Shown: positions 1 through 64,000 of the stretch, in pieces
How positions within the stretch are numbered: position 1 is the first letter of the stretch
Layout: each line of letters starts with the position of its first letter
Source: Obrimoposthia wandeli
Taxonomy: Eukaryota
Assembly (NCBI GenBank): GCA_977020255.1
Contig: CDROCS010001143.1
Span: 186,001 to 250,000 of the forward strand
Reading direction: 5' to 3'
DNA length: 64,000 bases
The notes under the pieces: generated by a model
The model's input: the letters and a program-made list of their open reading frames with translations, nothing else
The model's database searches: none
What the model was told of the DNA's origin: nothing
Position numbers and translations under genes: made by a program

Positions 1-1
1 C

Positions 2-700
2 AAAATTCGAGCCTCTTTAGTGTGGATGTCAGAAACTGCGTTAAACATAGGTCAAACTTATGACATTAAACTATTAACGGGAAGAGTGGCGGGCGCTATT
101 ACCAATATAGTACATAAAACTGATATCAATACACTAGCTCATATTGCAGATTACAAACTCGCTTTAAATGAAACCGCACTGTGCGAAATACAATTTGAAC
201 GCCCTATTCTTGCAGACGCATATCGTCAATTACCAGCAACCGGCTCATTCATTATTATTGATAGGTTTAGTAATGCAACCATTGCAGCGGGTATGATTGA
301 ATCTGCAATACAACACAAAAGTGCACTGGATAAAATCGTTGCACAATCACAGTTCACTCATGTGCAAAAAGCACAGCGCTTTGGACAAAATCCTAGCATA
401 ATTTCTTTTAAAGCGGATAACCTGCAAAATATTGCCAAAGCTATTTATTCATTAGAGTGCAAATTAATTAACGCAGGCAGAGCAGTAGCAACACTTACCC
501 AATCGTCGATTAAACATAGTAAGTCAGCTATTAGCATCTCAGATGCCGCTAGTGTGTTAATAGAATCAGGCTTAATTGTTTTGTGTGAAGATGCTGCTAA
601 TTTACGCAGTGATGTTTGTTTTGATTTATCTGATGAACAGATAGATACACAAAAAATAGACATGCTGTTAAAAGCACTTACTGATCAGAATATTATTTAA
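2..700 (+). CDS. cysN: Sulfate adenylyltransferase large subunit, C-terminal part (5'-truncated by window edge), with degenerate APS-kinase-like tail
   Basis: Frame is open from base 2. LNET..CEI...PI..D.Y....TGSFIIIDR.SNATIAAGMI matches the CysN C-terminal barrel. Confidence 0.85.
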   Translation, partial: KIRASLVWMSETALNIGQTYDIKLLTGRVAGAITNIVHKTDINTLAHIADYKLALNETALCEIQFERPILADAYRQLPATGSFIIIDRFSNATIAAGMIESAIQHKSALDKIVAQSQFTHVQKAQRFGQNPSIISFKADNLQNIAKAIYSLECKLINAGRAVATLTQSSIKHSKSAISISDAASVLIESGLIVLCEDAANLRSDVCFDLSDEQIDTQKIDMLLKALTDQNII

Positions 701-1356
701 ACGCTTAAGCTTTGCTATACTCTTTAAGACTGTATCCCTCAAACGGATATCACTGAAAGATCTAGCAAAGCTTAACAATGTTCAATTGTATAGAAAATAA
801 GGATCTCTAAGAAAACTTCGCTATTTTCAGCTCTAATTAACTAAGCGTTATCTACTTCTATCTTTAGATTATTTCTATATAATAATTAGCTATAGAAGAT
901 TCGTCATTAATGATAATTTTTTATAGAAAAAAATCTTAATAGGCAATAAAATAGCCGCTTCAATAGATGAAGCACTATTGCTATTAGTACATCTATAATT
1001 TGACCAACATTAAATTACAGCTTAGCTTATTATCGAATAGAAATAAGCATTAAAGCGATACGACTATGTGACAGATAGTCCAAACATACTATGAGGCCTC
1101 AGCATAACTGCTGCGTTCAGTAACAAGGCGTTAAAGAACAGTTAACTTGCTCATTTTCATCAGTGCTACCCATAGACATGAGTAGACTGATAGAGCTAAT
1201 TAGCCGGTATTTCCCTTTCTTATTATCGCTCGCGACGTTTTGCAAAAGCCTCAAGATAAAGCAACAGGCATTTAGTTTATTGCTATTTTCGGTATTTCGT
1301 CGTCGAAAGCCTGATATTTATTTGCTTTTATATGTTTATTACTGGATGCATCTGTC

Positions 1357-1938
1357 ATGAGTGATTTTTTATTAATAATTGTTAGCACCGTTTTAGTTAA
1401 CAATTTTGTTTTAGTACAGTTTTTAGGCTTGTGCCCATTTATGGGTGTCTCCAATAAGTTGGAAACGGCTATGGGTATGTCTTTGGCCACTACTTTCGTA
1501 CTGACTATCTCTTCGGTATGTAGTTACTTAGTTCACGAATATTTACTCACCCCCTTTTCACTAGGTTACATGAAAACTATTGCCTTCATTTTAGTGATTG
1601 CTGTGGTGGTGCAATTTACAGAAATGGTGGTGCGCAAAACCAGCCCATTGCTGCACAAAGTACTAGGCATTTTTCTACCCCTTATTACCACTAACTGTGC
1701 TGTATTGGGCGTCGCGTTACTCAACATAAAAAAGATGAACAATTTTATGGAGTCTATCGTGTTTGGCTTTGGCGCCGCCCTTGGCTTCTCACTTGCGTTA
1801 ATACTCTTTTCAGCTATTCGTGAACGTATTGGTGTTGCCGATGTCCCGTCCCCTTTTAAAGGCGCCGCTGTTGGCATGGTAACTGCTGGCTTAATGTCCT
1901 TGGCTTTTTTAGGCTTTAGCGGCCTAGTACAGATTTAA
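1357..1938 (+). CDS. rsxA: Rnf/Rsx electron transport complex subunit A
   Basis: [19 protein letters not shown] and [12 protein letters not shown] motifs; 193 aa, hydrophobic. Confidence 0.97.
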
Positions 1939-1951
1939 CGGAGATAAGCTA

Positions 1952-2551
1952 ATGAGTATTATTATTGCCGTGGGTGTACTTTTGGGACTCGCCGTCATAT
2001 TTGGCATGATATTAGGTTTTTCTGCCATTAAATTTCATGTTGAAGGAAACCCAATTGTTAATCAAATTGACGCGATATTACCGCAAACGCAGTGCGGCCA
2101 ATGTGGTCACCCTGGCTGTCGACCTTATGCCGAAAGTATTGCTAATGGTGAAGCGATCAACAAGTGCCCCCCTGGTGGACAAGCAACTATTGAAGCACTA
2201 GCTAATTTATTAGATGTAGAAGTATTAGAACTTGATGGCGAGCATGATGAAAACCCCATTAAAACTGTCGCTTATATACGTGAAGATGAATGTATCGGTT
2301 GTACTAAATGCATTCAAGCATGCCCTGTGGATGCCATTTTAGGCGCTGCTAAGCAAATGCACACTGTTATTATAGATGAATGCACAGGTTGTGATTTATG
2401 TGTAGCGCCTTGCCCTGTTGATTGCATTGATATGCTACCACTTGCGACCAATATTACTAATTGGAAATGGCAAGCGCCAACGACTTATAGTGATCATTCT
2501 CATCAACTTATCGCTACTGATAAAAGAACTGCCGTGGAGCTAGAATCTTAA
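1952..2551 (+). CDS. rsxB: Rnf/Rsx subunit B (ferredoxin-like)
   Basis: [14 protein letters not shown] and two CxxCxxCxxxCP clusters. Confidence 0.97.
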
Positions 2552-5199
2552 TGGGTAAAGTTTTCGCATTTCACGGTGGAATCCACCCTCCCGAAAATAA
2601 ACATCAATCTACTCAATGCCCAATTGCTATTGCCCCTTTAGCTAAAACGTTGAATGTACCCGTGCAACAACATATAGGCGCCCCCGCAAAAGCATGTGTC
2701 AATATCGGCGATAAGGTACTTAAAGGCCAGCGTATAGCTGACGCTCAAGGTAAATTTAGCGTTCCAGTTCACGCCCCTTCATCCGGCATCATCAAAGCGA
2801 TCGCTGAACACCCTGTCCCACATCCATCAGGGATGCCTGCACTTTGTATTAGTATTGAAACCGATGGCTTAGATGAATGGATAGAGCATACTGGCTTAGA
2901 AGATTTTCGCAGCTTAAGTAAAGATCAATTGATCGACTATATTCGCGACCGGGGTATTGCGGGCATGGGTGGTGCTGGTTTTCCTACCGCCGTTAAATTA
3001 CATTTAGGCGATGATCATATTGTTAACACCCTTATTATCAACGCCGCTGAATGCGAGCCTTATATTTCAGCAGACGATTTATTAATGCGTGAGCGCGCAT
3101 CACACATAATTTCTGGTATTGATGTTTTACAATATTTATTAGCACCTAGTCACATCATCATTGGTATTGAAGATAATAAGCCACAAGCAATTCGCGCCTT
3201 AGAAGTGGCTATTCTAAGCTGTAAATACAATATAGATGTGGTTGGCATCCCTACTAAATATCCTTCAGGTGGCGAAAAACAACTTATACAGCTACTGACA
3301 AATGTTGAAGTACCTAACGGCGGGATTCCCGCTGATGTCGGGATTGTTTGCCAAAATGTAGGGACTGTTTATGCCATTCACCAAGCAGTGTCGCATGGTG
3401 AATCTCTTATTAGCCGAGTTGTCACTGTTACTGGTGACGGTGTGGCAAAACCGCAGAATTATCAAACCTTAATAGGAACCCCTTTTTCGCTATTATTAGA
3501 AGCTGCGGGCATGTATACACAAAAAACCAGCCGTTTAATTGTTGGCGGTCCTATGATGGGCTTTAGTATCGACAAGCTTGATACGCCAGTGGTAAAAACC
3601 ACCAACTGTATTATTGCTGCCACAGCAACCGAAATGCCGGCACCAGAACCTGCACAAGCTTGCATTCGTTGTGGATTGTGCGAGCAAGTGTGCCCTGTGC
3701 AACTGCTACCTCAACAATTACATTGGTTTGCTAAAGGGCAAGAGTATCAAAAAGCACTACAACACAACCTTTTTGATTGTATTGAATGTGGCGCTTGCTC
3801 TTATGTTTGTCCAAGTAACATTCCGCTGGTGCAATATTATCGTCACGCTAAAGCTAGCATTCGTGAAGAACAACAAGAAAAACGCAAATCCGATATAGCT
3901 AGAGAGCGTTTTGAAGCAAAACAAGATAGAGAGCAACGTGCTGTTGACGAAAAAGCCGCTAAACGTAAAGCTCGAGCTGAACAAGCTGCCAAAGCACAAG
4001 CCGAAAAACAGGCCATTGAAAAAGCACCGCTACTAACCCCAAAATTACAGCTCGTTAGTTTACAAAATGCTTTGAAAACAGCTGATTTGGCTGTTTTAAC
4101 CGCGCAACAAAAACTCACAAATCTAACCCCACAAGGAAATAGCGCAAATCTTGATTTATGTAATTTGCAATTACAAACCGCCAAAAAACAAGTAGAGCAA
4201 GCCAAACAAGCTCTCGAAAACTTTGAGCTGGAAAAAGAAACATCTACTATTGATACCAAAAAATTAAAAATCACTGCTGCACAAGCTAATACAAAATTGC
4301 TAAAAGCCAAGCAGGCACTAAAAGCAGCGATTGTAAAAAGCCAACCTGGAATCGAGCAATTAGAATCCACCATTTCGCAACTTGAGAGCGAGGCTGCTAG
4401 CGCAACAGCAACTTATATTGCAGCTACACAGGAACCTTCAGTTACTGATAAAGCAACGGTAACCGATGCTGCCCCTATTGCAGAACAGACGTTAGCAGCC
4501 ACTATTAAACCTGCCATTATAGATAGTAAAAAGTTAAAAATTGCCGCGGCAATTGTGCGCGCTAAATTGAAGAAATCTCAAACTCAAATAGCACTGTTAG
4601 GCGAGCAACAATCCGCACAACCTGACTATCAAAAGCTCGAGCAAGATATTGCCAACTTGCAGCAAAAGCTCATAACAGCTGAACAAGAATACCAACATTC
4701 AATCGTCTCTCAACCCGAGCAAGAGAACCCTGCATCAGCGGTACCTTTAGGAAAAGTTATCCCTGTGCAATCCCCAGCAGCCATTATTGCAGATAACAAA
4801 AAACTTAAAACGATTGCTGCAATTGCGCGCACCAAAGCTAAAAAGGCGCAAAGTGAGCTGGATAAGTTAATTGAATCAGGTGAGAAAGATAGCTTAGTAG
4901 CACAACAACTGACTGTAGATTTAATAATACTCAATGCAAAAGTACTAAGTACACAAAACACTTATCAAACAGCTAAAAACGCTACGCCCAACAACACTGA
5001 AGATAATAGCGGGCAGCTGCAAGCCAACTTTGATAAAGCACAAAACTTGTACCAAAAAGCCAGTGTAGCACTCATTAAAGCGCAAGCAGATAACAGCCCT
5101 GCAGTCGAAAAAATGAAAACCAGCATTGCTAAATTGAAATCAAGAGTAGACAGCGCGCAAAATGCTTTAACTGCCTCTTCCAGTAATAATCAGGAATAA
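2551..5199 (+). CDS. rsxC: Rnf/Rsx subunit C with long repetitive helical C-terminal extension
   Basis: GIAGMGGAGFPT, NAAECEPYI and CIRCGLC/CIECGAC motifs; 882 aa. Confidence 0.96.
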   Translation: MGKVFAFHGGIHPPENKHQSTQCPIAIAPLAKTLNVPVQQHIGAPAKACVNIGDKVLKGQRIADAQGKFSVPVHAPSSGIIKAIAEHPVPHPSGMPALCISIETDGLDEWIEHTGLEDFRSLSKDQLIDYIRDRGIAGMGGAGFPTAVKLHLGDDHIVNTLIINAAECEPYISADDLLMRERASHIISGIDVLQYLLAPSHIIIGIEDNKPQAIRALEVAILSCKYNIDVVGIPTKYPSGGEKQLIQLLTNVEVPNGGIPADVGIVCQNVGTVYAIHQAVSHGESLISRVVTVTGDGVAKPQNYQTLIGTPFSLLLEAAGMYTQKTSRLIVGGPMMGFSIDKLDTPVVKTTNCIIAATATEMPAPEPAQACIRCGLCEQVCPVQLLPQQLHWFAKGQEYQKALQHNLFDCIECGACSYVCPSNIPLVQYYRHAKASIREEQQEKRKSDIARERFEAKQDREQRAVDEKAAKRKARAEQAAKAQAEKQAIEKAPLLTPKLQLVSLQNALKTADLAVLTAQQKLTNLTPQGNSANLDLCNLQLQTAKKQVEQAKQALENFELEKETSTIDTKKLKITAAQANTKLLKAKQALKAAIVKSQPGIEQLESTISQLESEAASATATYIAATQEPSVTDKATVTDAAPIAEQTLAATIKPAIIDSKKLKIAAAIVRAKLKKSQTQIALLGEQQSAQPDYQKLEQDIANLQQKLITAEQEYQHSIVSQPEQENPASAVPLGKVIPVQSPAAIIADNKKLKTIAAIARTKAKKAQSELDKLIESGEKDSLVAQQLTVDLIILNAKVLSTQNTYQTAKNATPNNTEDNSGQLQANFDKAQNLYQKASVALIKAQADNSPAVEKMKTSIAKLKSRVDSAQNALTASSSNNQE
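4249..5058 (+). repeat. Three ~90-aa protein repeats in the RsxC tail
   Basis: IDTKKLKITAA, IDSKKLKIAAA and ADNKKLKTIAA start at 4249, 4519 and 4789, exactly 270 bp apart. The end coordinate is inferred from that period. Confidence 0.85.
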
Positions 5200-5202
5200 A
5201 TC

Positions 5203-6279
5203 ATGGCCTTTATTAAAATCACCTCACCCCATGTGCAGCGCCCCACGAAAACAGCTGACATTATGCGTTTAGTGATCATCGCCACCTTGCCTGGTTTGAT
5301 TGCAATGACGTTTTTCTTTGGTTGGGGAACGCTCATTAACATGGTTTTAGCTTCAATTACGGCATTACTTTGTGAAGCCGCCTGTATAAAGCTGCGCCAA
5401 CGCCCGGTACTTTTTTACCTCAAAGATAACAGCGCATTACTCACCGCTATATTATTAGCGCTCGCGCTGCCACCTTTTGCACCTTGGTGGGTAACGGTAA
5501 CAGGAGTATTTGCTGCCATCGTGATCGCCAAACATATTTACGGTGGTTTAGGGCAAAACCCGTTTAACCCAGCTATGGTGGGTTACGCGTTATTACTAGT
5601 GTCTTTCCCAGTGGAAATGACACGCTGGACCGCACCTTTTGATTTAAGTGCGAATACATGGAACATTCTAGGCTTTAGCGATACCTTAAACATCATTTTT
5701 GTCACTGCCAGTGAAACTAATCAAATCTCTGCCTTGCTTGATGCCTACACTGGCGCAACCCCGTTAGATATCTTAAAACATCGCAACGGCTTAACCACCG
5801 AAGAAGTTTGGCAAACCAGTACTGTGATGAGTAATGTAGGTGCTTGGTATGCGGTGAGCTTATGTTATTTTGTTGGTGGTATATTCTTAATCTACCGCAA
5901 GATATTTACCTGGCATACACCTATTACCTTACTGGCAACGCTAGCAATTATCTCAGCGATATTTTTTGCTATAGACCCTGACAGCTACGCAGATCCACTG
6001 ATCCACTTAACAACTGGAGCCACGATGTTAGGTGCATTCTTTATAGCCACTGACCCTGTTACAAGCGCCACCAGCAACCGAGGTAAAATTGTTTTTGCAG
6101 CGGGCATTGCACTACTAATCTTCGTCATTCGGACTTGGGGGAACTATCCAGATGCTATGGCCTTTGCCGTAATGATTATGAATTTGAGTGCCCCTTTTAT
6201 AGATCAATATACCCAACCGAGAAGTTACGGTCATAAACGCGCTAAACAGCCTATGCTTAAAAGAAGTGACACTAAATGA
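5203..6279 (+). CDS. rsxD: Rnf/Rsx subunit D
   Basis: KHIYGGLGQNPFNPAMVG, DAYTGATPL (FMN-Thr) and FFIATDPVTS motifs. Confidence 0.97.
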   Translation: MAFIKITSPHVQRPTKTADIMRLVIIATLPGLIAMTFFFGWGTLINMVLASITALLCEAACIKLRQRPVLFYLKDNSALLTAILLALALPPFAPWWVTVTGVFAAIVIAKHIYGGLGQNPFNPAMVGYALLLVSFPVEMTRWTAPFDLSANTWNILGFSDTLNIIFVTASETNQISALLDAYTGATPLDILKHRNGLTTEEVWQTSTVMSNVGAWYAVSLCYFVGGIFLIYRKIFTWHTPITLLATLAIISAIFFAIDPDSYADPLIHLTTGATMLGAFFIATDPVTSATSNRGKIVFAAGIALLIFVIRTWGNYPDAMAFAVMIMNLSAPFIDQYTQPRSYGHKRAKQPMLKRSDTK

Positions 6280-6929
6280 ACATGTTAAGCTCTTTGAAAA
6301 CAAATGTACTAGGCATTAGTGTTTTTGCACTCATTACCGCACTACTTATAGCGGTGACTTTTGTGTTAACCAAAGATTCAATTGCCAGTAATATCAAACA
6401 ACAAAAATCGGCTAAGCTTTTTGAAATAGTCGGTACTACCGAGTTTAATAATGATGTTTTTGAACAAACCATTGAATTGAATGGCGCTCCCTTTGGCCAC
6501 ATAAAAAACATAACCGCATATATAGCCATGCAAGGTACTAAAATTCAAACCGTTATATTTCCGGTATTAACTGCGCACGGCTACTCAGGGGATATCAGCT
6601 TACTAGTTGGCGTTAATGCAGATACCAGTATTGCGGGCGTTAGAGTTATAAGTCACACTGAAACACCGGGACTTGGCGATAAGCTAGAATTAAAAAAATC
6701 GCCTTGGCTACTGAGTTTTAACCAGCAAAAGAAGCAAGTAAATAACACTTGGGCTGTCAAAAAGGATGGTGGTGAGTTTGATCAATTTACCGGTGCGACG
6801 ATTACCCCTAGAGCGGTCGTTAATGCTGTAGGAGGAGTACTGGATTATGTTAACGCAAATCAGCAACAACTTTTTAGCGCTAAAATCAGAACTGAAATCA
6901 ATACACAAACCAGTACTCAAAACCAATAA
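6276..6929 (+). CDS. rsxG: Rnf/Rsx subunit G
   Basis: GYSGDI, HTETPGLGD and FDQFTGATITPRAV motifs. Confidence 0.96.
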   Translation: MNMLSSLKTNVLGISVFALITALLIAVTFVLTKDSIASNIKQQKSAKLFEIVGTTEFNNDVFEQTIELNGAPFGHIKNITAYIAMQGTKIQTVIFPVLTAHGYSGDISLLVGVNADTSIAGVRVISHTETPGLGDKLELKKSPWLLSFNQQKKQVNNTWAVKKDGGEFDQFTGATITPRAVVNAVGGVLDYVNANQQQLFSAKIRTEINTQTSTQNQ

Positions 6930-6971
6930 TATAAACCCTTTTGAAAAGATACGTAGCCGGAGTCGTCACTA

Positions 6972-7676
6972 ATGCCCACCAATTATAAAGAGCTAACTTT
7001 CAACGGCTTGTGGAAGAACAATCCCGCGCTAGTGCAACTACTCGGCCTTTGTCCTCTATTAGCTGTTACCGCCTCAGTGGTAAATGCTCTGAGCTTAGGT
7101 GTGGCCAGCATGCTAGTACTCATCGGTTCTAACTTTGCAGTATCGGTGTTTCGTAACTTTATTCCAAGTGCTGTGCGCTTGCCCATTTATGTCATGATCA
7201 TTGCAGCTTTAGTCACTTCCATTGAGCTAGCAATGCAAGCATTAACTTATGAACTGTATTTAATACTCGGTATTTTCATTCCATTAATAGTGACTAACTG
7301 CATTATTATGGGTCGCGCTGAAGCGTTTGCGGCTAAAAATCATGTATTAGCAGCACTTTACGATGGTTTTATAATGGGATTAGGATTCACTCTCGTTTTG
7401 GCTCTTTTGGGTGCTATACGTGAAATTTTAGGCACCGGTATTCTATTCGCTGATATGGACTTGCTCTTCGGTGATTTTGCCAGTAGCTGGGAATGGGTGA
7501 TCTTTGAAGACTATCCTGGCTTTTTATTTGCTATTTTACCGCCAGGCGCTTTTGTTGGACTCGGGATTATTATTGCTTTAAAAAACTTTTTCGATCAACG
7601 TAATATTAGTAAAAGCAGCTCTAGAGAAAGCACCGAACAGCCACTTATAATCTCGCCAATTAACAACAAAGCATGA
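6972..7676 (+). CDS. rsxE: Rnf/Rsx subunit E
   Basis: [25 protein letters not shown] and LPPGAF motifs. Confidence 0.97.
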
Positions 7677-7849
7677 ACTCTAATTTAAACTTAAAGCAGC
7701 ACACAAAGAGCTAAGTATCAATAACATAAAAAAGTTGATACGCGACAATCAACCGCCCATTTTTTAAGATAAGTCAGTTGATAAATTAGCTTTTTCTGCT
7801 CTTTTTGTCTAAACTAATCCTCAACATTAATTAATTATAAGAATATAAC

Positions 7850-8875
7850 TTGAAGCCATCATTTAAAATTACGATTTGTGATGATTCCCGCTTAGCCCAG
7901 CGGCAATTATCACAGGCAATTAAAGATTGGGACGCCCAAGTTACCTTCGCCGATAACGGTATTGAAGCCATTACGGCTATTAAGAATAATCAAGCTGACT
8001 TATTATTTCTAGATTTGAATATGCCCGTCATGAATGGCTATCAAGTTTTAGAACAAATTCGAGAAGAAGATCTGCCCACCCTCGTCATTGTTGTCTCTGG
8101 TGATATTCAAAATAAAGCTCTAATAAAAGTAACAGATCTTGGGGCTATCGCCTTCATCACCAAGCCTATTCGCCTTAAAGACTTGAACGCTATTGTTGAT
8201 GAGTTTGGGCTCTCTAGCCAGATAAGTATTAAAGCAAGCACTGACGACAATAACAACGATACAGTAACAAAATTCAATATCCGTCCATCGCAGGAAGAAC
8301 GCTTTCAAGAAACCGCTAATATAGCGATGGGTAAAACCGCGAAAAGGCTATCTGAGTTATTCGATATTTTTATTAATCTTTCAGTGCCTAAAGTAAATCT
8401 GATTACCTATAGCGAACTTTATATGGTAATTAAAGACAGTGGCAGCAAGGATTTTACCGCTACAATAAGCCAAGGCTTTGTTGCCAGTGGTATTAGCGGC
8501 GAATCTATTTTGATTGTTGATAAATCAGGCTTGCCTTATATTTCAAAAATATTAGGTTTTTCCTCTGAAATAGATGCAGAGCTAGAGAAAGATATTTTAG
8601 TTTATCTAGCCGGCTTGCTAAGTAGCTCCTTCATTGAAACATATTTCCAGCAAATAGGCATTCAACACATCAACCAAGGCATCCCCTCCTTTATCGATTT
8701 CAAAGGCCAATTAGATCACTTGCTCGAAGAAAGCGCGCAGCAACAAATACTCTCAATTGAAGTGACTTATAGCATTCCTGAATATGACATTCACTGCGAT
8801 TTATTACTAGCTTTTACACTCGATTCAATTGAACCAATGAGTCAACGTTCGGAGCTGTTTTCATGGACACTTTAA
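7850..8875 (+). CDS. Response regulator with C-terminal CheC-like domain
   Basis: REC motifs CDDS, LDLNMP, VSG and KP. C-terminal QETANIAMGKTAKRLSELF..FINLSVP resembles a CheC helix motif. Confidence 0.85.
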   Translation: MKPSFKITICDDSRLAQRQLSQAIKDWDAQVTFADNGIEAITAIKNNQADLLFLDLNMPVMNGYQVLEQIREEDLPTLVIVVSGDIQNKALIKVTDLGAIAFITKPIRLKDLNAIVDEFGLSSQISIKASTDDNNNDTVTKFNIRPSQEERFQETANIAMGKTAKRLSELFDIFINLSVPKVNLITYSELYMVIKDSGSKDFTATISQGFVASGISGESILIVDKSGLPYISKILGFSSEIDAELEKDILVYLAGLLSSSFIETYFQQIGIQHINQGIPSFIDFKGQLDHLLEESAQQQILSIEVTYSIPEYDIHCDLLLAFTLDSIEPMSQRSELFSWTL

Positions 8876-9825
8876 TGCCTTCACAATTTGAGCCTCAACA
8901 ACAGCTAGAGCTGTTACAGTTTCTCGACATTGGCTTAATAGTGATCAACACAGATTTAGATATCAAATTGTGGAATGGTTTTATGATTAACCATACGACG
9001 ATAGATGCACAAGAAGCCTTAAATCAGATGCTATTCGATGTTTGCCCAAATATAGCCGAAGATTATTTACGCCGTAAAATTCAATCGGTCATTACTCTAC
9101 AAAGTTCGTTAACCATCACATGGCAACAGCGCCCATTTCTATTCAAAATGAATAGTTATAGACCCATTACTAGCCAAGCTGAGTTTATGTACCAGAACAT
9201 TCGCATCATGCCAATTATGAATGCCAATGCTATTATTGATCATATTGCGATTGTTATTTACGATGTAACGGATGCCGCTAGAGCACAACTGAGTTTTAAA
9301 GAAAAAAATGATGAGCTGAAGCTTTCAAGTCGTATTGATCCTCTTACTAAAATATACAACCGTGGCTACTGGGAAAGCAGACTCGAAGATGAGTTTAAGC
9401 GTTACTCTAGAACTAGCTCCCCTTCAGTGCTCATAATGCTCGATATAGATCATTTCAAAAATGTTAATGACACCTATGGCCATCAAGGTGGGGACGCCGT
9501 TCTGCGCCGACTAGGGGAGCTGTTAAAGAAGCAATATCGTCTTACTGACATTATCGGTCGTTACGGCGGTGAAGAGTTTGGTATTCTATTACTTGATACC
9601 ACAACTGAACAGGCGCTCTCACTCGCTAACGGTTTAAAAGAAGAGCTTTTAAACGACACTATCACTCATGATAAAAAAGTGATTAAAATCACGTTAAGTT
9701 TTGGTATCACTGAAATTTCAAGTGAATTTAACCGCCATGATCAATGGATAGATATGGCAGATAAAGCACTCTATCAATCCAAACAAAATGGCCGTGATCA
9801 AGCCACTGTCCTCAACTGCAGCTAA
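8863..9825 (+). CDS. PAS-like domain diguanylate cyclase
   Basis: DPLTKIYNR, DIDHFKNVNDTYGH, RYGGEEF active site and RLTD I-site; overlaps the upstream gene. Confidence 0.92.
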   Translation: MDTLMPSQFEPQQQLELLQFLDIGLIVINTDLDIKLWNGFMINHTTIDAQEALNQMLFDVCPNIAEDYLRRKIQSVITLQSSLTITWQQRPFLFKMNSYRPITSQAEFMYQNIRIMPIMNANAIIDHIAIVIYDVTDAARAQLSFKEKNDELKLSSRIDPLTKIYNRGYWESRLEDEFKRYSRTSSPSVLIMLDIDHFKNVNDTYGHQGGDAVLRRLGELLKKQYRLTDIIGRYGGEEFGILLLDTTTEQALSLANGLKEELLNDTITHDKKVIKITLSFGITEISSEFNRHDQWIDMADKALYQSKQNGRDQATVLNCS

Positions 9826-10440
9826 GTTAGTTTTATTCGGCTTCGACATCGTTTTGAACAATCAACCTGCAAAACGATAACGACCTTTATTAGCTACAAC
9901 TTTTCTTGATAATTTATTACATTTATAAAATCAGAATTGCCCTATCTTCAATCCGCTAAAAAAATAAATTAATCAATAAATATGCAAAAAGTTATAGCTA
10001 AAAATATTATTCATTTTCAATGCAAATCACAGCTAGCTAGTTGAAACCCTTAATGATAACTGTGGATTGTTTATTGGATAACTTTTCAATAATAATTAAT
10101 TGCATATAGCAAACAATTACGCTTTTTTATCCGGTAAATATAATATTGAAATTAATATTACTTACTTTCAAGTACCTACTAAAAATATCAGCCACTTAAA
10201 TGCGCAGCTAGCAATACAACTAGCAATTGAGATGAGGAATATATTATTGTGGATTGTTTTTAAAATAGTTAAAAGTAAGACATTATTTATGTGTAAGTTT
10301 AATATGAAAAAATACAGGTTAGATAACTAATGTGTAAATAAACTCATTATGTTTTTCATGACCTTTATATGATCACAACATTGGGCAATCCACGCTAAAG
10401 ATCTCATTCTTATCTGACTCTAAGCTTGACTGAGTAGCAC

Positions 10441-10737
10441 TTACTCATCAGGTAATTCTAATTCAATGTGAGTTTTGGGGATGCAAATACAAGTTAAAAC
10501 TTCGTCCTCTTTAAGGTCGACCATGCCCTCATCTATGTATTTAACTTCCCCCTGCAATAATCGCACTTTACAACAACCGCAGTATCCGCCGCGACAATTA
10601 TAGGGAGCTGATATATCTTGCGCTTCTAAAGAGTCTAATAAGCTAGGCTCATGCTGATAATAAAACGTTTGATTTCCCACTTTAATTCTGGGTATTCCCA
10701 TGCTTTTTTGAGACGTTTTATTTGCAGAACTACTCAA
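10441..10737 (-). CDS. yfaE: 2Fe-2S ferredoxin YfaE
   Basis: [10 protein letters not shown]...CIC motif; directly downstream of nrdB. Confidence 0.92.
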
Positions 10738-11864
10738 AAATCAAAATCATCGAAATCACCCTCTTCTAGCGTGTTATCAATTTGCCCCACTAAATAGGAG
10801 CTTATTTCAGATTCTTGCGGGGCAACTTGGACATTATCACTACTTAACCAAGCATTCATCCACGGTAAAGGGTTTTGTCGTGATGGGAATATCTCATCAA
10901 AACCAACCGCTTTTAAGCGCACATTGGTAATATACTCAACATACTGACTCAATATTTGTGCATTTAAACCAATCATAGAACCTTCACGAAATAAATACAC
11001 AGCCCACTCTTTTTCTTGCTCAGCAGCTTCTGCAAATAATTCTATCGCTTCTTTTTCACACGCTTTAGCAACTTCTTTAAACTCAGCACCATCTACACCT
11101 GAAGCAAGCAGGTTTAATATATTTTGCGTACCCGTTAAATGCAGCGCCTCATCTCGTGCAATCAGTTTAATTATTTTAGCGTTACCTTCCATAATTGCTC
11201 GCTCTGCAAAGGCGAAAGAGCAAGCAAAGCTGACATAAAAACGAATAGCTTCCAGTACATTCACCGACACCATTGTTAAGTACACTTTGCATTTCATATT
11301 CCACAAAGTGCAATCGTATTTATTGCCATTTATATGATGTATGCCGTAACCATGCACATTTTGCACACTGATTAAATTAATCAACTCATCGTATAGCTTA
11401 GTGACTGACTCTGCTCTTTTAACAATTTCGGGGTTAGTGACTATTTCATCAAAAATAACTGAAGGATCTGTCACTATATTACGGATAATATGCGTATATG
11501 AGCGCGAGTGAACCGTTTCACTAAAGGCCCACGTTTCTAGCCAAGTCTCTAATTCTGGAATCGACACGATCGGTAAAAAAGCGACATTTGGAGAACGCCC
11601 TTGCACCGAATCTAATAAGGTTTGGTATTTTAGATTACTTAAGAATATGTGCTTTTCATGCTCAGGCATATCAATAAAATCTTTACGATCGGCTGATAAA
11701 TCCACTTCTTCTGGACGCCAAAAGAAAGAAAGCTGTTTTTCAATCAGCTTTTCAAATATCGGGTATTTTTGTCGATCGTAGCGTGCAACGTTAACGTTTT
11801 CGCCAAAAAACATCGGCTCTTTAGTGGAATCAAAGTTTTTTGCATTAAAAGTGGTATAAGACAT
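10734..11864 (-). CDS. nrdB: Class Ia ribonucleotide reductase beta subunit
   Basis: [34 protein letters not shown] and DEALH motifs. Confidence 0.98.
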
Positions 11865-11895
11865 GAATCATGGCCAAAAATTAAAATAAAATAGG

Positions 11896-11926
11896 AGCGA
11901 TTAACATGATCAATCAGTTAATCGCT
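11896..11926 (-). terminator. Hairpin between nrdA and nrdB (possible terminator or processing stem)
   Basis: AGCGATTAAC...GTTAATCGCT 10-bp inverted repeat followed by T-rich sequence on the minus strand. Confidence 0.4.
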
Positions 11927-11997
11927 ATTAAAAAACACATCGAAAAGGTAAATTGAAGCGCTCAAACTTAATTTAACGCCCCTTTCATCACTCACTC

Positions 11998-14262
11998 TTA
12001 CAGCTTACAAGCACCACTAGCACAGTCTTCTTCTGAGTGATTTTCAGCAGCACCATCACGCGTGTTGTGGTAATAAAGCGTTTTAACACCGTACTTATAA
12101 GCCGTTAATAAATCTTTTAATAACTGCTTCATCGGTACTTTTTCTGCGGCAAACTTAGTAGGATCATAATTAGTATTTGCAGAAATAGACTGATCGACAA
12201 ACTTTTGCATAATACCCACTAACTGTAAGTAGCCATCATTATTTGGGATATCCCACAGAAGTTCGTATTTATCTTTGAGCTTTAAATACTCAGGCACTAC
12301 TTGCTTTAGAATGCCGTCCTTACTCGCTTTCACAGATACAAACCCACGAGGAGGCTCTATGCCATTGGTTGAGTTTGTCACTTGCGAAGAAGTCTCACAA
12401 GGCATCAGTGCCATTAAGGTGCTATTACGCAAGCCATCACGAATAATATCAGCACGCAAGGCCTCCCAATCGTAGTGTAGCGGCTCCAAACAATAGGCAT
12501 CAATATCCTTTTTATAGGTATCAATTGGCAAAATACCTTTTGCATAAGTTGTTTCATTAAACTTAAGACAAGGACCTGACTCTACCGACAACTGGTTGGA
12601 AGCTTTTAATAAGTTATATTGAATGGCTTCAAACGTGCGATGCACTAAACCGTTAGCGGACCCATCTGAATATTTAACGCCATTTTTCGCTAAATAGTAA
12701 GCTAAGTTAGTAACGCCTACCCCTAAAGTTCGACGATAATCAGTTGCCAATTTTGCCGCTATAATTGGATAGTTCTGATAATCCAACAAACTATCTAGCG
12801 CTCGAACGATTAATTCAGACAGCTCTGTAAGCTCATCTAAGCTTTCTAAAGCACCTAAATTAAATGCCGATAAAGTACAAAGTGCAATTTCTCCTTCTTC
12901 ATCGTGAATATGGCTTAATGGCTTGGTTGGCAAAGCTATTTCTAAGCAAAGATTAGATTGTTTAATAGGAGCTACTTGGGGATCAAAAGGGCTATGCGTA
13001 TTACAGTGATCAACATTTTGAATATAAATGCGCCCTGTGGAAGCGCGTTCAGAAGCCAAAACACCAAATAGTTCAGAGGCTTTTATGCTCGTTTTACGAA
13101 TTGAATCATCTTGTTCATACTTTACATATAAGCGCTCGAACTCATCTTGATCAGCAAAAAAGGCATCGTATAACCCAGGTACTTCATGCGGACTGAATAA
13201 AGTAATATTGCCACCTTTAACTAAGCGCTGATACATCAATTTATTCAACTGCACGCCATAATCTAAATGCCGTACACGGTTTTCTTCGACACCTCGATTA
13301 TTTTTCAACACTAACAGTGATTCTACTTCTAAGTGCCAAAGAGGATAGAACAATGTAGCTGCGCCACCACGTACTCCGCCTTGTGAACAAGATTTAACAG
13401 CGGTTTGAAAATGCTTATAGAACGGTATACACCCTGTATGAAATGCCTCACCACCGCGTATTGGGCTTCCCAACGCACGAATACGTCCAGCGTTAATACC
13501 GATACCCGCTCTTTGTGAAACATATTTCACTATTGCCGATGCTGTTGAGTTTATAGAATCTAAACTATCCCCCGTTTCAATTAAAACACAGGAACTGAAT
13601 TGGCGTGTTGGTGTGCGTACACCTGCCATAATAGGGGTTGGCAATGATAATTTGAATAGTGAAGTTGCATCATAAAAACGTTTCACATAATCTAAACGAG
13701 TGTCTTTTGGATAATTAGCGAATAAACACGCTGCCACTAAAATGTATAAAATTTGTGGGCTTTCGTAGATATCACCCGTCACTCTGTTTTGAACTAAGTA
13801 TTTACCTTCCAATTGCTTTACAGCTGCATAAGAGAAGTTCATATCTCGAGAATGATCAAGATAACCTTCTAGTTTGGCTATTTCTTGCTCAGTATAATCT
13901 TCCAATAGATGTTTATCATAGCGGCCCGTTTCAACCATATTTTGGATATGCTTAAAAAGTTTAGGCGGCTCAAATTGACCAAACGCACGCTTTCTCAGAT
14001 GAAATATAGCTAAACGAGCCGATAGATACTGATAATCAGGTGTTTCTTCTGAAATCAAATCCGCAGCAGATTTGATCAGTGTTTCATGAATATCAGCCGT
14101 TTTCATGCCGTCAAAAAACTGTATGTGTGCCTTTAACTCAACCTCTGAGGGAGAAACATGATCTAGGCCTTTCGCAGCCCAAATAACTACCCTGTGAATT
14201 TTTTCAAGATCTAACTTCTCTTGTCGACCATCCCTTTTGGTAACCATCAAATCTTGCTGCAT
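11998..14262 (-). CDS. nrdA: Class Ia ribonucleotide reductase alpha subunit
   Basis: ATP-cone VTKRDG, QFSSC, QSNLCLEI and KTLYYHNTRDG. Start moved to the ATG of MQQDLMVTKRDG. Confidence 0.98.
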   Translation of the reverse strand: MQQDLMVTKRDGRQEKLDLEKIHRVVIWAAKGLDHVSPSEVELKAHIQFFDGMKTADIHETLIKSAADLISEETPDYQYLSARLAIFHLRKRAFGQFEPPKLFKHIQNMVETGRYDKHLLEDYTEQEIAKLEGYLDHSRDMNFSYAAVKQLEGKYLVQNRVTGDIYESPQILYILVAACLFANYPKDTRLDYVKRFYDATSLFKLSLPTPIMAGVRTPTRQFSSCVLIETGDSLDSINSTASAIVKYVSQRAGIGINAGRIRALGSPIRGGEAFHTGCIPFYKHFQTAVKSCSQGGVRGGAATLFYPLWHLEVESLLVLKNNRGVEENRVRHLDYGVQLNKLMYQRLVKGGNITLFSPHEVPGLYDAFFADQDEFERLYVKYEQDDSIRKTSIKASELFGVLASERASTGRIYIQNVDHCNTHSPFDPQVAPIKQSNLCLEIALPTKPLSHIHDEEGEIALCTLSAFNLGALESLDELTELSELIVRALDSLLDYQNYPIIAAKLATDYRRTLGVGVTNLAYYLAKNGVKYSDGSANGLVHRTFEAIQYNLLKASNQLSVESGPCLKFNETTYAKGILPIDTYKKDIDAYCLEPLHYDWEALRADIIRDGLRNSTLMALMPCETSSQVTNSTNGIEPPRGFVSVKASKDGILKQVVPEYLKLKDKYELLWDIPNNDGYLQLVGIMQKFVDQSISANTNYDPTKFAAEKVPMKQLLKDLLTAYKYGVKTLYYHNTRDGAAENHSEEDCASGACKL

Positions 14263-14546
14263 GTAACCTTCTTCCCCGTCGTTAATTACTGATAAAGATC
14301 TAAACGTAACGATTGTGCTCAATAATAGGGCATTAAAAATTGACTCAAATAAGCATTTTCAGCAGAAAATTGCGCAATTTTGTCGATTACTACCTTTTCT
14401 TGTCATCGCTCGGTACGTTATTCAGAGATCTCTAATACTGTTTACACTTGATTAATTAAATGATTATAGCGCTACTTTAATACTTTTTAATCATTCTCTT
14501 TTTACTACTTTCCTATTGACCCAAAACTTAAGCAATTTTCAACGCT

Positions 14547-14594
14547 ATACAATATATAGTCAGTCTTATAGAAAGCAGGCACTAAATATAGAGA
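14547..14594. promoter_or_regulatory. Tandem NrdR boxes
   Basis: ATACAATATATAGTCA (14547) and GCACTAAATATAGAGA (14579) match acaCwAtATaTwGtgt, 32 bp apart, upstream of nrdA. Confidence 0.8.
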
Positions 14595-14790
14595 TTTCAG
14601 CATAAATTTCAACTCTTGACATTCTCCAAAACCAAGCCTTTTATAACCGAATATCGGCTCAGTCCAGAGCTGGTGCGGGCAACAAGATTTTTTTTATTTT
14701 TGATTTTTATTTTTGATTTTTTTCATTTTAACTATTGCTATTTACAGTTTGCATTTTCGAAATTAATTACAAAATAAATATAAAAAACTA

Positions 14791-14828
14791 TTTACAATCG
14801 CTTTAAGGATAACTATTATACGCGCCCT
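14791..14828 (+). promoter_or_regulatory. Stable-RNA-type sigma70 promoter of tRNA-Tyr
   Basis: TTTACA-N17-TATTAT, then GC-rich discriminator ACGCGCCC, with an A-rich UP-like tract upstream. Confidence 0.7.
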
Positions 14829-14914
14829 CAACTGCTGTAACTTGCTTAATCTAATAAGCTGTTATGCACTAGAGAATTGGCTTTAGAACTTTGATTAAAA
14901 GGTTCTAGAAAGAA

Positions 14915-14998
14915 GGTGGGGTTCCCGAGTGGCCAAAGGGATCAGACTGTAAATCTGACGCGAAAGCTTCGGTGGTTCGAATCCACCCCCCACCACCA
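14915..14998 (+). tRNA. tRNA-Tyr (GTA)
   Basis: GGTGGGG/CCCCACC acceptor stem, TCAGA-CTGTAAA-TCTGA anticodon arm, long variable arm, GGTGG-TTCGAAT-CCACC T-arm, encoded CCA. Confidence 0.97.
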
Positions 14999-15079
14999 TT
15001 TCTTTATTACCCTGCTTTGAAATCAAAAGTTAACATTAAGATAATCATCTGTTAGCTAATACTTTCTAGGAAGCTCTAC

Positions 15080-15280
15080 ATGCGCTTAGCCGAAATTGAA
15101 TCCATATTGCTTAATGTCGGAGTTCTGGGTTTAGCCTGTTTTGTTTTCTTTATTATCTACGATCTTGCTAAAAAATCTAAAGCGGGAAAATTCGGTACTA
15201 TCATTTTATTTACCGGGCTTGGTTTAGGCTTAGGGGCATTTTTAGTGAAGACTATTGTTGTCGCCCTTATGGAAAAATAA
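15080..15280 (+). CDS. Small membrane protein, DUF2788-like
   Basis: FFIIYDLAKKSKAGKFGT motif; two hydrophobic segments; 66 aa. Confidence 0.8.
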   Translation: MRLAEIESILLNVGVLGLACFVFFIIYDLAKKSKAGKFGTIILFTGLGLGLGAFLVKTIVVALMEK

Positions 15281-15323
15281 TTACTACTTTCTTTCCCATA
15301 AAAGCTTGCTGGTAACATTCTTG

Positions 15324-15821
15324 CTATTTATTTTTATTTAAAACTTCTTCTGTAACATGTGTTAGATTTTTCTCCTTTATATCCCAATCGTATGCTTTAC
15401 CAAATCCAACCACGTACCGACCCTGTTCAGGTCTTAACTCAAGCATTTTAAAATCCGCCAAACCGCGCAATAAATTAATCGTCTTCCCATGCGACAACTG
15501 CATCTTCGTAAAAAGCTTTTCCTTTAGCGTTTTTTCAACCACCAAGTGCACACTCACTTGGATTACAGCTCGCTGCCTTGCATACAAATTTTTGGCACTC
15601 TCTTCACTTTCTATAAACATGACACTCGCTACAGGCTGTTTTGTCATGTTCTGTGTGTGTTGTGCAAGCTCGCTAACAAAAATATAAAAACTCCCCTGTT
15701 CTTCAACATAAGGTGCAAAACTGGCCAGTGGCTGAGCATGCTCATTCACTGTCGAAAGCAACAAACAATTAAAACTTTGCTGCAGTTTTTCACAACTTTC
15801 CAATAAATCCTGAGTATTCAC
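15324..15821 (-). CDS. HugZ/HutZ-like split-barrel (PNPOx-family) protein
   Basis: ASFAPYV, YIFVSELAQHTQN, LYARQR and GRYVVGFGKAY motifs. Confidence 0.8.
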   Translation of the reverse strand: MNTQDLLESCEKLQQSFNCLLLSTVNEHAQPLASFAPYVEEQGSFYIFVSELAQHTQNMTKQPVASVMFIESEESAKNLYARQRAVIQVSVHLVVEKTLKEKLFTKMQLSHGKTINLLRGLADFKMLELRPEQGRYVVGFGKAYDWDIKEKNLTHVTEEVLNKNK

Positions 15822-16091
15822 AATTATTCCTTAATAATATTTAAAGCAAACATTTTGAGTCAGTTTAAGCGCCAGCTTACACCTAAACAGCTTTTACAAA
15901 AAACAAAAGCCATTAAATACAAAGGCTTTATGCTATGAAGTTTCTATCGTACACACCTTCCTTTAAGCTGATTCTCGACTGTACTATCCAATGGACTAAA
16001 TAGTTAATTTCATTGAAACTATTCACTCGTTTAGTGAAATACTAAGCTAGCTGTAATACTATGTTAACTAATTAATTTTTTATTGATATAA

Positions 16092-16958
<867 letters not shown>

Positions 16959-17103
16959 TGGGATATTAGCACGAAACACTGATAATTAAGCTTACCTTAA
17001 GTAATTTCGTGTTTTTATTCACCTTACTATTAAATAACAGTAGTTAGCGGCAAATAAATCACTCGCCGCTAACTCTCAGCTATAACCCCGAAACCAGCTA
17101 GAT

Positions 17104-19074
17104 GTGAAATTTATGCCCCAATCAAGAGAAGAAGTCTATCTCGATTTAGCCCACGGCCAACTAGTGGGTCCTGATCACCATAAGTTTCAGTTACGTGATT
17201 CAGCAATTGATTGCCCACTGGGCCAGCTGTGGGCAGCTGATGATGTGAGTACTAAAAATCCAATTCCTGTCAGCTTGATAATGCTAGATCCTTTTTTCTT
17301 GCATAACAAAAACTTCCTCACTAATTTTAAAAAGCAGATCGTTCGCTCTAAAGCCATAAACCAACCTCACGTCGCCGATATATATGGATACTTTATTCAC
17401 AAGGGTGGGCTGCTTTTTTTTGCTTTTGAAACAGTTGATGGACTCAATCTAGAACAGCTAATTAATAACACTAGTAATGGCTTAACACTCAAACAAACTC
17501 AAGGGCTTCTGAGCCAACTTACCAGTGCTATTAGTAGCTGCACTCGCCAGTGGCACACGGCACTTGGTGGGATCGAAAGTCAATTCGTCTTCGTAAACAA
17601 AAAAGGAGGCGTTAAATTTCTACCCATTTCCATGCGTGAGTTTTTCCACGAGGCGCAAGGGATGCCTAATAGTGTATATGCTTACAAATCATTCTGCTCA
17701 CCACAAGCATTGTCAAACAAAGCACTGCAAGGCGATGCAGATAGCTACTGTGTTGCCGCTGCAGCTTATAGTTTATTAGGTAATGATCACTTTTCAATGA
17801 CTGACACTGAGCAGCAACGCAAAGAGCTTGATTTACAGCGCCCTGCAAACATTTCGGATATTCAATGGACATGTCTACAAAAAGCGCTCAGCGCTGAAAG
17901 TGAGCAGCGTTTCGCGCAAACTTCTGAATTTATAAAACAGTTTTTTGCCTCAGAACCGGATGAGTCCGAAATAGACAGCACTGAAGAAAGCGATGATACT
18001 ATTCTAGAAACCACTAAAACTCCCTCTGCCATGGTCTTCAAATTAGGCCAAAAAACCTTTAACTTAAAAATCCCTCGCTTCACCTTGCCTGTATTGATTT
18101 TCTTTATTGGTACCGCCTTAGGCTTCATACTGGGCATCTTCTCTGCAGCCGATAAAATTGATAAAGCGCAACAAGCCCGTGAGCAATGGCGAGAAAAAGC
18201 AGAGGAACAAGAGCAGCAATTGCGCTCTATCAACGTACAGTTAGACAATGCACAATTAAAAGAGCAAGAACTAGCTCTAAAAAATAATGCTCTTTCACAA
18301 CAATTACAAGATCCAGGAAACACTGATGCACTGCCTTTAAGTGTATTTCGTGATCCACTGCCTCAAGGTCAATATGGCCCTGATATGATTATTATCGCCC
18401 CTGGAAGCTTTATGATGGGCGATGCTAGTGGGGATGGTAACGACAATGAAAGACCTCTTCATAAAGTCACTTTTGATTATAAGTTTGCCATTGCTAGATA
18501 TGAAGTTACTTTTGCTCAATATGATCTTTTTGCCACACAAACCGGCAGAAGACTCCCCGATGATGAGGGCTGGGGCCGTGCACAGCAGCCTGCTATTAAT
18601 GTTTCTTGGCGTGATGCTAGAGCATATACCCGCTGGTTAGCTAAAGAAACACAACTTCCCTATCGGCTTCCTAGCGAAGCTGAATGGGAATACACTGCAC
18701 GCGCAGGCTCTACTACCAATTATTGGTGGGGTGATAAAAGCTTACCAGGCTTCGTTCATTGCACCGATTGTGGAGACGCCTTAGGTGGTAAGCAGCCGTT
18801 GAAAGTTGGCTCAACAAAAGCAAATCCATGGGGATTGTATGATCTCAATGGAAATGTAGATGAATGGGTACTCGATTGTTACAGCGAAGACTATAAAGAA
18901 GCTAAAACGACAGGGGAAGCCCATCAAGTCGCTGGCTGTCAAAATCGTGCTATGCGAGGCGGATCTTGGTTTGATAACGCTCGAATAACTCGCTCTTCAA
19001 GCAGATACCGACACCCATCTGATAGCAAGCGTAACACTTGGGGCTTTAGGGTCGCTTTAGAAATAAGCCAGTAG
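17104..19074 (+). CDS. Pseudokinase - TM - coiled coil - FGE-sulfatase (SUMF1)-like domain protein
   Basis: N-terminal kinase-like fold with degenerate motifs; TM segment LPVLIFFIGTALGFILGIF; C-terminal FMMG, EVTFAQY, PAINVSWRDA, RLPSEAEWEY, NPWGLYDLNGNVDEW and RGGSW. Confidence 0.8.
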   Translation: MKFMPQSREEVYLDLAHGQLVGPDHHKFQLRDSAIDCPLGQLWAADDVSTKNPIPVSLIMLDPFFLHNKNFLTNFKKQIVRSKAINQPHVADIYGYFIHKGGLLFFAFETVDGLNLEQLINNTSNGLTLKQTQGLLSQLTSAISSCTRQWHTALGGIESQFVFVNKKGGVKFLPISMREFFHEAQGMPNSVYAYKSFCSPQALSNKALQGDADSYCVAAAAYSLLGNDHFSMTDTEQQRKELDLQRPANISDIQWTCLQKALSAESEQRFAQTSEFIKQFFASEPDESEIDSTEESDDTILETTKTPSAMVFKLGQKTFNLKIPRFTLPVLIFFIGTALGFILGIFSAADKIDKAQQAREQWREKAEEQEQQLRSINVQLDNAQLKEQELALKNNALSQQLQDPGNTDALPLSVFRDPLPQGQYGPDMIIIAPGSFMMGDASGDGNDNERPLHKVTFDYKFAIARYEVTFAQYDLFATQTGRRLPDDEGWGRAQQPAINVSWRDARAYTRWLAKETQLPYRLPSEAEWEYTARAGSTTNYWWGDKSLPGFVHCTDCGDALGGKQPLKVGSTKANPWGLYDLNGNVDEWVLDCYSEDYKEAKTTGEAHQVAGCQNRAMRGGSWFDNARITRSSSRYRHPSDSKRNTWGFRVALEISQ

Positions 19075-19260
19075 CATTTGTCTACTTTTAAATTACATAC
19101 AAAATGCGATAGATGACATACACAAAAGATTAATACCTTATAAATATTTAGACAAACGTACTATTTTGCTACTAATATAGCAATGGTGCCCTACCAGCCC
19201 TTACAATTTAGAATTATTTAAAGTGCACTCTTAATGCAACTTATTTTATTAAGGTTTCCT

Positions 19261-20667
19261 ATGAACAAAACATTGCCAATTCTCTGCGCTTTCTTCATTT
19301 CAAGTTCTCTCGCAGCAAAAACAATCACCTTAACCCAAGCAGAACAAACTAGTTTAGCCATTACGCTATACACAGATAACCTAGCACTAGTACAGGACAG
19401 CAGAATACTAGGCTCCATCAAAAAAGAAGATACCGTCGTTGTTAAAGGCATTAGCCAACAAATGCATCCGCAAAGTTTGCAAATTCAGCATGCTGGAAAG
19501 ATTACGGAACAAACACTCAACCGAGAAATAGTCACTTATCAAGGATTGATTAAAAACCATATTGGCAAACAAATTGTGCTAGTTAAAGAGCAAAAATCTG
19601 GAGATGAAATTAGGCAGCAAGTTAAATTACTTAATGTCAGTGGTAATACCGCCATCGTGGAGCTTAACGAATCTATTGAATCAATCCCCCTACAGAGTAA
19701 TACCTGGCGTATAGTTTTCCCAAACAAACCTGACAATATGTTGCTTAAGCCCAGTTTAACCTTTAAATCTGAAGGCAAGAATGAAACTAACAATATTCAA
19801 TTAAACTACTTAAGTAACGGCCTAGAATGGCGTATGGACTATGTTTTAGAACTAAACCAAGCAAGAACTGAAATGCAACTAAAAGCATTAGCTTCGCTTT
19901 TTAACAATACAAACACCCATTTTAACAACGCAGAGATTAAGTTACTGGCCGGTAATATTTCGCGTCCCAAAAATGAAAAAATGCGCTCATCATCAGCGCC
20001 GGTTGCTATGGCGATGATGGCTAAAGCAGGCGCAGATACTGGCAATAGAGCTCAAAATATGGGTGATTTGAAACTATACAAACTGCAACAAAAGGCAAGT
20101 TTAAAGCCACAACAACAAACTCAAATTCCATTACTGCAAGCCAGTAAAGTACCTGTTACTGCGGGTTATCGGTATCACTTTTACGTAAATCCTTATTTAG
20201 ATAACAACAAGATTAATACCCAGCCCCAGGCATTTTTATCTTTTACTAACAATAAAAAGAGTCAGTTAGGTATACCTTTACCTAGCGGAGAAGCCCGCGT
20301 GTTCAATCCGGATGCAAATGGTGATTTACAATTCATTGGCGCTAGTCGCTTACGCCAAAGCAGTGAAAACGAACTGATAGAACTAGTGACAGGACAAGCG
20401 TTTGATGTTTCTATAAAACAGCACCAAACAAATTATGAAAAAACCTTTAACGGCGCTTTAGTCGGTATCCAATTCATTCTAACCAATAGTTCAATGCAAA
20501 CCAAAACGCTAGATCTTTCAGGCAGTTTTAGCCACAGCTGGGAAATCATTAGCACAACTTTTCCCACTAGCGAGAGGCAATCAGCTAATGCAAAATGGAA
20601 AATAAAGATGCTGCCCAATAGCAGCTCGGTGTTTAATCTGAAAACTCGCCTAAAGATAAAACAATGA
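19261..20667 (+). CDS. Secreted DUF4139/DUF4140-like protein
   Basis: Signal peptide; TLYTDNLALVQD, YLSNGLEWRMDY, KLLAG and LGIPLPSG..RVF motifs. Confidence 0.75.
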   Translation: MNKTLPILCAFFISSSLAAKTITLTQAEQTSLAITLYTDNLALVQDSRILGSIKKEDTVVVKGISQQMHPQSLQIQHAGKITEQTLNREIVTYQGLIKNHIGKQIVLVKEQKSGDEIRQQVKLLNVSGNTAIVELNESIESIPLQSNTWRIVFPNKPDNMLLKPSLTFKSEGKNETNNIQLNYLSNGLEWRMDYVLELNQARTEMQLKALASLFNNTNTHFNNAEIKLLAGNISRPKNEKMRSSSAPVAMAMMAKAGADTGNRAQNMGDLKLYKLQQKASLKPQQQTQIPLLQASKVPVTAGYRYHFYVNPYLDNNKINTQPQAFLSFTNNKKSQLGIPLPSGEARVFNPDANGDLQFIGASRLRQSSENELIELVTGQAFDVSIKQHQTNYEKTFNGALVGIQFILTNSSMQTKTLDLSGSFSHSWEIISTTFPTSERQSANAKWKIKMLPNSSSVFNLKTRLKIKQ

Positions 20668-20761
20668 GATGGCGATTGTATTTAAAGCGACTAATAATAG
20701 CTTTTTCATCAGTATCTTAAAAACTATTAGCTGATCTTTGAGCTTTTAGACCCAGAGTTCC

Positions 20762-21661
20762 TTAATTTATAGCACTTTTAATTAACATAGGTGATAAAGG
20801 CTGGGGGGCTGTTTTACTGATTATCTCTGTTATAACCTGTTTTGCAGCAGATGATTGTGCTATCGCCGTAGAAAGCGAAACGAGCTCTATCTGCTGCCCT
20901 TTTAGCAACGGTAACTGCTGCTTTAAAAATTGTAAAGTTATATTATGTGGATGTGCTATCACCAATACCCTTCCGTATTGCTTAGCAATCGCTTTTGCTT
21001 TAGCAAACTGCTTTTGAATGGATGGTAACGATAATTCATGATCTAAAAACACATCGCGCTTTAAGCTATCTAACCCAGCTTTTTGAGCTTGCCTCCAAGC
21101 GACACTTTTACCGGTTGTTTTACTATCAACAAAAAATAAACCACGCTGCTTTACAACTTCCATTGTCCATTGCATTGGTAGATTTAAAGCGGTTAATTTA
21201 CTGCCCATATGGTTATTCACACCAATTAAATTCGGTAAGGCATCTATGTTTTTATGCAAAGTTTGCTTGAAATCTGCTTCAGACATATCAGAAGTCAACC
21301 CTCCTGCGCCTAAAGGATTGTTATTAATACTTTGCATTGGGGCATGTAACAACACATCTTTATTTCTCTTTTTTGCCTGTATAGCAAAACGTTTACTAAA
21401 ATGTGCGTAAGGCAGGAAAGCAAAACTGACGGCACCGGGTAAATCGAGAGCCGCTTGGTTCGATACTTGAGAATTACCCATGTCATCGATTAACAAAATT
21501 AATTGAGCTGGTTTTTTTGCTGATTCAGCTACTTGTGCAGTTAAATCCAAACCAAGTTCATTTGCTGAAACGATCGGTATTGCTGTAATTAAGATACTAG
21601 TAATCACCAATACATTCTTTTTTATAAATTTAATAACACTATTCCAATTTAAGTTACGCAT
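20762..21661 (-). CDS. yibQ: Divergent polysaccharide deacetylase (YibQ family)
   Basis: LLIDDMG, LLHAPMQ, GVNNHMGS, FVDSKT, RDVFLD and IAHP motifs. Confidence 0.9.
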   Translation of the reverse strand: MRNLNWNSVIKFIKKNVLVITSILITAIPIVSANELGLDLTAQVAESAKKPAQLILLIDDMGNSQVSNQAALDLPGAVSFAFLPYAHFSKRFAIQAKKRNKDVLLHAPMQSINNNPLGAGGLTSDMSEADFKQTLHKNIDALPNLIGVNNHMGSKLTALNLPMQWTMEVVKQRGLFFVDSKTTGKSVAWRQAQKAGLDSLKRDVFLDHELSLPSIQKQFAKAKAIAKQYGRVLVIAHPHNITLQFLKQQLPLLKGQQIELVSLSTAIAQSSAAKQVITEIISKTAPQPLSPMLIKSAIN

Positions 21662-21757
21662 ATTGAAGTATGTTAAACACCTTCATTAATATAATAGTAA
21701 AGCCCTTACGAGCTTCGTAACATGCCTATTTTTAGGAAGACCTGCTTTTAGAAACCA

Positions 21758-23050
21758 CTATTTTTTATTAAACTCTCTGACAATCACTAGCCCTTTAATC
21801 AAACTTACCGCTTCGTGTAATTGAAAATCAGTATTGATTAGGTCAGACTTTAAAGGCGCTTTCTCAGCTTCTTCACCATTGTTTAAATGACCTGCTAAAT
21901 CTTTTTCTTTTAAAGCTCTTGAACTCTTTTTTTCTTGAACATCCGCTTGTTCAACAAAGATATCAGGTACTATGCCTTGTGCTTGAATTGAGCGGCCACT
22001 AGGGGTGAAATATTTAGCTGTCGTTAATTTGATAGCACGATCACCTGTAAGCTGTAACACCGTCTGTACAGAGCCTTTACCAAAACTATTAGTTCCCATG
22101 ATAATCGCTCGGTTTTTATCCTGCAGGGCACCTGCAACAATTTCAGAAGCAGAAGCTGATCCACCATTGATCAAAATAACCATAGGAATATCTCCTACAG
22201 ACATTTCTTGGGTTGCATTAAATGACATTTGCGAACTTGCCAAGCGCCCTTTTGTCGACACTATCACCCCTTGGCTAACAAAGGCATCTGACACGTCCAC
22301 CGCACCGCGCAACACGCCTCCTGGGTTATTACGCAAGTCCAAAACAACCCCTGTTAAAGGGGCTTTTTGACTCATAGTACGCAACTTTTTATTTAAGTCT
22401 CTAGCGGTATAATGTTGAAACTGGCTGATGCGCACATAAGCTATACCCTCCTCCAAAAAACGAGACCTCACACTCGTAACATTAATTAAAGCGCGCTTTA
22501 AGCTAATATCAAAGGCTGATTTTTCACTATCGCGTACGATAGTTAATACAATTTCTGAACCTACATCACCCCGCATTAAAGCTATCGCTTTTTCAACCCC
22601 AATTGATTGAATAATCTCGCCGTCAATTTTGATAATTAAATCGCCGGGCATTACCCCAGCACTCTCAGCTGGGGTGTCATCAATCGGTGTAATCACTCGA
22701 ATAACGCCATCTTCTTGGCTTATTTCGATACCTACGCCACCAAACTGCCCCGAGGTTTGTATTTGCAGCTCTGAATATTCATTGGGTGCTAAATACGATG
22801 AATGAGGATCCAAACCAGATAACATACCCGCGATAGCATCTTCAATTAATTTGCTATCTGAAACAGGCTCCACATACGCTTTTTTAATACGATCGAAAAC
22901 CTCGCCAAATCGCCGCAATTGCGCTAATGGCAGATTTTTTTCAATCAGTTCATTTTTCCCTGTCGCTGCACTTTTTTCAGCAGCTAACAGCGCTGGAGAT
23001 GCTAGAGATATCAAAGATCCTACTAACACAGTCAACAATACTTTATACAT
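21758..23050 (-). CDS. ctpA: Carboxyl-terminal processing protease (S41)
   Basis: LDPHSSY, PDZ domain, DLRNNPGG, GSASASEIVAGALQD and FGKGSVQ motifs. Confidence 0.95.
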   Translation of the reverse strand: MYKVLLTVLVGSLISLASPALLAAEKSAATGKNELIEKNLPLAQLRRFGEVFDRIKKAYVEPVSDSKLIEDAIAGMLSGLDPHSSYLAPNEYSELQIQTSGQFGGVGIEISQEDGVIRVITPIDDTPAESAGVMPGDLIIKIDGEIIQSIGVEKAIALMRGDVGSEIVLTIVRDSEKSAFDISLKRALINVTSVRSRFLEEGIAYVRISQFQHYTARDLNKKLRTMSQKAPLTGVVLDLRNNPGGVLRGAVDVSDAFVSQGVIVSTKGRLASSQMSFNATQEMSVGDIPMVILINGGSASASEIVAGALQDKNRAIIMGTNSFGKGSVQTVLQLTGDRAIKLTTAKYFTPSGRSIQAQGIVPDIFVEQADVQEKKSSRALKEKDLAGHLNNGEEAEKAPLKSDLINTDFQLHEAVSLIKGLVIVREFNKK

Positions 23051-23221
23051 ATTTAAATCCCTATTTATGCCTAATGTGGCACACTTTGAAGCCGTTAATA
23101 TCTACAGCAACTTACCCGATACGCTACCTACCTTAATTACGCCAACTACCTGAATGCTCTTTATTTTTCTTTATGCTTTTTTAATTATTTAGCTCTATAC
23201 ACTGCTCTTTTCGCTAGCGTA

Positions 23222-24451
23222 TTAACGCCGCGTTAGCCAACGTTTAGGATTGGTTGTTTGCCCATTGCGCCTAATTGAAAAATATAATCCTGAACGTTGA
23301 TTACCACCACTACTACCCACTAATGCAATTATTTCACCGGGGAAAACTGACTGACCTACCTTTTTATTCAACTGATCATTATGGCCATATAACGTTAAGT
23401 AGCCAGCACCGTGATCGACAATAAGTACCATACCATAACTGCGTAACCAATCAGCAAAAACAACCTTGCCTGTGTGCACCGCTGTAACTGCACTGCCTTG
23501 TGCTGCGCGTATTAAAATCCCATCATAAGCTAAGTTATTCTCTTTAGAGCCAAACGAGCGCACGACCTTGCCTTTAGCAGGCCACCTTAACTTACCTTTC
23601 AACGTCTTAAAAGAGCGATTATCTACCACTTTAACTTGCTGTTTTACCGTTTCTTTTCCAGCAGGTTTAGGAATTACTTGCTTTGCTGCCTTAGCGGCTT
23701 TGTTTACCGCTTTTTCTATACGCGTTATGACCTTCTGTAAGCGCTTTTTATCCGCGCTCACTTTTTTAATTTTTGTATTTTTTTTACTTATTCTAATGTC
23801 ATAAATTTGTAAGTTTTTTTTGCGCTGTATACGGGTATTTTTTTGAGCCAACTGATTTTTTTTTAAGCGTTTTCTTTCTTTAAGAAGCTGTTTTTCAGTT
23901 AAATCTATATTGTGATCGTTTAGCTTATGTGACGCCAGTAGTGTTCGATAGTCAATTACTTGCTGATTCTGGAAAGCTTGGATCTTTTCAAAATAAAGCA
24001 ACATTCTAGATACTTGTTCCGGGTCTTGCTGATTAATCAGTAGCTTTAAAGGTGTTTGCTGACCCATTTGATACCGCTGCTTGATCAACAAGTTTAGCTT
24101 ATCTTGCTGTGCATCTAACTGCTGCTGCAAGTTTTTTTTATTGGCTAAATACCCTTGCAGCTTTTTCTTTCTTTTAGCTAACGCTTTATTGATAAGGCTA
24201 ATTTCTTCGCCTAATTGAGCAATACTCTGATCATTCTTTTGTAGTGCACGCTCTTCAGCAGAACGTTTGGAACGCTCCTGCTTAAGCTCTTTTTGCAACT
24301 TCTTTAATGTTCTTTGTAACTGTTGTGCCTGTTGCTGGCTTTTTTTAACCGACTGAGCAGCACCAACTTGAGTTGACCCGATAGCAAAGACTACCACCAA
24401 AATCAACAAAAGTGAGTACATACAGCAATAGCGTTTACCTCTTGTTAACAA
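23222..24451 (-). CDS. envC: Murein hydrolase activator EnvC
   Basis: Signal peptide, long coiled coil, degenerate M23 domain (LYFSIRR); located between gpmI and ctpA. Confidence 0.9.
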   Translation of the reverse strand: MLTRGKRYCCMYSLLLILVVVFAIGSTQVGAAQSVKKSQQQAQQLQRTLKKLQKELKQERSKRSAEERALQKNDQSIAQLGEEISLINKALAKRKKKLQGYLANKKNLQQQLDAQQDKLNLLIKQRYQMGQQTPLKLLINQQDPEQVSRMLLYFEKIQAFQNQQVIDYRTLLASHKLNDHNIDLTEKQLLKERKRLKKNQLAQKNTRIQRKKNLQIYDIRISKKNTKIKKVSADKKRLQKVITRIEKAVNKAAKAAKQVIPKPAGKETVKQQVKVVDNRSFKTLKGKLRWPAKGKVVRSFGSKENNLAYDGILIRAAQGSAVTAVHTGKVVFADWLRSYGMVLIVDHGAGYLTLYGHNDQLNKKVGQSVFPGEIIALVGSSGGNQRSGLYFSIRRNGQTTNPKRWLTRR

Positions 24452-25985
24452 GGGAGACTCCCGTCATCTCGCTAGGTTTAGCCAAATTCATTAGTGCTAA
24501 TAGGGTAGGCGCTAAATCGCATAGTGCTCCATCTTTTAAGCTTAACTGCGAATTCTTTGGACCATCGTAAACTAAACCAACCGGAAATATAGTATGCGAA
24601 GTATGAGCTTGTCCCGTCTGTTCATTAACCATCATCTCTACATTGCCATGATCAGCCGTAACCAAAGTTTGACCACCCACTTGGCTCATTGCTTGCAGCA
24701 CTTTACCCAATGCTAAATCGACCGCTTCGACCGCTTCAACCGCCGCTGAGAAAACTCCCGTGTGTCCCACCATGTCTGGATTGGCAAAGTTACAAATAAT
24801 AAGATCGAATGATTGATTTTTAATCGCAGCACACAGTTTTTCGGTGAGCTCTGGAGCACTCATTTGCGGTTGCAAATCATAAGTTGCTACATTAGGGGAA
24901 GGCACTAAAATTCGTTGTTCACCCGGGTATTCTGCTTCCTGTCCACCATTAAAAAAGAAAGTTACATGGGCGTACTTTTCCGTCTCAGCAATGCGCAACT
25001 GAGTTTTTCCTAAACTAGCAACGTATTCGCCTATATCATTACTAATCTTATTCGGAAGATAAGCACAACTAGCACTAATATCGACTGCGTATTGAGTGAA
25101 CATCACATATTCAGCTAGTTGAACATACTGTTTACGCTCAAAATGATTAAAATCGGTTTCAGTAAATGCCCTAGTGATTTCTCTTGATCTATCAGGTCTA
25201 AAATTAAAACAAATAACACTGTCACCATCTTTAACTCGCCCATCTAGCTCATCGATACAAGTAGCACTGACGAATTCATCATTTTCATCACGCAAATAAG
25301 CTTCTTGCAGAGCACTTTCGGCACTTTTACTGGTATATTTTGCAACGCCATTTACCATCGCATTATAAGCTTGCTCTACTCTATCCCAGCGGTTATCTCT
25401 ATCCATTGCAAAGTATCTACCAACAATAGAAGCAATACCGCCTTGCGATAGCTTCGGTTGTAACTGTTCAAAAAGTTGCTGCGCTTGGATAATTGAAGAT
25501 TCAGCGAATCTTGGAGGCATGTCACGACCGTCAAGTATTGCGTGTAAAAACACTTTTTTCGCACCGCGTTCGACGGCCATTTTAATCGCTGCAAAACAAT
25601 GATCTTGATGCGAGTGAACACCACCGGGTGATAACAAACCCGTAAAATGAACCGCACCATCATTTACAATTGCTTTATCTATCGCACTGATTAACACAGG
25701 GTTTTGCTGAAAACTACCCTCTTCTATTGCTTTGGAAATGCGCGTTAAATTTTGATAAACGACACGGCCCGCACCTATATTCATATGGCCAACTTCAGAG
25801 TTGCCCATTTGTCCATCAGGTAAACCTACCGCTTCACCTGATGTTTTAACAAGACTGTTGGGATTGTTTGCCATCAATTTATCCCACACCGGAGTATTTG
25901 CCACTGTAATTGCTGAGGATTCAGTCTCTTCAATGCCAAATCCGTCTAATATTATGAGCGCAGTAGGTGTTTTTAAACCAGTCAT
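24435..25985 (-). CDS. gpmI: 2,3-bisphosphoglycerate-independent phosphoglycerate mutase
   Basis: LIILDGFG, GQMGNSEVGH, AETEKYAHVTFF and TADHGN motifs; start taken at MTGLK. Confidence 0.97.
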   Translation of the reverse strand: MTGLKTPTALIILDGFGIEETESSAITVANTPVWDKLMANNPNSLVKTSGEAVGLPDGQMGNSEVGHMNIGAGRVVYQNLTRISKAIEEGSFQQNPVLISAIDKAIVNDGAVHFTGLLSPGGVHSHQDHCFAAIKMAVERGAKKVFLHAILDGRDMPPRFAESSIIQAQQLFEQLQPKLSQGGIASIVGRYFAMDRDNRWDRVEQAYNAMVNGVAKYTSKSAESALQEAYLRDENDEFVSATCIDELDGRVKDGDSVICFNFRPDRSREITRAFTETDFNHFERKQYVQLAEYVMFTQYAVDISASCAYLPNKISNDIGEYVASLGKTQLRIAETEKYAHVTFFFNGGQEAEYPGEQRILVPSPNVATYDLQPQMSAPELTEKLCAAIKNQSFDLIICNFANPDMVGHTGVFSAAVEAVEAVDLALGKVLQAMSQVGGQTLVTADHGNVEMMVNEQTGQAHTSHTIFPVGLVYDGPKNSQLSLKDGALCDLAPTLLALMNLAKPSEMTGVSLVNKR

Positions 25986-26311
25986 TGTTGTCGTTTCCTG
26001 TTTGCTATATTTAGTTAAGGTCATTTTATAGTACTAAGTACTAGTGCCCTAATAATCAGAGGGTTATCCTACCGAAAAAAGTTTCTCGCTAACAGTAAAC
26101 TCATTGCATAATTGCGCTTTTATAAGTGACACACAGGCTCATTTGACGCATTCATTTAGTTTACTATTTCACTGCACAGCTTTTTCAACGTTAAAATCTT
26201 TTCTCAGTTGTTAATTACACATAATTGTTGATTATATTCTGCAGGGCCTTATCAGCACTATATTGCCCATGTATACTTGGGCGCTGTAATTTTTGTCAAT
26301 CAAGGTAAAAA

Positions 26312-26725
26312 ATGGAACAAATAATCGAATTTATCACTAATAACTACTTATTAGTTGTGGCTTTCTTACTTGCTTTAGGCATGTTGGTATTTAGTGAAAG
26401 CAAAAAAGGTGGCGCATCAGTAAGCACTACTGAAGCAGTACAGCTTATTAATAAGCAAGATGCAATATTACTCGATATTCGCGGTAAAAAAGAATGGGAA
26501 ACAGGTGCTATCACCAATTCTATTCATATGCCACTAGTCGATATTGACAAACGTATTGGCGAGCTAGAAAAGTATAAGAGCAAAGATGTCATTGTTATTT
26601 GTAACATGGGGCAAACATCAGGCACTGCATGCAAAAAATTAATGGCTGCTGGTTTCGAAAAAGTTGTGCGTCTAAAAGGCGGTATCGTTGAGTGGAAAGC
26701 TCAAAACTTACCGCTAGTGAAATAA
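26312..26725 (+). CDS. yibN: Rhodanese-like membrane protein (YibN)
   Basis: N-terminal TM segment, LLDIR, VICNMG and LKGGI..W motifs; usual position before grxC. Confidence 0.88.
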   Translation: MEQIIEFITNNYLLVVAFLLALGMLVFSESKKGGASVSTTEAVQLINKQDAILLDIRGKKEWETGAITNSIHMPLVDIDKRIGELEKYKSKDVIVICNMGQTSGTACKKLMAAGFEKVVRLKGGIVEWKAQNLPLVK

Positions 26726-26727
26726 GC

Positions 26728-26985
26728 ATGCCTAAAATAGAAATTTACACCACCAAATATTGCCCTTTTTGTGTGCGCGCCAAAATGCTGTTAACACAAA
26801 AAGGGGCTTCTTTTACAGAGCTTGCTGTAGACAACCTGCCTGAACTGCGTAAAACAATGATGCAGCGCAGCGGTGGTGCTCATACCGTACCGCAAATTTT
26901 TGTTGACGATAAACACATAGGTGGCTGTGACGAGCTCTACGCCCTAGAACGCCAAAGCCAATTAGACAAAATACTCACTCTATAA
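26728..26985 (+). CDS. grxC: Glutaredoxin 3
   Basis: CPFC, TVPQIF and IGGCDEL motifs. Confidence 0.95.
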   Translation: MPKIEIYTTKYCPFCVRAKMLLTQKGASFTELAVDNLPELRKTMMQRSGGAHTVPQIFVDDKHIGGCDELYALERQSQLDKILTL

Positions 26986-27001
26986 TTATTAAGGATTTAC
27001 T

Positions 27002-27469
27002 ATGTCAGAAGAACAAACTCCACAATTTAGTATCCAGCGTATTTATCTTAAAGATTTATCTTTAGAAGCACCAAATAGCCCTAAATCATTCACTCAAGAA
27101 TGGAAACCTGAAATAAACCTTGAGATGAACACCCAGTCGCAGTCACTTGGGGACAATGTATATGAAGTTGTACTAACATTGACAGTGACCGCTAAAAATG
27201 AAGATGAAACTGCTTTTTTAATTGAAGCACAGCAAGCGGGCATTTTCGTTGTATCTGGTATGGAAGAAGCAGAAACACATCACGCTTTAGGTGCTTTTTG
27301 CCCTAACATTCTATTCCCGTATGCAAGAGAAACTATTGATAGCCTAGTAGTTAAAGCGAGCTTCCCTGCACTTATGTTAGCGCCTGTGAACTTCGATGCA
27401 CTGTTTGCTCAGCAAATGGAGCAAATGCAAAAAGAAGCTAGCGCTAGCCTAGAAGACACACAGCACTAA
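27002..27469 (+). CDS. secB: Protein export chaperone SecB
   Basis: [13 protein letters not shown] and [11 protein letters not shown] motifs. Confidence 0.97.
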
Positions 27470-27487
27470 GCATATTTTTTTCTATTT

Positions 27488-27523
27488 CGGTTAAATTAAT
27501 AAATTCATTTATTAGTTTAACCG
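27488..27523. terminator. AT-rich hairpin between convergent secB and M14 peptidase genes
   Basis: CGGTTAAATTAATAAAT-TC-ATTTATTAGTTTAACCG inverted repeat. Confidence 0.45.
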
Positions 27524-27574
27524 CTATATCTATACCCTCTTGATAGCTTTGCTTCTCAACCCGCTGTTACTTAT

Positions 27575-28465
27575 TCATTGCCTATTTTCTATCAATGCCA
27601 CTATTTCTTTTGATTTTGTCTTCACTTTAATCCAACGCACTAAATCAACCCACATAGTTGAAATTTGACCTTTTTTAGGCATTATGCCAGCGTGTTCTAG
27701 CTCTATTGTCATCACGGGAATTTCTTTAATATTGTAACCGTAATTACCTAGCGACCCAGGGTATGTACCTAATTGATGCAGCTGTAGAGGTCCCAATCGT
27801 TTGGGCGGGTTTACTTTTCCATCGAAATCCAAAATGCCATGAGGAGCATGTACTGAGACAATAACAGTAGGCTTTAATTCATCGATTAACTGATGAATGG
27901 CTGCAGATTCAGGCTCGCTTAAAGGTTCTTCTCCAGGATAATAGCGCTGCCTAAGCTTGGTTTTATCGCGCCAATGATCAATAGCTTTAATACGACCTTG
28001 TGCCGTTAAAAAGTTGCGGTTTAAATCTATTTCATTAGCATTAACACGAGTGGATTTCTTTTTAAGTAAACCATCTGGGTTCACTAGGGGGACAAAGTGC
28101 CAATCATAGGCTCCACTATGATACTTACTTAATGTTTTTAACCATTTGAATGTAACACTAACACTTGAATATTCATCACCGTGAATCCCCCCTATAAACA
28201 GGATTTTAGGCGCATATTTCACGTTTTTATTGGCTTTAAAGTGTTTTTCTAATAAAGGCAAACCATTCACTGAATAAAAGCGCGGCTCGTTGAAGTTTAG
28301 CTTAAAGCACTCTTTAGCAGAAACACTCGATAGCTTAGCACCAATTTTTTCACATAGCTCAGCACTACTTACTTGTTTAGCAGCATATACACCACTAACA
28401 ATCGTTAAAGAAAGCGTACTTACGAAGATGTTTAGATAGATAGAATTAATTTTCATCGATTTCAA
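27575..28465 (-). CDS. M14 zinc carboxypeptidase, MpaA-like, with predicted signal peptide
   Basis: GGIHGDE, DLNRNF, VSVHAP and TIELE motifs; hydrophobic N-terminus. Confidence 0.85.
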   Translation of the reverse strand: MKSMKINSIYLNIFVSTLSLTIVSGVYAAKQVSSAELCEKIGAKLSSVSAKECFKLNFNEPRFYSVNGLPLLEKHFKANKNVKYAPKILFIGGIHGDEYSSVSVTFKWLKTLSKYHSGAYDWHFVPLVNPDGLLKKKSTRVNANEIDLNRNFLTAQGRIKAIDHWRDKTKLRQRYYPGEEPLSEPESAAIHQLIDELKPTVIVSVHAPHGILDFDGKVNPPKRLGPLQLHQLGTYPGSLGNYGYNIKEIPVMTIELEHAGIMPKKGQISTMWVDLVRWIKVKTKSKEIVALIENRQ

Positions 28466-28600
28466 ACTGTAGCCAGATAACCTTAAAAAACTGCTGCTCT
28501 TTCAATAACACCAGCAGCAAAGAAAATAAACCCACCCTTTATACACTGATTACTAATGCCCTGCGATACGCATATTCAACATGGGTTTAAATGTACGTGT

Positions 28601-29068
28601 TTACACGCCGCTCTCAGCATAACCAAGCTGGCGCCATGCTTCATAAACTGTGACTGCACAGGCATTTGACAGATTCAAACTGCGACTATTTGCCATCATT
28701 GGTAGCTTTAACCACTGCTCTTCGGGAATCGCTTCGCGCACATCAACTGGCAATCCTCTGGTTTCCGGTCCAAATAGTAATATATCTCCGGCGTTAAACC
28801 GAGCATCACTATGCGTCATTTTTGCTTTGGTCGTCATAGCCCAAATTTTTGCATTAGGCAGATATTTTAAACAAGCTGCCAAATTCGCATGAATTTTCAT
28901 ATTTGCAAACTCAGCATAATCCAAACCTGCGCGGCGCATTCGCTTATCCTCTAGTGCAAACCCTAATGGCTCAATTAAATGTAATTGAAAACCGGTATTA
29001 GCACACAGTCTAATAATATTTCCGGTATTAGGTGGAATTTCTGGTTCGAAAAGCACAACATTTAACAT
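28601..29068 (-). CDS. trmL: tRNA (cytidine/uridine-2'-O)-methyltransferase TrmL
   Basis: [24 protein letters not shown] and RSLNLSN motifs. Confidence 0.96.
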
Positions 29069-29119
29069 TGGTTACTCCAAGATGAGACATGGCTACTTTA
29101 AAAATTGGCTTATATTATA

Positions 29120-30529
29120 CTAAATCCCCAGCTCTTTTAACTTTCTCGTTAATGTATTTCTCCCCCAGCCTAGTAATTTAGCCGCTTCTTGCTTTCGGCC
29201 TTTAGTATGCTCTAGTGCAGCGTTGACCATGACTGTTTCGAAATTTGGCAATGCTGCTTGTAGTACCTTTTGTTGCCCTAAACGCAACTCCTGTTGCACC
29301 CAAAAAGAGAGTAATTCTTCCCAAGTTTCATTTTTTCCAGGACTGTGTGCTCGGTGATTACTTTGCTCTATTTTTAATTCTGGTGGCATGTCTTGTACTA
29401 ATACTTCTCGCCCGGCACACATAACCGTTAACCAACGACATGTATTCTCTAGCTGGCGGACATTTCCAGGCCAAGGCAAAGATTGAAAAAACAATTCTGC
29501 TTGCTCTGATAGTATTTTACTTTCTACTTCCATCTCTTTAGCAGCTTTTAGTAAAAAATGACTCGCTAGTTTAATGATATCTTCTCTTCTAGCCGACAGA
29601 TTTGGTAAGTGAATTCTAATCACATTAAGCCGATGAAACAGATCTTCTCTAAATTTACCTTTACCTACAAGCTCCTCTAAGTTCTGATGAGTTGCAGTGA
29701 TAATTCTGACGTCGACTTTAACGCTTGTATGCCCGCCTACTCGGTAAAACTCTCCATCGGCTAGCACTCTTAAAAGTCGTGTTTGCGCTTCGGCCGGCAT
29801 ATCCCCTATCTCATCTAGAAATAAAGAACCTCCGTTAGCTTGCTCAAAGCGCCCTCTCCTTGCACTGTTCGCCCCTGTGAACGCACCCTTTTCATGACCA
29901 AATAACTCTGATTCTATTAAATCTTTAGGGATAGCAGCCATATTCAATGCGATAAATTCATTATTTTTCCTAGGGCTATGGTAGTGCAGAGCATGCGCAA
30001 CTAACTCTTTACCTGTTCCTGATTCACCATTAATCAATACCGTGATATTTGACTTTGCAAGACGTCCTATTGCACGAAACACTTCCTGCATTGCAGGAGA
30101 TTCTCCAATAATTTCAGTACTTTGCCTAACCTCTTCATCCGCTTGCTGAGCACTTAATTCTGTCGAAAACGCAAGCGCGCGATCAATAATTGCAACGGCA
30201 TCGTCAATATCAAAAGGTTTAGGCAAATACTCAAAAGCTCCTCCTTGATAGGATGCAACAGCGCTATCTAAATCAGAACGAGCTGTCATAATGACAGTCG
30301 GTATTTTAGGATAATGCTGTGTTAAATAATCCAGCAACTGCAAACCATCAGTTCCTGGCATACGTATATCGCTAATAATTACATCTGGGAGCTGAGTTTT
30401 CAGCTGCTCAATTAATAAATCCGCACTTTCAAACGAGCGCGTTTTAATATTATTAGTAGTTAATGACTTCTCTAAAACCCAACGAATAGAAGTATCATCA
30501 TCGGAAATCCACACTAACGATTCTTTCAC
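29120..30529 (-). CDS. ntrC: Nitrogen regulation response regulator NtrC
   Basis: REC domain, [21 protein letters not shown] and C-terminal [14 protein letters not shown]. Confidence 0.97.
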
Positions 30530-30637
30530 TACATACTCCTCATGTTGATTTCAAGTGTTTAAAAAACAGTTATTTATAGCTATCTGTAAAAACTGCAGCC
30601 AGAGCTATGCTGGAAGCTAACAGGCAAATACCATCAA

Positions 30638-31702
30638 TTAAACATTCAACGGCAACCACATTGAAAACACCGTTTGCCCGTATTCACTTCGACATTCGAT
30701 CAAACCGCCGTGCTGGTTAACGATAGATTGCGCGATGGACAAACCTAAGCCGCTACCATCCGCTCTGCCGCTTATCATTGGGAAAAACATACTATTTTTA
30801 AGCTCTTGATCAATACCAATGCCATTATCTATCACTTCAATCAAGCACACCAGTTTATGCTTAGCCACACCTAAAGTGACCTGGCGCCTAGTGCGCGTGC
30901 GAATGGTAATTTTGGGCCGATCCACTGGGTTTTCTTGTAATGATTGCACTGCATTTAATAATATATTTAAAACCGCTTGTATTAATTGGCTTCTATCTGC
31001 GTGTAATTCGGGAATACTTGGGTCGTAATCTCGAACTAATTCAATATCACCACTTAGCGCTGCAACAGCCAAAATATGCACTCGCTCAAGTACGCTGTGT
31101 ACATTTATAGCAGCTAACTCCGGTCGCGTTCTTGGCCCAAGCAACTTATCCACTAAATCCCGTAACCTATCCGCCTCATCGATGATCACTTGTGTATATT
31201 CTTTTAATTCCTTAGTTGCCAATTGTCTTTCTAACAGCTGCGCAGCACCTCGTATCCCGCTAAGTGGGTTTTTAACTTCATGCGCCATACCTCTAACTAA
31301 ATTGCGAGTTGTGGTGTGACGCTCCATCAGCTCTTCTTCTTTTTCAATTCTAAGCAGACGGTCTCGCCCTTGTATTTCCAGTAATAAACAGCTCTTACCT
31401 GTTAACTCAATGGGAGAAACACTATAGTCAATTACCAACTCTTGACCTTTTATGGTGATAATTGAAGCTTCTCGAATCGTATACGGCTGCTTTTCTAACA
31501 GCGCATTATTCAATAATGCTTGCTCTTTTTTATTGAGCATTAGCCATTTAAGCATCGGCATTTTCGCTAACCTACTCGCACTCACACCAATGAGCACTTC
31601 AGCAGAGCTATTCATAAAAACGGCATGCAAACGCTCATCTAACACGATAATGCTAGTTGCTAAGTTACTAACAATACTAGTGTAATCTTCAAGTTTTAAC
31701 AT
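30638..31702 (-). CDS. ntrB: Nitrogen regulation histidine kinase NtrB
   Basis: PAS-like N-terminus, MAHEVKNPL, DNGIG and GSGLGLSIAQ motifs. Confidence 0.96.
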   Translation of the reverse strand: MLKLEDYTSIVSNLATSIIVLDERLHAVFMNSSAEVLIGVSASRLAKMPMLKWLMLNKKEQALLNNALLEKQPYTIREASIITIKGQELVIDYSVSPIELTGKSCLLLEIQGRDRLLRIEKEEELMERHTTTRNLVRGMAHEVKNPLSGIRGAAQLLERQLATKELKEYTQVIIDEADRLRDLVDKLLGPRTRPELAAINVHSVLERVHILAVAALSGDIELVRDYDPSIPELHADRSQLIQAVLNILLNAVQSLQENPVDRPKITIRTRTRRQVTLGVAKHKLVCLIEVIDNGIGIDQELKNSMFFPMISGRADGSGLGLSIAQSIVNQHGGLIECRSEYGQTVFSMWLPLNV

Positions 31703-31721
31703 ATAAACCAATTAGTTAATG

Positions 31722-31876
31722 TCATTAGTGTCCGGTTTAATTTTTGTTGCTCTCTAACTCATTGATTTTACGTTAAAGGCAAATACTCTTTAGCTAAAAA
31801 ATATCTATTTATCCATGATAGAAAACCACAAATCAATGAGTTAGAGGGCTTACATTTTTTAACCGGACAGCAATGA
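31722..31876. mobile_element. MITE-like inverted-repeat element, family A, copy 1
   Basis: TGTCCGGTT...AACCGGACA outer repeat, perfect 17-bp inner repeat CTCTAACTCATTGATTT/AAATCAATGAGTTAGAG, and a homologous copy at 46986-47136. Confidence 0.75.
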
Positions 31877-32091
31877 GTTAATGTGCATGATTAACACAAT
31901 AAAAGAGCGCTGCTAAGATATAAACATTTAACAGACAAATAAAAACTGCCTACATGGCATACATGGCTAATCGCTTATTTCACTATTAGCAAAATGCTGC
32001 CTAGGTAATTACCATGCTAGATTTAGGACCAGCGAACCCTATGTATGGCTTACTATTAATAACAGACAGTATATTCAAACAGATAATAACT

Positions 32092-32108
32092 TGCACCACT
32101 TTAGTGCA
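32092..32108. promoter_or_regulatory. NtrC box upstream of ntrB
   Basis: TGCACCACTTTAGTGCA matches TGCACC-N5-GGTGCA with one mismatch; position equivalent to the glnLp operator. Confidence 0.8.
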
Positions 32109-32134
32109 CCCATCAAAAACACCATGGATTTCGC

Positions 32135-32165
32135 AAAAAAAAGCCCCTTTAATACTAAAGAGGCT
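32135..32165 (-). terminator. Rho-independent terminator of glnA
   Basis: Minus strand AGCCTCTTTA-GTAT-TAAAGGGGCT followed by a T run. Confidence 0.8.
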
Positions 32166-32282
32166 AAATGCGTTGAGCTTAATCTTATCGTTAACTAATT
32201 AGCGACAAGCATAAAACTCTACAATGAAACATACCTTAAAAGTTTATTATTAATAATTCGAGCTAAGCCCGAACCACCATAA

Positions 32283-33686
32283 TTAAACTGAGTAATACAT
32301 ATCAAATTCAAGCGGGTGAGTCGTCATGTTGATACGAGCGACTTCTTCACGCTTAAGAACAACATAAGCATCCAGCATTTCACTAGAGAAAACACCGCCT
32401 TTAAGTAAGAACTCACGATCTTTTTCCAGTTCATCTAACGCTTCTTCAAGAGAGCTCGCTACTACTGGAATCTCAGCTGCTTCTTCAGCAGGAAGGTCAT
32501 ATAGATCCTTATCTGCAGATTCGCCTGGATGAATCTTATTTTGAATACCGTCAAGGCCTGCCATCATAAGAGCTGCGAAACACAAATACGGGTTAGCTGA
32601 CGGATCAGGAAAACGTGCTTCAATACGACGTGCTTTAGGGCTTGTAACATAAGGGATACGAATTGATGCAGAACGGTTACGTGCTGAGTAAGCCATCATA
32701 ACGGGTGCTTCAAAACCTGCGACTAAACGCTTGTAAGAGTTAGTAGATGGGTTACAAATCGCATTCAATGCTTTAGCGTGCTTAATGATACCGCCAATAT
32801 AATATAGTGCTGTTTCACTCATACCAGCATATGCGTCACCAGCAAAGATGTTTACGCCATCTTTAGATAGTGATTGGTGCACGTGCATACCAGAACCATT
32901 ATCGCCAACAACAGGCTTAGGCATAAAGGTAGATGTTTTACCAAAAGCATGGGCTACATTGTGAACACAGTACTTAAGTACTTGTACTTCATCAGCTTTT
33001 GCTACTAATGAATTAGCACCAACACCGATTTCACACTGCCCAGCGGTTGATACTTCATGGTGATGAACTTCGATGTACAATCCCATCGCTTCCATTGCAT
33101 TACACATTTGACCGCGAATATCATGTAATGAATCAACGGGAGGTACCGGAAAGTAACCACCTTTAACTCTTGGACGGTGGCCCATATTACCGTTTTCTAA
33201 CTTGCGATTAGAAGACCAAGCAGCTTCTTCTGAAGTGATAGAATAACTACAGCCACTCATATCAGCTTGGAAGTGCACTTCATCAAAAACAAAGAATTCA
33301 GGCTCAGGTCCGAATAAGGCTGAGTCAGCAATGCCCGTTGATTTCAAGTATTCTTCAGCACGACGTCCAACAGAGCGTGGATCTCGGTCGTAACCTTGGC
33401 CAGTTGCAGGCTCAACAATGTCGCAACGCACAATAACCGTTGACTCTTCAGTAAAAGGGTCAATAACAGAACCAGAATCATCTGGCATCAAGATCATGTC
33501 TGAATCATTAATGCCTTTCCAGCCTTCAATTGAAGACCCGTCGAACATCTTACCTTCTTCAAAAAACTCATCGCCCATATCCGATACTGGTACTGTAATA
33601 TGGTGCTCTTTACCTTTAAAATCGGTAAAGCGCATATCAATCCATTTTACTTTGTGCTCTTCAATCAAACTCATCGTTTTAGACAT
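32283..33686 (-). CDS. glnA: Glutamine synthetase type I
   Basis: [34 protein letters not shown] and RIEARFPDP motifs. Start at MSKTM behind a GGAG RBS. Confidence 0.98.
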
Positions 33687-33775
33687 TGCTTGTCTCCATA
33701 GTTGTAAGTTACAAAGAGGGTAATTCCGCTCATTGCTAACCAAAATAGGCATTTATTATTTCTTTCAATCTCTAA

Positions 33776-33792
33776 AGCAATTGCTATGCCAA
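33776..33792 (-). promoter_or_regulatory. Sigma54 promoter of glnA
   Basis: Minus strand TTGGCATAGCAATTGCT matches the -24 GG / -12 GC consensus. Confidence 0.85.
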
Positions 33793-34099
33793 TAAAACAA
33801 AACAGCATTGATAAATCATTTAGCCCACTGCTACCAATCAACTCTTATTTAACAAATACAAAACTTACAACAAATGCTATTTTCTCACTAACACTCTCCA
33901 TAAGCTGCTATCTGAAAGGCTTCAAGGCCAATTAGTCTACCCTTTTACCAAATATAACATCCTGTTCATTTCGTGCTTTAGGGGGACTAGTATGATGAAA
34001 TATTTCGCACCTCTATTAAAAATAATGCACTGCAGCAAACCATTTTTGATCATTTTTCACCCCTTAAAGTGATTCATAGCTACTATATTCAGCCTCAAA

Positions 34100-34146
34100 A
34101 ACACCAAACAAGTGCAATAATTCATAATACGCACCATATCAGTGCA
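34100..34146. promoter_or_regulatory. Tandem NtrC enhancer-like sites
   Basis: AACACCAAACAAGTGCA (34100) and CGCACCATATCAGTGCA (34130), 30 bp apart. Confidence 0.6.
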
Positions 34147-34533
34147 AATTCAACACTTTGATGAATAACCTCAAGAACCCCAGCGAATTCTCGCTCCATT
34201 CTCTCGCTTTTGATATTTAAATAAGAAGCTGTCTATTTTAATACTATTATCATTATTAGCTAATTAGAAATATTACATTGCTCAATCTTTAGCCCAGTTT
34301 CTTTACCATTAACACAAATACGCGAAACTCATTATCAGCTTTATTCACATATAGCCGATTTTTTTACACATTAAGCTGCTCGAACATGTATAATGCCTCA
34401 CATTTTTCGCAAGTAGAGATTAAACACTCTGTCATGCGACCTTCACAGTGGTAATCTTGCCACACACATTCTTGAGATATTTTTGTTGATTATTTCGAGG
34501 ATCAAATCAGAAACTATGGGCTAAATATAAGCA

Positions 34534-36360
34534 ATGGCTAAAGATCTTAATAAGTTACGCAATGTCGCAATCATTGCGCACGTCGACCACGGCAAAACGA
34601 CACTAGTAGATAAGTTACTAGAGCAATCCGGTACTTTGGATCGTCGCAGCTCTGGCGAAGAAAGAATCATGGATTCCAACGATCAAGAGCGTGAGCGCGG
34701 AATAACTATCCTTGCTAAAAACACTGCTATTGAATGGAACGGCTACCACATCAACATCGTTGATACTCCTGGTCACGCCGACTTTGGTGGTGAAGTAGAA
34801 CGTGTTCTATCGATGGTTGATTGCGTATTGTTGCTAGTTGACGCTGTTGATGGCCCTATGCCTCAAACACGTTTTGTAACTAAAAAAGCATTCGAACAAG
34901 GCTTAAACCCTATTGTTGTTGTAAACAAGGTTGACCGTCCTGGCGCAAACCCAGACAACGCCGTTGATTTAGTGTTTGATCTGTTTGACAGCTTAGGTGC
35001 AACTGAAAAACAGTTAGAATTCCCTATTGTTTTTGCTTCTGCACTTAACGGCGTAGCAGGTCTTGAACATGAAAACCTAGCTGACGACATGACACCACTT
35101 TTTGAAGCAATCATTGAGCATGTTGAATCACCTAAAGTTGACTCTGACGGCCCTTTCCAAATGCAAATTTCTGCACTTGATTACAACAGCTATGTTGGTG
35201 TAATTGGTGTGGGTAGAATTCAGCGCGGTTCTGTCAAAATAAACCAAAAAGTGACCATTATTGGCGCTGATGGCAAAGAACGTACTGGCAAGATTCAAAA
35301 AATCCAAGGCCACTTAGGTTTAGAAAGAATTGACCTAGATATTGCCCATGCTGGTGACATCATCTGCATCTCTGGTATTGAAGAACTATTCATTTCAGAC
35401 ACATTATGCGCTCCAGAACAAGTTGAAGCACTACCTGCTCTAAGCATAGACGAGCCAACTGTATCGATGACCTTTATGGTTAACGATTCTCCATTTGCTG
35501 GCCAAGATGGCAAATTCGTCACTAGCCGTAACATCAAAGAGCGTCTAGAGCGCGAATTGATTCATAACGTTGCACTACGTGTAGCAGAAGGCGATTCTCC
35601 AGAGAAATTCATCGTTTCTGGTCGTGGTGAATTACATCTTTCAGTATTAATCGAATCTATGCGTCGTGAAGGCTTCGAAATGGGCGTATCTCGCCCGGAA
35701 GTTATTCAGCGTATCGTGGATGGCGAAGTTCAAGAACCATACGAAGAAGTGTTAATTGATGTTGAAGCTCAGCATCAAGGCTCTATTATCGAAGAGTTAA
35801 GCACTCGTAGAGGCGATATGACTAACATGGAAGTAGACGCTGAGCGTATTCGTTTAACTTTCGTTATGCCTTCACGCGGACTCATCGGCTTTCGTAGTAA
35901 ATTCCTTACTATGACTTCAGGTACCGGCATCATGACTTCGGTTTTTGATCATTACGGCCCTGTTAAGCAAGGTGAAGTTATATACCGCAAAAACGGTGTA
36001 TTAGTTTCTATGGTTAGCGGTAAAGCACTAGGCTTCTCTTTGTGGAACCTTCAGGATCGCGGCCGTTTATTCGCTACGCCAAACATTGAAGTTTACGAGG
36101 GAATGCTACTAGGTATTCACTCACGTACTAACGATTTAGCGGTTAACCCTATCAAAGGTAAGCAGCTAACTAACGTACGTGCTTCAGGTACTGATGAGAA
36201 CATTCAGTTAACACCTGCTATCAAGTTTACCTTAGAGCAAGCATTAGACTTTATTGAAGATGATGAGTTAGTCGAAGTAACGCCTAACCATATCCGTCTT
36301 CGTAAGAAAATGCTAACAGAGAACGAGCGTAAGCGCTATTCTCGCTCTGGTAAGAAATAG
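34534..36360 (+). CDS. typA: Translational GTPase TypA/BipA
   Basis: AHVDHGKTTLVD, RGITILAKN, DTPGHADFGGEVER and VTPNHIRLRK motifs. Confidence 0.98.
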   Translation: MAKDLNKLRNVAIIAHVDHGKTTLVDKLLEQSGTLDRRSSGEERIMDSNDQERERGITILAKNTAIEWNGYHINIVDTPGHADFGGEVERVLSMVDCVLLLVDAVDGPMPQTRFVTKKAFEQGLNPIVVVNKVDRPGANPDNAVDLVFDLFDSLGATEKQLEFPIVFASALNGVAGLEHENLADDMTPLFEAIIEHVESPKVDSDGPFQMQISALDYNSYVGVIGVGRIQRGSVKINQKVTIIGADGKERTGKIQKIQGHLGLERIDLDIAHAGDIICISGIEELFISDTLCAPEQVEALPALSIDEPTVSMTFMVNDSPFAGQDGKFVTSRNIKERLERELIHNVALRVAEGDSPEKFIVSGRGELHLSVLIESMRREGFEMGVSRPEVIQRIVDGEVQEPYEEVLIDVEAQHQGSIIEELSTRRGDMTNMEVDAERIRLTFVMPSRGLIGFRSKFLTMTSGTGIMTSVFDHYGPVKQGEVIYRKNGVLVSMVSGKALGFSLWNLQDRGRLFATPNIEVYEGMLLGIHSRTNDLAVNPIKGKQLTNVRASGTDENIQLTPAIKFTLEQALDFIEDDELVEVTPNHIRLRKKMLTENERKRYSRSGKK

Positions 36361-36408
36361 ACTGCTATAAAGATTTAAAATAAAGCATCACTGCTTTATT
36401 GTATTTTC

Positions 36409-36443
36409 AAGGCGGTGCTAGTTTTCTAGCATCGCCTTTTTTT
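36409..36443 (+). terminator. Rho-independent terminator of typA
   Basis: AAGGCGGTGCTAG-TTTT-CTAGCATCGCCTT followed by a T run. Confidence 0.85.
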
Positions 36444-36792
36444 CGCTTAAAATAAGCTCTTAGCACTGCCTTGAAGCAAATACAGCTAGCAACGGCCATC
36501 ACCTTTCAGTACTTTTTAATAACGTTGTTTAGACATCAGCTAACTTTCACCAGTACTTTTTTCGCAACTAACACGCAGCTTATTACCAGAGAAACGCAAA
36601 AAAGAAAAAGAGCTATAAACCATCAAGATAACAATCAAGAGCAATCTGAGCTGAACTACTCTTAGTCGCAACAAGTCATCCAGCAGACGCCAGAGGATCT
36701 AGCAAAACCTATCTACATCATTGACCCTTCATGACCCATCCACAAACAACCTCAGCTAGAATGTCCGAGCAACGAATCTAATTTAACCACAC

Positions 36793-37572
36793 TCAGACTA
36801 CTACTAACTTGAAGTCATCAGCATCTTTCCAAGCTGGAAATTTTTCCCGAAACTGCTGTAATGCTTGTAAATCCAAAGACTGAGTTTGCACACCTACTCT
36901 CTCTTGCTGATCAGATAAAACATCGCCTTTAAAATCGACGATTAAAGAATCTCCGCTATACTCAATACCATTACCGTCATGACCGACCCGATTAACGGCC
37001 GCCAAATAGCAAGAATTTTCTATGGAACGCGCTTGCGACAGCACCTGCCAAGGCTTGCGTCGTATTTTTGGCCAATTAGCAACATACAGCGCTAAATCAT
37101 AGTCGTTGTTATTTCTTGAAAAAACAGGAAATCTTAAGTCATAGCAAACTTGCGGCAAAATCCGCCAGCCAAGATACTCAATTACCAGCCTAGCTTGTCC
37201 TGCACTGTAAACCAAGTGCTCCCCAGACATCCGAAAACAATGGCGCTTATCATAGAGCTCAAACTCACCACTGGGACGCATAAAAATAAACCGATTAAAG
37301 TAAACGCCCTGCTCCTCAATGGCGATACTGCCGCATATAGCAGCGTTTAACTTTTCGGCCTGTTCACGCATCCACAACACTGTTGAACCTTGCATAAGCT
37401 GCGCTACATTTTGTGGGATCATCGAAAAACCACTGTTAAACATTTCAGGCAGGACCACAAGATCCGTCTCCCCCTGCAAGCTCACTAGTTGCTGCTCAAA
37501 CATCTGCAAGTTTGCCTGCTCATCCTCCCAGTGCAAAATATTTTGCACTGTCGTTATACGCAATTCATTCAT
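36793..37572 (-). CDS. yafV: Omega-amidase, nitrilase family (YafV-like)
   Basis: VLPEMF, YDKRH and VCYDLRFP catalytic triad motifs. Confidence 0.9.
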   Translation of the reverse strand: MNELRITTVQNILHWEDEQANLQMFEQQLVSLQGETDLVVLPEMFNSGFSMIPQNVAQLMQGSTVLWMREQAEKLNAAICGSIAIEEQGVYFNRFIFMRPSGEFELYDKRHCFRMSGEHLVYSAGQARLVIEYLGWRILPQVCYDLRFPVFSRNNNDYDLALYVANWPKIRRKPWQVLSQARSIENSCYLAAVNRVGHDGNGIEYSGDSLIVDFKGDVLSDQQERVGVQTQSLDLQALQQFREKFPAWKDADDFKLVVV

Positions 37573-37631
37573 AACAACTTCCTCAACCCTCTATTCCCTT
37601 CTAATCACCAGCGTTGATCATGCGATCAAAG

Positions 37632-38780
37632 CTATAACTTGGCTAACTTTTCACAGGCAGCGATTAAAACCTCATCACTTTTAGCAAAACAAAATCTCAC
37701 CAACTTCATTGGTTTTGGCTTCTCGCAAAAAACCGACAACGGAATAGCCGCAACACCTATTTCTTTAGCTAGGTACTCACAAAAGGCCATATCATCTAAA
37801 TCACTTATCTGGCTATAATCCAACACTTGAAAATAAGTACCCGCAGCAGGCTCACCGGTAAACCGGCTATTCACCATTAGCTGATTAAATAAATCTCTTT
37901 TACGCTGATAAAATGCCGGCAACTCTAAATAATGCTCTGGCTGTTGCTGCATAATATCAGCAAGCGCATACTGCAATGGCGCCGCTGTGCAGAAATTTAG
38001 GAATTGATGCACCTTGCGAAATTCGCTAGTCAAGTGCGGTGGTGCTACGCAATAACCAATCTTCCAACCTGTTACGTGATAAGTTTTGCCAAAAGATGAA
38101 ATCACAAAACTGCGCTGGAACAGCTCATCATATTTAACAAAACTTAAATGCTGGGCGCTGTCATAGATAATATGTTCGTAAACATCATCACCAATCAATA
38201 AAATATCGGTACCCGCTACCAATTTACTAAGCGCAGTTAAATCCGCTGCTGTTAACACACTTCCAGTTGGATTATGCGGAGAATTAAATATAATCAGCCG
38301 AGTTTTATCGGATACCGCAGCACCTATTACCTCCCAGTCTAATTCGAATTTGGGAGCCTCTAGCTGAATATGCACCGCCTTGCCGCCATTTAAGACGATA
38401 GCCGGATCATAACAATCAAAAGCTGGATCTAAAACAATCACCTCATCACCTGCATGCACAACAGCCGCTATAGCCGCATAAATAGCTTCTGTTGCCCCTG
38501 ACGTTACAGTAACCTCTGTTTGCGGACACACAACACGACCATAAATATTAGCCACTTTTTCTGCAATTTGCTCTCTAAGCTCAATAATTCCGGCCATAGG
38601 TGCATACTGGTTTTGACCATTAGTTACATGCTTATTAACCGCATCTAGTAAAAGCTTGGGTCCATTAAAATCAGGAAAACCTTGAGCTAAATTAATCGCT
38701 TTGTATTCAGCCGCCATCTGCGACATTACGGTAAATATTGTGGTGCCGACATCAGGCAATTTTGACGCTGGATAATTCAT
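37632..38780 (-). CDS. ybdL: PLP-dependent methionine/glutamine aminotransferase (YbdL-like)
   Basis: SKLPDVGTTIF, NLAQGFPDF, NSPHNPTG and SFGKTYHVTGWKIGY motifs. Confidence 0.92.
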   Translation of the reverse strand: MNYPASKLPDVGTTIFTVMSQMAAEYKAINLAQGFPDFNGPKLLLDAVNKHVTNGQNQYAPMAGIIELREQIAEKVANIYGRVVCPQTEVTVTSGATEAIYAAIAAVVHAGDEVIVLDPAFDCYDPAIVLNGGKAVHIQLEAPKFELDWEVIGAAVSDKTRLIIFNSPHNPTGSVLTAADLTALSKLVAGTDILLIGDDVYEHIIYDSAQHLSFVKYDELFQRSFVISSFGKTYHVTGWKIGYCVAPPHLTSEFRKVHQFLNFCTAAPLQYALADIMQQQPEHYLELPAFYQRKRDLFNQLMVNSRFTGEPAAGTYFQVLDYSQISDLDDMAFCEYLAKEIGVAAIPLSVFCEKPKPMKLVRFCFAKSDEVLIAACEKLAKL

Positions 38781-38899
38781 AACAACTCCTAATTATTAGA
38801 AAGCAGAGTGTAAACTATTTATTTACATATGTTCCATATCTTTAGTCGTGTAAAAGATTACAATAGCCATTTTTAAATGACGGCCACAAGGACTCAATC

Positions 38900-39652
38900 A
38901 TGACGCGCTTTCGCCCCTGTATCGACCTACACCAAGGTAAAGTTAAACAAATCGTTGGTGGCAGCCTTAACGACCAAGGTGCTGATACCAATTTTGTCAG
39001 CGAACATGAAGCGAGCCACTTTGCAAAACTCTACCAGCAACATCAATTAACCGGCGGACACGTCATTGCACTGGGCCCAAATAATGAAGACCAAGCCAAG
39101 CAAGCCCTCTCTAGCTGGCATAAAGGCCTACAATTTGGCGGGGGCGTTAATTTACAAAATGCGCAACAGTGGCTAGACGCTGGAGCAAGCCATGTAATAG
39201 TCACTTCCTACTTATTTGAAAACGATTTATTTAGCTGGAATAAACTGGAAGCGTTAGTTGATCAAATTGGCGCACAATCTTTAGTACTAGACCTTAGCTG
39301 CCGCAAAGTTGATAACGGCTGGAAGATTGCTACTAACCGCTGGCAGAGCATCACCCAAACCACTATAGAACGAAAAACCTTACAAGAACTTTCCAAGTAC
39401 TGTGCCGAATTTTTAATTCACAGTGCAGATGTTGAAGGCCTACAAGGGGGTATAGATCACGAGCTGGTTAGTGTATTAGCTGAATATTCAGAGATACCTG
39501 TCACTTATGCCGGCGGCGCAAGATCACTTGAAGATTTGAAATACGTGCAAGAACTCTCAGCTGGCAAAGTAGATTTAACTATTGGCAGCGCCTTAGATAT
39601 TTTTGGGGGAAGTGGCATTACGCTGAACGAGTGTATCGCCTGGAACAAGTAA
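38900..39652 (+). CDS. hisA: ProFAR isomerase, eukaryote-type (His6-like)
   Basis: FRPCIDLHQGKVKQIVGG, LVLDLSCR, HSADVEGL and DLTIGSALDIFGG motifs. Confidence 0.85.
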   Translation: MTRFRPCIDLHQGKVKQIVGGSLNDQGADTNFVSEHEASHFAKLYQQHQLTGGHVIALGPNNEDQAKQALSSWHKGLQFGGGVNLQNAQQWLDAGASHVIVTSYLFENDLFSWNKLEALVDQIGAQSLVLDLSCRKVDNGWKIATNRWQSITQTTIERKTLQELSKYCAEFLIHSADVEGLQGGIDHELVSVLAEYSEIPVTYAGGARSLEDLKYVQELSAGKVDLTIGSALDIFGGSGITLNECIAWNK

Positions 39653-40092
39653 TGCTTTTCGCTGTACTTTATAAACTAAGCAGTAAATAGCTCTCATCCA
39701 GAAACGCATGTTTACTGCGGCTGTTCCACTCGCTCAACCTGATCACCACTAGATGTCGTTATTTGGAACAACCGAACGTCCACATTTAGTATTGCCCATC
39801 TCGAAGCATTGGGTCAGCCTCGCGACGACGCCGCTTCAGGGTGAAAACCAAATAATCTAGCTGGGTAAACGGCAAAAGGCCTTTGTCTAGAAAATTATAA
39901 CAATTGCCTTTGCTGTAATTTTAGTTAAGAGGTATCCGTTACGTTAAAGTTGGCCAAAACACCAGATACCTGTGCGGGAAGTCACTGCATAATTAAGCAA
40001 TCAAACATATTATTTTGATGTTTCACAGCGCGAATTATATGGTTATACTACTGATTCAGCATAGATGTTTGCTCTAATTACTGGTGGTTAAT

Positions 40093-41127
40093 ATGTCAAA
40101 TTTTGAGTCTAAAAAAACCTTTAATCCATACGATAAAGAGAAAGCACTACGTGCAGAAGCACAAACTTGGGATACCTCGCAAACAGAGGGCGCAAATGCA
40201 GACGATATTCCTGTTATTGATTTAACAGCTTACTTTTCACAGCCTAATGAGCATAATTTAGCATTAGTGGCAGAACAGTTACGTTTTGCTTGTGAAAATG
40301 TCGGATTTTTCTCAATTGTCGGACACCAAGTACCCAAAGCTTTGATAGCCAATCAATTTAGTCAAATAAAGGCGTTCCACCATTTACCTATAGACTTAAA
40401 AACCTCTATTAAGATGGATCAACAGCACTGGCCAATTGGTGGTGTTGGTTATCTACCTTTTAAAAATAGAAAATTACCTACGCGTGATAACGGCAATCGC
40501 AATGAAGCCTTTCTTTTAAAAATTGACCATAGTATCACTATGCAAGATAATCAATGGCTTGCGGACGACGTGCTGGTTAACTTTCGCTCGTCATCAGAAG
40601 CTTACGCCGTTGCCATGGTTGGTTTAGGTAAGCGGTTATTACCTATTTTTGCCAAAGCATTAGGCGTATCAGCAGATTTCTTTGATGAAGCCTTTAAACA
40701 ACCACATTTCAGATTGCGGATGACTCATTACCCCAGTATAGAGAAAAGCGTATTGACAGAAGGTGAATTTGGTATTGCGCCCCATGTCGACACCAGCTTT
40801 TGTACTATTTTAGTGCAAGATCAACCAGGCTTAAGTATTTATAGCGAGCAGCGAGATAAATGGTTAGACGTGCCGATTATTGAAGGGGCGTTTATTGTCA
40901 ATACAGGTGAATTATTACGCCAGTGGTCTAATGACCAATTTTTGAGTGTAAAACACTTTGTGCATAACAATACCACAGGCGTATCGCGCTACTCTATTCC
41001 ATTTTTCTTTAACGCAAATTCTGATTATATGATGAGCTGTATCCCCACCTGCTGCGGGCCGAGCAACCCGGCGAAATATCCAACTATATCCTATAATAGT
41101 AGTCAGGCTATAGCGCAAGGCGAATAG
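40093..41127 (+). CDS. 2OG-Fe(II) oxygenase, isopenicillin-N-synthase family
   Basis: IPVIDL, GFFSIVGH, HVD...H iron triad and RYS 2OG-binding motif. Confidence 0.9.
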   Translation: MSNFESKKTFNPYDKEKALRAEAQTWDTSQTEGANADDIPVIDLTAYFSQPNEHNLALVAEQLRFACENVGFFSIVGHQVPKALIANQFSQIKAFHHLPIDLKTSIKMDQQHWPIGGVGYLPFKNRKLPTRDNGNRNEAFLLKIDHSITMQDNQWLADDVLVNFRSSSEAYAVAMVGLGKRLLPIFAKALGVSADFFDEAFKQPHFRLRMTHYPSIEKSVLTEGEFGIAPHVDTSFCTILVQDQPGLSIYSEQRDKWLDVPIIEGAFIVNTGELLRQWSNDQFLSVKHFVHNNTTGVSRYSIPFFFNANSDYMMSCIPTCCGPSNPAKYPTISYNSSQAIAQGE

Positions 41128-41347
41128 TGCAGTTAAGCATTCAAGGTCAACCGTGAAGATAAGTAAGGTTTAAGTAGTGATAGCACTAAGCAAGTAAAAT
41201 CAGTTAACCAACAATGCATGACCACTTAAATACTTCTTATCAGAACAAAATCCTAAACAGATAAACTACCTATATATCAATATTATATAGTGCTGGTTGA
41301 CTGTATTGATCAAAGAGCTTTGCTATTTGGGAAATATTCTGTGCAGA

Positions 41348-41497
41348 TAGTAGATCGATCAAAAACAGACTGATCTGCTGCGGCCAAGTCTAACGTGCAT
41401 TATCGTTAAATAGATGCTCTATTCGCTTCAAATAACCGATAAATTTTACTCAAACAACCTTGCCCTCGCTATGACCGCAATTCTCGGTCAGCCTTAG
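41348..41497. mobile_element. Degenerate MITE-like element, family B, copy 1
   Basis: Aligns with 59774-59934 (AACAGACTGATCT, CTATTCGC.TCAAAT, TTCTCGG.CAGCCT); left end eroded, so boundaries are approximate. Confidence 0.7.
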
Positions 41498-41682
41498 TCC
41501 AGATCTTCGCGTTGACGCACTTTATCCATGACTCGGACAAAACGGCGTGGTTTGCTTAGCGCAAGTTATAGTCATTGGCTGTGTCTTATGACTCAGGGTA
41601 GGCTGGAGCTGCAAGCTTGGCAGCTGATCTTTCGCCCACATAGAAAACTTACTAGTAAAATCGATTAGCTGGGTAAACAGTT

Positions 41683-41910
41683 TCAAAACAGCTTGGGGAA
41701 TAGTACTCTTGTGGAGGATTTGATCAGTTTTAGTTTCGAAGCGACCAAAGACAAGGCGTTGGTATAAGAATCAGTTCGAAGGCCCCTCTTCACCTCAACC
41801 GGTAAATTGGGACAAAGCCTTCTCACATCTGCCGAGATAGTATACCTAAAACCGCATGTTCTACCGTGAAGTAATAAGACATACTTTCGGTTTCGTAGCC
41901 GTTTTTGCAT
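41683..41910 (-). pseudogene. Truncated N-terminal (DUF6538-like) domain of a tyrosine integrase
   Basis: GFRYTI.ADVR...EVKRGLRTDSY..A resembles the YFR..P.D.R...E...SLRT.D...A pattern; stops after 75 aa; lies right after rnpB. Confidence 0.5.
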
Positions 41911-41970
41911 TCTGTTTTCTCTCCTCTAAAAAGAGATGTAACGCATTGAAAACACAAAGCTAAATTAGAT

Positions 41971-42138
41971 GAGTTCGCCTGTAAGCCGGGTTCTGTCGTG
42001 TACAGTCATTCATCTGGATAATATGTCGCCATATACCTCAAGCGATCTACCCGGATCCACCACGGGCCGTGGCACGCGGATCCCTATTTGATCTTGCTCC
42101 GAGTGGGGTTTACCTTGCCACAACATGTTGCCATGTGT

Positions 42139-42173
<35 letters not shown>

Positions 42174-42328
42174 GTTACTACTACTCGAAAGTAATAATAC
42201 TTAGGCGGTCTTCTCTCTGCTGCACTTGCCGTCGGCTCACGCCGCCCAGACGTTATCTGGCACTCTGCCCTTTGGAGCCCGGACTTTCCTCCCTTGCATA
42301 AATGCAACAGCGACTGTCCAGCGAACTC
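41971..42328 (-). ncRNA. rnpB: RNase P RNA (type A)
   Basis: Minus strand GAGTTCGCTGGACAGTCG...GAGGAAAGTCCGGGCTCC...ACAGAACCCGGCTTACAGGCGAACTC; ends are complementary. Confidence 0.97.
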
Positions 42329-42387
42329 GGCGCGGACTTTAACAAAGTTTTATATTATTAGCTACTGTGATATCGCAAAAAATTAAA

Positions 42388-43227
42388 TTACTTTTTCCTA
42401 AGTAATGCTTCTTGATAAAGCGCGTTCTTTTTATCTCCAGTTATTTTGGCCGTTAAAGCACAAGCTTGCTTAACTGGAAGCTCTTCTAGCATCAAATCAA
42501 GGACACGTAATGTCTCGTCACTAAAGCCTTCTTCTAGAACAGGCTCAGCGCCAGAGACCAATACTACAAACTCACCCTTTTGCTGGTTACTATCTGCATT
42601 TATCCACTCAATTAACTCACTGAGCTTAGCGCCGTGAATAGTTTCAAATGTTTTTGTCAACTCTCTCGCTATGACCACATACCTATCAGGCCCCAAAACG
42701 TCCTGCATATCAGCTAGAGAATCAAGGATGCGATGCGTAGATTCATAAAAAATCACCGTGCGCGTATCATTTGCCAAACTTTGTATCTGCTGTTTTCGAC
42801 CAACACGTTTAGCAGGTAAAAAACCCTCAAAAACAAAATTATTAGAAGGCATACCCGCAGCACTTAAAGCGGTCACTAACGCTGAACAGCCTGGAATAGG
42901 AACTACTTTAAATCCTGCTTCACGTACCGCCCTGACCAAAATAAAACCTGGATCAGAGATCAGCGGAGTACCCGCATCAGAAATAAGCGCAACATCTTCT
43001 CCCGCTGATAATTTATTGATAATAGTGACAACTCTTTGTCTTTCATTATGATCATGAACTGATATCATGGGTGTTTTAATGTTAAACTGCGCCAGTAAAC
43101 GGCCGCTGTGACGAGTATCCTCGGCAGCAATTATTGCGACGGATTGCAACACTTCTAAAGCACGGTGGGTGATATCTCCGAGATTACCGATGGGTGTGGC
43201 AACCACGTATAACGTAGTTTCTAACAT
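42388..43227 (-). CDS. rsmI: 16S rRNA C1402 2'-O-methyltransferase
   Basis: LYVVATPIGNL, AEDTR, ISDAGTPLISDPG and RELTKTFE motifs. Confidence 0.97.
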   Translation of the reverse strand: MLETTLYVVATPIGNLGDITHRALEVLQSVAIIAAEDTRHSGRLLAQFNIKTPMISVHDHNERQRVVTIINKLSAGEDVALISDAGTPLISDPGFILVRAVREAGFKVVPIPGCSALVTALSAAGMPSNNFVFEGFLPAKRVGRKQQIQSLANDTRTVIFYESTHRILDSLADMQDVLGPDRYVVIARELTKTFETIHGAKLSELIEWINADSNQQKGEFVVLVSGAEPVLEEGFSDETLRVLDLMLEELPVKQACALTAKITGDKKNALYQEALLRKK

Positions 43228-43257
43228 AATTTCAATCCTACTAGGGTTTAAGTATAT

Positions 43258-45078
43258 ATGACGACTTTTCAACGCTTAGCGATGATAACGCTATTTGCTA
43301 TTTTAGCAACTGCTTGTAGCACTCCAACAACATTAACGCCGGGAGCTTCATCTACAACTCCCAGCAAAGATACTAATCAGCAAATTAATGCACTACTAGT
43401 ACTTTCGCAGACAGCGGCCCCGTTAAAAGCTGCACAGCTGAAACTTCAAGCAGCTAAACTAATGTTGACACAAAGCAGGTTTCAAGAATCAAGTGATTTG
43501 CTAGATAAAGTTGCTATGCAACCCTTGCCTGACACTTTAAAATTTAAGCTTATGATAACTAAAGCAAAGTCAGCTTTGGGCTTAAATAATGGCACACTAG
43601 CAACTAAGCATCTATTAGAGTTACCTGTTAACCTAGATGCTAGCAAAGCGCAATTAAATACAAAATATCTGCTCTTAGCAAAAGCGTATGGCCTAACTAA
43701 CTTTTTAGATAAAGAAGCCGAAGCTCTTATCAACGCCAGTGATTACCTTATTGATATTGAAGCTCGTCTTGCTTTAAACGAAAGAGTATGGAGTGTTTTA
43801 AAAGCGCTTGACGTTAAGCAGCTAGAAAAACTTAACAGCCAAACAGATAACAACTATACATTACGTGGCTGGCTAGCATTAATGCTAATGTTTCAAGAAA
43901 CCCCAAATAGTGAAAAAGTCGTTGCTAACAATTGGCTAAAAAGATGGGTGATACATAGCGCTGCTAGATTTCAGCCACAAGAGCTTGCTGTCTTTTTACA
44001 GAAGGAACCTCTCAACAATAGCTCATACCAATCTTCCCATGTTGTCGTAGCACTTCCCTCTAGTGGCAAATACGCTAAAGGGGCTAAAGCTATTTTACAA
44101 GGCATTAAATTAGCCGCTAAAAACAATGCTAAAAGCCCAAAAATTAGTTATATAGATACTGCAATCTACAGTAGTGCAACTGATATCATCGCCCAGGCGC
44201 AAGCATTACAAGCTAATAACATAATCGGCCCTATTCAAAGAGATCTAGTTTCACAGTTTGCAATTTTCAATACACTGCCAATACCTGTACTTGCCCTCAA
44301 TAATAGCGCAGTCAGTAATAGCAATTTATACCAATACTCCCTTGGGAACGATGACGAAGTGAGAGATGCAGCACAGCGTGCATTTGATGACGGTCGTCGC
44401 AATATGTTACTTTTAGTACCTGACTCAGAACAGGGGTCTCTGGCAAGTAATACCTTTATCAATCACTTTAACTCACTGGGTGGTCAGGTACTTTCGACCA
44501 CGCAGTACGACACTAGTAATGGCACTGTTACTCAATCTATTGCCGAGATGCTAAAACTTAACCAAGGTACTATTAGAGGTTTACAGAAAAAACTCAAAAC
44601 GGCTCATTTACGCGCCGCTATTCGCCGCATGACACGCAAAGATGCCGATGGAATATTTTTATTAGCCAGCGCGGCTGATGCTTATCAAATTGGCCCAAGT
44701 ATTTCTTATTTTTATGCGGACAACATCCCTTTATACGCCACATCCAAAATTTATCGCGGTAAAAATAATGCCGTAAAAGATATAGATTTAAACGGTATGA
44801 TGTTTGGAGATCTTCCTTGGGTGCTATCTGGCAGTACAAACAAACAACAACTTGCTTCGACTGTTGGAAAAACTGAAACGCGCTTTGGCCGTTTATATGC
44901 TTTCGGCATAGATGCTTTGAATTTATCTCCTATGCTATACGAATTGTCAGCTAACCCTGAATCAAGCTATTCAGGCGAAACAGGTAACATTTCTATTTCT
45001 TCAGATAATATTGTACAAAAGAAACTAACTTGGGCGAAATTCCAAGACGGAGTTCCTAGTTTATTAGAGCAACAATAA
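43258..45078 (+). CDS. lpoA: Penicillin-binding protein activator LpoA
   Basis: Lipobox LATAC, IIGP, PVLALN, YATS, RLYAFGIDA and GETG motifs; divergent from rsmI. Confidence 0.88.
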   Translation: MTTFQRLAMITLFAILATACSTPTTLTPGASSTTPSKDTNQQINALLVLSQTAAPLKAAQLKLQAAKLMLTQSRFQESSDLLDKVAMQPLPDTLKFKLMITKAKSALGLNNGTLATKHLLELPVNLDASKAQLNTKYLLLAKAYGLTNFLDKEAEALINASDYLIDIEARLALNERVWSVLKALDVKQLEKLNSQTDNNYTLRGWLALMLMFQETPNSEKVVANNWLKRWVIHSAARFQPQELAVFLQKEPLNNSSYQSSHVVVALPSSGKYAKGAKAILQGIKLAAKNNAKSPKISYIDTAIYSSATDIIAQAQALQANNIIGPIQRDLVSQFAIFNTLPIPVLALNNSAVSNSNLYQYSLGNDDEVRDAAQRAFDDGRRNMLLLVPDSEQGSLASNTFINHFNSLGGQVLSTTQYDTSNGTVTQSIAEMLKLNQGTIRGLQKKLKTAHLRAAIRRMTRKDADGIFLLASAADAYQIGPSISYFYADNIPLYATSKIYRGKNNAVKDIDLNGMMFGDLPWVLSGSTNKQQLASTVGKTETRFGRLYAFGIDALNLSPMLYELSANPESSYSGETGNISISSDNIVQKKLTWAKFQDGVPSLLEQQ

Positions 45079-45383
45079 CTTTAGGTTTTTAATAAAGCTG
45101 CGCGCAGGCCGAGTAAAGACCCTATATTAGGTAAAAATAAGCGAACATTCCAACTTATACATTCCTAAAGTCTAGCTACACAGCTTACTTTAAGGCTAAA
45201 CTATTAGGTTCTGCTTTCATCTATTTAGGTGGGAGCATTTAGGTTACAACTGATACTTTAGCTAGCATTACTGGTCATAAATATACGTATAATAAAAGCC
45301 ACTAGTACTGTCTATTTATGGGTGGATTTAAAAGTAATTACTGACTGCGCAAACCAATTTGAACTTAGGAAGCACTACGGTAA

Positions 45384-45737
45384 ATGAATGAGCAAGGCAA
45401 GCAAGCCGAGAAGCTAGCTTTAAGCTGGCTAAAGAAGCAAAACCTCAGCTTAATACAAAGCAATTACAGCTGCCGATTTGGTGAAATTGATCTAGTCATG
45501 CTCGATGCTTTACAACTGGTATTTATTGAAGTTAGGTTACGATCTAATAGCCGTTTCGGCGGCGCTGCGAACTCAGTGAATTTAAAAAAACAACAAAAAA
45601 TTATCACTACTGCAAAACACTTCTTAATGACTAATCAACAATTCAGCCAACATATTTGTCGATTTGATGTAATAGCATTTGAAAGTAGCTCTGCACAGAG
45701 CACTCCAGTATGGTATAAAGACGCCTTCAGACTTTAG
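45384..45737 (+). CDS. yraN: YraN family protein
   Basis: GEIDLVM, LVFIEVR and CRFDVIA motifs. Confidence 0.93.
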   Translation: MNEQGKQAEKLALSWLKKQNLSLIQSNYSCRFGEIDLVMLDALQLVFIEVRLRSNSRFGGAANSVNLKKQQKIITTAKHFLMTNQQFSQHICRFDVIAFESSSAQSTPVWYKDAFRL

Positions 45738-45747
45738 GATACATTCG

Positions 45748-46338
45748 ATGGAACTCGAAGATCGCATTATAAACCACTTCCATAGTGCCATGGATATAAA
45801 CGCTCATACAATTGAACAATACACACCGTTAATCGCACATGCCAGTGAAGTATTAATTCATTGCCTGTCTTCAGAAAACAAAATTTTATGTGTAGGCAAT
45901 GGTGGCTCTGCCGCTTTAGCACAACACTTTTGTACTTTACTGTTAAGTAGATTTCGCACAGAGAGACCAGGCCTTCCTGCCATGTGCCTAACTGCAGACG
46001 GTAGTGTTTTAACCGCTATCATTGAAGATATTAACTTTAGTGATGTGTACTCAAAACAAATTAGCGCATTCGGCCAACCAGGTGATGTGTTGTTAATGGC
46101 CACTACACACGGTAAGGCCAGCAGTTTAGTACAGGCAATTCAAGCAGCACACGATCGTGAAATGTACGTCGTTTTATTAAATGGTAGCGACGGTGGTGAT
46201 GTTACCGCACTTTTACGCCCTGACGAAGTCGAAATATGCATTCCCTCAAATGACAATATCCTTGTTCATAACACCCAGCTTTTAGTTTTACACTGCCTTT
46301 GCGATCTTATCGATTATCAATTATTTGGAGCCCAATAA
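45748..46338 (+). CDS. Phosphoheptose isomerase / DiaA family SIS protein
   Basis: GNGGSAALAQHF and ERPGLPAMCLT motifs; located between yraN and dolP. Confidence 0.9.
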   Translation: MELEDRIINHFHSAMDINAHTIEQYTPLIAHASEVLIHCLSSENKILCVGNGGSAALAQHFCTLLLSRFRTERPGLPAMCLTADGSVLTAIIEDINFSDVYSKQISAFGQPGDVLLMATTHGKASSLVQAIQAAHDREMYVVLLNGSDGGDVTALLRPDEVEICIPSNDNILVHNTQLLVLHCLCDLIDYQLFGAQ

Positions 46339-46910
46339 TGCGCAACTTTAAAATAGCCTCTATCATCACTCTTGTTACTATTATGAGTGGCTGTGCCTCT
46401 TTAGTGAGCAAGACAACAGATCAACCTATATCCGCAAGCCCAGGCCTTAGAACCGCTGGCACAGTGATTGATGATGAAGTAATCGAGAATAAAATCTTAA
46501 TCAACCTTACCAAAGCTTCTGATCCCGTTAAAAAATCACATATCAATGTCATTAGCTTTAATGAAAACGTGTTATTAGTCGGGCAAGTGCCTAGCGAAGA
46601 AGCAAGAGTGGAAGCGGGTAATATCGCTCAATCTACACGAAAAGTGAAGAGCGTACACAATGAATTACTCGTTGCAGGACCTACTTCACTATTAATTCGC
46701 AGTAATGATACATATTTAACAAGCCGTGCAAAAATAAGCCTACTAGCATCACAAAATGCCAATGGCATACGCATTAAAGTCATTACCGAAAATGGTACTG
46801 TATTCCTTATGGGATTACTAAGACGTTCTGAAGCACAATCTGCTGTAGATGAAATAGTGACCATTTCTGGGGTACGAAAAATAGTAAAAGTGTTTGAATA
46901 TATAGATTAA
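46338..46910 (+). CDS. dolP: Dual-BON-domain lipoprotein (DolP/YraP)
   Basis: Lipobox MSGC, VLLVGQVP and TENGTVFLMG motifs. Confidence 0.9.
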   Translation: MRNFKIASIITLVTIMSGCASLVSKTTDQPISASPGLRTAGTVIDDEVIENKILINLTKASDPVKKSHINVISFNENVLLVGQVPSEEARVEAGNIAQSTRKVKSVHNELLVAGPTSLLIRSNDTYLTSRAKISLLASQNANGIRIKVITENGTVFLMGLLRRSEAQSAVDEIVTISGVRKIVKVFEYID

Positions 46911-46919
46911 ATTATTAAT

Positions 46920-46953
46920 AGACCTTTACTGCATAAATGCAAAGGTCTTTTTT
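46920..46953 (+). terminator. Probable terminator after dolP
   Basis: AGACCTT..TGCAT-AA-ATGCAAAGGTCT followed by T residues. Confidence 0.5.
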
Positions 46954-46985
46954 AAATGAGAAATAAGCTGCTTTTACATTTAAAA

Positions 46986-47136
46986 TCATATGTCTGGTTT
47001 AATTTTTGTTGTTCTATAACTCATTGATTTTACGTTAACAATAAGTGTTAGTTGGCTCAAATAATTCAATTAACTATGCTAGAAAAACACAAATCAATGA
47101 GTAAAGAGCTCACATTTTTTAACCGGACAGCAATGA
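46986..47136. mobile_element. MITE-like inverted-repeat element, family A, copy 2
   Basis: Shares TAACTCATTGATTTTACGTTAA and ACATTTTTTAACCGGACAGCAATGA exactly with 31722-31876. Confidence 0.75.
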
Positions 47137-47167
47137 TTTAAAATACAGTTTAGCAATCAAAAAACAA

Positions 47168-47752
47168 TTAAATCATAACTTTTCGTTGCAGTACAAATTG
47201 CTGTATCTGGGGGAAGAAAGCTATAAACAGCTCCTCCAATTCCTTATTGTACAGTTGAATATCATTGATACATCCACTGAAATTATTTTCAAACCTGATA
47301 CGATTAGCAATGTTATCCAACGCAAATCCCACTCCCTCTATACTGCGATAACTATCAAACCAGTCCTGTGTTATGACTCGCTTAATAACACCAGCCATTG
47401 CGACCGGCATCAATGGGTAGCCAGTTTCTAGCATTTGATAAGTTTGGATCTTAAACTGTTCAAATGAAATCAATGAAAACGCGTCCCAATGTTTAATCAA
47501 GTAATGATCAAATAGCACATCAACTGCAATACCAGCAAAACGTCGCCTAGGTGCTGAAAAACAACTTTTTGCTGTTAAAACCAAAGCGTTTGAATCTGTA
47601 AACTTATCTACTGCACGGTGATTATCTAAACCATTTTTTACAGCAAACGAAAGAGCGCTCTCATCCACTCCTTTACTAAAATCACCCAGCAAATTTCCAA
47701 CTAACGCCTCGGGATCAGCTTCGGATAAAAAGCAGTGAGCAAGAAAGTTCAT
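47168..47752 (-). CDS. acpH: ACP phosphodiesterase
   Basis: MNFLAH, GNLLGDF, HRAVDKFTD and DVLFDHYL motifs. Confidence 0.92.
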   Translation of the reverse strand: MNFLAHCFLSEADPEALVGNLLGDFSKGVDESALSFAVKNGLDNHRAVDKFTDSNALVLTAKSCFSAPRRRFAGIAVDVLFDHYLIKHWDAFSLISFEQFKIQTYQMLETGYPLMPVAMAGVIKRVITQDWFDSYRSIEGVGFALDNIANRIRFENNFSGCINDIQLYNKELEELFIAFFPQIQQFVLQRKVMI

Positions 47753-47776
47753 CCCATATCCTTTTACTAGTAACTA

Positions 47777-48829
47777 TTATAAATCTTCAACATTGACGAC
47801 TTCACCACAACGCTCTGGTGTATAACCTGCCAACTGCGTTACTTGTGATATAAATTCAGAGGATTTTATTTCTGCCAAGAATCGCTGCATCGCCTCCTGC
47901 TGTAAGGTTTTATTATTACATACAAATAAATAGTATTCTGTGGTTAGCGGTATGAAATGTAAAGAGAATTTCTTAGCCGCAGCTTCTACTCCAAAGCCAA
48001 CATCTGCCATACCTGCCGCCACATACGCTGCTATCGCCGAATGCGTATACTCCACGTCGTCAAAGCCATTAATTGATTCTACTGGTAAGTCTTCGCGCTC
48101 TAGCAACTCATCAAATAAATGACGCGTTCCTGAAGCAGGCTCTCGATTAATAAAACGTAAATCTTTATCAATTAAATCCTGCAAATCACCAATATTATGC
48201 TTGTTTTCAGTACTCACCATCAAGCCCATGCGCCGCGTTATAAACCTTACTATTTTATGCGCTCGCGGGCGCAAATGGCGCAAGTACTTCGTTAAATATT
48301 TCGCATCTCTCAACTCTACTGGTAAATGAAAACCAGCCACATCACACTGCCCTCTGTTTAAGGCAATCAATGCTTCTTCTACCTCTGTATACTGTAAGTT
48401 TAATTGATAGTTTTCAGCAAAATTGGGTAGTAGTTCAACTGCATAGCCAAAGCTTGCATACATGTTCAGTAACGGTTTAACCCCCTTAAGGCTGCGCTGG
48501 ATTTCTAAGTTTATTTCAGAGGCGAAGCTTTTTAACTGCGGCTCTAACCTAGCAATAAGGCGCTGCTGAGCCCAAAGTAATTTTTTACCTAGCGGGGAGA
48601 GCGTCGCCCCACGTCCTTTTTGTAAATGCACTAACTCACAACCAAAGAATCCAGCCCAGTGATGCAGAATATTCCAACTATGCCGATAAGATATACCGAC
48701 TTGTTTTGCCGCTAAAGTTAGCTTTCCCTGCTCATGAATAGCGCTAATCAGCAAAAACAACTGTGGATCTAAACGGCTACCGCTCTCATCTTTAAAAGTC
48801 CAAGCAGGCTCGACACTAATACGTTTCAT
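47777..48829 (-). CDS. ModE-type wHTH plus periplasmic-binding-like domain regulator (FdsR-like)
   Basis: AAKQVGISYRHSW HTH; FINREPASGTR and ADVGFGV oxyanion-binding-like motifs. Confidence 0.8.
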   Translation of the reverse strand: MKRISVEPAWTFKDESGSRLDPQLFLLISAIHEQGKLTLAAKQVGISYRHSWNILHHWAGFFGCELVHLQKGRGATLSPLGKKLLWAQQRLIARLEPQLKSFASEINLEIQRSLKGVKPLLNMYASFGYAVELLPNFAENYQLNLQYTEVEEALIALNRGQCDVAGFHLPVELRDAKYLTKYLRHLRPRAHKIVRFITRRMGLMVSTENKHNIGDLQDLIDKDLRFINREPASGTRHLFDELLEREDLPVESINGFDDVEYTHSAIAAYVAAGMADVGFGVEAAAKKFSLHFIPLTTEYYLFVCNNKTLQQEAMQRFLAEIKSSEFISQVTQLAGYTPERCGEVVNVEDL

Positions 48830-49239
48830 ACTTCTCTCGCTGGGGATGTAAAGACAAGAAACTACACTTTTTATAACCTATGAACAAGTGGCTCTTAGCA
48901 CAATATAGGCAAAGACCCGTTAGTTCAAAGGTCATCTAGATTTAACAACAATGTCCTTTAAACTGATAACTAGCTAAAAAAACAATCTACTGCTCAACAC
49001 TCCCTATATTTTGATAGCTTCTTTAAAACACCAAAAGCAAAATACATTCTATTCTACAAGATATTGCAGATGCCGTTTTTATAGCGTTACACATTAACAC
49101 CTACATCCTATCATCTTGACTTAAAAGCGATAACGTAATTTTTCTGAAGATGTATTTACATAGACATTTTAGCCAAGTTCGCTATACTTATCCGACCTAT
49201 CAGCTATTTAACATAGCGACAAAATTTGGAATACACTGT

Positions 49240-50358
49240 ATGAAAACACGACTCTTATGTAGTTTATTATCGCTACTGCCCTTCGCTCTTTTTGCTGCTG
49301 AAAAAGGTCAACCCAAAGCTAAAACTATACCCGTCATGGTCGTTCAAATCAGTAGTGATTCCGCTTCTATTAGCCAAAATTTCCCCGGTAGAGTCAGCGC
49401 TTTTCGCACAGCTCAGGTAAGAGCTAGAGTCACTGGTATAGTTGAGAAACGTGTATTTGAGGAAGGCTCGAAAATCGTTGCTGGGCAAGTTTTATTTCAA
49501 ATAGAAAACCGCAGTTTACGGGCAACGCTACGTGCAGCTAAAGCGGATGTAGCGAATGCTAATGCCGCTTACAATTTGTCTAGACAAACACTCGCACGCT
49601 ATAAAAAACTTTTAGACATAGGCGCTGTAAGCCGCCAAGAATATGATGCTAATCGTGCTCAAAATCAACAATCAAAAGCACAAGTACAACAAGCTAAAGC
49701 TAACTTAGAAATTGCGCAAATTAATTTAGATTACTCCACCGTTATAGCACCCATTGATGGGCGAATCGATAGAGCACTTGTCACTGAAGGGGCGTTAGTC
49801 ACTAAGGACTCTACACAGCTCGCCACCATAGAACAAATCGGTAAAGTGTATATTGATTTTTCAAAACCCAGCGCGAGTGGCCCACAAACATCTAACATAA
49901 ATAGTGATACAGCCGTAGAAGTACTTTTTAGCGATGGCACGGTCTACCCGCACAAGGCCCGGCTTGAATTTTCTTCGATGAGTGTCGATCAAGCAACTGG
50001 GGCTATCTCTTTACGCGCAGTAGTAGATAATCCAAATTTTTCGTTACTTCCAGGTATGTTTGTGAGGGTCAAAGTACCTACTGCTGGTAGCAACCAACTA
50101 AAAGTACCGCAAAAAGCGGTTATTATTGGTGCACAAGGTGCCGTTGTGTTCTTAGTTAAAGATAAAAAATTAGCAGCCACACCTGTCAAGCTAGGTGCAA
50201 TGAATGGAGCTAGCTGGTTTGTTCAATCAGGATTAAAAGACGGTGATAGGGTTGTTGTTAGCGACACCACTATTTTAAGCACTATCCCCGGTGCTAGTTT
50301 TATAGGGATGACCGCTGCTGAAATGCAAGCTGCAGGTATGGCAAAAAAATCGCAGTAA
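49240..50358 (+). CDS. RND efflux membrane fusion protein
   Basis: AQVRARVTGIV, VIAPIDGRI and LLPGMFVR motifs. Start chosen at MKTRLL. Confidence 0.92.
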   Translation: MKTRLLCSLLSLLPFALFAAEKGQPKAKTIPVMVVQISSDSASISQNFPGRVSAFRTAQVRARVTGIVEKRVFEEGSKIVAGQVLFQIENRSLRATLRAAKADVANANAAYNLSRQTLARYKKLLDIGAVSRQEYDANRAQNQQSKAQVQQAKANLEIAQINLDYSTVIAPIDGRIDRALVTEGALVTKDSTQLATIEQIGKVYIDFSKPSASGPQTSNINSDTAVEVLFSDGTVYPHKARLEFSSMSVDQATGAISLRAVVDNPNFSLLPGMFVRVKVPTAGSNQLKVPQKAVIIGAQGAVVFLVKDKKLAATPVKLGAMNGASWFVQSGLKDGDRVVVSDTTILSTIPGASFIGMTAAEMQAAGMAKKSQ

Positions 50359-50535
50359 TATAGTTTAATCACAAATGCTTGATAACAAGCCTTTGTACCA
50401 TAAGGTTTTACGTTTAATAGGTGCTACCAAAATGCTTTTTATATTAACAATAAAAGCGTGTGCACTGTATAAATGAATTATCGTTTAATTAAATTTATTA
50501 GTTAAGTTTATTATTTAATTTTTCAAGAGGCTGAC

Positions 50536-53500
50536 ATGCCACAGTTTTTTATAGATCGACCAAAATTTGCCTGGGTTATTGCTATCTTGATTTCGATAGC
50601 CGGTTACCTAGCGTTACAACAATTACCCATTTCGGCTTACCCAAGCATAGCACCTCCTCAAGTAACTATTAATGCAGTATATCCGGGCGCATCGGCAAAA
50701 ACCATTGAGGATACAGTAACCAGCGTTATCGAAAGTGAAATGAACGGCATTGATGGACTCAAGTACATATCTTCAGAGTCAAGCCGTGCTGGTACTGCTT
50801 CTATTAAACTAACTTTTGAAACAGGTACTGACACTAGCATTGCCGGTGTTGATATACAAAACCGTCTCAAGCGCGTTGAATCCAACTTACCGGCTGCAGT
50901 GACTCAACAAGGCGTAAAAATAGATAAAACGCGCCCTGATTTTTTAATGATTCTGGCGCTTTACTCACCTAAAGGCACTTATGACGCAACGGCGTTAGCC
51001 GATTATATTGACGCCAATATTCTTGGAGAAATTCGCAGAGTTGAAGGTATTGGCTCTGCTAACCTGTTCGGCTCAAAGTATGCAATGCGTATTTGGCTTG
51101 ATCCTAAAAAAATGGCCTCTTTTAGCATTACCTATACAGAAGTTGTCAACGCATTACGTACCCAAAATGCACAGCTTGCGACAGGAGAGCTCGGTGCACT
51201 TCCCTCTCCTTCTATACAACAACTTAACGCCACTGTCATCGTTCCCTCACGTATTTCAACCGCTGCTGAATTTGGCAATGTAATCTTACGTTCATCCTCT
51301 CAGGGAGCCGTTGTACACTTACGCGATGTTGCGCGTGTAGAACGTGGCGCGCAAAGCTATGCCACTCAAGTAGTGCTTAATGGCCAATCAGCCGCCGCTT
51401 TCTCTACTAAGCTATCAAGCACCGGTAATGCTTTACTTGCTGCACAAGCGATTAAAAATAAGATGGATGAACTCAAAGAGTTTTTCCCTGAAGACATTGA
51501 ATGGATGTCTCCATATGATACATCGCTATTTGTCGATGTTTCTATCGAAGAGGTGAAAGAGACACTGCTGATAGCTATTGCGCTTGTGACCCTGGTGATG
51601 TTCGTATTTTTACAAAATTGGCGCACCACTATTATCCCGTTAATCGTTGTTCCTATATCATTAATAGGTACCGCTATTGGCTTATACTTATTGAATTTTT
51701 CACTGAATATGCTGACTCTTTTTGGCATGGTGCTCGCCATCGGGATTGTAGTAGATGACGCCATACTAGTAGTAGAGAATATTCAACGCTTGATGGAAGA
51801 AGAGGGCCTGTCACCCTATCAAGCCACTAAAAAATCTATGCGCCAAATTAGTGGTGCGGTGATAGGCACCACCGCCGTGTTAGTGGCTGTGTATGTTCCT
51901 ATGGCCTTTATCAGTGGTTCTGTCGGGCAAATTTATCAACAGTTCTCAATGACTATTATTGTCTCTGTGGTTATTTCATCTTTCTTAGCACTGTCACTCA
52001 CACCCGCTATTGCACAAGGGTTACTTAGAGCGAAAAAGAACAATAAAAACACTAGTCCAGGCCCTATCGCTCGTGCTTTAAGTTTGCCAGGGCGAGTGTT
52101 TAATAACCTTTTTGCCAAACTCACTAGCTTGTATATGCGCTTAGTTAAAGCAATGTTAACCACCGTTGGCTTAATTATTTCAATGTTGTTATTCATTGCG
52201 ATTGGCGTTTATGATTATCAACAATTTAACAGTTTACCTAAAGGCTTTGTTCCCTCTGAAGATCAAGGTTTTATTGTTACAGGCTCGCTACTTCCTTCAG
52301 GCGCAACTCAATCTAGAACTAAAGCACTGTCTGAAAAAACCGATGCATGGCTTAGAGCGCAACCTGAAGTAAAAGATATCATCACAGTATTAGGCTTTGG
52401 TTTCTTGGGCTCTGGACAAAACACATCGATTACTTTCGCCAATCTACACCCTTGGGCACAGCGTACCGCCAAAGGACAAAGAGATGCCGACACTCTAGTA
52501 GCCAATACTTCAAAGGCGTTTCAACGCTTTATTGGCGATGGAATTGTATTTGCCTTTAACATGCCGCCAATTCCCGGTTTAGGTAATGACAATGGTTTTG
52601 ATTTTAGACTACAAGATCGCAGTGGCAGTAGTGATTTAAATTTATTGACCCAAGCAACCTATCAACTAATGGGGTTGGCGGCAAAAGCGCCTGATAAAGT
52701 GGTAGGGCTAAGGCCAAACACTCTCCCACCTGCTCCACAGTTGAAAATTGATATTGATAGAGTAAAAGCTCGATCGTTAGAGATCGATTTAGAAAATCTA
52801 AACTCTACTTTACAAGTGGCTATGGGCTCAGCTTATGTAAACGACTACATCGAAAGCGGAAAAGTACATCAAGTGTGGGTACAGGCAGATCAAGAGACCC
52901 GCTCCAGTGAAGAAGGCATAATGAGTTTGCAAATTCGTAACACTCTAGGTGGTTTAGTTGATTTAAAAGAAATAGCGACCGCTACCTGGGTACAAGGGCC
53001 CGCCAAGCTTACTCGCTATAATGGCGTACCTTCTATGCCTATAAGTGGTAGCCCAGCGCCTGGCGCGAGTAGTGGCGATGCTCTGGCTGCAATGGAAGCT
53101 TTCGCAGCTCAACTACCCAAAGGTATAAGCTATGAGTGGTCGGGACAATCTTTAGAGGAAAAAATTTCCGGTGGCCAAACACTGTTTGTTTTCAGCTTAT
53201 CCATTGTCATCGTTTTCTTAGTATTAGTGGCACTCTATGAAAGCTGGGCGGTGCCTATATCCGTCATGTTAGTTGTGCCATTAGGTGTGCTAGGTTGTGT
53301 TCTTGCAGTCGCTATGCAAGGTATGAACAACGATGTTTACTTTACCGTAGGCTTAATCACAATTATTGGCTTATCTACTAAAAACGCCATTGTAATCGTT
53401 GAGTTTGCTAGAGATTTGCAACACGAAGGAAAAAATGCCTACGATGCCGTTATTGAGGCGTGTAAGCTGCGTTTCAGACCTATTTTAATGACTTCATTTG

Positions 53501-53733
53501 CCTTTGTGCTAGGGGTTGTTCCTTTAGTTCTTGCCACCGGTGCTGGTTCTGCCAGTCGAAGAGCAATTGGTACAGGTGTACTTGGCGGTATGTTATCCGC
53601 CACGGTACTCGCCGTCTTATTTGTACCTGTATTTTATATACTAGTGAGAAAATTCTTTCCTGCAAAACCTTCTAGAGCAGAATTAGAAAATCAGACAGTG
53701 AGTGAATCAAGCACTACCTCGGAGAAAGTTTAA
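50536..53733 (+). CDS. RND multidrug efflux transporter (AcrB/MexB-like, HAE1)
   Basis: FFIDRP, GIVVDDAILVVEN, TKNAIVIVEF and RFRPILMTS motifs; proton-relay residues present. Confidence 0.96.
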   Translation: MPQFFIDRPKFAWVIAILISIAGYLALQQLPISAYPSIAPPQVTINAVYPGASAKTIEDTVTSVIESEMNGIDGLKYISSESSRAGTASIKLTFETGTDTSIAGVDIQNRLKRVESNLPAAVTQQGVKIDKTRPDFLMILALYSPKGTYDATALADYIDANILGEIRRVEGIGSANLFGSKYAMRIWLDPKKMASFSITYTEVVNALRTQNAQLATGELGALPSPSIQQLNATVIVPSRISTAAEFGNVILRSSSQGAVVHLRDVARVERGAQSYATQVVLNGQSAAAFSTKLSSTGNALLAAQAIKNKMDELKEFFPEDIEWMSPYDTSLFVDVSIEEVKETLLIAIALVTLVMFVFLQNWRTTIIPLIVVPISLIGTAIGLYLLNFSLNMLTLFGMVLAIGIVVDDAILVVENIQRLMEEEGLSPYQATKKSMRQISGAVIGTTAVLVAVYVPMAFISGSVGQIYQQFSMTIIVSVVISSFLALSLTPAIAQGLLRAKKNNKNTSPGPIARALSLPGRVFNNLFAKLTSLYMRLVKAMLTTVGLIISMLLFIAIGVYDYQQFNSLPKGFVPSEDQGFIVTGSLLPSGATQSRTKALSEKTDAWLRAQPEVKDIITVLGFGFLGSGQNTSITFANLHPWAQRTAKGQRDADTLVANTSKAFQRFIGDGIVFAFNMPPIPGLGNDNGFDFRLQDRSGSSDLNLLTQATYQLMGLAAKAPDKVVGLRPNTLPPAPQLKIDIDRVKARSLEIDLENLNSTLQVAMGSAYVNDYIESGKVHQVWVQADQETRSSEEGIMSLQIRNTLGGLVDLKEIATATWVQGPAKLTRYNGVPSMPISGSPAPGASSGDALAAMEAFAAQLPKGISYEWSGQSLEEKISGGQTLFVFSLSIVIVFLVLVALYESWAVPISVMLVVPLGVLGCVLAVAMQGMNNDVYFTVGLITIIGLSTKNAIVIVEFARDLQHEGKNAYDAVIEACKLRFRPILMTSFAFVLGVVPLVLATGAGSASRRAIGTGVLGGMLSATVLAVLFVPVFYILVRKFFPAKPSRAELENQTVSESSTTSEKV

Positions 53734-55299
53734 ATGCCATTATTTCGATCATCATTGTTGCTAGTTAGCATAATTGCTATTTCGGGCTGTGCTAATTACC
53801 TACCTAATTTTGAGCGCCCTGCAGCGCCAGTAAGTGAGATCATCAACAATGCAGCGAAAGGTAAAGTTCAGCAAGTCTCACTAAAAGCGTGGCAGGACTT
53901 TTTCCCCGACGAAAAAACCAAAGCACTCATTACGTTAGCCCTCGAAAACAATCGTGATTTGCATATAGCTGCGGCTAATGTGGCTGAAGCGCAAGGCTTA
54001 TTTCAAATTCAGCGCCAAGCATTAATACCTAATATTGAGGCTCAAGGTGGCTCAACCTATAGTGGTAACTCAAAGAATTTAACCGGTAACAATAATACCA
54101 GTCAAAACTTTATCGCTAATGTTGGCTTTACCTCTTATGAAATTGATTTTTGGGGACGAGTTAAAAGTTTAAAAGAAGCAGCACTTGCAACTTACTTCGC
54201 GACACTAGAAGCACAACGCTCCAGCCAATTAACCGTTATTTCAAGCACTGCTTCTGCTTACAGCAATTGGTTAGTTGCCACGCAAAAATTACAGCTAGCA
54301 GATCAAACACTAGAAGGGCGTAAAAAATCATTTGCATTAATAGAGCTGCGTGAATCAATTGGTGTAGCCTCAGAATTAGATCTTGCTCAAGCAGATGTTG
54401 CACAACTAACAGTCCAAGCGCAACGAGCACAATTTGTTCGAGCGCTTATTCAAGCTAAAGCCAATCTTGAGCTTTTAGTCGGTAAACCTTTAGCAGCTAT
54501 TTTGCAACAGCCTGCTTTAATCAAAAGCGCAGATTTTGATTTCACTATTCCCAACAAGCTAAGCTCACAATTAATACTCGCAAGACCTGACGTAATGTTA
54601 GCTGAAGAAAAGCTACGCGCAGCCAATGCCAATATTGGCGCAGCTCGTGCAGCTTTTTTACCGCGTATTTCTTTAGTAGGCAGTGCTGGTTTTGCCAGTA
54701 ACGGCTTAAGTAAGTTGTTTTCTTCAGATGCGAAATCTTGGTCTTTTGGACCCGCTATATCAATACCACTATTTGGCAATAGCAATAAAGCCAATTTAGA
54801 GGTGGCTAAAGCACGTAACGAGCGCAGTATTGCCGAATATGAACAAGCAATACAAATTGCTTTTTCAGAGATTTATACTGAACTTGAAAGCCGAAAATCA
54901 AGACTGCTAGAGATAAGCACTAATCAACGCTTAGTGACTGCAGAGCAAAAACGCTTATATTTAGCACAAGAGCGTTACAATGCCGGTCTTGCAAGTTACA
55001 TCGAAGTATTAGACTCACAGCAAAACTTATTTAGCTCACAGCAGTCTTTACTTGATGCGGAGCATGGAGACACGCTATCTATTATTCAGTTGTATCGAGC
55101 ATTAGGTGGTGGGGACGGTTTAAATAGTAGTTTTCGACAGCGTGCAGTCATCAGTAAAAAATCAGCACCTGCACCTAAACATAAACCTATACTTAAGGCA
55201 TCAAAGGAAAAGGCTCAATCTATAAACGTTAAAGCTGTTAAAGCTGTTAAAGCTGTTAAAGCTGTTAAAGCTGTTAAAGCTGTTAAAGCTTCACAATAG
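53734..55299 (+). CDS. Outer membrane efflux factor lipoprotein (OprM/NodT-like)
   Basis: Lipobox ISGC, NNRDL, YEIDFWGR, ANIGAARAAFLP and LYRALGGG motifs. Confidence 0.94.
   Translation: MPLFRSSLLLVSIIAISGCANYLPNFERPAAPVSEIINNAAKGKVQQVSLKAWQDFFPDEKTKALITLALENNRDLHIAAANVAEAQGLFQIQRQALIPNIEAQGGSTYSGNSKNLTGNNNTSQNFIANVGFTSYEIDFWGRVKSLKEAALATYFATLEAQRSSQLTVISSTASAYSNWLVATQKLQLADQTLEGRKKSFALIELRESIGVASELDLAQADVAQLTVQAQRAQFVRALIQAKANLELLVGKPLAAILQQPALIKSADFDFTIPNKLSSQLILARPDVMLAEEKLRAANANIGAARAAFLPRISLVGSAGFASNGLSKLFSSDAKSWSFGPAISIPLFGNSNKANLEVAKARNERSIAEYEQAIQIAFSEIYTELESRKSRLLEISTNQRLVTAEQKRLYLAQERYNAGLASYIEVLDSQQNLFSSQQSLLDAEHGDTLSIIQLYRALGGGDGLNSSFRQRAVISKKSAPAPKHKPILKASKEKAQSINVKAVKAVKAVKAVKAVKAVKASQ
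55228..55290 (+). repeat. Perfect 9-bp tandem repeat (GTTAAAGCT)x7 encoding (VKA)7
   Basis: Counted directly: 63 bp, in frame, just before the OMF stop codon. Confidence 0.97.
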
Positions 55300-55412
55300 A
55301 GCGTACTGACAATAAGCACACAAACAAGCAGAAAATTATTTGAAATGGGCTAGCGATAATAAAGAACAAATTCTTAGGTTTGTTCTTTATTATTAGTAAT
55401 ATTTGTTACGCT

Positions 55413-56240
55413 TTATGCACCTTTAGGTGTAGCTATGCGCTGATCAATATCATAGGTTGATCCACTACTAAGAATATGTAGTTTTATCCCAATAAGTGTC
55501 ACGGCTTGCTTACGAGATGCCTCAGCCATAGAGCTGTGCGTTATCTCAGATGGATCAATAACCGTTATTCCGCCTGAACCTACCACTTCTAATACATTAT
55601 CGGGCCCAATAAAAGCGGCTGTATCTTCATCAATCCCAAGACCTGAAACAAACGGATTATAAGACACCGCAGAGAGTAATCGACCTAAACGATTACGCTG
55701 ACTAAAATGCTGGTCGAGTATCAGTTTATTAATCAGCCCCATACCTGGCGCAAAAGTCACTCCATCTTCATTAGGTAATGAGCCTGTTGCTCCACCCGCA
55801 ATCATATGTGCAGGCATAATGGCAGCACCTGCTGATGTACCTGCGACATGCACCCCCGCAGCATTCGCGCGGCGAATGATCTGAGCAATCGGTGTGCCGC
55901 CTAAAATAGTAGATAAACGTAACTGATTACCACCTGTAATAAAGATGCCCGTCGCTTGCTCTAATAATGCTATATGTGCAACATCATTTGCAGCTTCACG
56001 ATTGTCTATATTTAATGACAGAGCATTCTTAACTCCAAGCTTTGCAAAAACTTGTTCGTAATTTTCACCAGTATCAGCCAATTTCGAGGCAGTGGGTATA
56101 ATCACAATAAATGCATTTTCTGCTCCGCATAATTTTACAAACTTTTGCAAAATCACTGGATTTTTTTCGCGCTCTTCAGCACCACCAATAGGAATAACAT
56201 AACCGCGTTGCTCACCATTGGCAACTTTAGCTGGACACAT
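55413..56240 (-). CDS. cphB: Cyanophycinase (S51), intracellular type
   Basis: IPIGGAE, FITGGNQLRL, GTSAGA (catalytic Ser), DQHFSQRNRLGRL and GIDEDTA motifs; no signal peptide. Confidence 0.93.
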   Translation of the reverse strand: MCPAKVANGEQRGYVIPIGGAEEREKNPVILQKFVKLCGAENAFIVIIPTASKLADTGENYEQVFAKLGVKNALSLNIDNREAANDVAHIALLEQATGIFITGGNQLRLSTILGGTPIAQIIRRANAAGVHVAGTSAGAAIMPAHMIAGGATGSLPNEDGVTFAPGMGLINKLILDQHFSQRNRLGRLLSAVSYNPFVSGLGIDEDTAAFIGPDNVLEVVGSGGITVIDPSEITHSSMAEASRKQAVTLIGIKLHILSSGSTYDIDQRIATPKGA

Positions 56241-56969
56241 ACTAACCTCTAATTTTGTTCTTTTAAATTTACCGCTGATTATAGAAATCACGAATAACAA
56301 CTTTTAATAGCCTTGCTATCAGAAATATACATTGACTATGTTTAAACACTTACCCGTTAACTCTTTTTATCTAAAAAATCCATACAGAACTATCTTTTAT
56401 AACAAATCTAATTAAAGATTCATTATCATCCAGCATTCATATTGGGAAAGAGTGCACATCTAATTTTGGAATACTATCCTGATTGGATATCACAGGTGAA
56501 AGTGGTAAATTGAAACTATAGTTTAGTACAACACAGTAAATGATTGCTATCAATTCACCATCTTAAAACTGCGCATCACTATATAACCTATTCAACGCAC
56601 AAGATAGCTAAAGCTTAGTTATGCACTCAATAGCCAAGCCTTAAATAGCTAATAAATTAAACCTCTCATAATTTAAAACTTATTCTTGATCTTTATTGTG
56701 CATACTGGTTTATAGAGTTATAAAAGATTAAATAGCAGGAAAACAACTATATTGAAACTATTTTCAGTGCACTTAATCTTTAAACTAAAAATTATTGATC
56801 TTAATACCATTTACTCAGCTTTAAGTCGAAAAGAAGCAATACTATTTATTACAGTACCCGTAAATTGTCACTGTTAATCTTCGACTAGCTACACATTATC
56901 CTTTTACAGCGTCAATTTTATTTAAAAGAAAATTGATATAGCGTCATTCTAATAATAAAAAGGTGATCT

Positions 56970-59774
56970 ATGAAAATCATTTCCTCCAATGTCTATGTCG
57001 GCCCTAACCAATACGCACACTTCCCTGTAATTCGCCATATTATCGATATTGGTATTTTAGAGAACTATCCCTCTGTTAAGCTTGGTACTGATTTTACCCA
57101 AAATTTAACTAAACTACTGCCAGGCTTATCTGAGCACGGTTGCTCTTATCGTACTGAAGGGGGGTTTCTACGCCGCCTCACTGAAGACGAAGGCACATGG
57201 ATGGGCCATATTTGGGAGCATGTTGTGCTTGAACTACAATCGATGGCAGGGGCTGATGTTACTTTTGGCCGAACCCGCAGTACTGATACTGTTGGTCAAT
57301 ACACAATGGTCTTTGAATATAAACAGCGCGATGTAGGGTTAGAAGCCGCCAAGCTTGCAAGACAATTATTAATCTCACTCATAGATCCCCTACTAGTACC
57401 CCAGCTAAGCACGCCTATCGATGAGGATTTCAACTTTGAAGAATCTCTATTCAGTTTTATACGTTTTGCCCAGCGTAAAGAATTAGGCCCAAGTACTGCC
57501 TCTATCGTTAATGCAGCCCATGAGCGCGGCATCCCTTGGCAACGTTTGAATAACTATAGTTTGATCCAGTTCGGTCAAGGCAAATACCAAGAGCGCATTC
57601 AAGCCACTATTACCAGCCATACTAATCACATCGCCGTTGAACTGTCTTGTGATAAGGAAGATACCCATCAATTACTGAATAATTTAGGTCTGCCGGTTCC
57701 TCAACAACGTATGGTGCATTCAGAGAAAGAAGCGATACGCGCCGCTCATCGAATTGGTTTCCCAGTGGTGCTTAAACCCTTGAACGCCAATCATGGTCGC
57801 GGCGTCTCTATTAATTTATTAGATGATGAACAAGTTAAAGCAGCCTTCGAACATGCACAAGAGCACAGCACCAGCCGCGCTATCTTAGTAGAGTCTTTCC
57901 TGCAGGGATTAGATCACCGTATGTTGGTGGTCAATAACGAGCTAGTGGCCGTTGCAAAGCGTGTTCCCGGCCATGTCAAAGGTGATGGCGCAAGTAGTGT
58001 TACTCAATTAATCGATATTGTGAACAGCGATCCAAGACGCGGCATAGGCCACGCTAAAGTGTTGACCCGTTTAGAGCTAGATCATCAAGCTAAAAGATTA
58101 CTCAGCGAAGCGAATTACACTGCTGATACCATTTTGGTAAAAGACGAAATATTTTACTTGCGCTCTACTGCCAATCTTTCCACTGGCGGCACCGCTATAG
58201 ATATGACTGATTCTGTGCACCCAGATAACATCGTCATGGCAGAACGAGCCATTAGAGCGATAGGTTTAGATGTCGGTGGCGTTGATTTTTTAACCAGTGA
58301 TATTACTCAATCCTACAAAGAAGTGGGCGGTGGCATTGTAGAAGTTAACGCAGCGCCTGGCTTTAGAATGCACGTTGCCCCAAGTGAAGGCAAACCACGC
58401 GACGTTGCCGGCAAAGTGATGGATATGCTGTTTCCAGAGGGCGCACCGAGCCGTATTCCTATCGCAGCGATTACCGGCACGAACGGTAAGACAACCACCT
58501 CACGTATGTTATCGCACATCTTAAAAGCCGCCGGTCACATTGTCGGTATGACCTCCACAGATGGTGTCTACATTGATGGTCATTTATCCGTTAAAGGGGA
58601 TATGACAGGCCCTGTTTCATCACAAATTGTATTGCGAGACCCTTGTGTTGATATCGCCGTATTAGAAACCGCTCGCGGTGGTATTGTGCGCGCAGGTTTA
58701 GGTTATCAAGAGACCGACGTATCCGCTGTTTTAAATGTCGCAGAAGATCACTTAGGCATGCGTGGTGTCGATAGAATCGAGCAACTAGCAGAGATCAAAC
58801 GTATTGTCGTAGAAGTAGCAAAAGATACTGCGGTGCTCAATGCAGATGATAATTTATGCCTACAGATGGCTGATTACACTCAAGCTAAGCATCTATGCTA
58901 CGTCACTATGAATTCTGCTCACGGCTTAGTGCGCGAGCATATACGCTCAGGTGGTCGAGCAGTGGTACTAGAAGCGGGCATCAATGGCGAAATGATCACT
59001 ATTTACGATAAAGGTGCTCATATACCTTTGCTATGGACCCATTTAATTCCAGCAACCCTTGAAGGCAAAGCCACACACAACGTGCAAAATGCCATGTTTG
59101 CCGCGGCACTAGCTTTTAGCTTACATAAATCGCTGGAAGATATTCGCCACGGATTGCGTACTTTTGCCACTACCTTCTTCCAAGCACCAGGGAGAATGAA
59201 TGTTTATGATGAGTATGATTTCAGAGTCATTTTGGATTATGCACACAACGCAGATGGCATTCAAAAAATGAGTGAGCTCGCGTCTAAGCTTGAAACTCAA
59301 GGACGGCGCATAGCGGTTATCGCAGGCCCTGGGGATCGTCGTGATAAGGACCTAGTCAATATTGCAAAAGCCGCTGCTGGACATTTTGATTACTATATTT
59401 GTAAAGCCGATGATAACCGCCGTGGGCGTACCGATAGTGAAGTACCTGATATCATTGCAGCTGCCCTACTTGCACAAGGCATTGATCAGAGCAATATAAT
59501 TGTCATAAGCGATGAGCAAAAAGCCATTAGCCATGGTTTAGAAAGTGCTCAAAAAGGTGATTTATTAATGATCTTTGGCGACGCTATTACTCGCTGCTGG
59601 AAACAAATTATTCACTTCAACGACACCTCTGAAAAGTCTGAATCATTTACTGTTAGCGCTGTTCAAGAGTCCGTTTCAGAAATCGATACCTTTGTGTTAG
59701 AAGAAGGCATGATGATTGCTGAAGATGAGCGCGGTGTGCGCATCGTAAATATCCAATCTGAAGAGAGTGATTAG
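56970..59774 (+). CDS. cphA: Cyanophycin synthetase (N + ATP-grasp + Mur-ligase domains)
   Basis: GPN.Y start, HGCS...GGF..R...GTWMGHIWEH, GPST, KPLNANHGRGVS, EVNAAPGFRMH, TGTNGKTTT, ETARGG and DYAHN motifs. Confidence 0.96.
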   Translation: MKIISSNVYVGPNQYAHFPVIRHIIDIGILENYPSVKLGTDFTQNLTKLLPGLSEHGCSYRTEGGFLRRLTEDEGTWMGHIWEHVVLELQSMAGADVTFGRTRSTDTVGQYTMVFEYKQRDVGLEAAKLARQLLISLIDPLLVPQLSTPIDEDFNFEESLFSFIRFAQRKELGPSTASIVNAAHERGIPWQRLNNYSLIQFGQGKYQERIQATITSHTNHIAVELSCDKEDTHQLLNNLGLPVPQQRMVHSEKEAIRAAHRIGFPVVLKPLNANHGRGVSINLLDDEQVKAAFEHAQEHSTSRAILVESFLQGLDHRMLVVNNELVAVAKRVPGHVKGDGASSVTQLIDIVNSDPRRGIGHAKVLTRLELDHQAKRLLSEANYTADTILVKDEIFYLRSTANLSTGGTAIDMTDSVHPDNIVMAERAIRAIGLDVGGVDFLTSDITQSYKEVGGGIVEVNAAPGFRMHVAPSEGKPRDVAGKVMDMLFPEGAPSRIPIAAITGTNGKTTTSRMLSHILKAAGHIVGMTSTDGVYIDGHLSVKGDMTGPVSSQIVLRDPCVDIAVLETARGGIVRAGLGYQETDVSAVLNVAEDHLGMRGVDRIEQLAEIKRIVVEVAKDTAVLNADDNLCLQMADYTQAKHLCYVTMNSAHGLVREHIRSGGRAVVLEAGINGEMITIYDKGAHIPLLWTHLIPATLEGKATHNVQNAMFAAALAFSLHKSLEDIRHGLRTFATTFFQAPGRMNVYDEYDFRVILDYAHNADGIQKMSELASKLETQGRRIAVIAGPGDRRDKDLVNIAKAAAGHFDYYICKADDNRRGRTDSEVPDIIAAALLAQGIDQSNIIVISDEQKAISHGLESAQKGDLLMIFGDAITRCWKQIIHFNDTSEKSESFTVSAVQESVSEIDTFVLEEGMMIAEDERGVRIVNIQSEESD

Positions 59775-59934
59775 GAGGTTATCCGAGAACAGACTGATCT
59801 ACTGCGAACCAATCTATTTGGCCAAATTTAACGCTCATTTTCGTTAATTAGAACAACTATTCGCCTCAAATGACCCTTTAATTTGACTAAAACAGCCTGG
59901 TTCTCGCTACAATCGCAGTTCTCGGACAGCCTCC
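59774..59934. mobile_element. MITE-like element, family B, copy 2 (intact ends)
   Basis: Imperfect TIRs GGAGGTTATCCGAGAAC / GTTCTCGGACAGCCTCC flanked by TA on both sides; homologous copy at 41348-41497. Confidence 0.8.
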
Positions 59935-59957
59935 TAGTCGCTAGGAGAGATTCATAA

Positions 59958-61685
59958 ATGCAACCAATACAATTAATTTTAGATGACTGTCGACGCTTAA
60001 CTGGCAAGAATTTATTATGGGATGCACCTGGCGCTATTATCGATGCTTATGTCACTGGCATTGATAAAAACGAAGTAATCAAATGCTGGCAAGCCAACGT
60101 AACAAGCCTTTTACAGGCAGTTGGCTGGCAAGAACAACAATGTTGCTCTCGCATTTTTGATACCGGTGTCAACTTAGCTATTAGTGCTCCCTTAGATGGT
60201 TTATACGCTGCCACTACGTTGAACGAATTCGCGTGGAAAATGCTAGAGCAACACTTTGAAATTTCAAATGATGAAAGTGAAGCACCACTGGTGTTCGAGC
60301 AGTTGGTAGCAACTATCAAGCAAGAAATTGATGATGAGCGCAACCCGCGCTTACTGGAACTAATCGCACAAGCTGATTCCCAACAAGTACCTTGGCTAGT
60401 GGATGATGATGAATTTTCACTAGGCTTTGGTGCTAGCACCAAGATTTGGCCGATCACTGAGTTACCTAACCCTAGTCGAGTTGATTGGGCTAACTACACA
60501 AGAGTACCTTGTGTGTATGTTACTGGCACCAATGGTAAATCGACCACTGTTCGTTTGTTCTCGCATGTTTTAACCACCAGCGGACTTTGTTGCGGTGTCA
60601 CTTCAACAGATTTTATCAGAGTGGGTAAAAAGATAGTCGATCACGGTGATTACTCAGGCCCAAGCGGTGCGCGTATGTTATTACGCGAAAAGAGCCTACA
60701 AGCGGCAGTATTGGAAGTCGCCCGTGGCGGATTACTACGTCGTGGCTTACCAATAGAGCAAGTCGATGCCGCTATTATCACCAATGTGGCAGAAGATCAC
60801 TTAGGCCAATACGGCATCAATGATTTGGCAGGCCTAGTGCAAACCAAATTTATGGTCGCTAAAGGCTTAAGCGATAACGCACCTTTAATTCTTAATGCTG
60901 ATGATTCAGGCATAGTGGCTTATGTACAAGCAAACCGCCAACAATTAACCAAAAATATTCACTGGTTTGCGCTGTTAAAAGATAACCCTATGATCCAACA
61001 ATGCCTAAAGCAAACTATTCCTGTTAGCTATACTGAGCAAGGCGAATTCATTTATCACGACGGTAATCAACCGCAAGCATTATTAAAAGTAGCTGATGTG
61101 CCGATGACCTTTGGCGGTGCCGCTGTACACAATGTTCATAACGCCTTAGGGTGTATTGCTTTAAGTAAATCGCTAGCTATTAGCAATGAGCACATAGTAC
61201 AAGCACTTGAAAGTTTTAAGAGTGACAACGAGGATAACCCTGGGCGCGGTAATGTTTTTCTCATTAATGAAGCGACCGTCATAGTTGATTTCGCACATAA
61301 TGTGCACAGCATGCAAGCGATGCAAAAAATGCTTAATACCATGCCTGCTAAGCGCAAAACGTTGATGCTAGGACATGCGGGAGATAGGAGCGATGCTGAA
61401 ATAACCGCTTTAACCGAATGCATTTTAGCGATAGCACCTGATCAGCTAATGATAGTGGAAAACCCCGACTATTTACGCGGACGAGCACTAGGTGATATTC
61501 CCGCTATTATTGCACAGTGTGCACTAGCCAAGAATATGCGTGAAGATCAAATATTCTATGCAGATGATCCTTTAAACGGCGTTAAAAAAATAATAGAAAA
61601 TATTCAAGCAGATGATTTAGTTTTTCTTATGGTATTGAGCCAAAGAGACTCTATTGTCCCTTTATTGCAAGCTCAATCAAATTAG
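59958..61685 (+). CDS. CphA-like Mur-ligase protein lacking the ATP-grasp core
   Basis: RRLTGKNLLW N-terminus and VPW..SLGFG block, followed directly by TGTNGKSTT, EVARGG, NVAEDHLG, LNADD, PGRGN, DFAHN and GDRSD. Confidence 0.85.
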   Translation: MQPIQLILDDCRRLTGKNLLWDAPGAIIDAYVTGIDKNEVIKCWQANVTSLLQAVGWQEQQCCSRIFDTGVNLAISAPLDGLYAATTLNEFAWKMLEQHFEISNDESEAPLVFEQLVATIKQEIDDERNPRLLELIAQADSQQVPWLVDDDEFSLGFGASTKIWPITELPNPSRVDWANYTRVPCVYVTGTNGKSTTVRLFSHVLTTSGLCCGVTSTDFIRVGKKIVDHGDYSGPSGARMLLREKSLQAAVLEVARGGLLRRGLPIEQVDAAIITNVAEDHLGQYGINDLAGLVQTKFMVAKGLSDNAPLILNADDSGIVAYVQANRQQLTKNIHWFALLKDNPMIQQCLKQTIPVSYTEQGEFIYHDGNQPQALLKVADVPMTFGGAAVHNVHNALGCIALSKSLAISNEHIVQALESFKSDNEDNPGRGNVFLINEATVIVDFAHNVHSMQAMQKMLNTMPAKRKTLMLGHAGDRSDAEITALTECILAIAPDQLMIVENPDYLRGRALGDIPAIIAQCALAKNMREDQIFYADDPLNGVKKIIENIQADDLVFLMVLSQRDSIVPLLQAQSN

Positions 61686-61703
61686 TAAAGTAATTTAAAT
61701 AAG

Positions 61704-61741
61704 TTGAATTAGATAAGCTTTATGACACTAATCTAATTCAA
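61704..61741. terminator. Hairpin between convergent genes
   Basis: TTGAATTAGAT...ATCTAATTCAA 11-bp inverted repeat. Confidence 0.45.
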
Positions 61742-61752
61742 CGAATAATCCA

Positions 61753-63402
61753 TTAACTAGTACAGGTATTTTCAGGCAATGCAAACCAACGCAACTCTTC
61801 TGCCGCGGCACTTAGCTTTAGTGGCTCTGAAATATTATTAGCTTGTGCTGCCATTAATATCTGCTGCGCTTGCACTAGATAAGTGGTTAAATCATTACTG
61901 CTAACACTTTGGGGCGCTCCCTTAGATAACACTGCAGGATCCAACAAATCATCTAGTGTTAAAGTACTAACAGTACCTCCACCTACATATTCCCAAGTAC
62001 CTAGCTTTTGATTGAATTGGTAACTCGCCAGTAAACGCCAGCCATGTTCAGCAACCAAAGTTAAAGCACCTATAATATATTCGAATGTTTGCTCATCAAT
62101 AAAATAGTTAAAGTTCAAGCGTGTCCAACCCGGTCTTAGCACCATAAAACCTTCGTGCAACTGCCCTTCTATTGCCAAGCTATCTGCAATTGATAAGTCC
62201 AATAACTCATGCCCATAAGGTCCTGCACACGAGCAACCACCACGCGCTTGGATACCAAAAACATCATTGAGTAACGCCACTACAAAACCGTAGTGTAGTA
62301 CTGAATTGTTATGTTTAATATTAAATGACAATATCGATAAACGTTTAGCGTTTGTGCCGCCTAATATTTCAAAATTATCTAATTTAGATAACTGCTGCAT
62401 AGCGCGTTGAATGTAACCATGTTCCAACGACTCTATTTTTTCGGTGCCTATTTGTTGCTGTAAGTTAAAGACTAACCCTGCACGAATGGATTCAACAATG
62501 CTCGGTGTTCCCCCCTCCTCGCGACGCTCAATATTATCGATAAATGTATGCGTTTCTGGCGTGACGAACATTACGGTGCCACCGCCAGGTATTGCCGGAA
62601 CTGAGTTATGTAAATAGTCACCATTGACCACTAAAAGGCCTGGCGTACCTGGCCCACCAATAAATTTATGCGTCGAAATAAACACGGCATCTAGCTCATC
62701 GCCTTGCATATCTATTCCAACGTAAGGAGCAGCTGCTGCATAATCCCAGCAAGACATAGCACTGTATTTATGTAGTAAAGTTGATATTTTCTTCACATCT
62801 GTTTTGAGCCCTGTGACATTTGATGCTGCAGAAAAACTGCCGATTAACCGAACTCGATCTTGGTATTTTTGTAGCTGCTGCTCTAAATACACGGTATCTA
62901 TCATGCCCTCGGCATTTAATGGAATTGTCACCAACGTAGCGATGCTTTCGCGCCAAGGTAACTCGTTCGAATGATGCTCATAGGGGCCAATGAAAACCAC
63001 TGGCTTATCTGCTTCTTCAATTTGAGATTCAAACTTATACTGCGCATTAAGCTCTGCGGGGATGCGCATGTTCAACATATCAATCAGTTTATTAATCGCG
63101 GCGGTTGCACCTGATCCAGCAAAGATTACTTTATGCTTTTCTCCGGTGTTTAGTGCGCTGTGAATAGCAGCTCTTGCTTGTTCTCGATACTGAGTACTTT
63201 GCTTACCCGTATAAGAAGTTTCTGAATGAGTGTTAGCATAAAAAGGCAATACATGCTGACTAATCGCTTGTTCTATAAAGGTTAATGAGCGCCCTGATGC
63301 AGTGTAATCAGCATAAACCATTGGCTTACTACCAAATACAGTATTGAACAACATGCCATCACCGATGACACTTGCGCGGATTTTCTCTATAGTTACAGTC
63401 AT
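61753..63402 (-). CDS. Class V PLP enzyme (SufS/cysteine desulfurase-like, extended)
   Basis: YADYTASG, YANTH, HHSN, DYAAAAPY, STHKFIGGPG (PLP Lys), EGGTP and RGGCSCAG motifs. Confidence 0.88.
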   Translation of the reverse strand: MTVTIEKIRASVIGDGMLFNTVFGSKPMVYADYTASGRSLTFIEQAISQHVLPFYANTHSETSYTGKQSTQYREQARAAIHSALNTGEKHKVIFAGSGATAAINKLIDMLNMRIPAELNAQYKFESQIEEADKPVVFIGPYEHHSNELPWRESIATLVTIPLNAEGMIDTVYLEQQLQKYQDRVRLIGSFSAASNVTGLKTDVKKISTLLHKYSAMSCWDYAAAAPYVGIDMQGDELDAVFISTHKFIGGPGTPGLLVVNGDYLHNSVPAIPGGGTVMFVTPETHTFIDNIERREEGGTPSIVESIRAGLVFNLQQQIGTEKIESLEHGYIQRAMQQLSKLDNFEILGGTNAKRLSILSFNIKHNNSVLHYGFVVALLNDVFGIQARGGCSCAGPYGHELLDLSIADSLAIEGQLHEGFMVLRPGWTRLNFNYFIDEQTFEYIIGALTLVAEHGWRLLASYQFNQKLGTWEYVGGGTVSTLTLDDLLDPAVLSKGAPQSVSSNDLTTYLVQAQQILMAAQANNISEPLKLSAAAEELRWFALPENTCTS

Positions 63403-63577
63403 GCTGCTCTCCTAAATCATCTTGTTTATATACACCTAGTATAGCTTGTTAATACAGAAACATTATTTTAAATAAGCAACTCAAAAAAGAAAATTACAGA
63501 ACAATGTTTCTTTTTTTTATACTATAATGAAACATTAATGCTTATTTTATCATTTAATATAAACGAGACTGTAAATC

Positions 63578-64000
63578 ATGGACAAAGTAGACATTGCCAT
63601 TTTAGATTCAATGCAACATGACGACACGCTCTCTGTTGCTCAAGTTGCTGATAAAGTGAATATCTCTAAAACCGCATGCTGGCGCAGAATACAAAAGCTG
63701 ATGTCGAACAATGTAATCAATTCTCGGGTCGCGCTGTTAACACCTGCTGCAGTCAATCTACCACTTTCGGTCTTTATTTCTGTGCGAACCAACAAACATA
63801 ACGATGAATGGGTACAGCAGTTTAGAGAAGTGATAGGGCAGTTACCGCAAATTTTAGAAGTATATCGTATGAGTGGTGATTTAGATTATCTGCTCAAAGC
63901 CGTGGTGACTGACATGCCAGATTACGATAAATTATATCGACAATTAATAAAGGCTGATATCTTTGATGTAAGCTCCAGTTTTGTAATGGAAGAACTTAAA
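63578..64000 (+). CDS. Lrp/AsnC family regulator, DecR-like (3'-truncated by window edge; not in ORF track)
   Basis: My translation: MDKVDIAILDSMQHD..VNISKTACWRRIQKL..SVRTNKHNDEW..YRMSGDLDYLLKAVV.DM..YD..Y..LI....FDVSSSFVMEELK. Confidence 0.9.
   Translation, partial: MDKVDIAILDSMQHDDTLSVAQVADKVNISKTACWRRIQKLMSNNVINSRVALLTPAAVNLPLSVFISVRTNKHNDEWVQQFREVIGQLPQILEVYRMSGDLDYLLKAVVTDMPDYDKLYRQLIKADIFDVSSSFVMEELK

What the first reader, a model, noticed from the sequence alone, without database searches (positions are those of the whole stretch)
59958..61685. CphA paralog with N and Mur-ligase domains but no ATP-grasp core: candidate side-chain ligase
Compared with the neighbouring CphA, it keeps an N-like domain and the first ~35 aa of the G region (NPRLLELIAQADSQQVPW..SLGFG versus GPSTASIVNAAHERGIPW..IQFGQG). 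It then jumps to the Mur P-loop (TGTNGKSTT at 60522), omitting about 300 aa of ATP-grasp, and it lacks the HxxEH site. All Mur motifs are intact. In CphA1 the G domain extends the Asp backbone and the M domain adds Arg; CphA2 keeps G and has a vestigial M, so this protein has the reciprocal architecture. It could add Arg or another amino acid to poly-Asp side chains, repair under-arginylated chains, or form hetero-oligomers with CphA. I know of no characterisation of this type. It is the best candidate here for a new system.
Basis: partly seen in the sequence, partly recalled or inferred. Interest (0 to 1): 0.82.

Follow-up and report, generated by a model that had tools for sequence, protein, structure and literature searches.

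The report
Cyanophycin synthetase paralog lacking its backbone domain
Next to a normal cyanophycin synthetase gene sits a conserved, intact gene for a shortened copy that keeps only the side-chain-adding half of the enzyme, and this widespread gene pair points to an uncharacterised extra step in making this nitrogen-storage polymer.

Summary
ORF 59958-61685 (+) encodes a 575-aa protein, which I call CphX. An AlphaFold model (pLDDT 93) superposes on solved CphA1 over 554 of 575 residues. It keeps the N domain, about 50 residues of the G-core, and the whole Mur-ligase-like M domain. About 300 residues of ATP-grasp are absent and there is no HxxEH motif. All ATP/Mg catalytic residues of the CphA1 M domain are conserved.

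CphX is not a one-off. The N-region profile finds 741 clusters at 50% identity, and complete members are 556-620 aa. They occur in Gammaproteobacteria, Desulfobulbaceae and Myxococcota.

In 15 of 15 Pseudomonadota genomes carrying it, in 3 of 3 loci of this assembly, and in 5 of 6 informative metagenome contigs, it lies directly downstream of cphA1, often in an operon that also carries an amidohydrolase gene and cphB. The partner CphA1s form one clade, which also contains the solved A. baylyi and T. morbirosei enzymes. dN/dS is 0.07.

Most likely CphX is a trans-acting, ATP-dependent ligase that adds an amino acid to cyanophycin side-chain carboxyls. Its substrates are untested. Several substitutions in the lid subdomain hint that the amino acid may not be Arg. 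I found no paper describing this type.

The parts
59958..61685 (+). cphX: 575-aa CphA1-derived protein with N and M domains but no ATP-grasp core
   Evidence: ORF; Pfam and NCBIfam hits; AF2 model pLDDT 93.4, pTM 0.90; aligns to CphA1 over 554 residues; dN/dS 0.068 against the 93%-identical orthologue
59958..60272 (+). N domain (about residues 1-105), CphA-type fold without the Cx19HxxEH peptidase motif. Family-invariant residues: R12 R13 G16 D29 W57 G70 A77 P78 D80
   Evidence: Secondary structure bb-a-bb-a; fold matches only CphA1/CphA2 N domains, and more weakly the RNAP alpha subunit; invariant columns; no HxxEH
60279..60452 (+). Retained stub of the G-core (about residues 108-165), containing the invariant DDDEFSLGxG block (D149, G156, G158)
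   Evidence: hhalign 108-162 versus CphA1 151-208, E 5.7e-4; same register in profile-PDB alignments; N-region model aligns to CphA2 6..469 and AbCphA1 2..483, meaning the chain rejoins CphA just before the M domain
60498..61223 (+). M-core (residues 181-422) with P-loop T189-T197 (nt 60522-60548). Catalytic residues: K194, S195, T217, E253, N276, D280, H281, K297, N313, D316, H391, N395
   Evidence: Alignment to TeCphA1 and SuCphA1, mapped to K499, T500, T522, E558, N497 and F692 of TeCphA1 (PMC9427784); shared invariant columns
61224..61682 (+). M-lid (residues 423-575) with R430, D444, H447, N448, D476, R477 and R507-G508-R509. Class-specific differences from CphA1: S478, P538, L560
   Evidence: R430 and H447 correspond to TeCphA1 R731 and H748, which contact ATP
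56970..59774 (+). cphA1: full-length cyanophycin synthetase 1 (934 aa) with N, G and M domains and an HxxEH motif; the conserved upstream partner of cphX
   Evidence: TIGR02068 1140 bits, above the cut-off of 850; Pfam Cyanophycin_syn + ATP-grasp + Mur_ligase_M/C; 1069 bits to AbCphA1 7lgm
55413..56300 (-). cphB: cyanophycinase, divergently transcribed from cphA1 (likely ATG start at 56240, giving 275 aa)
   Evidence: TIGR02069 262 bits, above the cut-off of 127; Peptidase_S51; start position
59774..59934 (.). 161-bp MITE-like insertion between the cphA1 stop and the cphX start. It is not part of the system but separates the two genes here
   Evidence: 17-bp terminal inverted repeats; absent from the 93%-identical MAG, where the gap is about 20 nt; 19 matches elsewhere in the assembly

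Best explanation
CphX is a catalytically competent descendant of a full-length cyanophycin synthetase 1. It has lost the ATP-grasp (backbone-elongating) core but keeps, in the same spatial arrangement, every part that forms the side-chain ligation site in CphA1: the N domain, a short G-core bridge, M-core and M-lid.

It is co-transcribed with one particular CphA1 clade, and often also with cyanophycinase and an amidohydrolase-family gene.

Proposed mechanism (inferred): CphX binds the cyanophycin chain between its N domain and M-core, phosphorylates a free side-chain carboxyl of an aspartate with ATP/Mg (a Mur-ligase type acyl-phosphate), and joins the alpha-amino group of an amino acid to it. 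It would act in trans on chains made by the neighbouring CphA1.

The amino acid could be Arg. Because several lid residues that are invariant in CphA1 are replaced in CphX, it may instead be a different residue.

Shown: the architecture, the catalytic residue set, purifying selection and the gene linkage. Inferred: the substrate, the product and action in trans.
For: Fold: 554 of 575 residues superpose on SuCphA1 with the N-M arrangement preserved. The N region alone matches only CphA1 and CphA2.

In CphA1 the chain to be arginylated lies between the N domain and M-core, and M-lid is needed for activity (PMC9427784). CphX keeps exactly these parts.

Catalytic residues: the P-loop Lys, the Mg ligands (S195, T217, E253), N276/D280/H281, K297, the NADD motif, HN..N, R430, H447, GDR and RGR are all invariant or nearly invariant across 46 CphX and shared with 15 CphA1.

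Family affinity: the M domain scores 270-306 bits against solved CphA1s and 76 bits or less against any other Mur ligase. CphX forms one clade (100/99) inside the CphA M-domain radiation, far from Mur ligases.

Selection: dN/dS is 0.068, with the N region at 0.10.

Family size: 741 clusters at 50% identity have the N region, and all complete ones are 556-620 aa.

Linkage:
- cphA1 lies directly upstream on the same strand in 15 of 15 Pseudomonadota genomes.
- The same holds in 3 of 3 loci of this assembly.
- In five metagenome contigs the gap is 3-19 nt, two of them with Amidohydro_1-cphB-cphA-cphX.
- The CphX and partner CphA1 trees show matching pairings.
Against: There is no biochemical or expression evidence for any member. 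No RNA run holds this stretch.

The alternating G/M mechanism of CphA1 is not known to leave unmodified Asp residues, so the need for a second side-chain ligase is unexplained.

CphA1s of the same clade (A. baylyi, T. morbirosei) make cyanophycin alone. Two sampled genomes with that clade lack cphX and have no remnant of it.

One homologue, in a Bacteroidota-like contig, has no cphA within 7 kb.

M-lid residues invariant in CphA1 (R791, E849, D871) are S, P and L in CphX. The amine substrate, or the way it binds, may therefore differ from CphA1.

The N domain proper has no detectable sequence similarity to CphA1. Conservation of the polymer-binding groove is inferred only from fold and secondary-structure register.
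Confidence: 0.5

Rival explanations
1. CphX uses the same fold for different chemistry. It might activate another carboxyl of the polymer (the free alpha-carboxyl of the Arg side chains, or the C-terminal alpha-carboxyl), or install a non-basic residue. Either would give a capped, side-chain-extended or mixed-composition cyanophycin-like polymer.
For: There are class-specific, family-wide substitutions where Mur ligases hold the incoming amino acid (my knowledge of MurE and MurD). GDRRD becomes GDRSD, E849 becomes P538, and D871 becomes L560. CphX also has its own invariant D228, Y232, R239, R243, R262, N427 and Y505. The position of SuCphA1 E607, which contacts the polymer (PMC9262961), is a near-invariant Lys (K302) in CphX. 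A second enzyme doing the identical reaction is hard to rationalise.
Against: The residues that bind Arg in CphA1 are not defined in the papers I could read, so these substitutions cannot be tied to specificity. The RGR and GDR motifs are shared. No natural cyanophycin variant of this kind is reported in the papers searched.
Confidence: 0.17
2. CphX is a small-substrate ligase that makes beta-Asp-Arg or short oligomers from free Asp and Arg. It would supply primers or dipeptides to CphA1.
For: The first steps of unprimed synthesis are very slow in CphA1 (PMC9262961). Some CphA1s of this clade (T. morbirosei; also A. baylyi by sequence) lack the HxxEH primer-generating site.
Against: The window's partner CphA1 and 11 of 12 partner CphA1s checked carry HxxEH, so they should make their own primers. 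A small-substrate enzyme would have little reason to keep a strongly conserved polymer-anchoring N domain and G-core stub under purifying selection.
Confidence: 0.1
3. CphX is a non-catalytic or regulatory subunit that joins CphA1 oligomers through its M-core and G-core stub.
For: In CphA1 tetramers the M-core contacts G-cores of other protomers (PMC9427784). The partner clade has a conserved C-terminal tail of unknown role. Gene order and co-diversification are strict.
Against: Every ATP/Mg catalytic residue is invariant across a very diverse family. That is not expected for a scaffold; compare CphA2, whose inactive M domain lost its P-loop and lid. The complex prediction of CphX with the CphA1 G domain gave no answer (score 0.01), which is evidence neither way.
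Confidence: 0.07
4. CphX is an ordinary peptidoglycan-type Mur ligase, or a decaying duplicate that happens to lie beside cphA1.
For: Public annotations call it 'Mur ligase family protein' or 'UDP-N-acetylmuramyl tripeptide synthase'.
Against: It scores 300 bits against CphA1 and 76 bits or less against Mur ligases. It has no Mur N-terminal domain but a CphA-type N domain. dN/dS is 0.07. There are hundreds of clusters of constant length, with conserved linkage to cphA1.
Confidence: 0.02

Closest known systems
Cyanophycin synthetase 1 (CphA1; e.g. Synechocystis sp. UTEX2470 7LG5/7LGQ, T. erythraeum 7WAC, A. baylyi 7LGM)
   Same: N-domain fold, first part of the G-core, complete M-core and M-lid, and their mutual arrangement (554 aligned residues, Z 36-38). 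All M-domain ATP/Mg residues are shared. It lies in the same operon.
   Different: About 300 residues of ATP-grasp (G-lid, G-omega and most of the G-core) are missing, so it cannot elongate the backbone. There is no Cx19HxxEH site. The N domain has no sequence similarity. Several M-lid residues invariant in CphA1 are replaced. It scores 339 bits against the TIGR02068 cut-off of 850.
Cyanophycin synthetase 2 (CphA2; 7TA5, 8FXH)
   Same: Also a CphA1 derivative that has lost one of the two ligase activities and the N-domain peptidase motif (PMC10273328; PMC9262961). Its N region is the best wide-search structural match to the CphX N region (Z 10.1).
   Different: The loss is reciprocal. CphA2 keeps G and has a truncated, P-loop-less M domain without the lid; CphX keeps M and has lost G. 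CphA2 is cyanobacterial and polymerises beta-Asp-Arg. CphX is found in Gammaproteobacteria, Desulfobulbaceae and Myxococcota, always with a full CphA1.
MurE and other Mur ligases (MurC/D/F, pseudomurein pMur ligases, FolC, MurT)
   Same: Central ATPase domain and C-terminal domain with the P-loop, Mg-binding Glu/His, the Lys at the carbamyl-lysine position, and the acyl-phosphate mechanism (Pfam PF08245 and PF02875; Z 23-25).
   Different: There is no UDP-MurNAc-binding N-terminal domain. Sequence affinity is far lower than to CphA1 (76 bits or less versus about 300). CphX is separated from Mur ligases by a long branch in the tree. Its genomic context is cyanophycin, not the cell wall.

Membership tests
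Cyanophycin synthetase 1 (CphA1, TIGR02068 / EC 6.3.2.29-30) | ATP-grasp G domain that adds Asp to the backbone | tested here: not met
   No ATP-grasp Pfam hit. The TIGR02068 match covers only model positions 476-848. About 315 CphA1 residues have no counterpart in the structural alignment.
Cyanophycin synthetase 1 (CphA1, TIGR02068 / EC 6.3.2.29-30) | Mur-ligase-like M domain with a complete ATP/Mg site and lid | tested here: met
   The residues equivalent to TeCphA1 K499, T500, T522, E558, R731 and H748 are present.
Cyanophycin synthetase 1 (CphA1, TIGR02068 / EC 6.3.2.29-30) | CphA-type N domain packed against the M-core | tested here: met
   Met by fold only. Pfam PF18921 is not detected, and profile-profile comparison finds no similarity in residues 1-105.
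Cyanophycin synthetase 1 (CphA1, TIGR02068 / EC 6.3.2.29-30) | Score above the curated family cut-off | tested here: not met
   339 bits against a cut-off of 850.
Cyanophycin synthetase 1 (CphA1, TIGR02068 / EC 6.3.2.29-30) | Makes multi-L-arginyl-poly-L-aspartate from Asp, Arg and ATP | not testable with these tools
   Needs an enzyme assay. Without a G domain, synthesis from scratch is not expected.
Cyanophycin synthetase 2 (CphA2) | Active G domain with a truncated, P-loop-less M domain | tested here: not met
   CphX has the opposite pattern. CphA2 description from PMC10273328 and PMC9427784.
Peptidoglycan Mur ligases (MurC-F) | Mur_ligase_M and Mur_ligase_C domains | tested here: met
   PF08245 at 66 bits and PF02875 at 41.5 bits, both above their cut-offs.
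Peptidoglycan Mur ligases (MurC-F) | N-terminal nucleotide-sugar-binding domain, and a score above the MurC/D/E/F family cut-offs | tested here: not met
   No PF01225 hit. murE scores 92 bits against a cut-off of 257; murF, murD and murC are all far below their cut-offs.
CphX-type N-M ligases (family defined here) | About 560-620 aa; N region with RR.(T)G, SAP.D and DDDEFSLG.G motifs followed directly by a CphA-type M domain | tested here: met
   Alignments A1 and A3. The profile finds 741 clusters, and complete ones are 556-620 aa.
CphX-type N-M ligases (family defined here) | Encoded immediately downstream of a full-length cphA1 of the A. baylyi / T. morbirosei-type clade | tested here: met
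   In the window the gap is 183 nt, of which 161 are a MITE-like insertion. General pattern. One exception.

The most novel reading that the evidence does not exclude
CphX installs a residue other than Arg, or extends or caps the polymer at a different carboxyl. Bacteria carrying cphA1-cphX would then make a chemically distinct, so far undescribed cyanophycin-like heteropolymer. CphX could also serve as a stand-alone tool to decorate poly-Asp or cyanophycin in trans.
Probability: 0.22. Interest if true: 0.82.

Novelty: new variant of a known kind. Interest (0 to 1): 0.64.

Why it matters
Cyanophycin biosynthesis is currently described with two enzymes: CphA1, and CphA2 in cyanobacteria. This finding points to a third, widespread CphA-derived enzyme that keeps only the side-chain ligase half and always travels with one CphA1 clade. 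That clade includes the structurally characterised A. baylyi and T. morbirosei enzymes.

If CphX is active in trans, it separates side-chain decoration from backbone growth. That would be useful for understanding how the N and M domains hold the polymer, and for making tailored cyanophycin or poly-Asp derivatives.

It also means that genome surveys counting 'two cphA copies', or annotating these genes as 'cyanophycin synthetase' or 'Mur ligase', are merging distinct functions.

Tried and rejected
- Pairwise BLASTP and Pfam on residues 1-180 found no significant similarity. Only structure and a weak profile-profile hit relate this region to CphA.
- The full-length hhalign comparison reported only the M domain.
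I therefore could not check by name whether A. baylyi or T. morbirosei carry cphX.
- Complex prediction of CphX with the CphA1 G domain (residues 150-495) gave 'no answer', score 0.01. This is evidence neither for nor against binding.
- The sequencing-run search found no RNA run holding the stretch, so I did not lay reads.
- I considered that the CphX groove is more basic and so binds poly-Asp. It has extra conserved Arg and Lys (R12, R13, R65, R239, R243, R262, K302), but the N region as a whole is very acidic (mean net charge -14.7, pI 4.35). I draw no conclusion from charge.
- I considered that Synechocystis CphA C595, which influences Lys incorporation (PMC8050183), corresponds to the class-specific C582-to-V269 difference. 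The numbering does not match, so I dropped this.
- Seven full-text searches found no description of an N-M-only CphA paralog. The 2021 CphA1 structure paper and the Colwellia 34H genome paper are not held.
Full report
**What is there.** The ORF at 59958-61685 (+) is intact, starts with ATG and encodes 575 aa. An AGGAGA ribosome-binding site precedes it. Upstream on the same strand lies a full-length cyanophycin synthetase 1 (56970-59774, 934 aa; TIGR02068 1140 bits, above the cut-off of 850; Pfam Cyanophycin_syn + ATP-grasp + Mur_ligase_M/C). Divergently from that lies cyanophycinase (55413-56300; TIGR02069). I call the 575-aa protein CphX, which is my own label.

**Sequence-level domain content.** Pfam sees only Mur_ligase_M (188-402) and Mur_ligase_C (436-558). 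Residues 1-180 are unassigned. The best NCBIfam hit is cyanophycin synthetase, but at 339 bits against a cut-off of 850, and aligned only to model positions 476-848, the M domain. BLASTP against the neighbouring CphA1 gives 31% identity over 181-558 versus 494-869. Nothing in the N-terminal part is significant. A profile of 46 family members scores 270-306 bits on the five solved CphA1 sequences and at most 76 bits on any other Mur-type ligase.

**Structure.** An AlphaFold2 model built on the 46-sequence alignment is confident: pLDDT 93.4, pTM 0.90.
- Foldseek puts CphA1 structures on top, with TM by query 0.81-0.83. MurE reaches 0.53.
- VIA-align aligns 554-555 of 575 residues to SuCphA1 (7lgq, 7lgj, 7lg5): model 6..575 versus chain 1..872, Z 36-38, rmsd 3.6 A. 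The protein is therefore CphA1 minus about 315 internal residues, with the N/M arrangement kept.
- Residues 1-180 folded alone (pLDDT 94.7) hit only CphA1 and CphA2 in the PDB. The top 15 hits have E 1.5e-6 to 2e-3, and the next hit has E above 0.03.
- In the Foldseek-independent search the best match is CphA2 7ta5 (Z 10.1, 163 aligned residues, model 3..180 versus chain 6..469), followed by AbCphA1 (Z 7.7, 2..483). The chain ranges show that CphX leaves the CphA fold after the first G-core elements and rejoins it just before the M domain.
- Profile-profile comparison of the N regions finds only residues 108-162 versus CphA1 151-208 (E 5.7e-4, probability 29%).
- There is no HxxEH anywhere in CphX. 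The partner CphA1 has it at residues 80-84.

**Catalytic competence.** Aligning CphX to TeCphA1 and SuCphA1 and using the residue roles given in PMC9427784 gives these equivalences:

| TeCphA1 | CphX | Role |
|---|---|---|
| K499 | K194 | P-loop lysine |
| T500 | S195 | Mg ligand |
| T522 | T217 | Mg ligand |
| E558 | E253 | Mg ligand |
| N497 | N192 | adenine stacking |
| F692 | H391 | adenine stacking |
| R731 | R430 | contacts phosphates |
| H748 | H447 | contacts phosphates |

The further Mur-ligase motifs N276/D280/H281, K297, N313..D316, D476-R477 and R507-G508-R509 are invariant or nearly so in 46 CphX, and are shared with 15 CphA1. Against the 93%-identical orthologue, dN/dS is 0.068 (N region 0.10, M region 0.056). 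The adjacent cphA1 gives 0.038. This is a working enzyme, not a remnant.

**What distinguishes CphX from CphA1.**
- The N region has its own invariant set: R12, R13, G16, D29, W57, G70, A77, P78, D80, D149, G156 and G158. These form the motifs RRLTG, SAPxD and DDDEFSLGxG.
- By secondary-structure register, the helix starting at P78-D80 sits where CphA1 has its HxxEH helix (residues 77-92 in SuCphA1; PMC9262961). The loop with R12-R13 sits where SuCphA1 Y14 contacts the polymer and the M domain. This mapping is an inference; I had no coordinates.
- In the M domain the class-specific differences (90% or more conserved in each class) are G578 to P265, C582 to V269, Y757 to F445, R791 to S478 (GDRRD versus GDRSD), E849 to P538 and D871 to L560.
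- CphX also has conserved D228, Y232, R239, R243, R262, N427 and Y505.
- The position of SuCphA1 E607, a polymer contact, is K302 in CphX.
- In Mur ligases the C-terminal domain holds the incoming amino acid (my knowledge of MurD and MurE). The lid substitutions are thus a hint, and no more, that the amine substrate or its binding differs.

**Distribution.**
- The word-index search returned more than 5,800 hits. The top 120 are all 560-622 aa and are named 'Mur ligase family protein', 'cyanophycin synthetase' or 'UDP-N-acetylmuramyl tripeptide synthase'. Source organisms include Colwellia, Psychromonas, Amphritea, Motiliproteus, Cocleimonas, Vibrio and Desulfobulbaceae.
- A deep branch of the family is found in Myxococcota: Myxococcales, Sandaracinus and Kofleriaceae.
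- A profile of the N region alone, run against 1.84 billion representatives, finds 741 clusters (E 1e-3 or better) and 506 clusters (E 1e-10 or better). All complete proteins among the best 150 are 556-620 aa, with two outliers at 662 and 757 aa.
- The ESM Atlas lists 83 large look-alike clusters, mostly Pseudomonadota, plus one 574-aa 'putative cyanophycin synthetase' cluster in Actinomycetota.
- The gene is rare per genome. It occurs in 5 of 401 sampled Gammaproteobacteria, 3 of 401 across the phylum and 9 of 401 in the order of the nearest relative.

**Linkage.**
- In all 15 Pseudomonadota genomes that carry cphX, a full-length cphA1 lies directly upstream on the same strand.
- The same holds for the two other copies in this 1.35-Gb, 6,912-contig assembly, on contigs C253 and C6791.
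- It also holds for five metagenome contigs with gaps of 3-19 nt. Two of these show a complete Amidohydro_1-cphB-cphA1-cphX row.
- One homologue, in a contig with T9SS-type neighbours, has no cphA within 7 kb.
- The partner CphA1s (58-76% identical to the window's) form one clade (93/100). Unpartnered gammaproteobacterial CphA1s are 37-40% identical.
- Sister pairs in the CphX clade mirror sister pairs among the partners, which suggests the pair is inherited or transferred as a unit.
- The order of branching among CphX, the partner clade and the other CphA1s is unresolved, and I had no cyanobacterial sequences to root it.
- The solved A. baylyi and T. morbirosei CphA1s belong to the partner clade. 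They score 1069 and 1046 bits, and the alignment includes the clade's conserved C-terminal tail. These enzymes are active alone (PMC9262961).
- Two sampled genomes with this clade have no cphX and no remnant of it. CphX is therefore accessory.

**The local gap.** Here cphA1 and cphX are 183 nt apart because a 161-bp element with 17-bp inverted ends sits between them (59774-59934). In the 93%-identical Oceanospirillaceae MAG the gap is about 20 nt. The element has 19 matches in the assembly. No terminator-like site lies between the two genes.

**Interpretation.** In CphA1 the chain to be arginylated lies between the N domain and M-core, and the lid is required (PMC9427784). CphX keeps exactly these parts and drops the backbone-elongating part. 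The most economical reading is a stand-alone, ATP-dependent side-chain ligase acting in trans on the product of the neighbouring CphA1.

What it adds, and to which carboxyl, is open. The reaction of the CphA1 M domain (Arg on the beta-carboxyl of an Asp) is the default. The lid substitutions, and the difficulty of explaining a redundant enzyme, leave real room for a different residue or a different carboxyl.

A primer or dipeptide synthetase role is less likely, because nearly all partners carry the HxxEH primer-generating site and CphX keeps a conserved polymer-type N domain. A purely structural role is unlikely given the invariant catalytic set. The one complex prediction gave no answer.

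**Literature.** Seven full-text searches and reading of the cyanophycin bioinformatics survey (PMC10206079) found no description of an N-M-only paralog. An activated-sludge study notes Tetrasphaera MAGs with 'two copies of cphA in series', the shorter copy less expressed (PMC10687191). This may be the same kind of gene, but I did not check it. The library lacks most subscription papers, so prior mention elsewhere cannot be excluded.

**Verdict.** CphX is a new variant of a known kind, namely a third architectural form of the CphA family that is widespread, under selection and tied to one CphA1 clade.

Noticed in passing
window 59774-59934: 161-bp MITE-like element with 17-bp terminal inverted repeats, inserted exactly between the cphA1 stop and the cphX ribosome-binding site. 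It turns the stop from TAA into TAG. It is absent from the 93%-identical MAG and has 19 matches on at least 10 contigs of the assembly.
   Followed up: partly
window 59560-59771 (CphA1 residues about 865-934); alignment A2: The CphA1 clade that carries cphX has a conserved C-terminal tail: R.WKQII.(F/L)N, then a variable linker, then DE(R/S)GVR...(E/D).D. Other gammaproteobacterial CphA1s lack it. It is also present in the solved A. baylyi enzyme. Its function is unknown; it could be a docking or regulatory peptide.
   Followed up: partly
G000:C396:213253-216000: One 1477-aa open frame with two separate matches to the CphA G (ATP-grasp) region (TIGR02068 positions 112-446 and 138-443, 228 bits each) and no M-domain match. 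It may be a tandem ATP-grasp amino-acid ligase.
   Followed up: no
G000 contigs C253 (2694862-2699442) and C6791 (43434-46080): The 1.35-Gb assembly holds two further cphA1-cphX pairs (CphX 53% and 67% identical to the window's), so at least three different bacteria with this operon are present. A fourth CphA, without cphX, is on C4689.
   Followed up: partly
L040 7001-8674 (ENA metagenome scaffold, 73.7 kb): A CphX-family protein (557 aa) with no cphA within 7 kb. It is flanked by a LexA-like repressor gene and genes with Por_Secre_tail (T9SS) domains. This is the only unlinked case seen.
   Followed up: no
L034 (G062) and L026 (G305): Two genomes carry a partner-clade CphA1 (62% identical, with the C-terminal tail) but no cphX and no detectable remnant downstream. 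In the tree they are sisters nested inside the partner clade, which suggests secondary loss.
   Followed up: partly
window 61753-63402 (-): A 549-aa class-V aminotransferase (SufS-like, well below the family cut-offs) lies convergent to cphX. It is conserved next to cphX only in the closest relative (L001), so it is probably not part of the system.
   Followed up: partly
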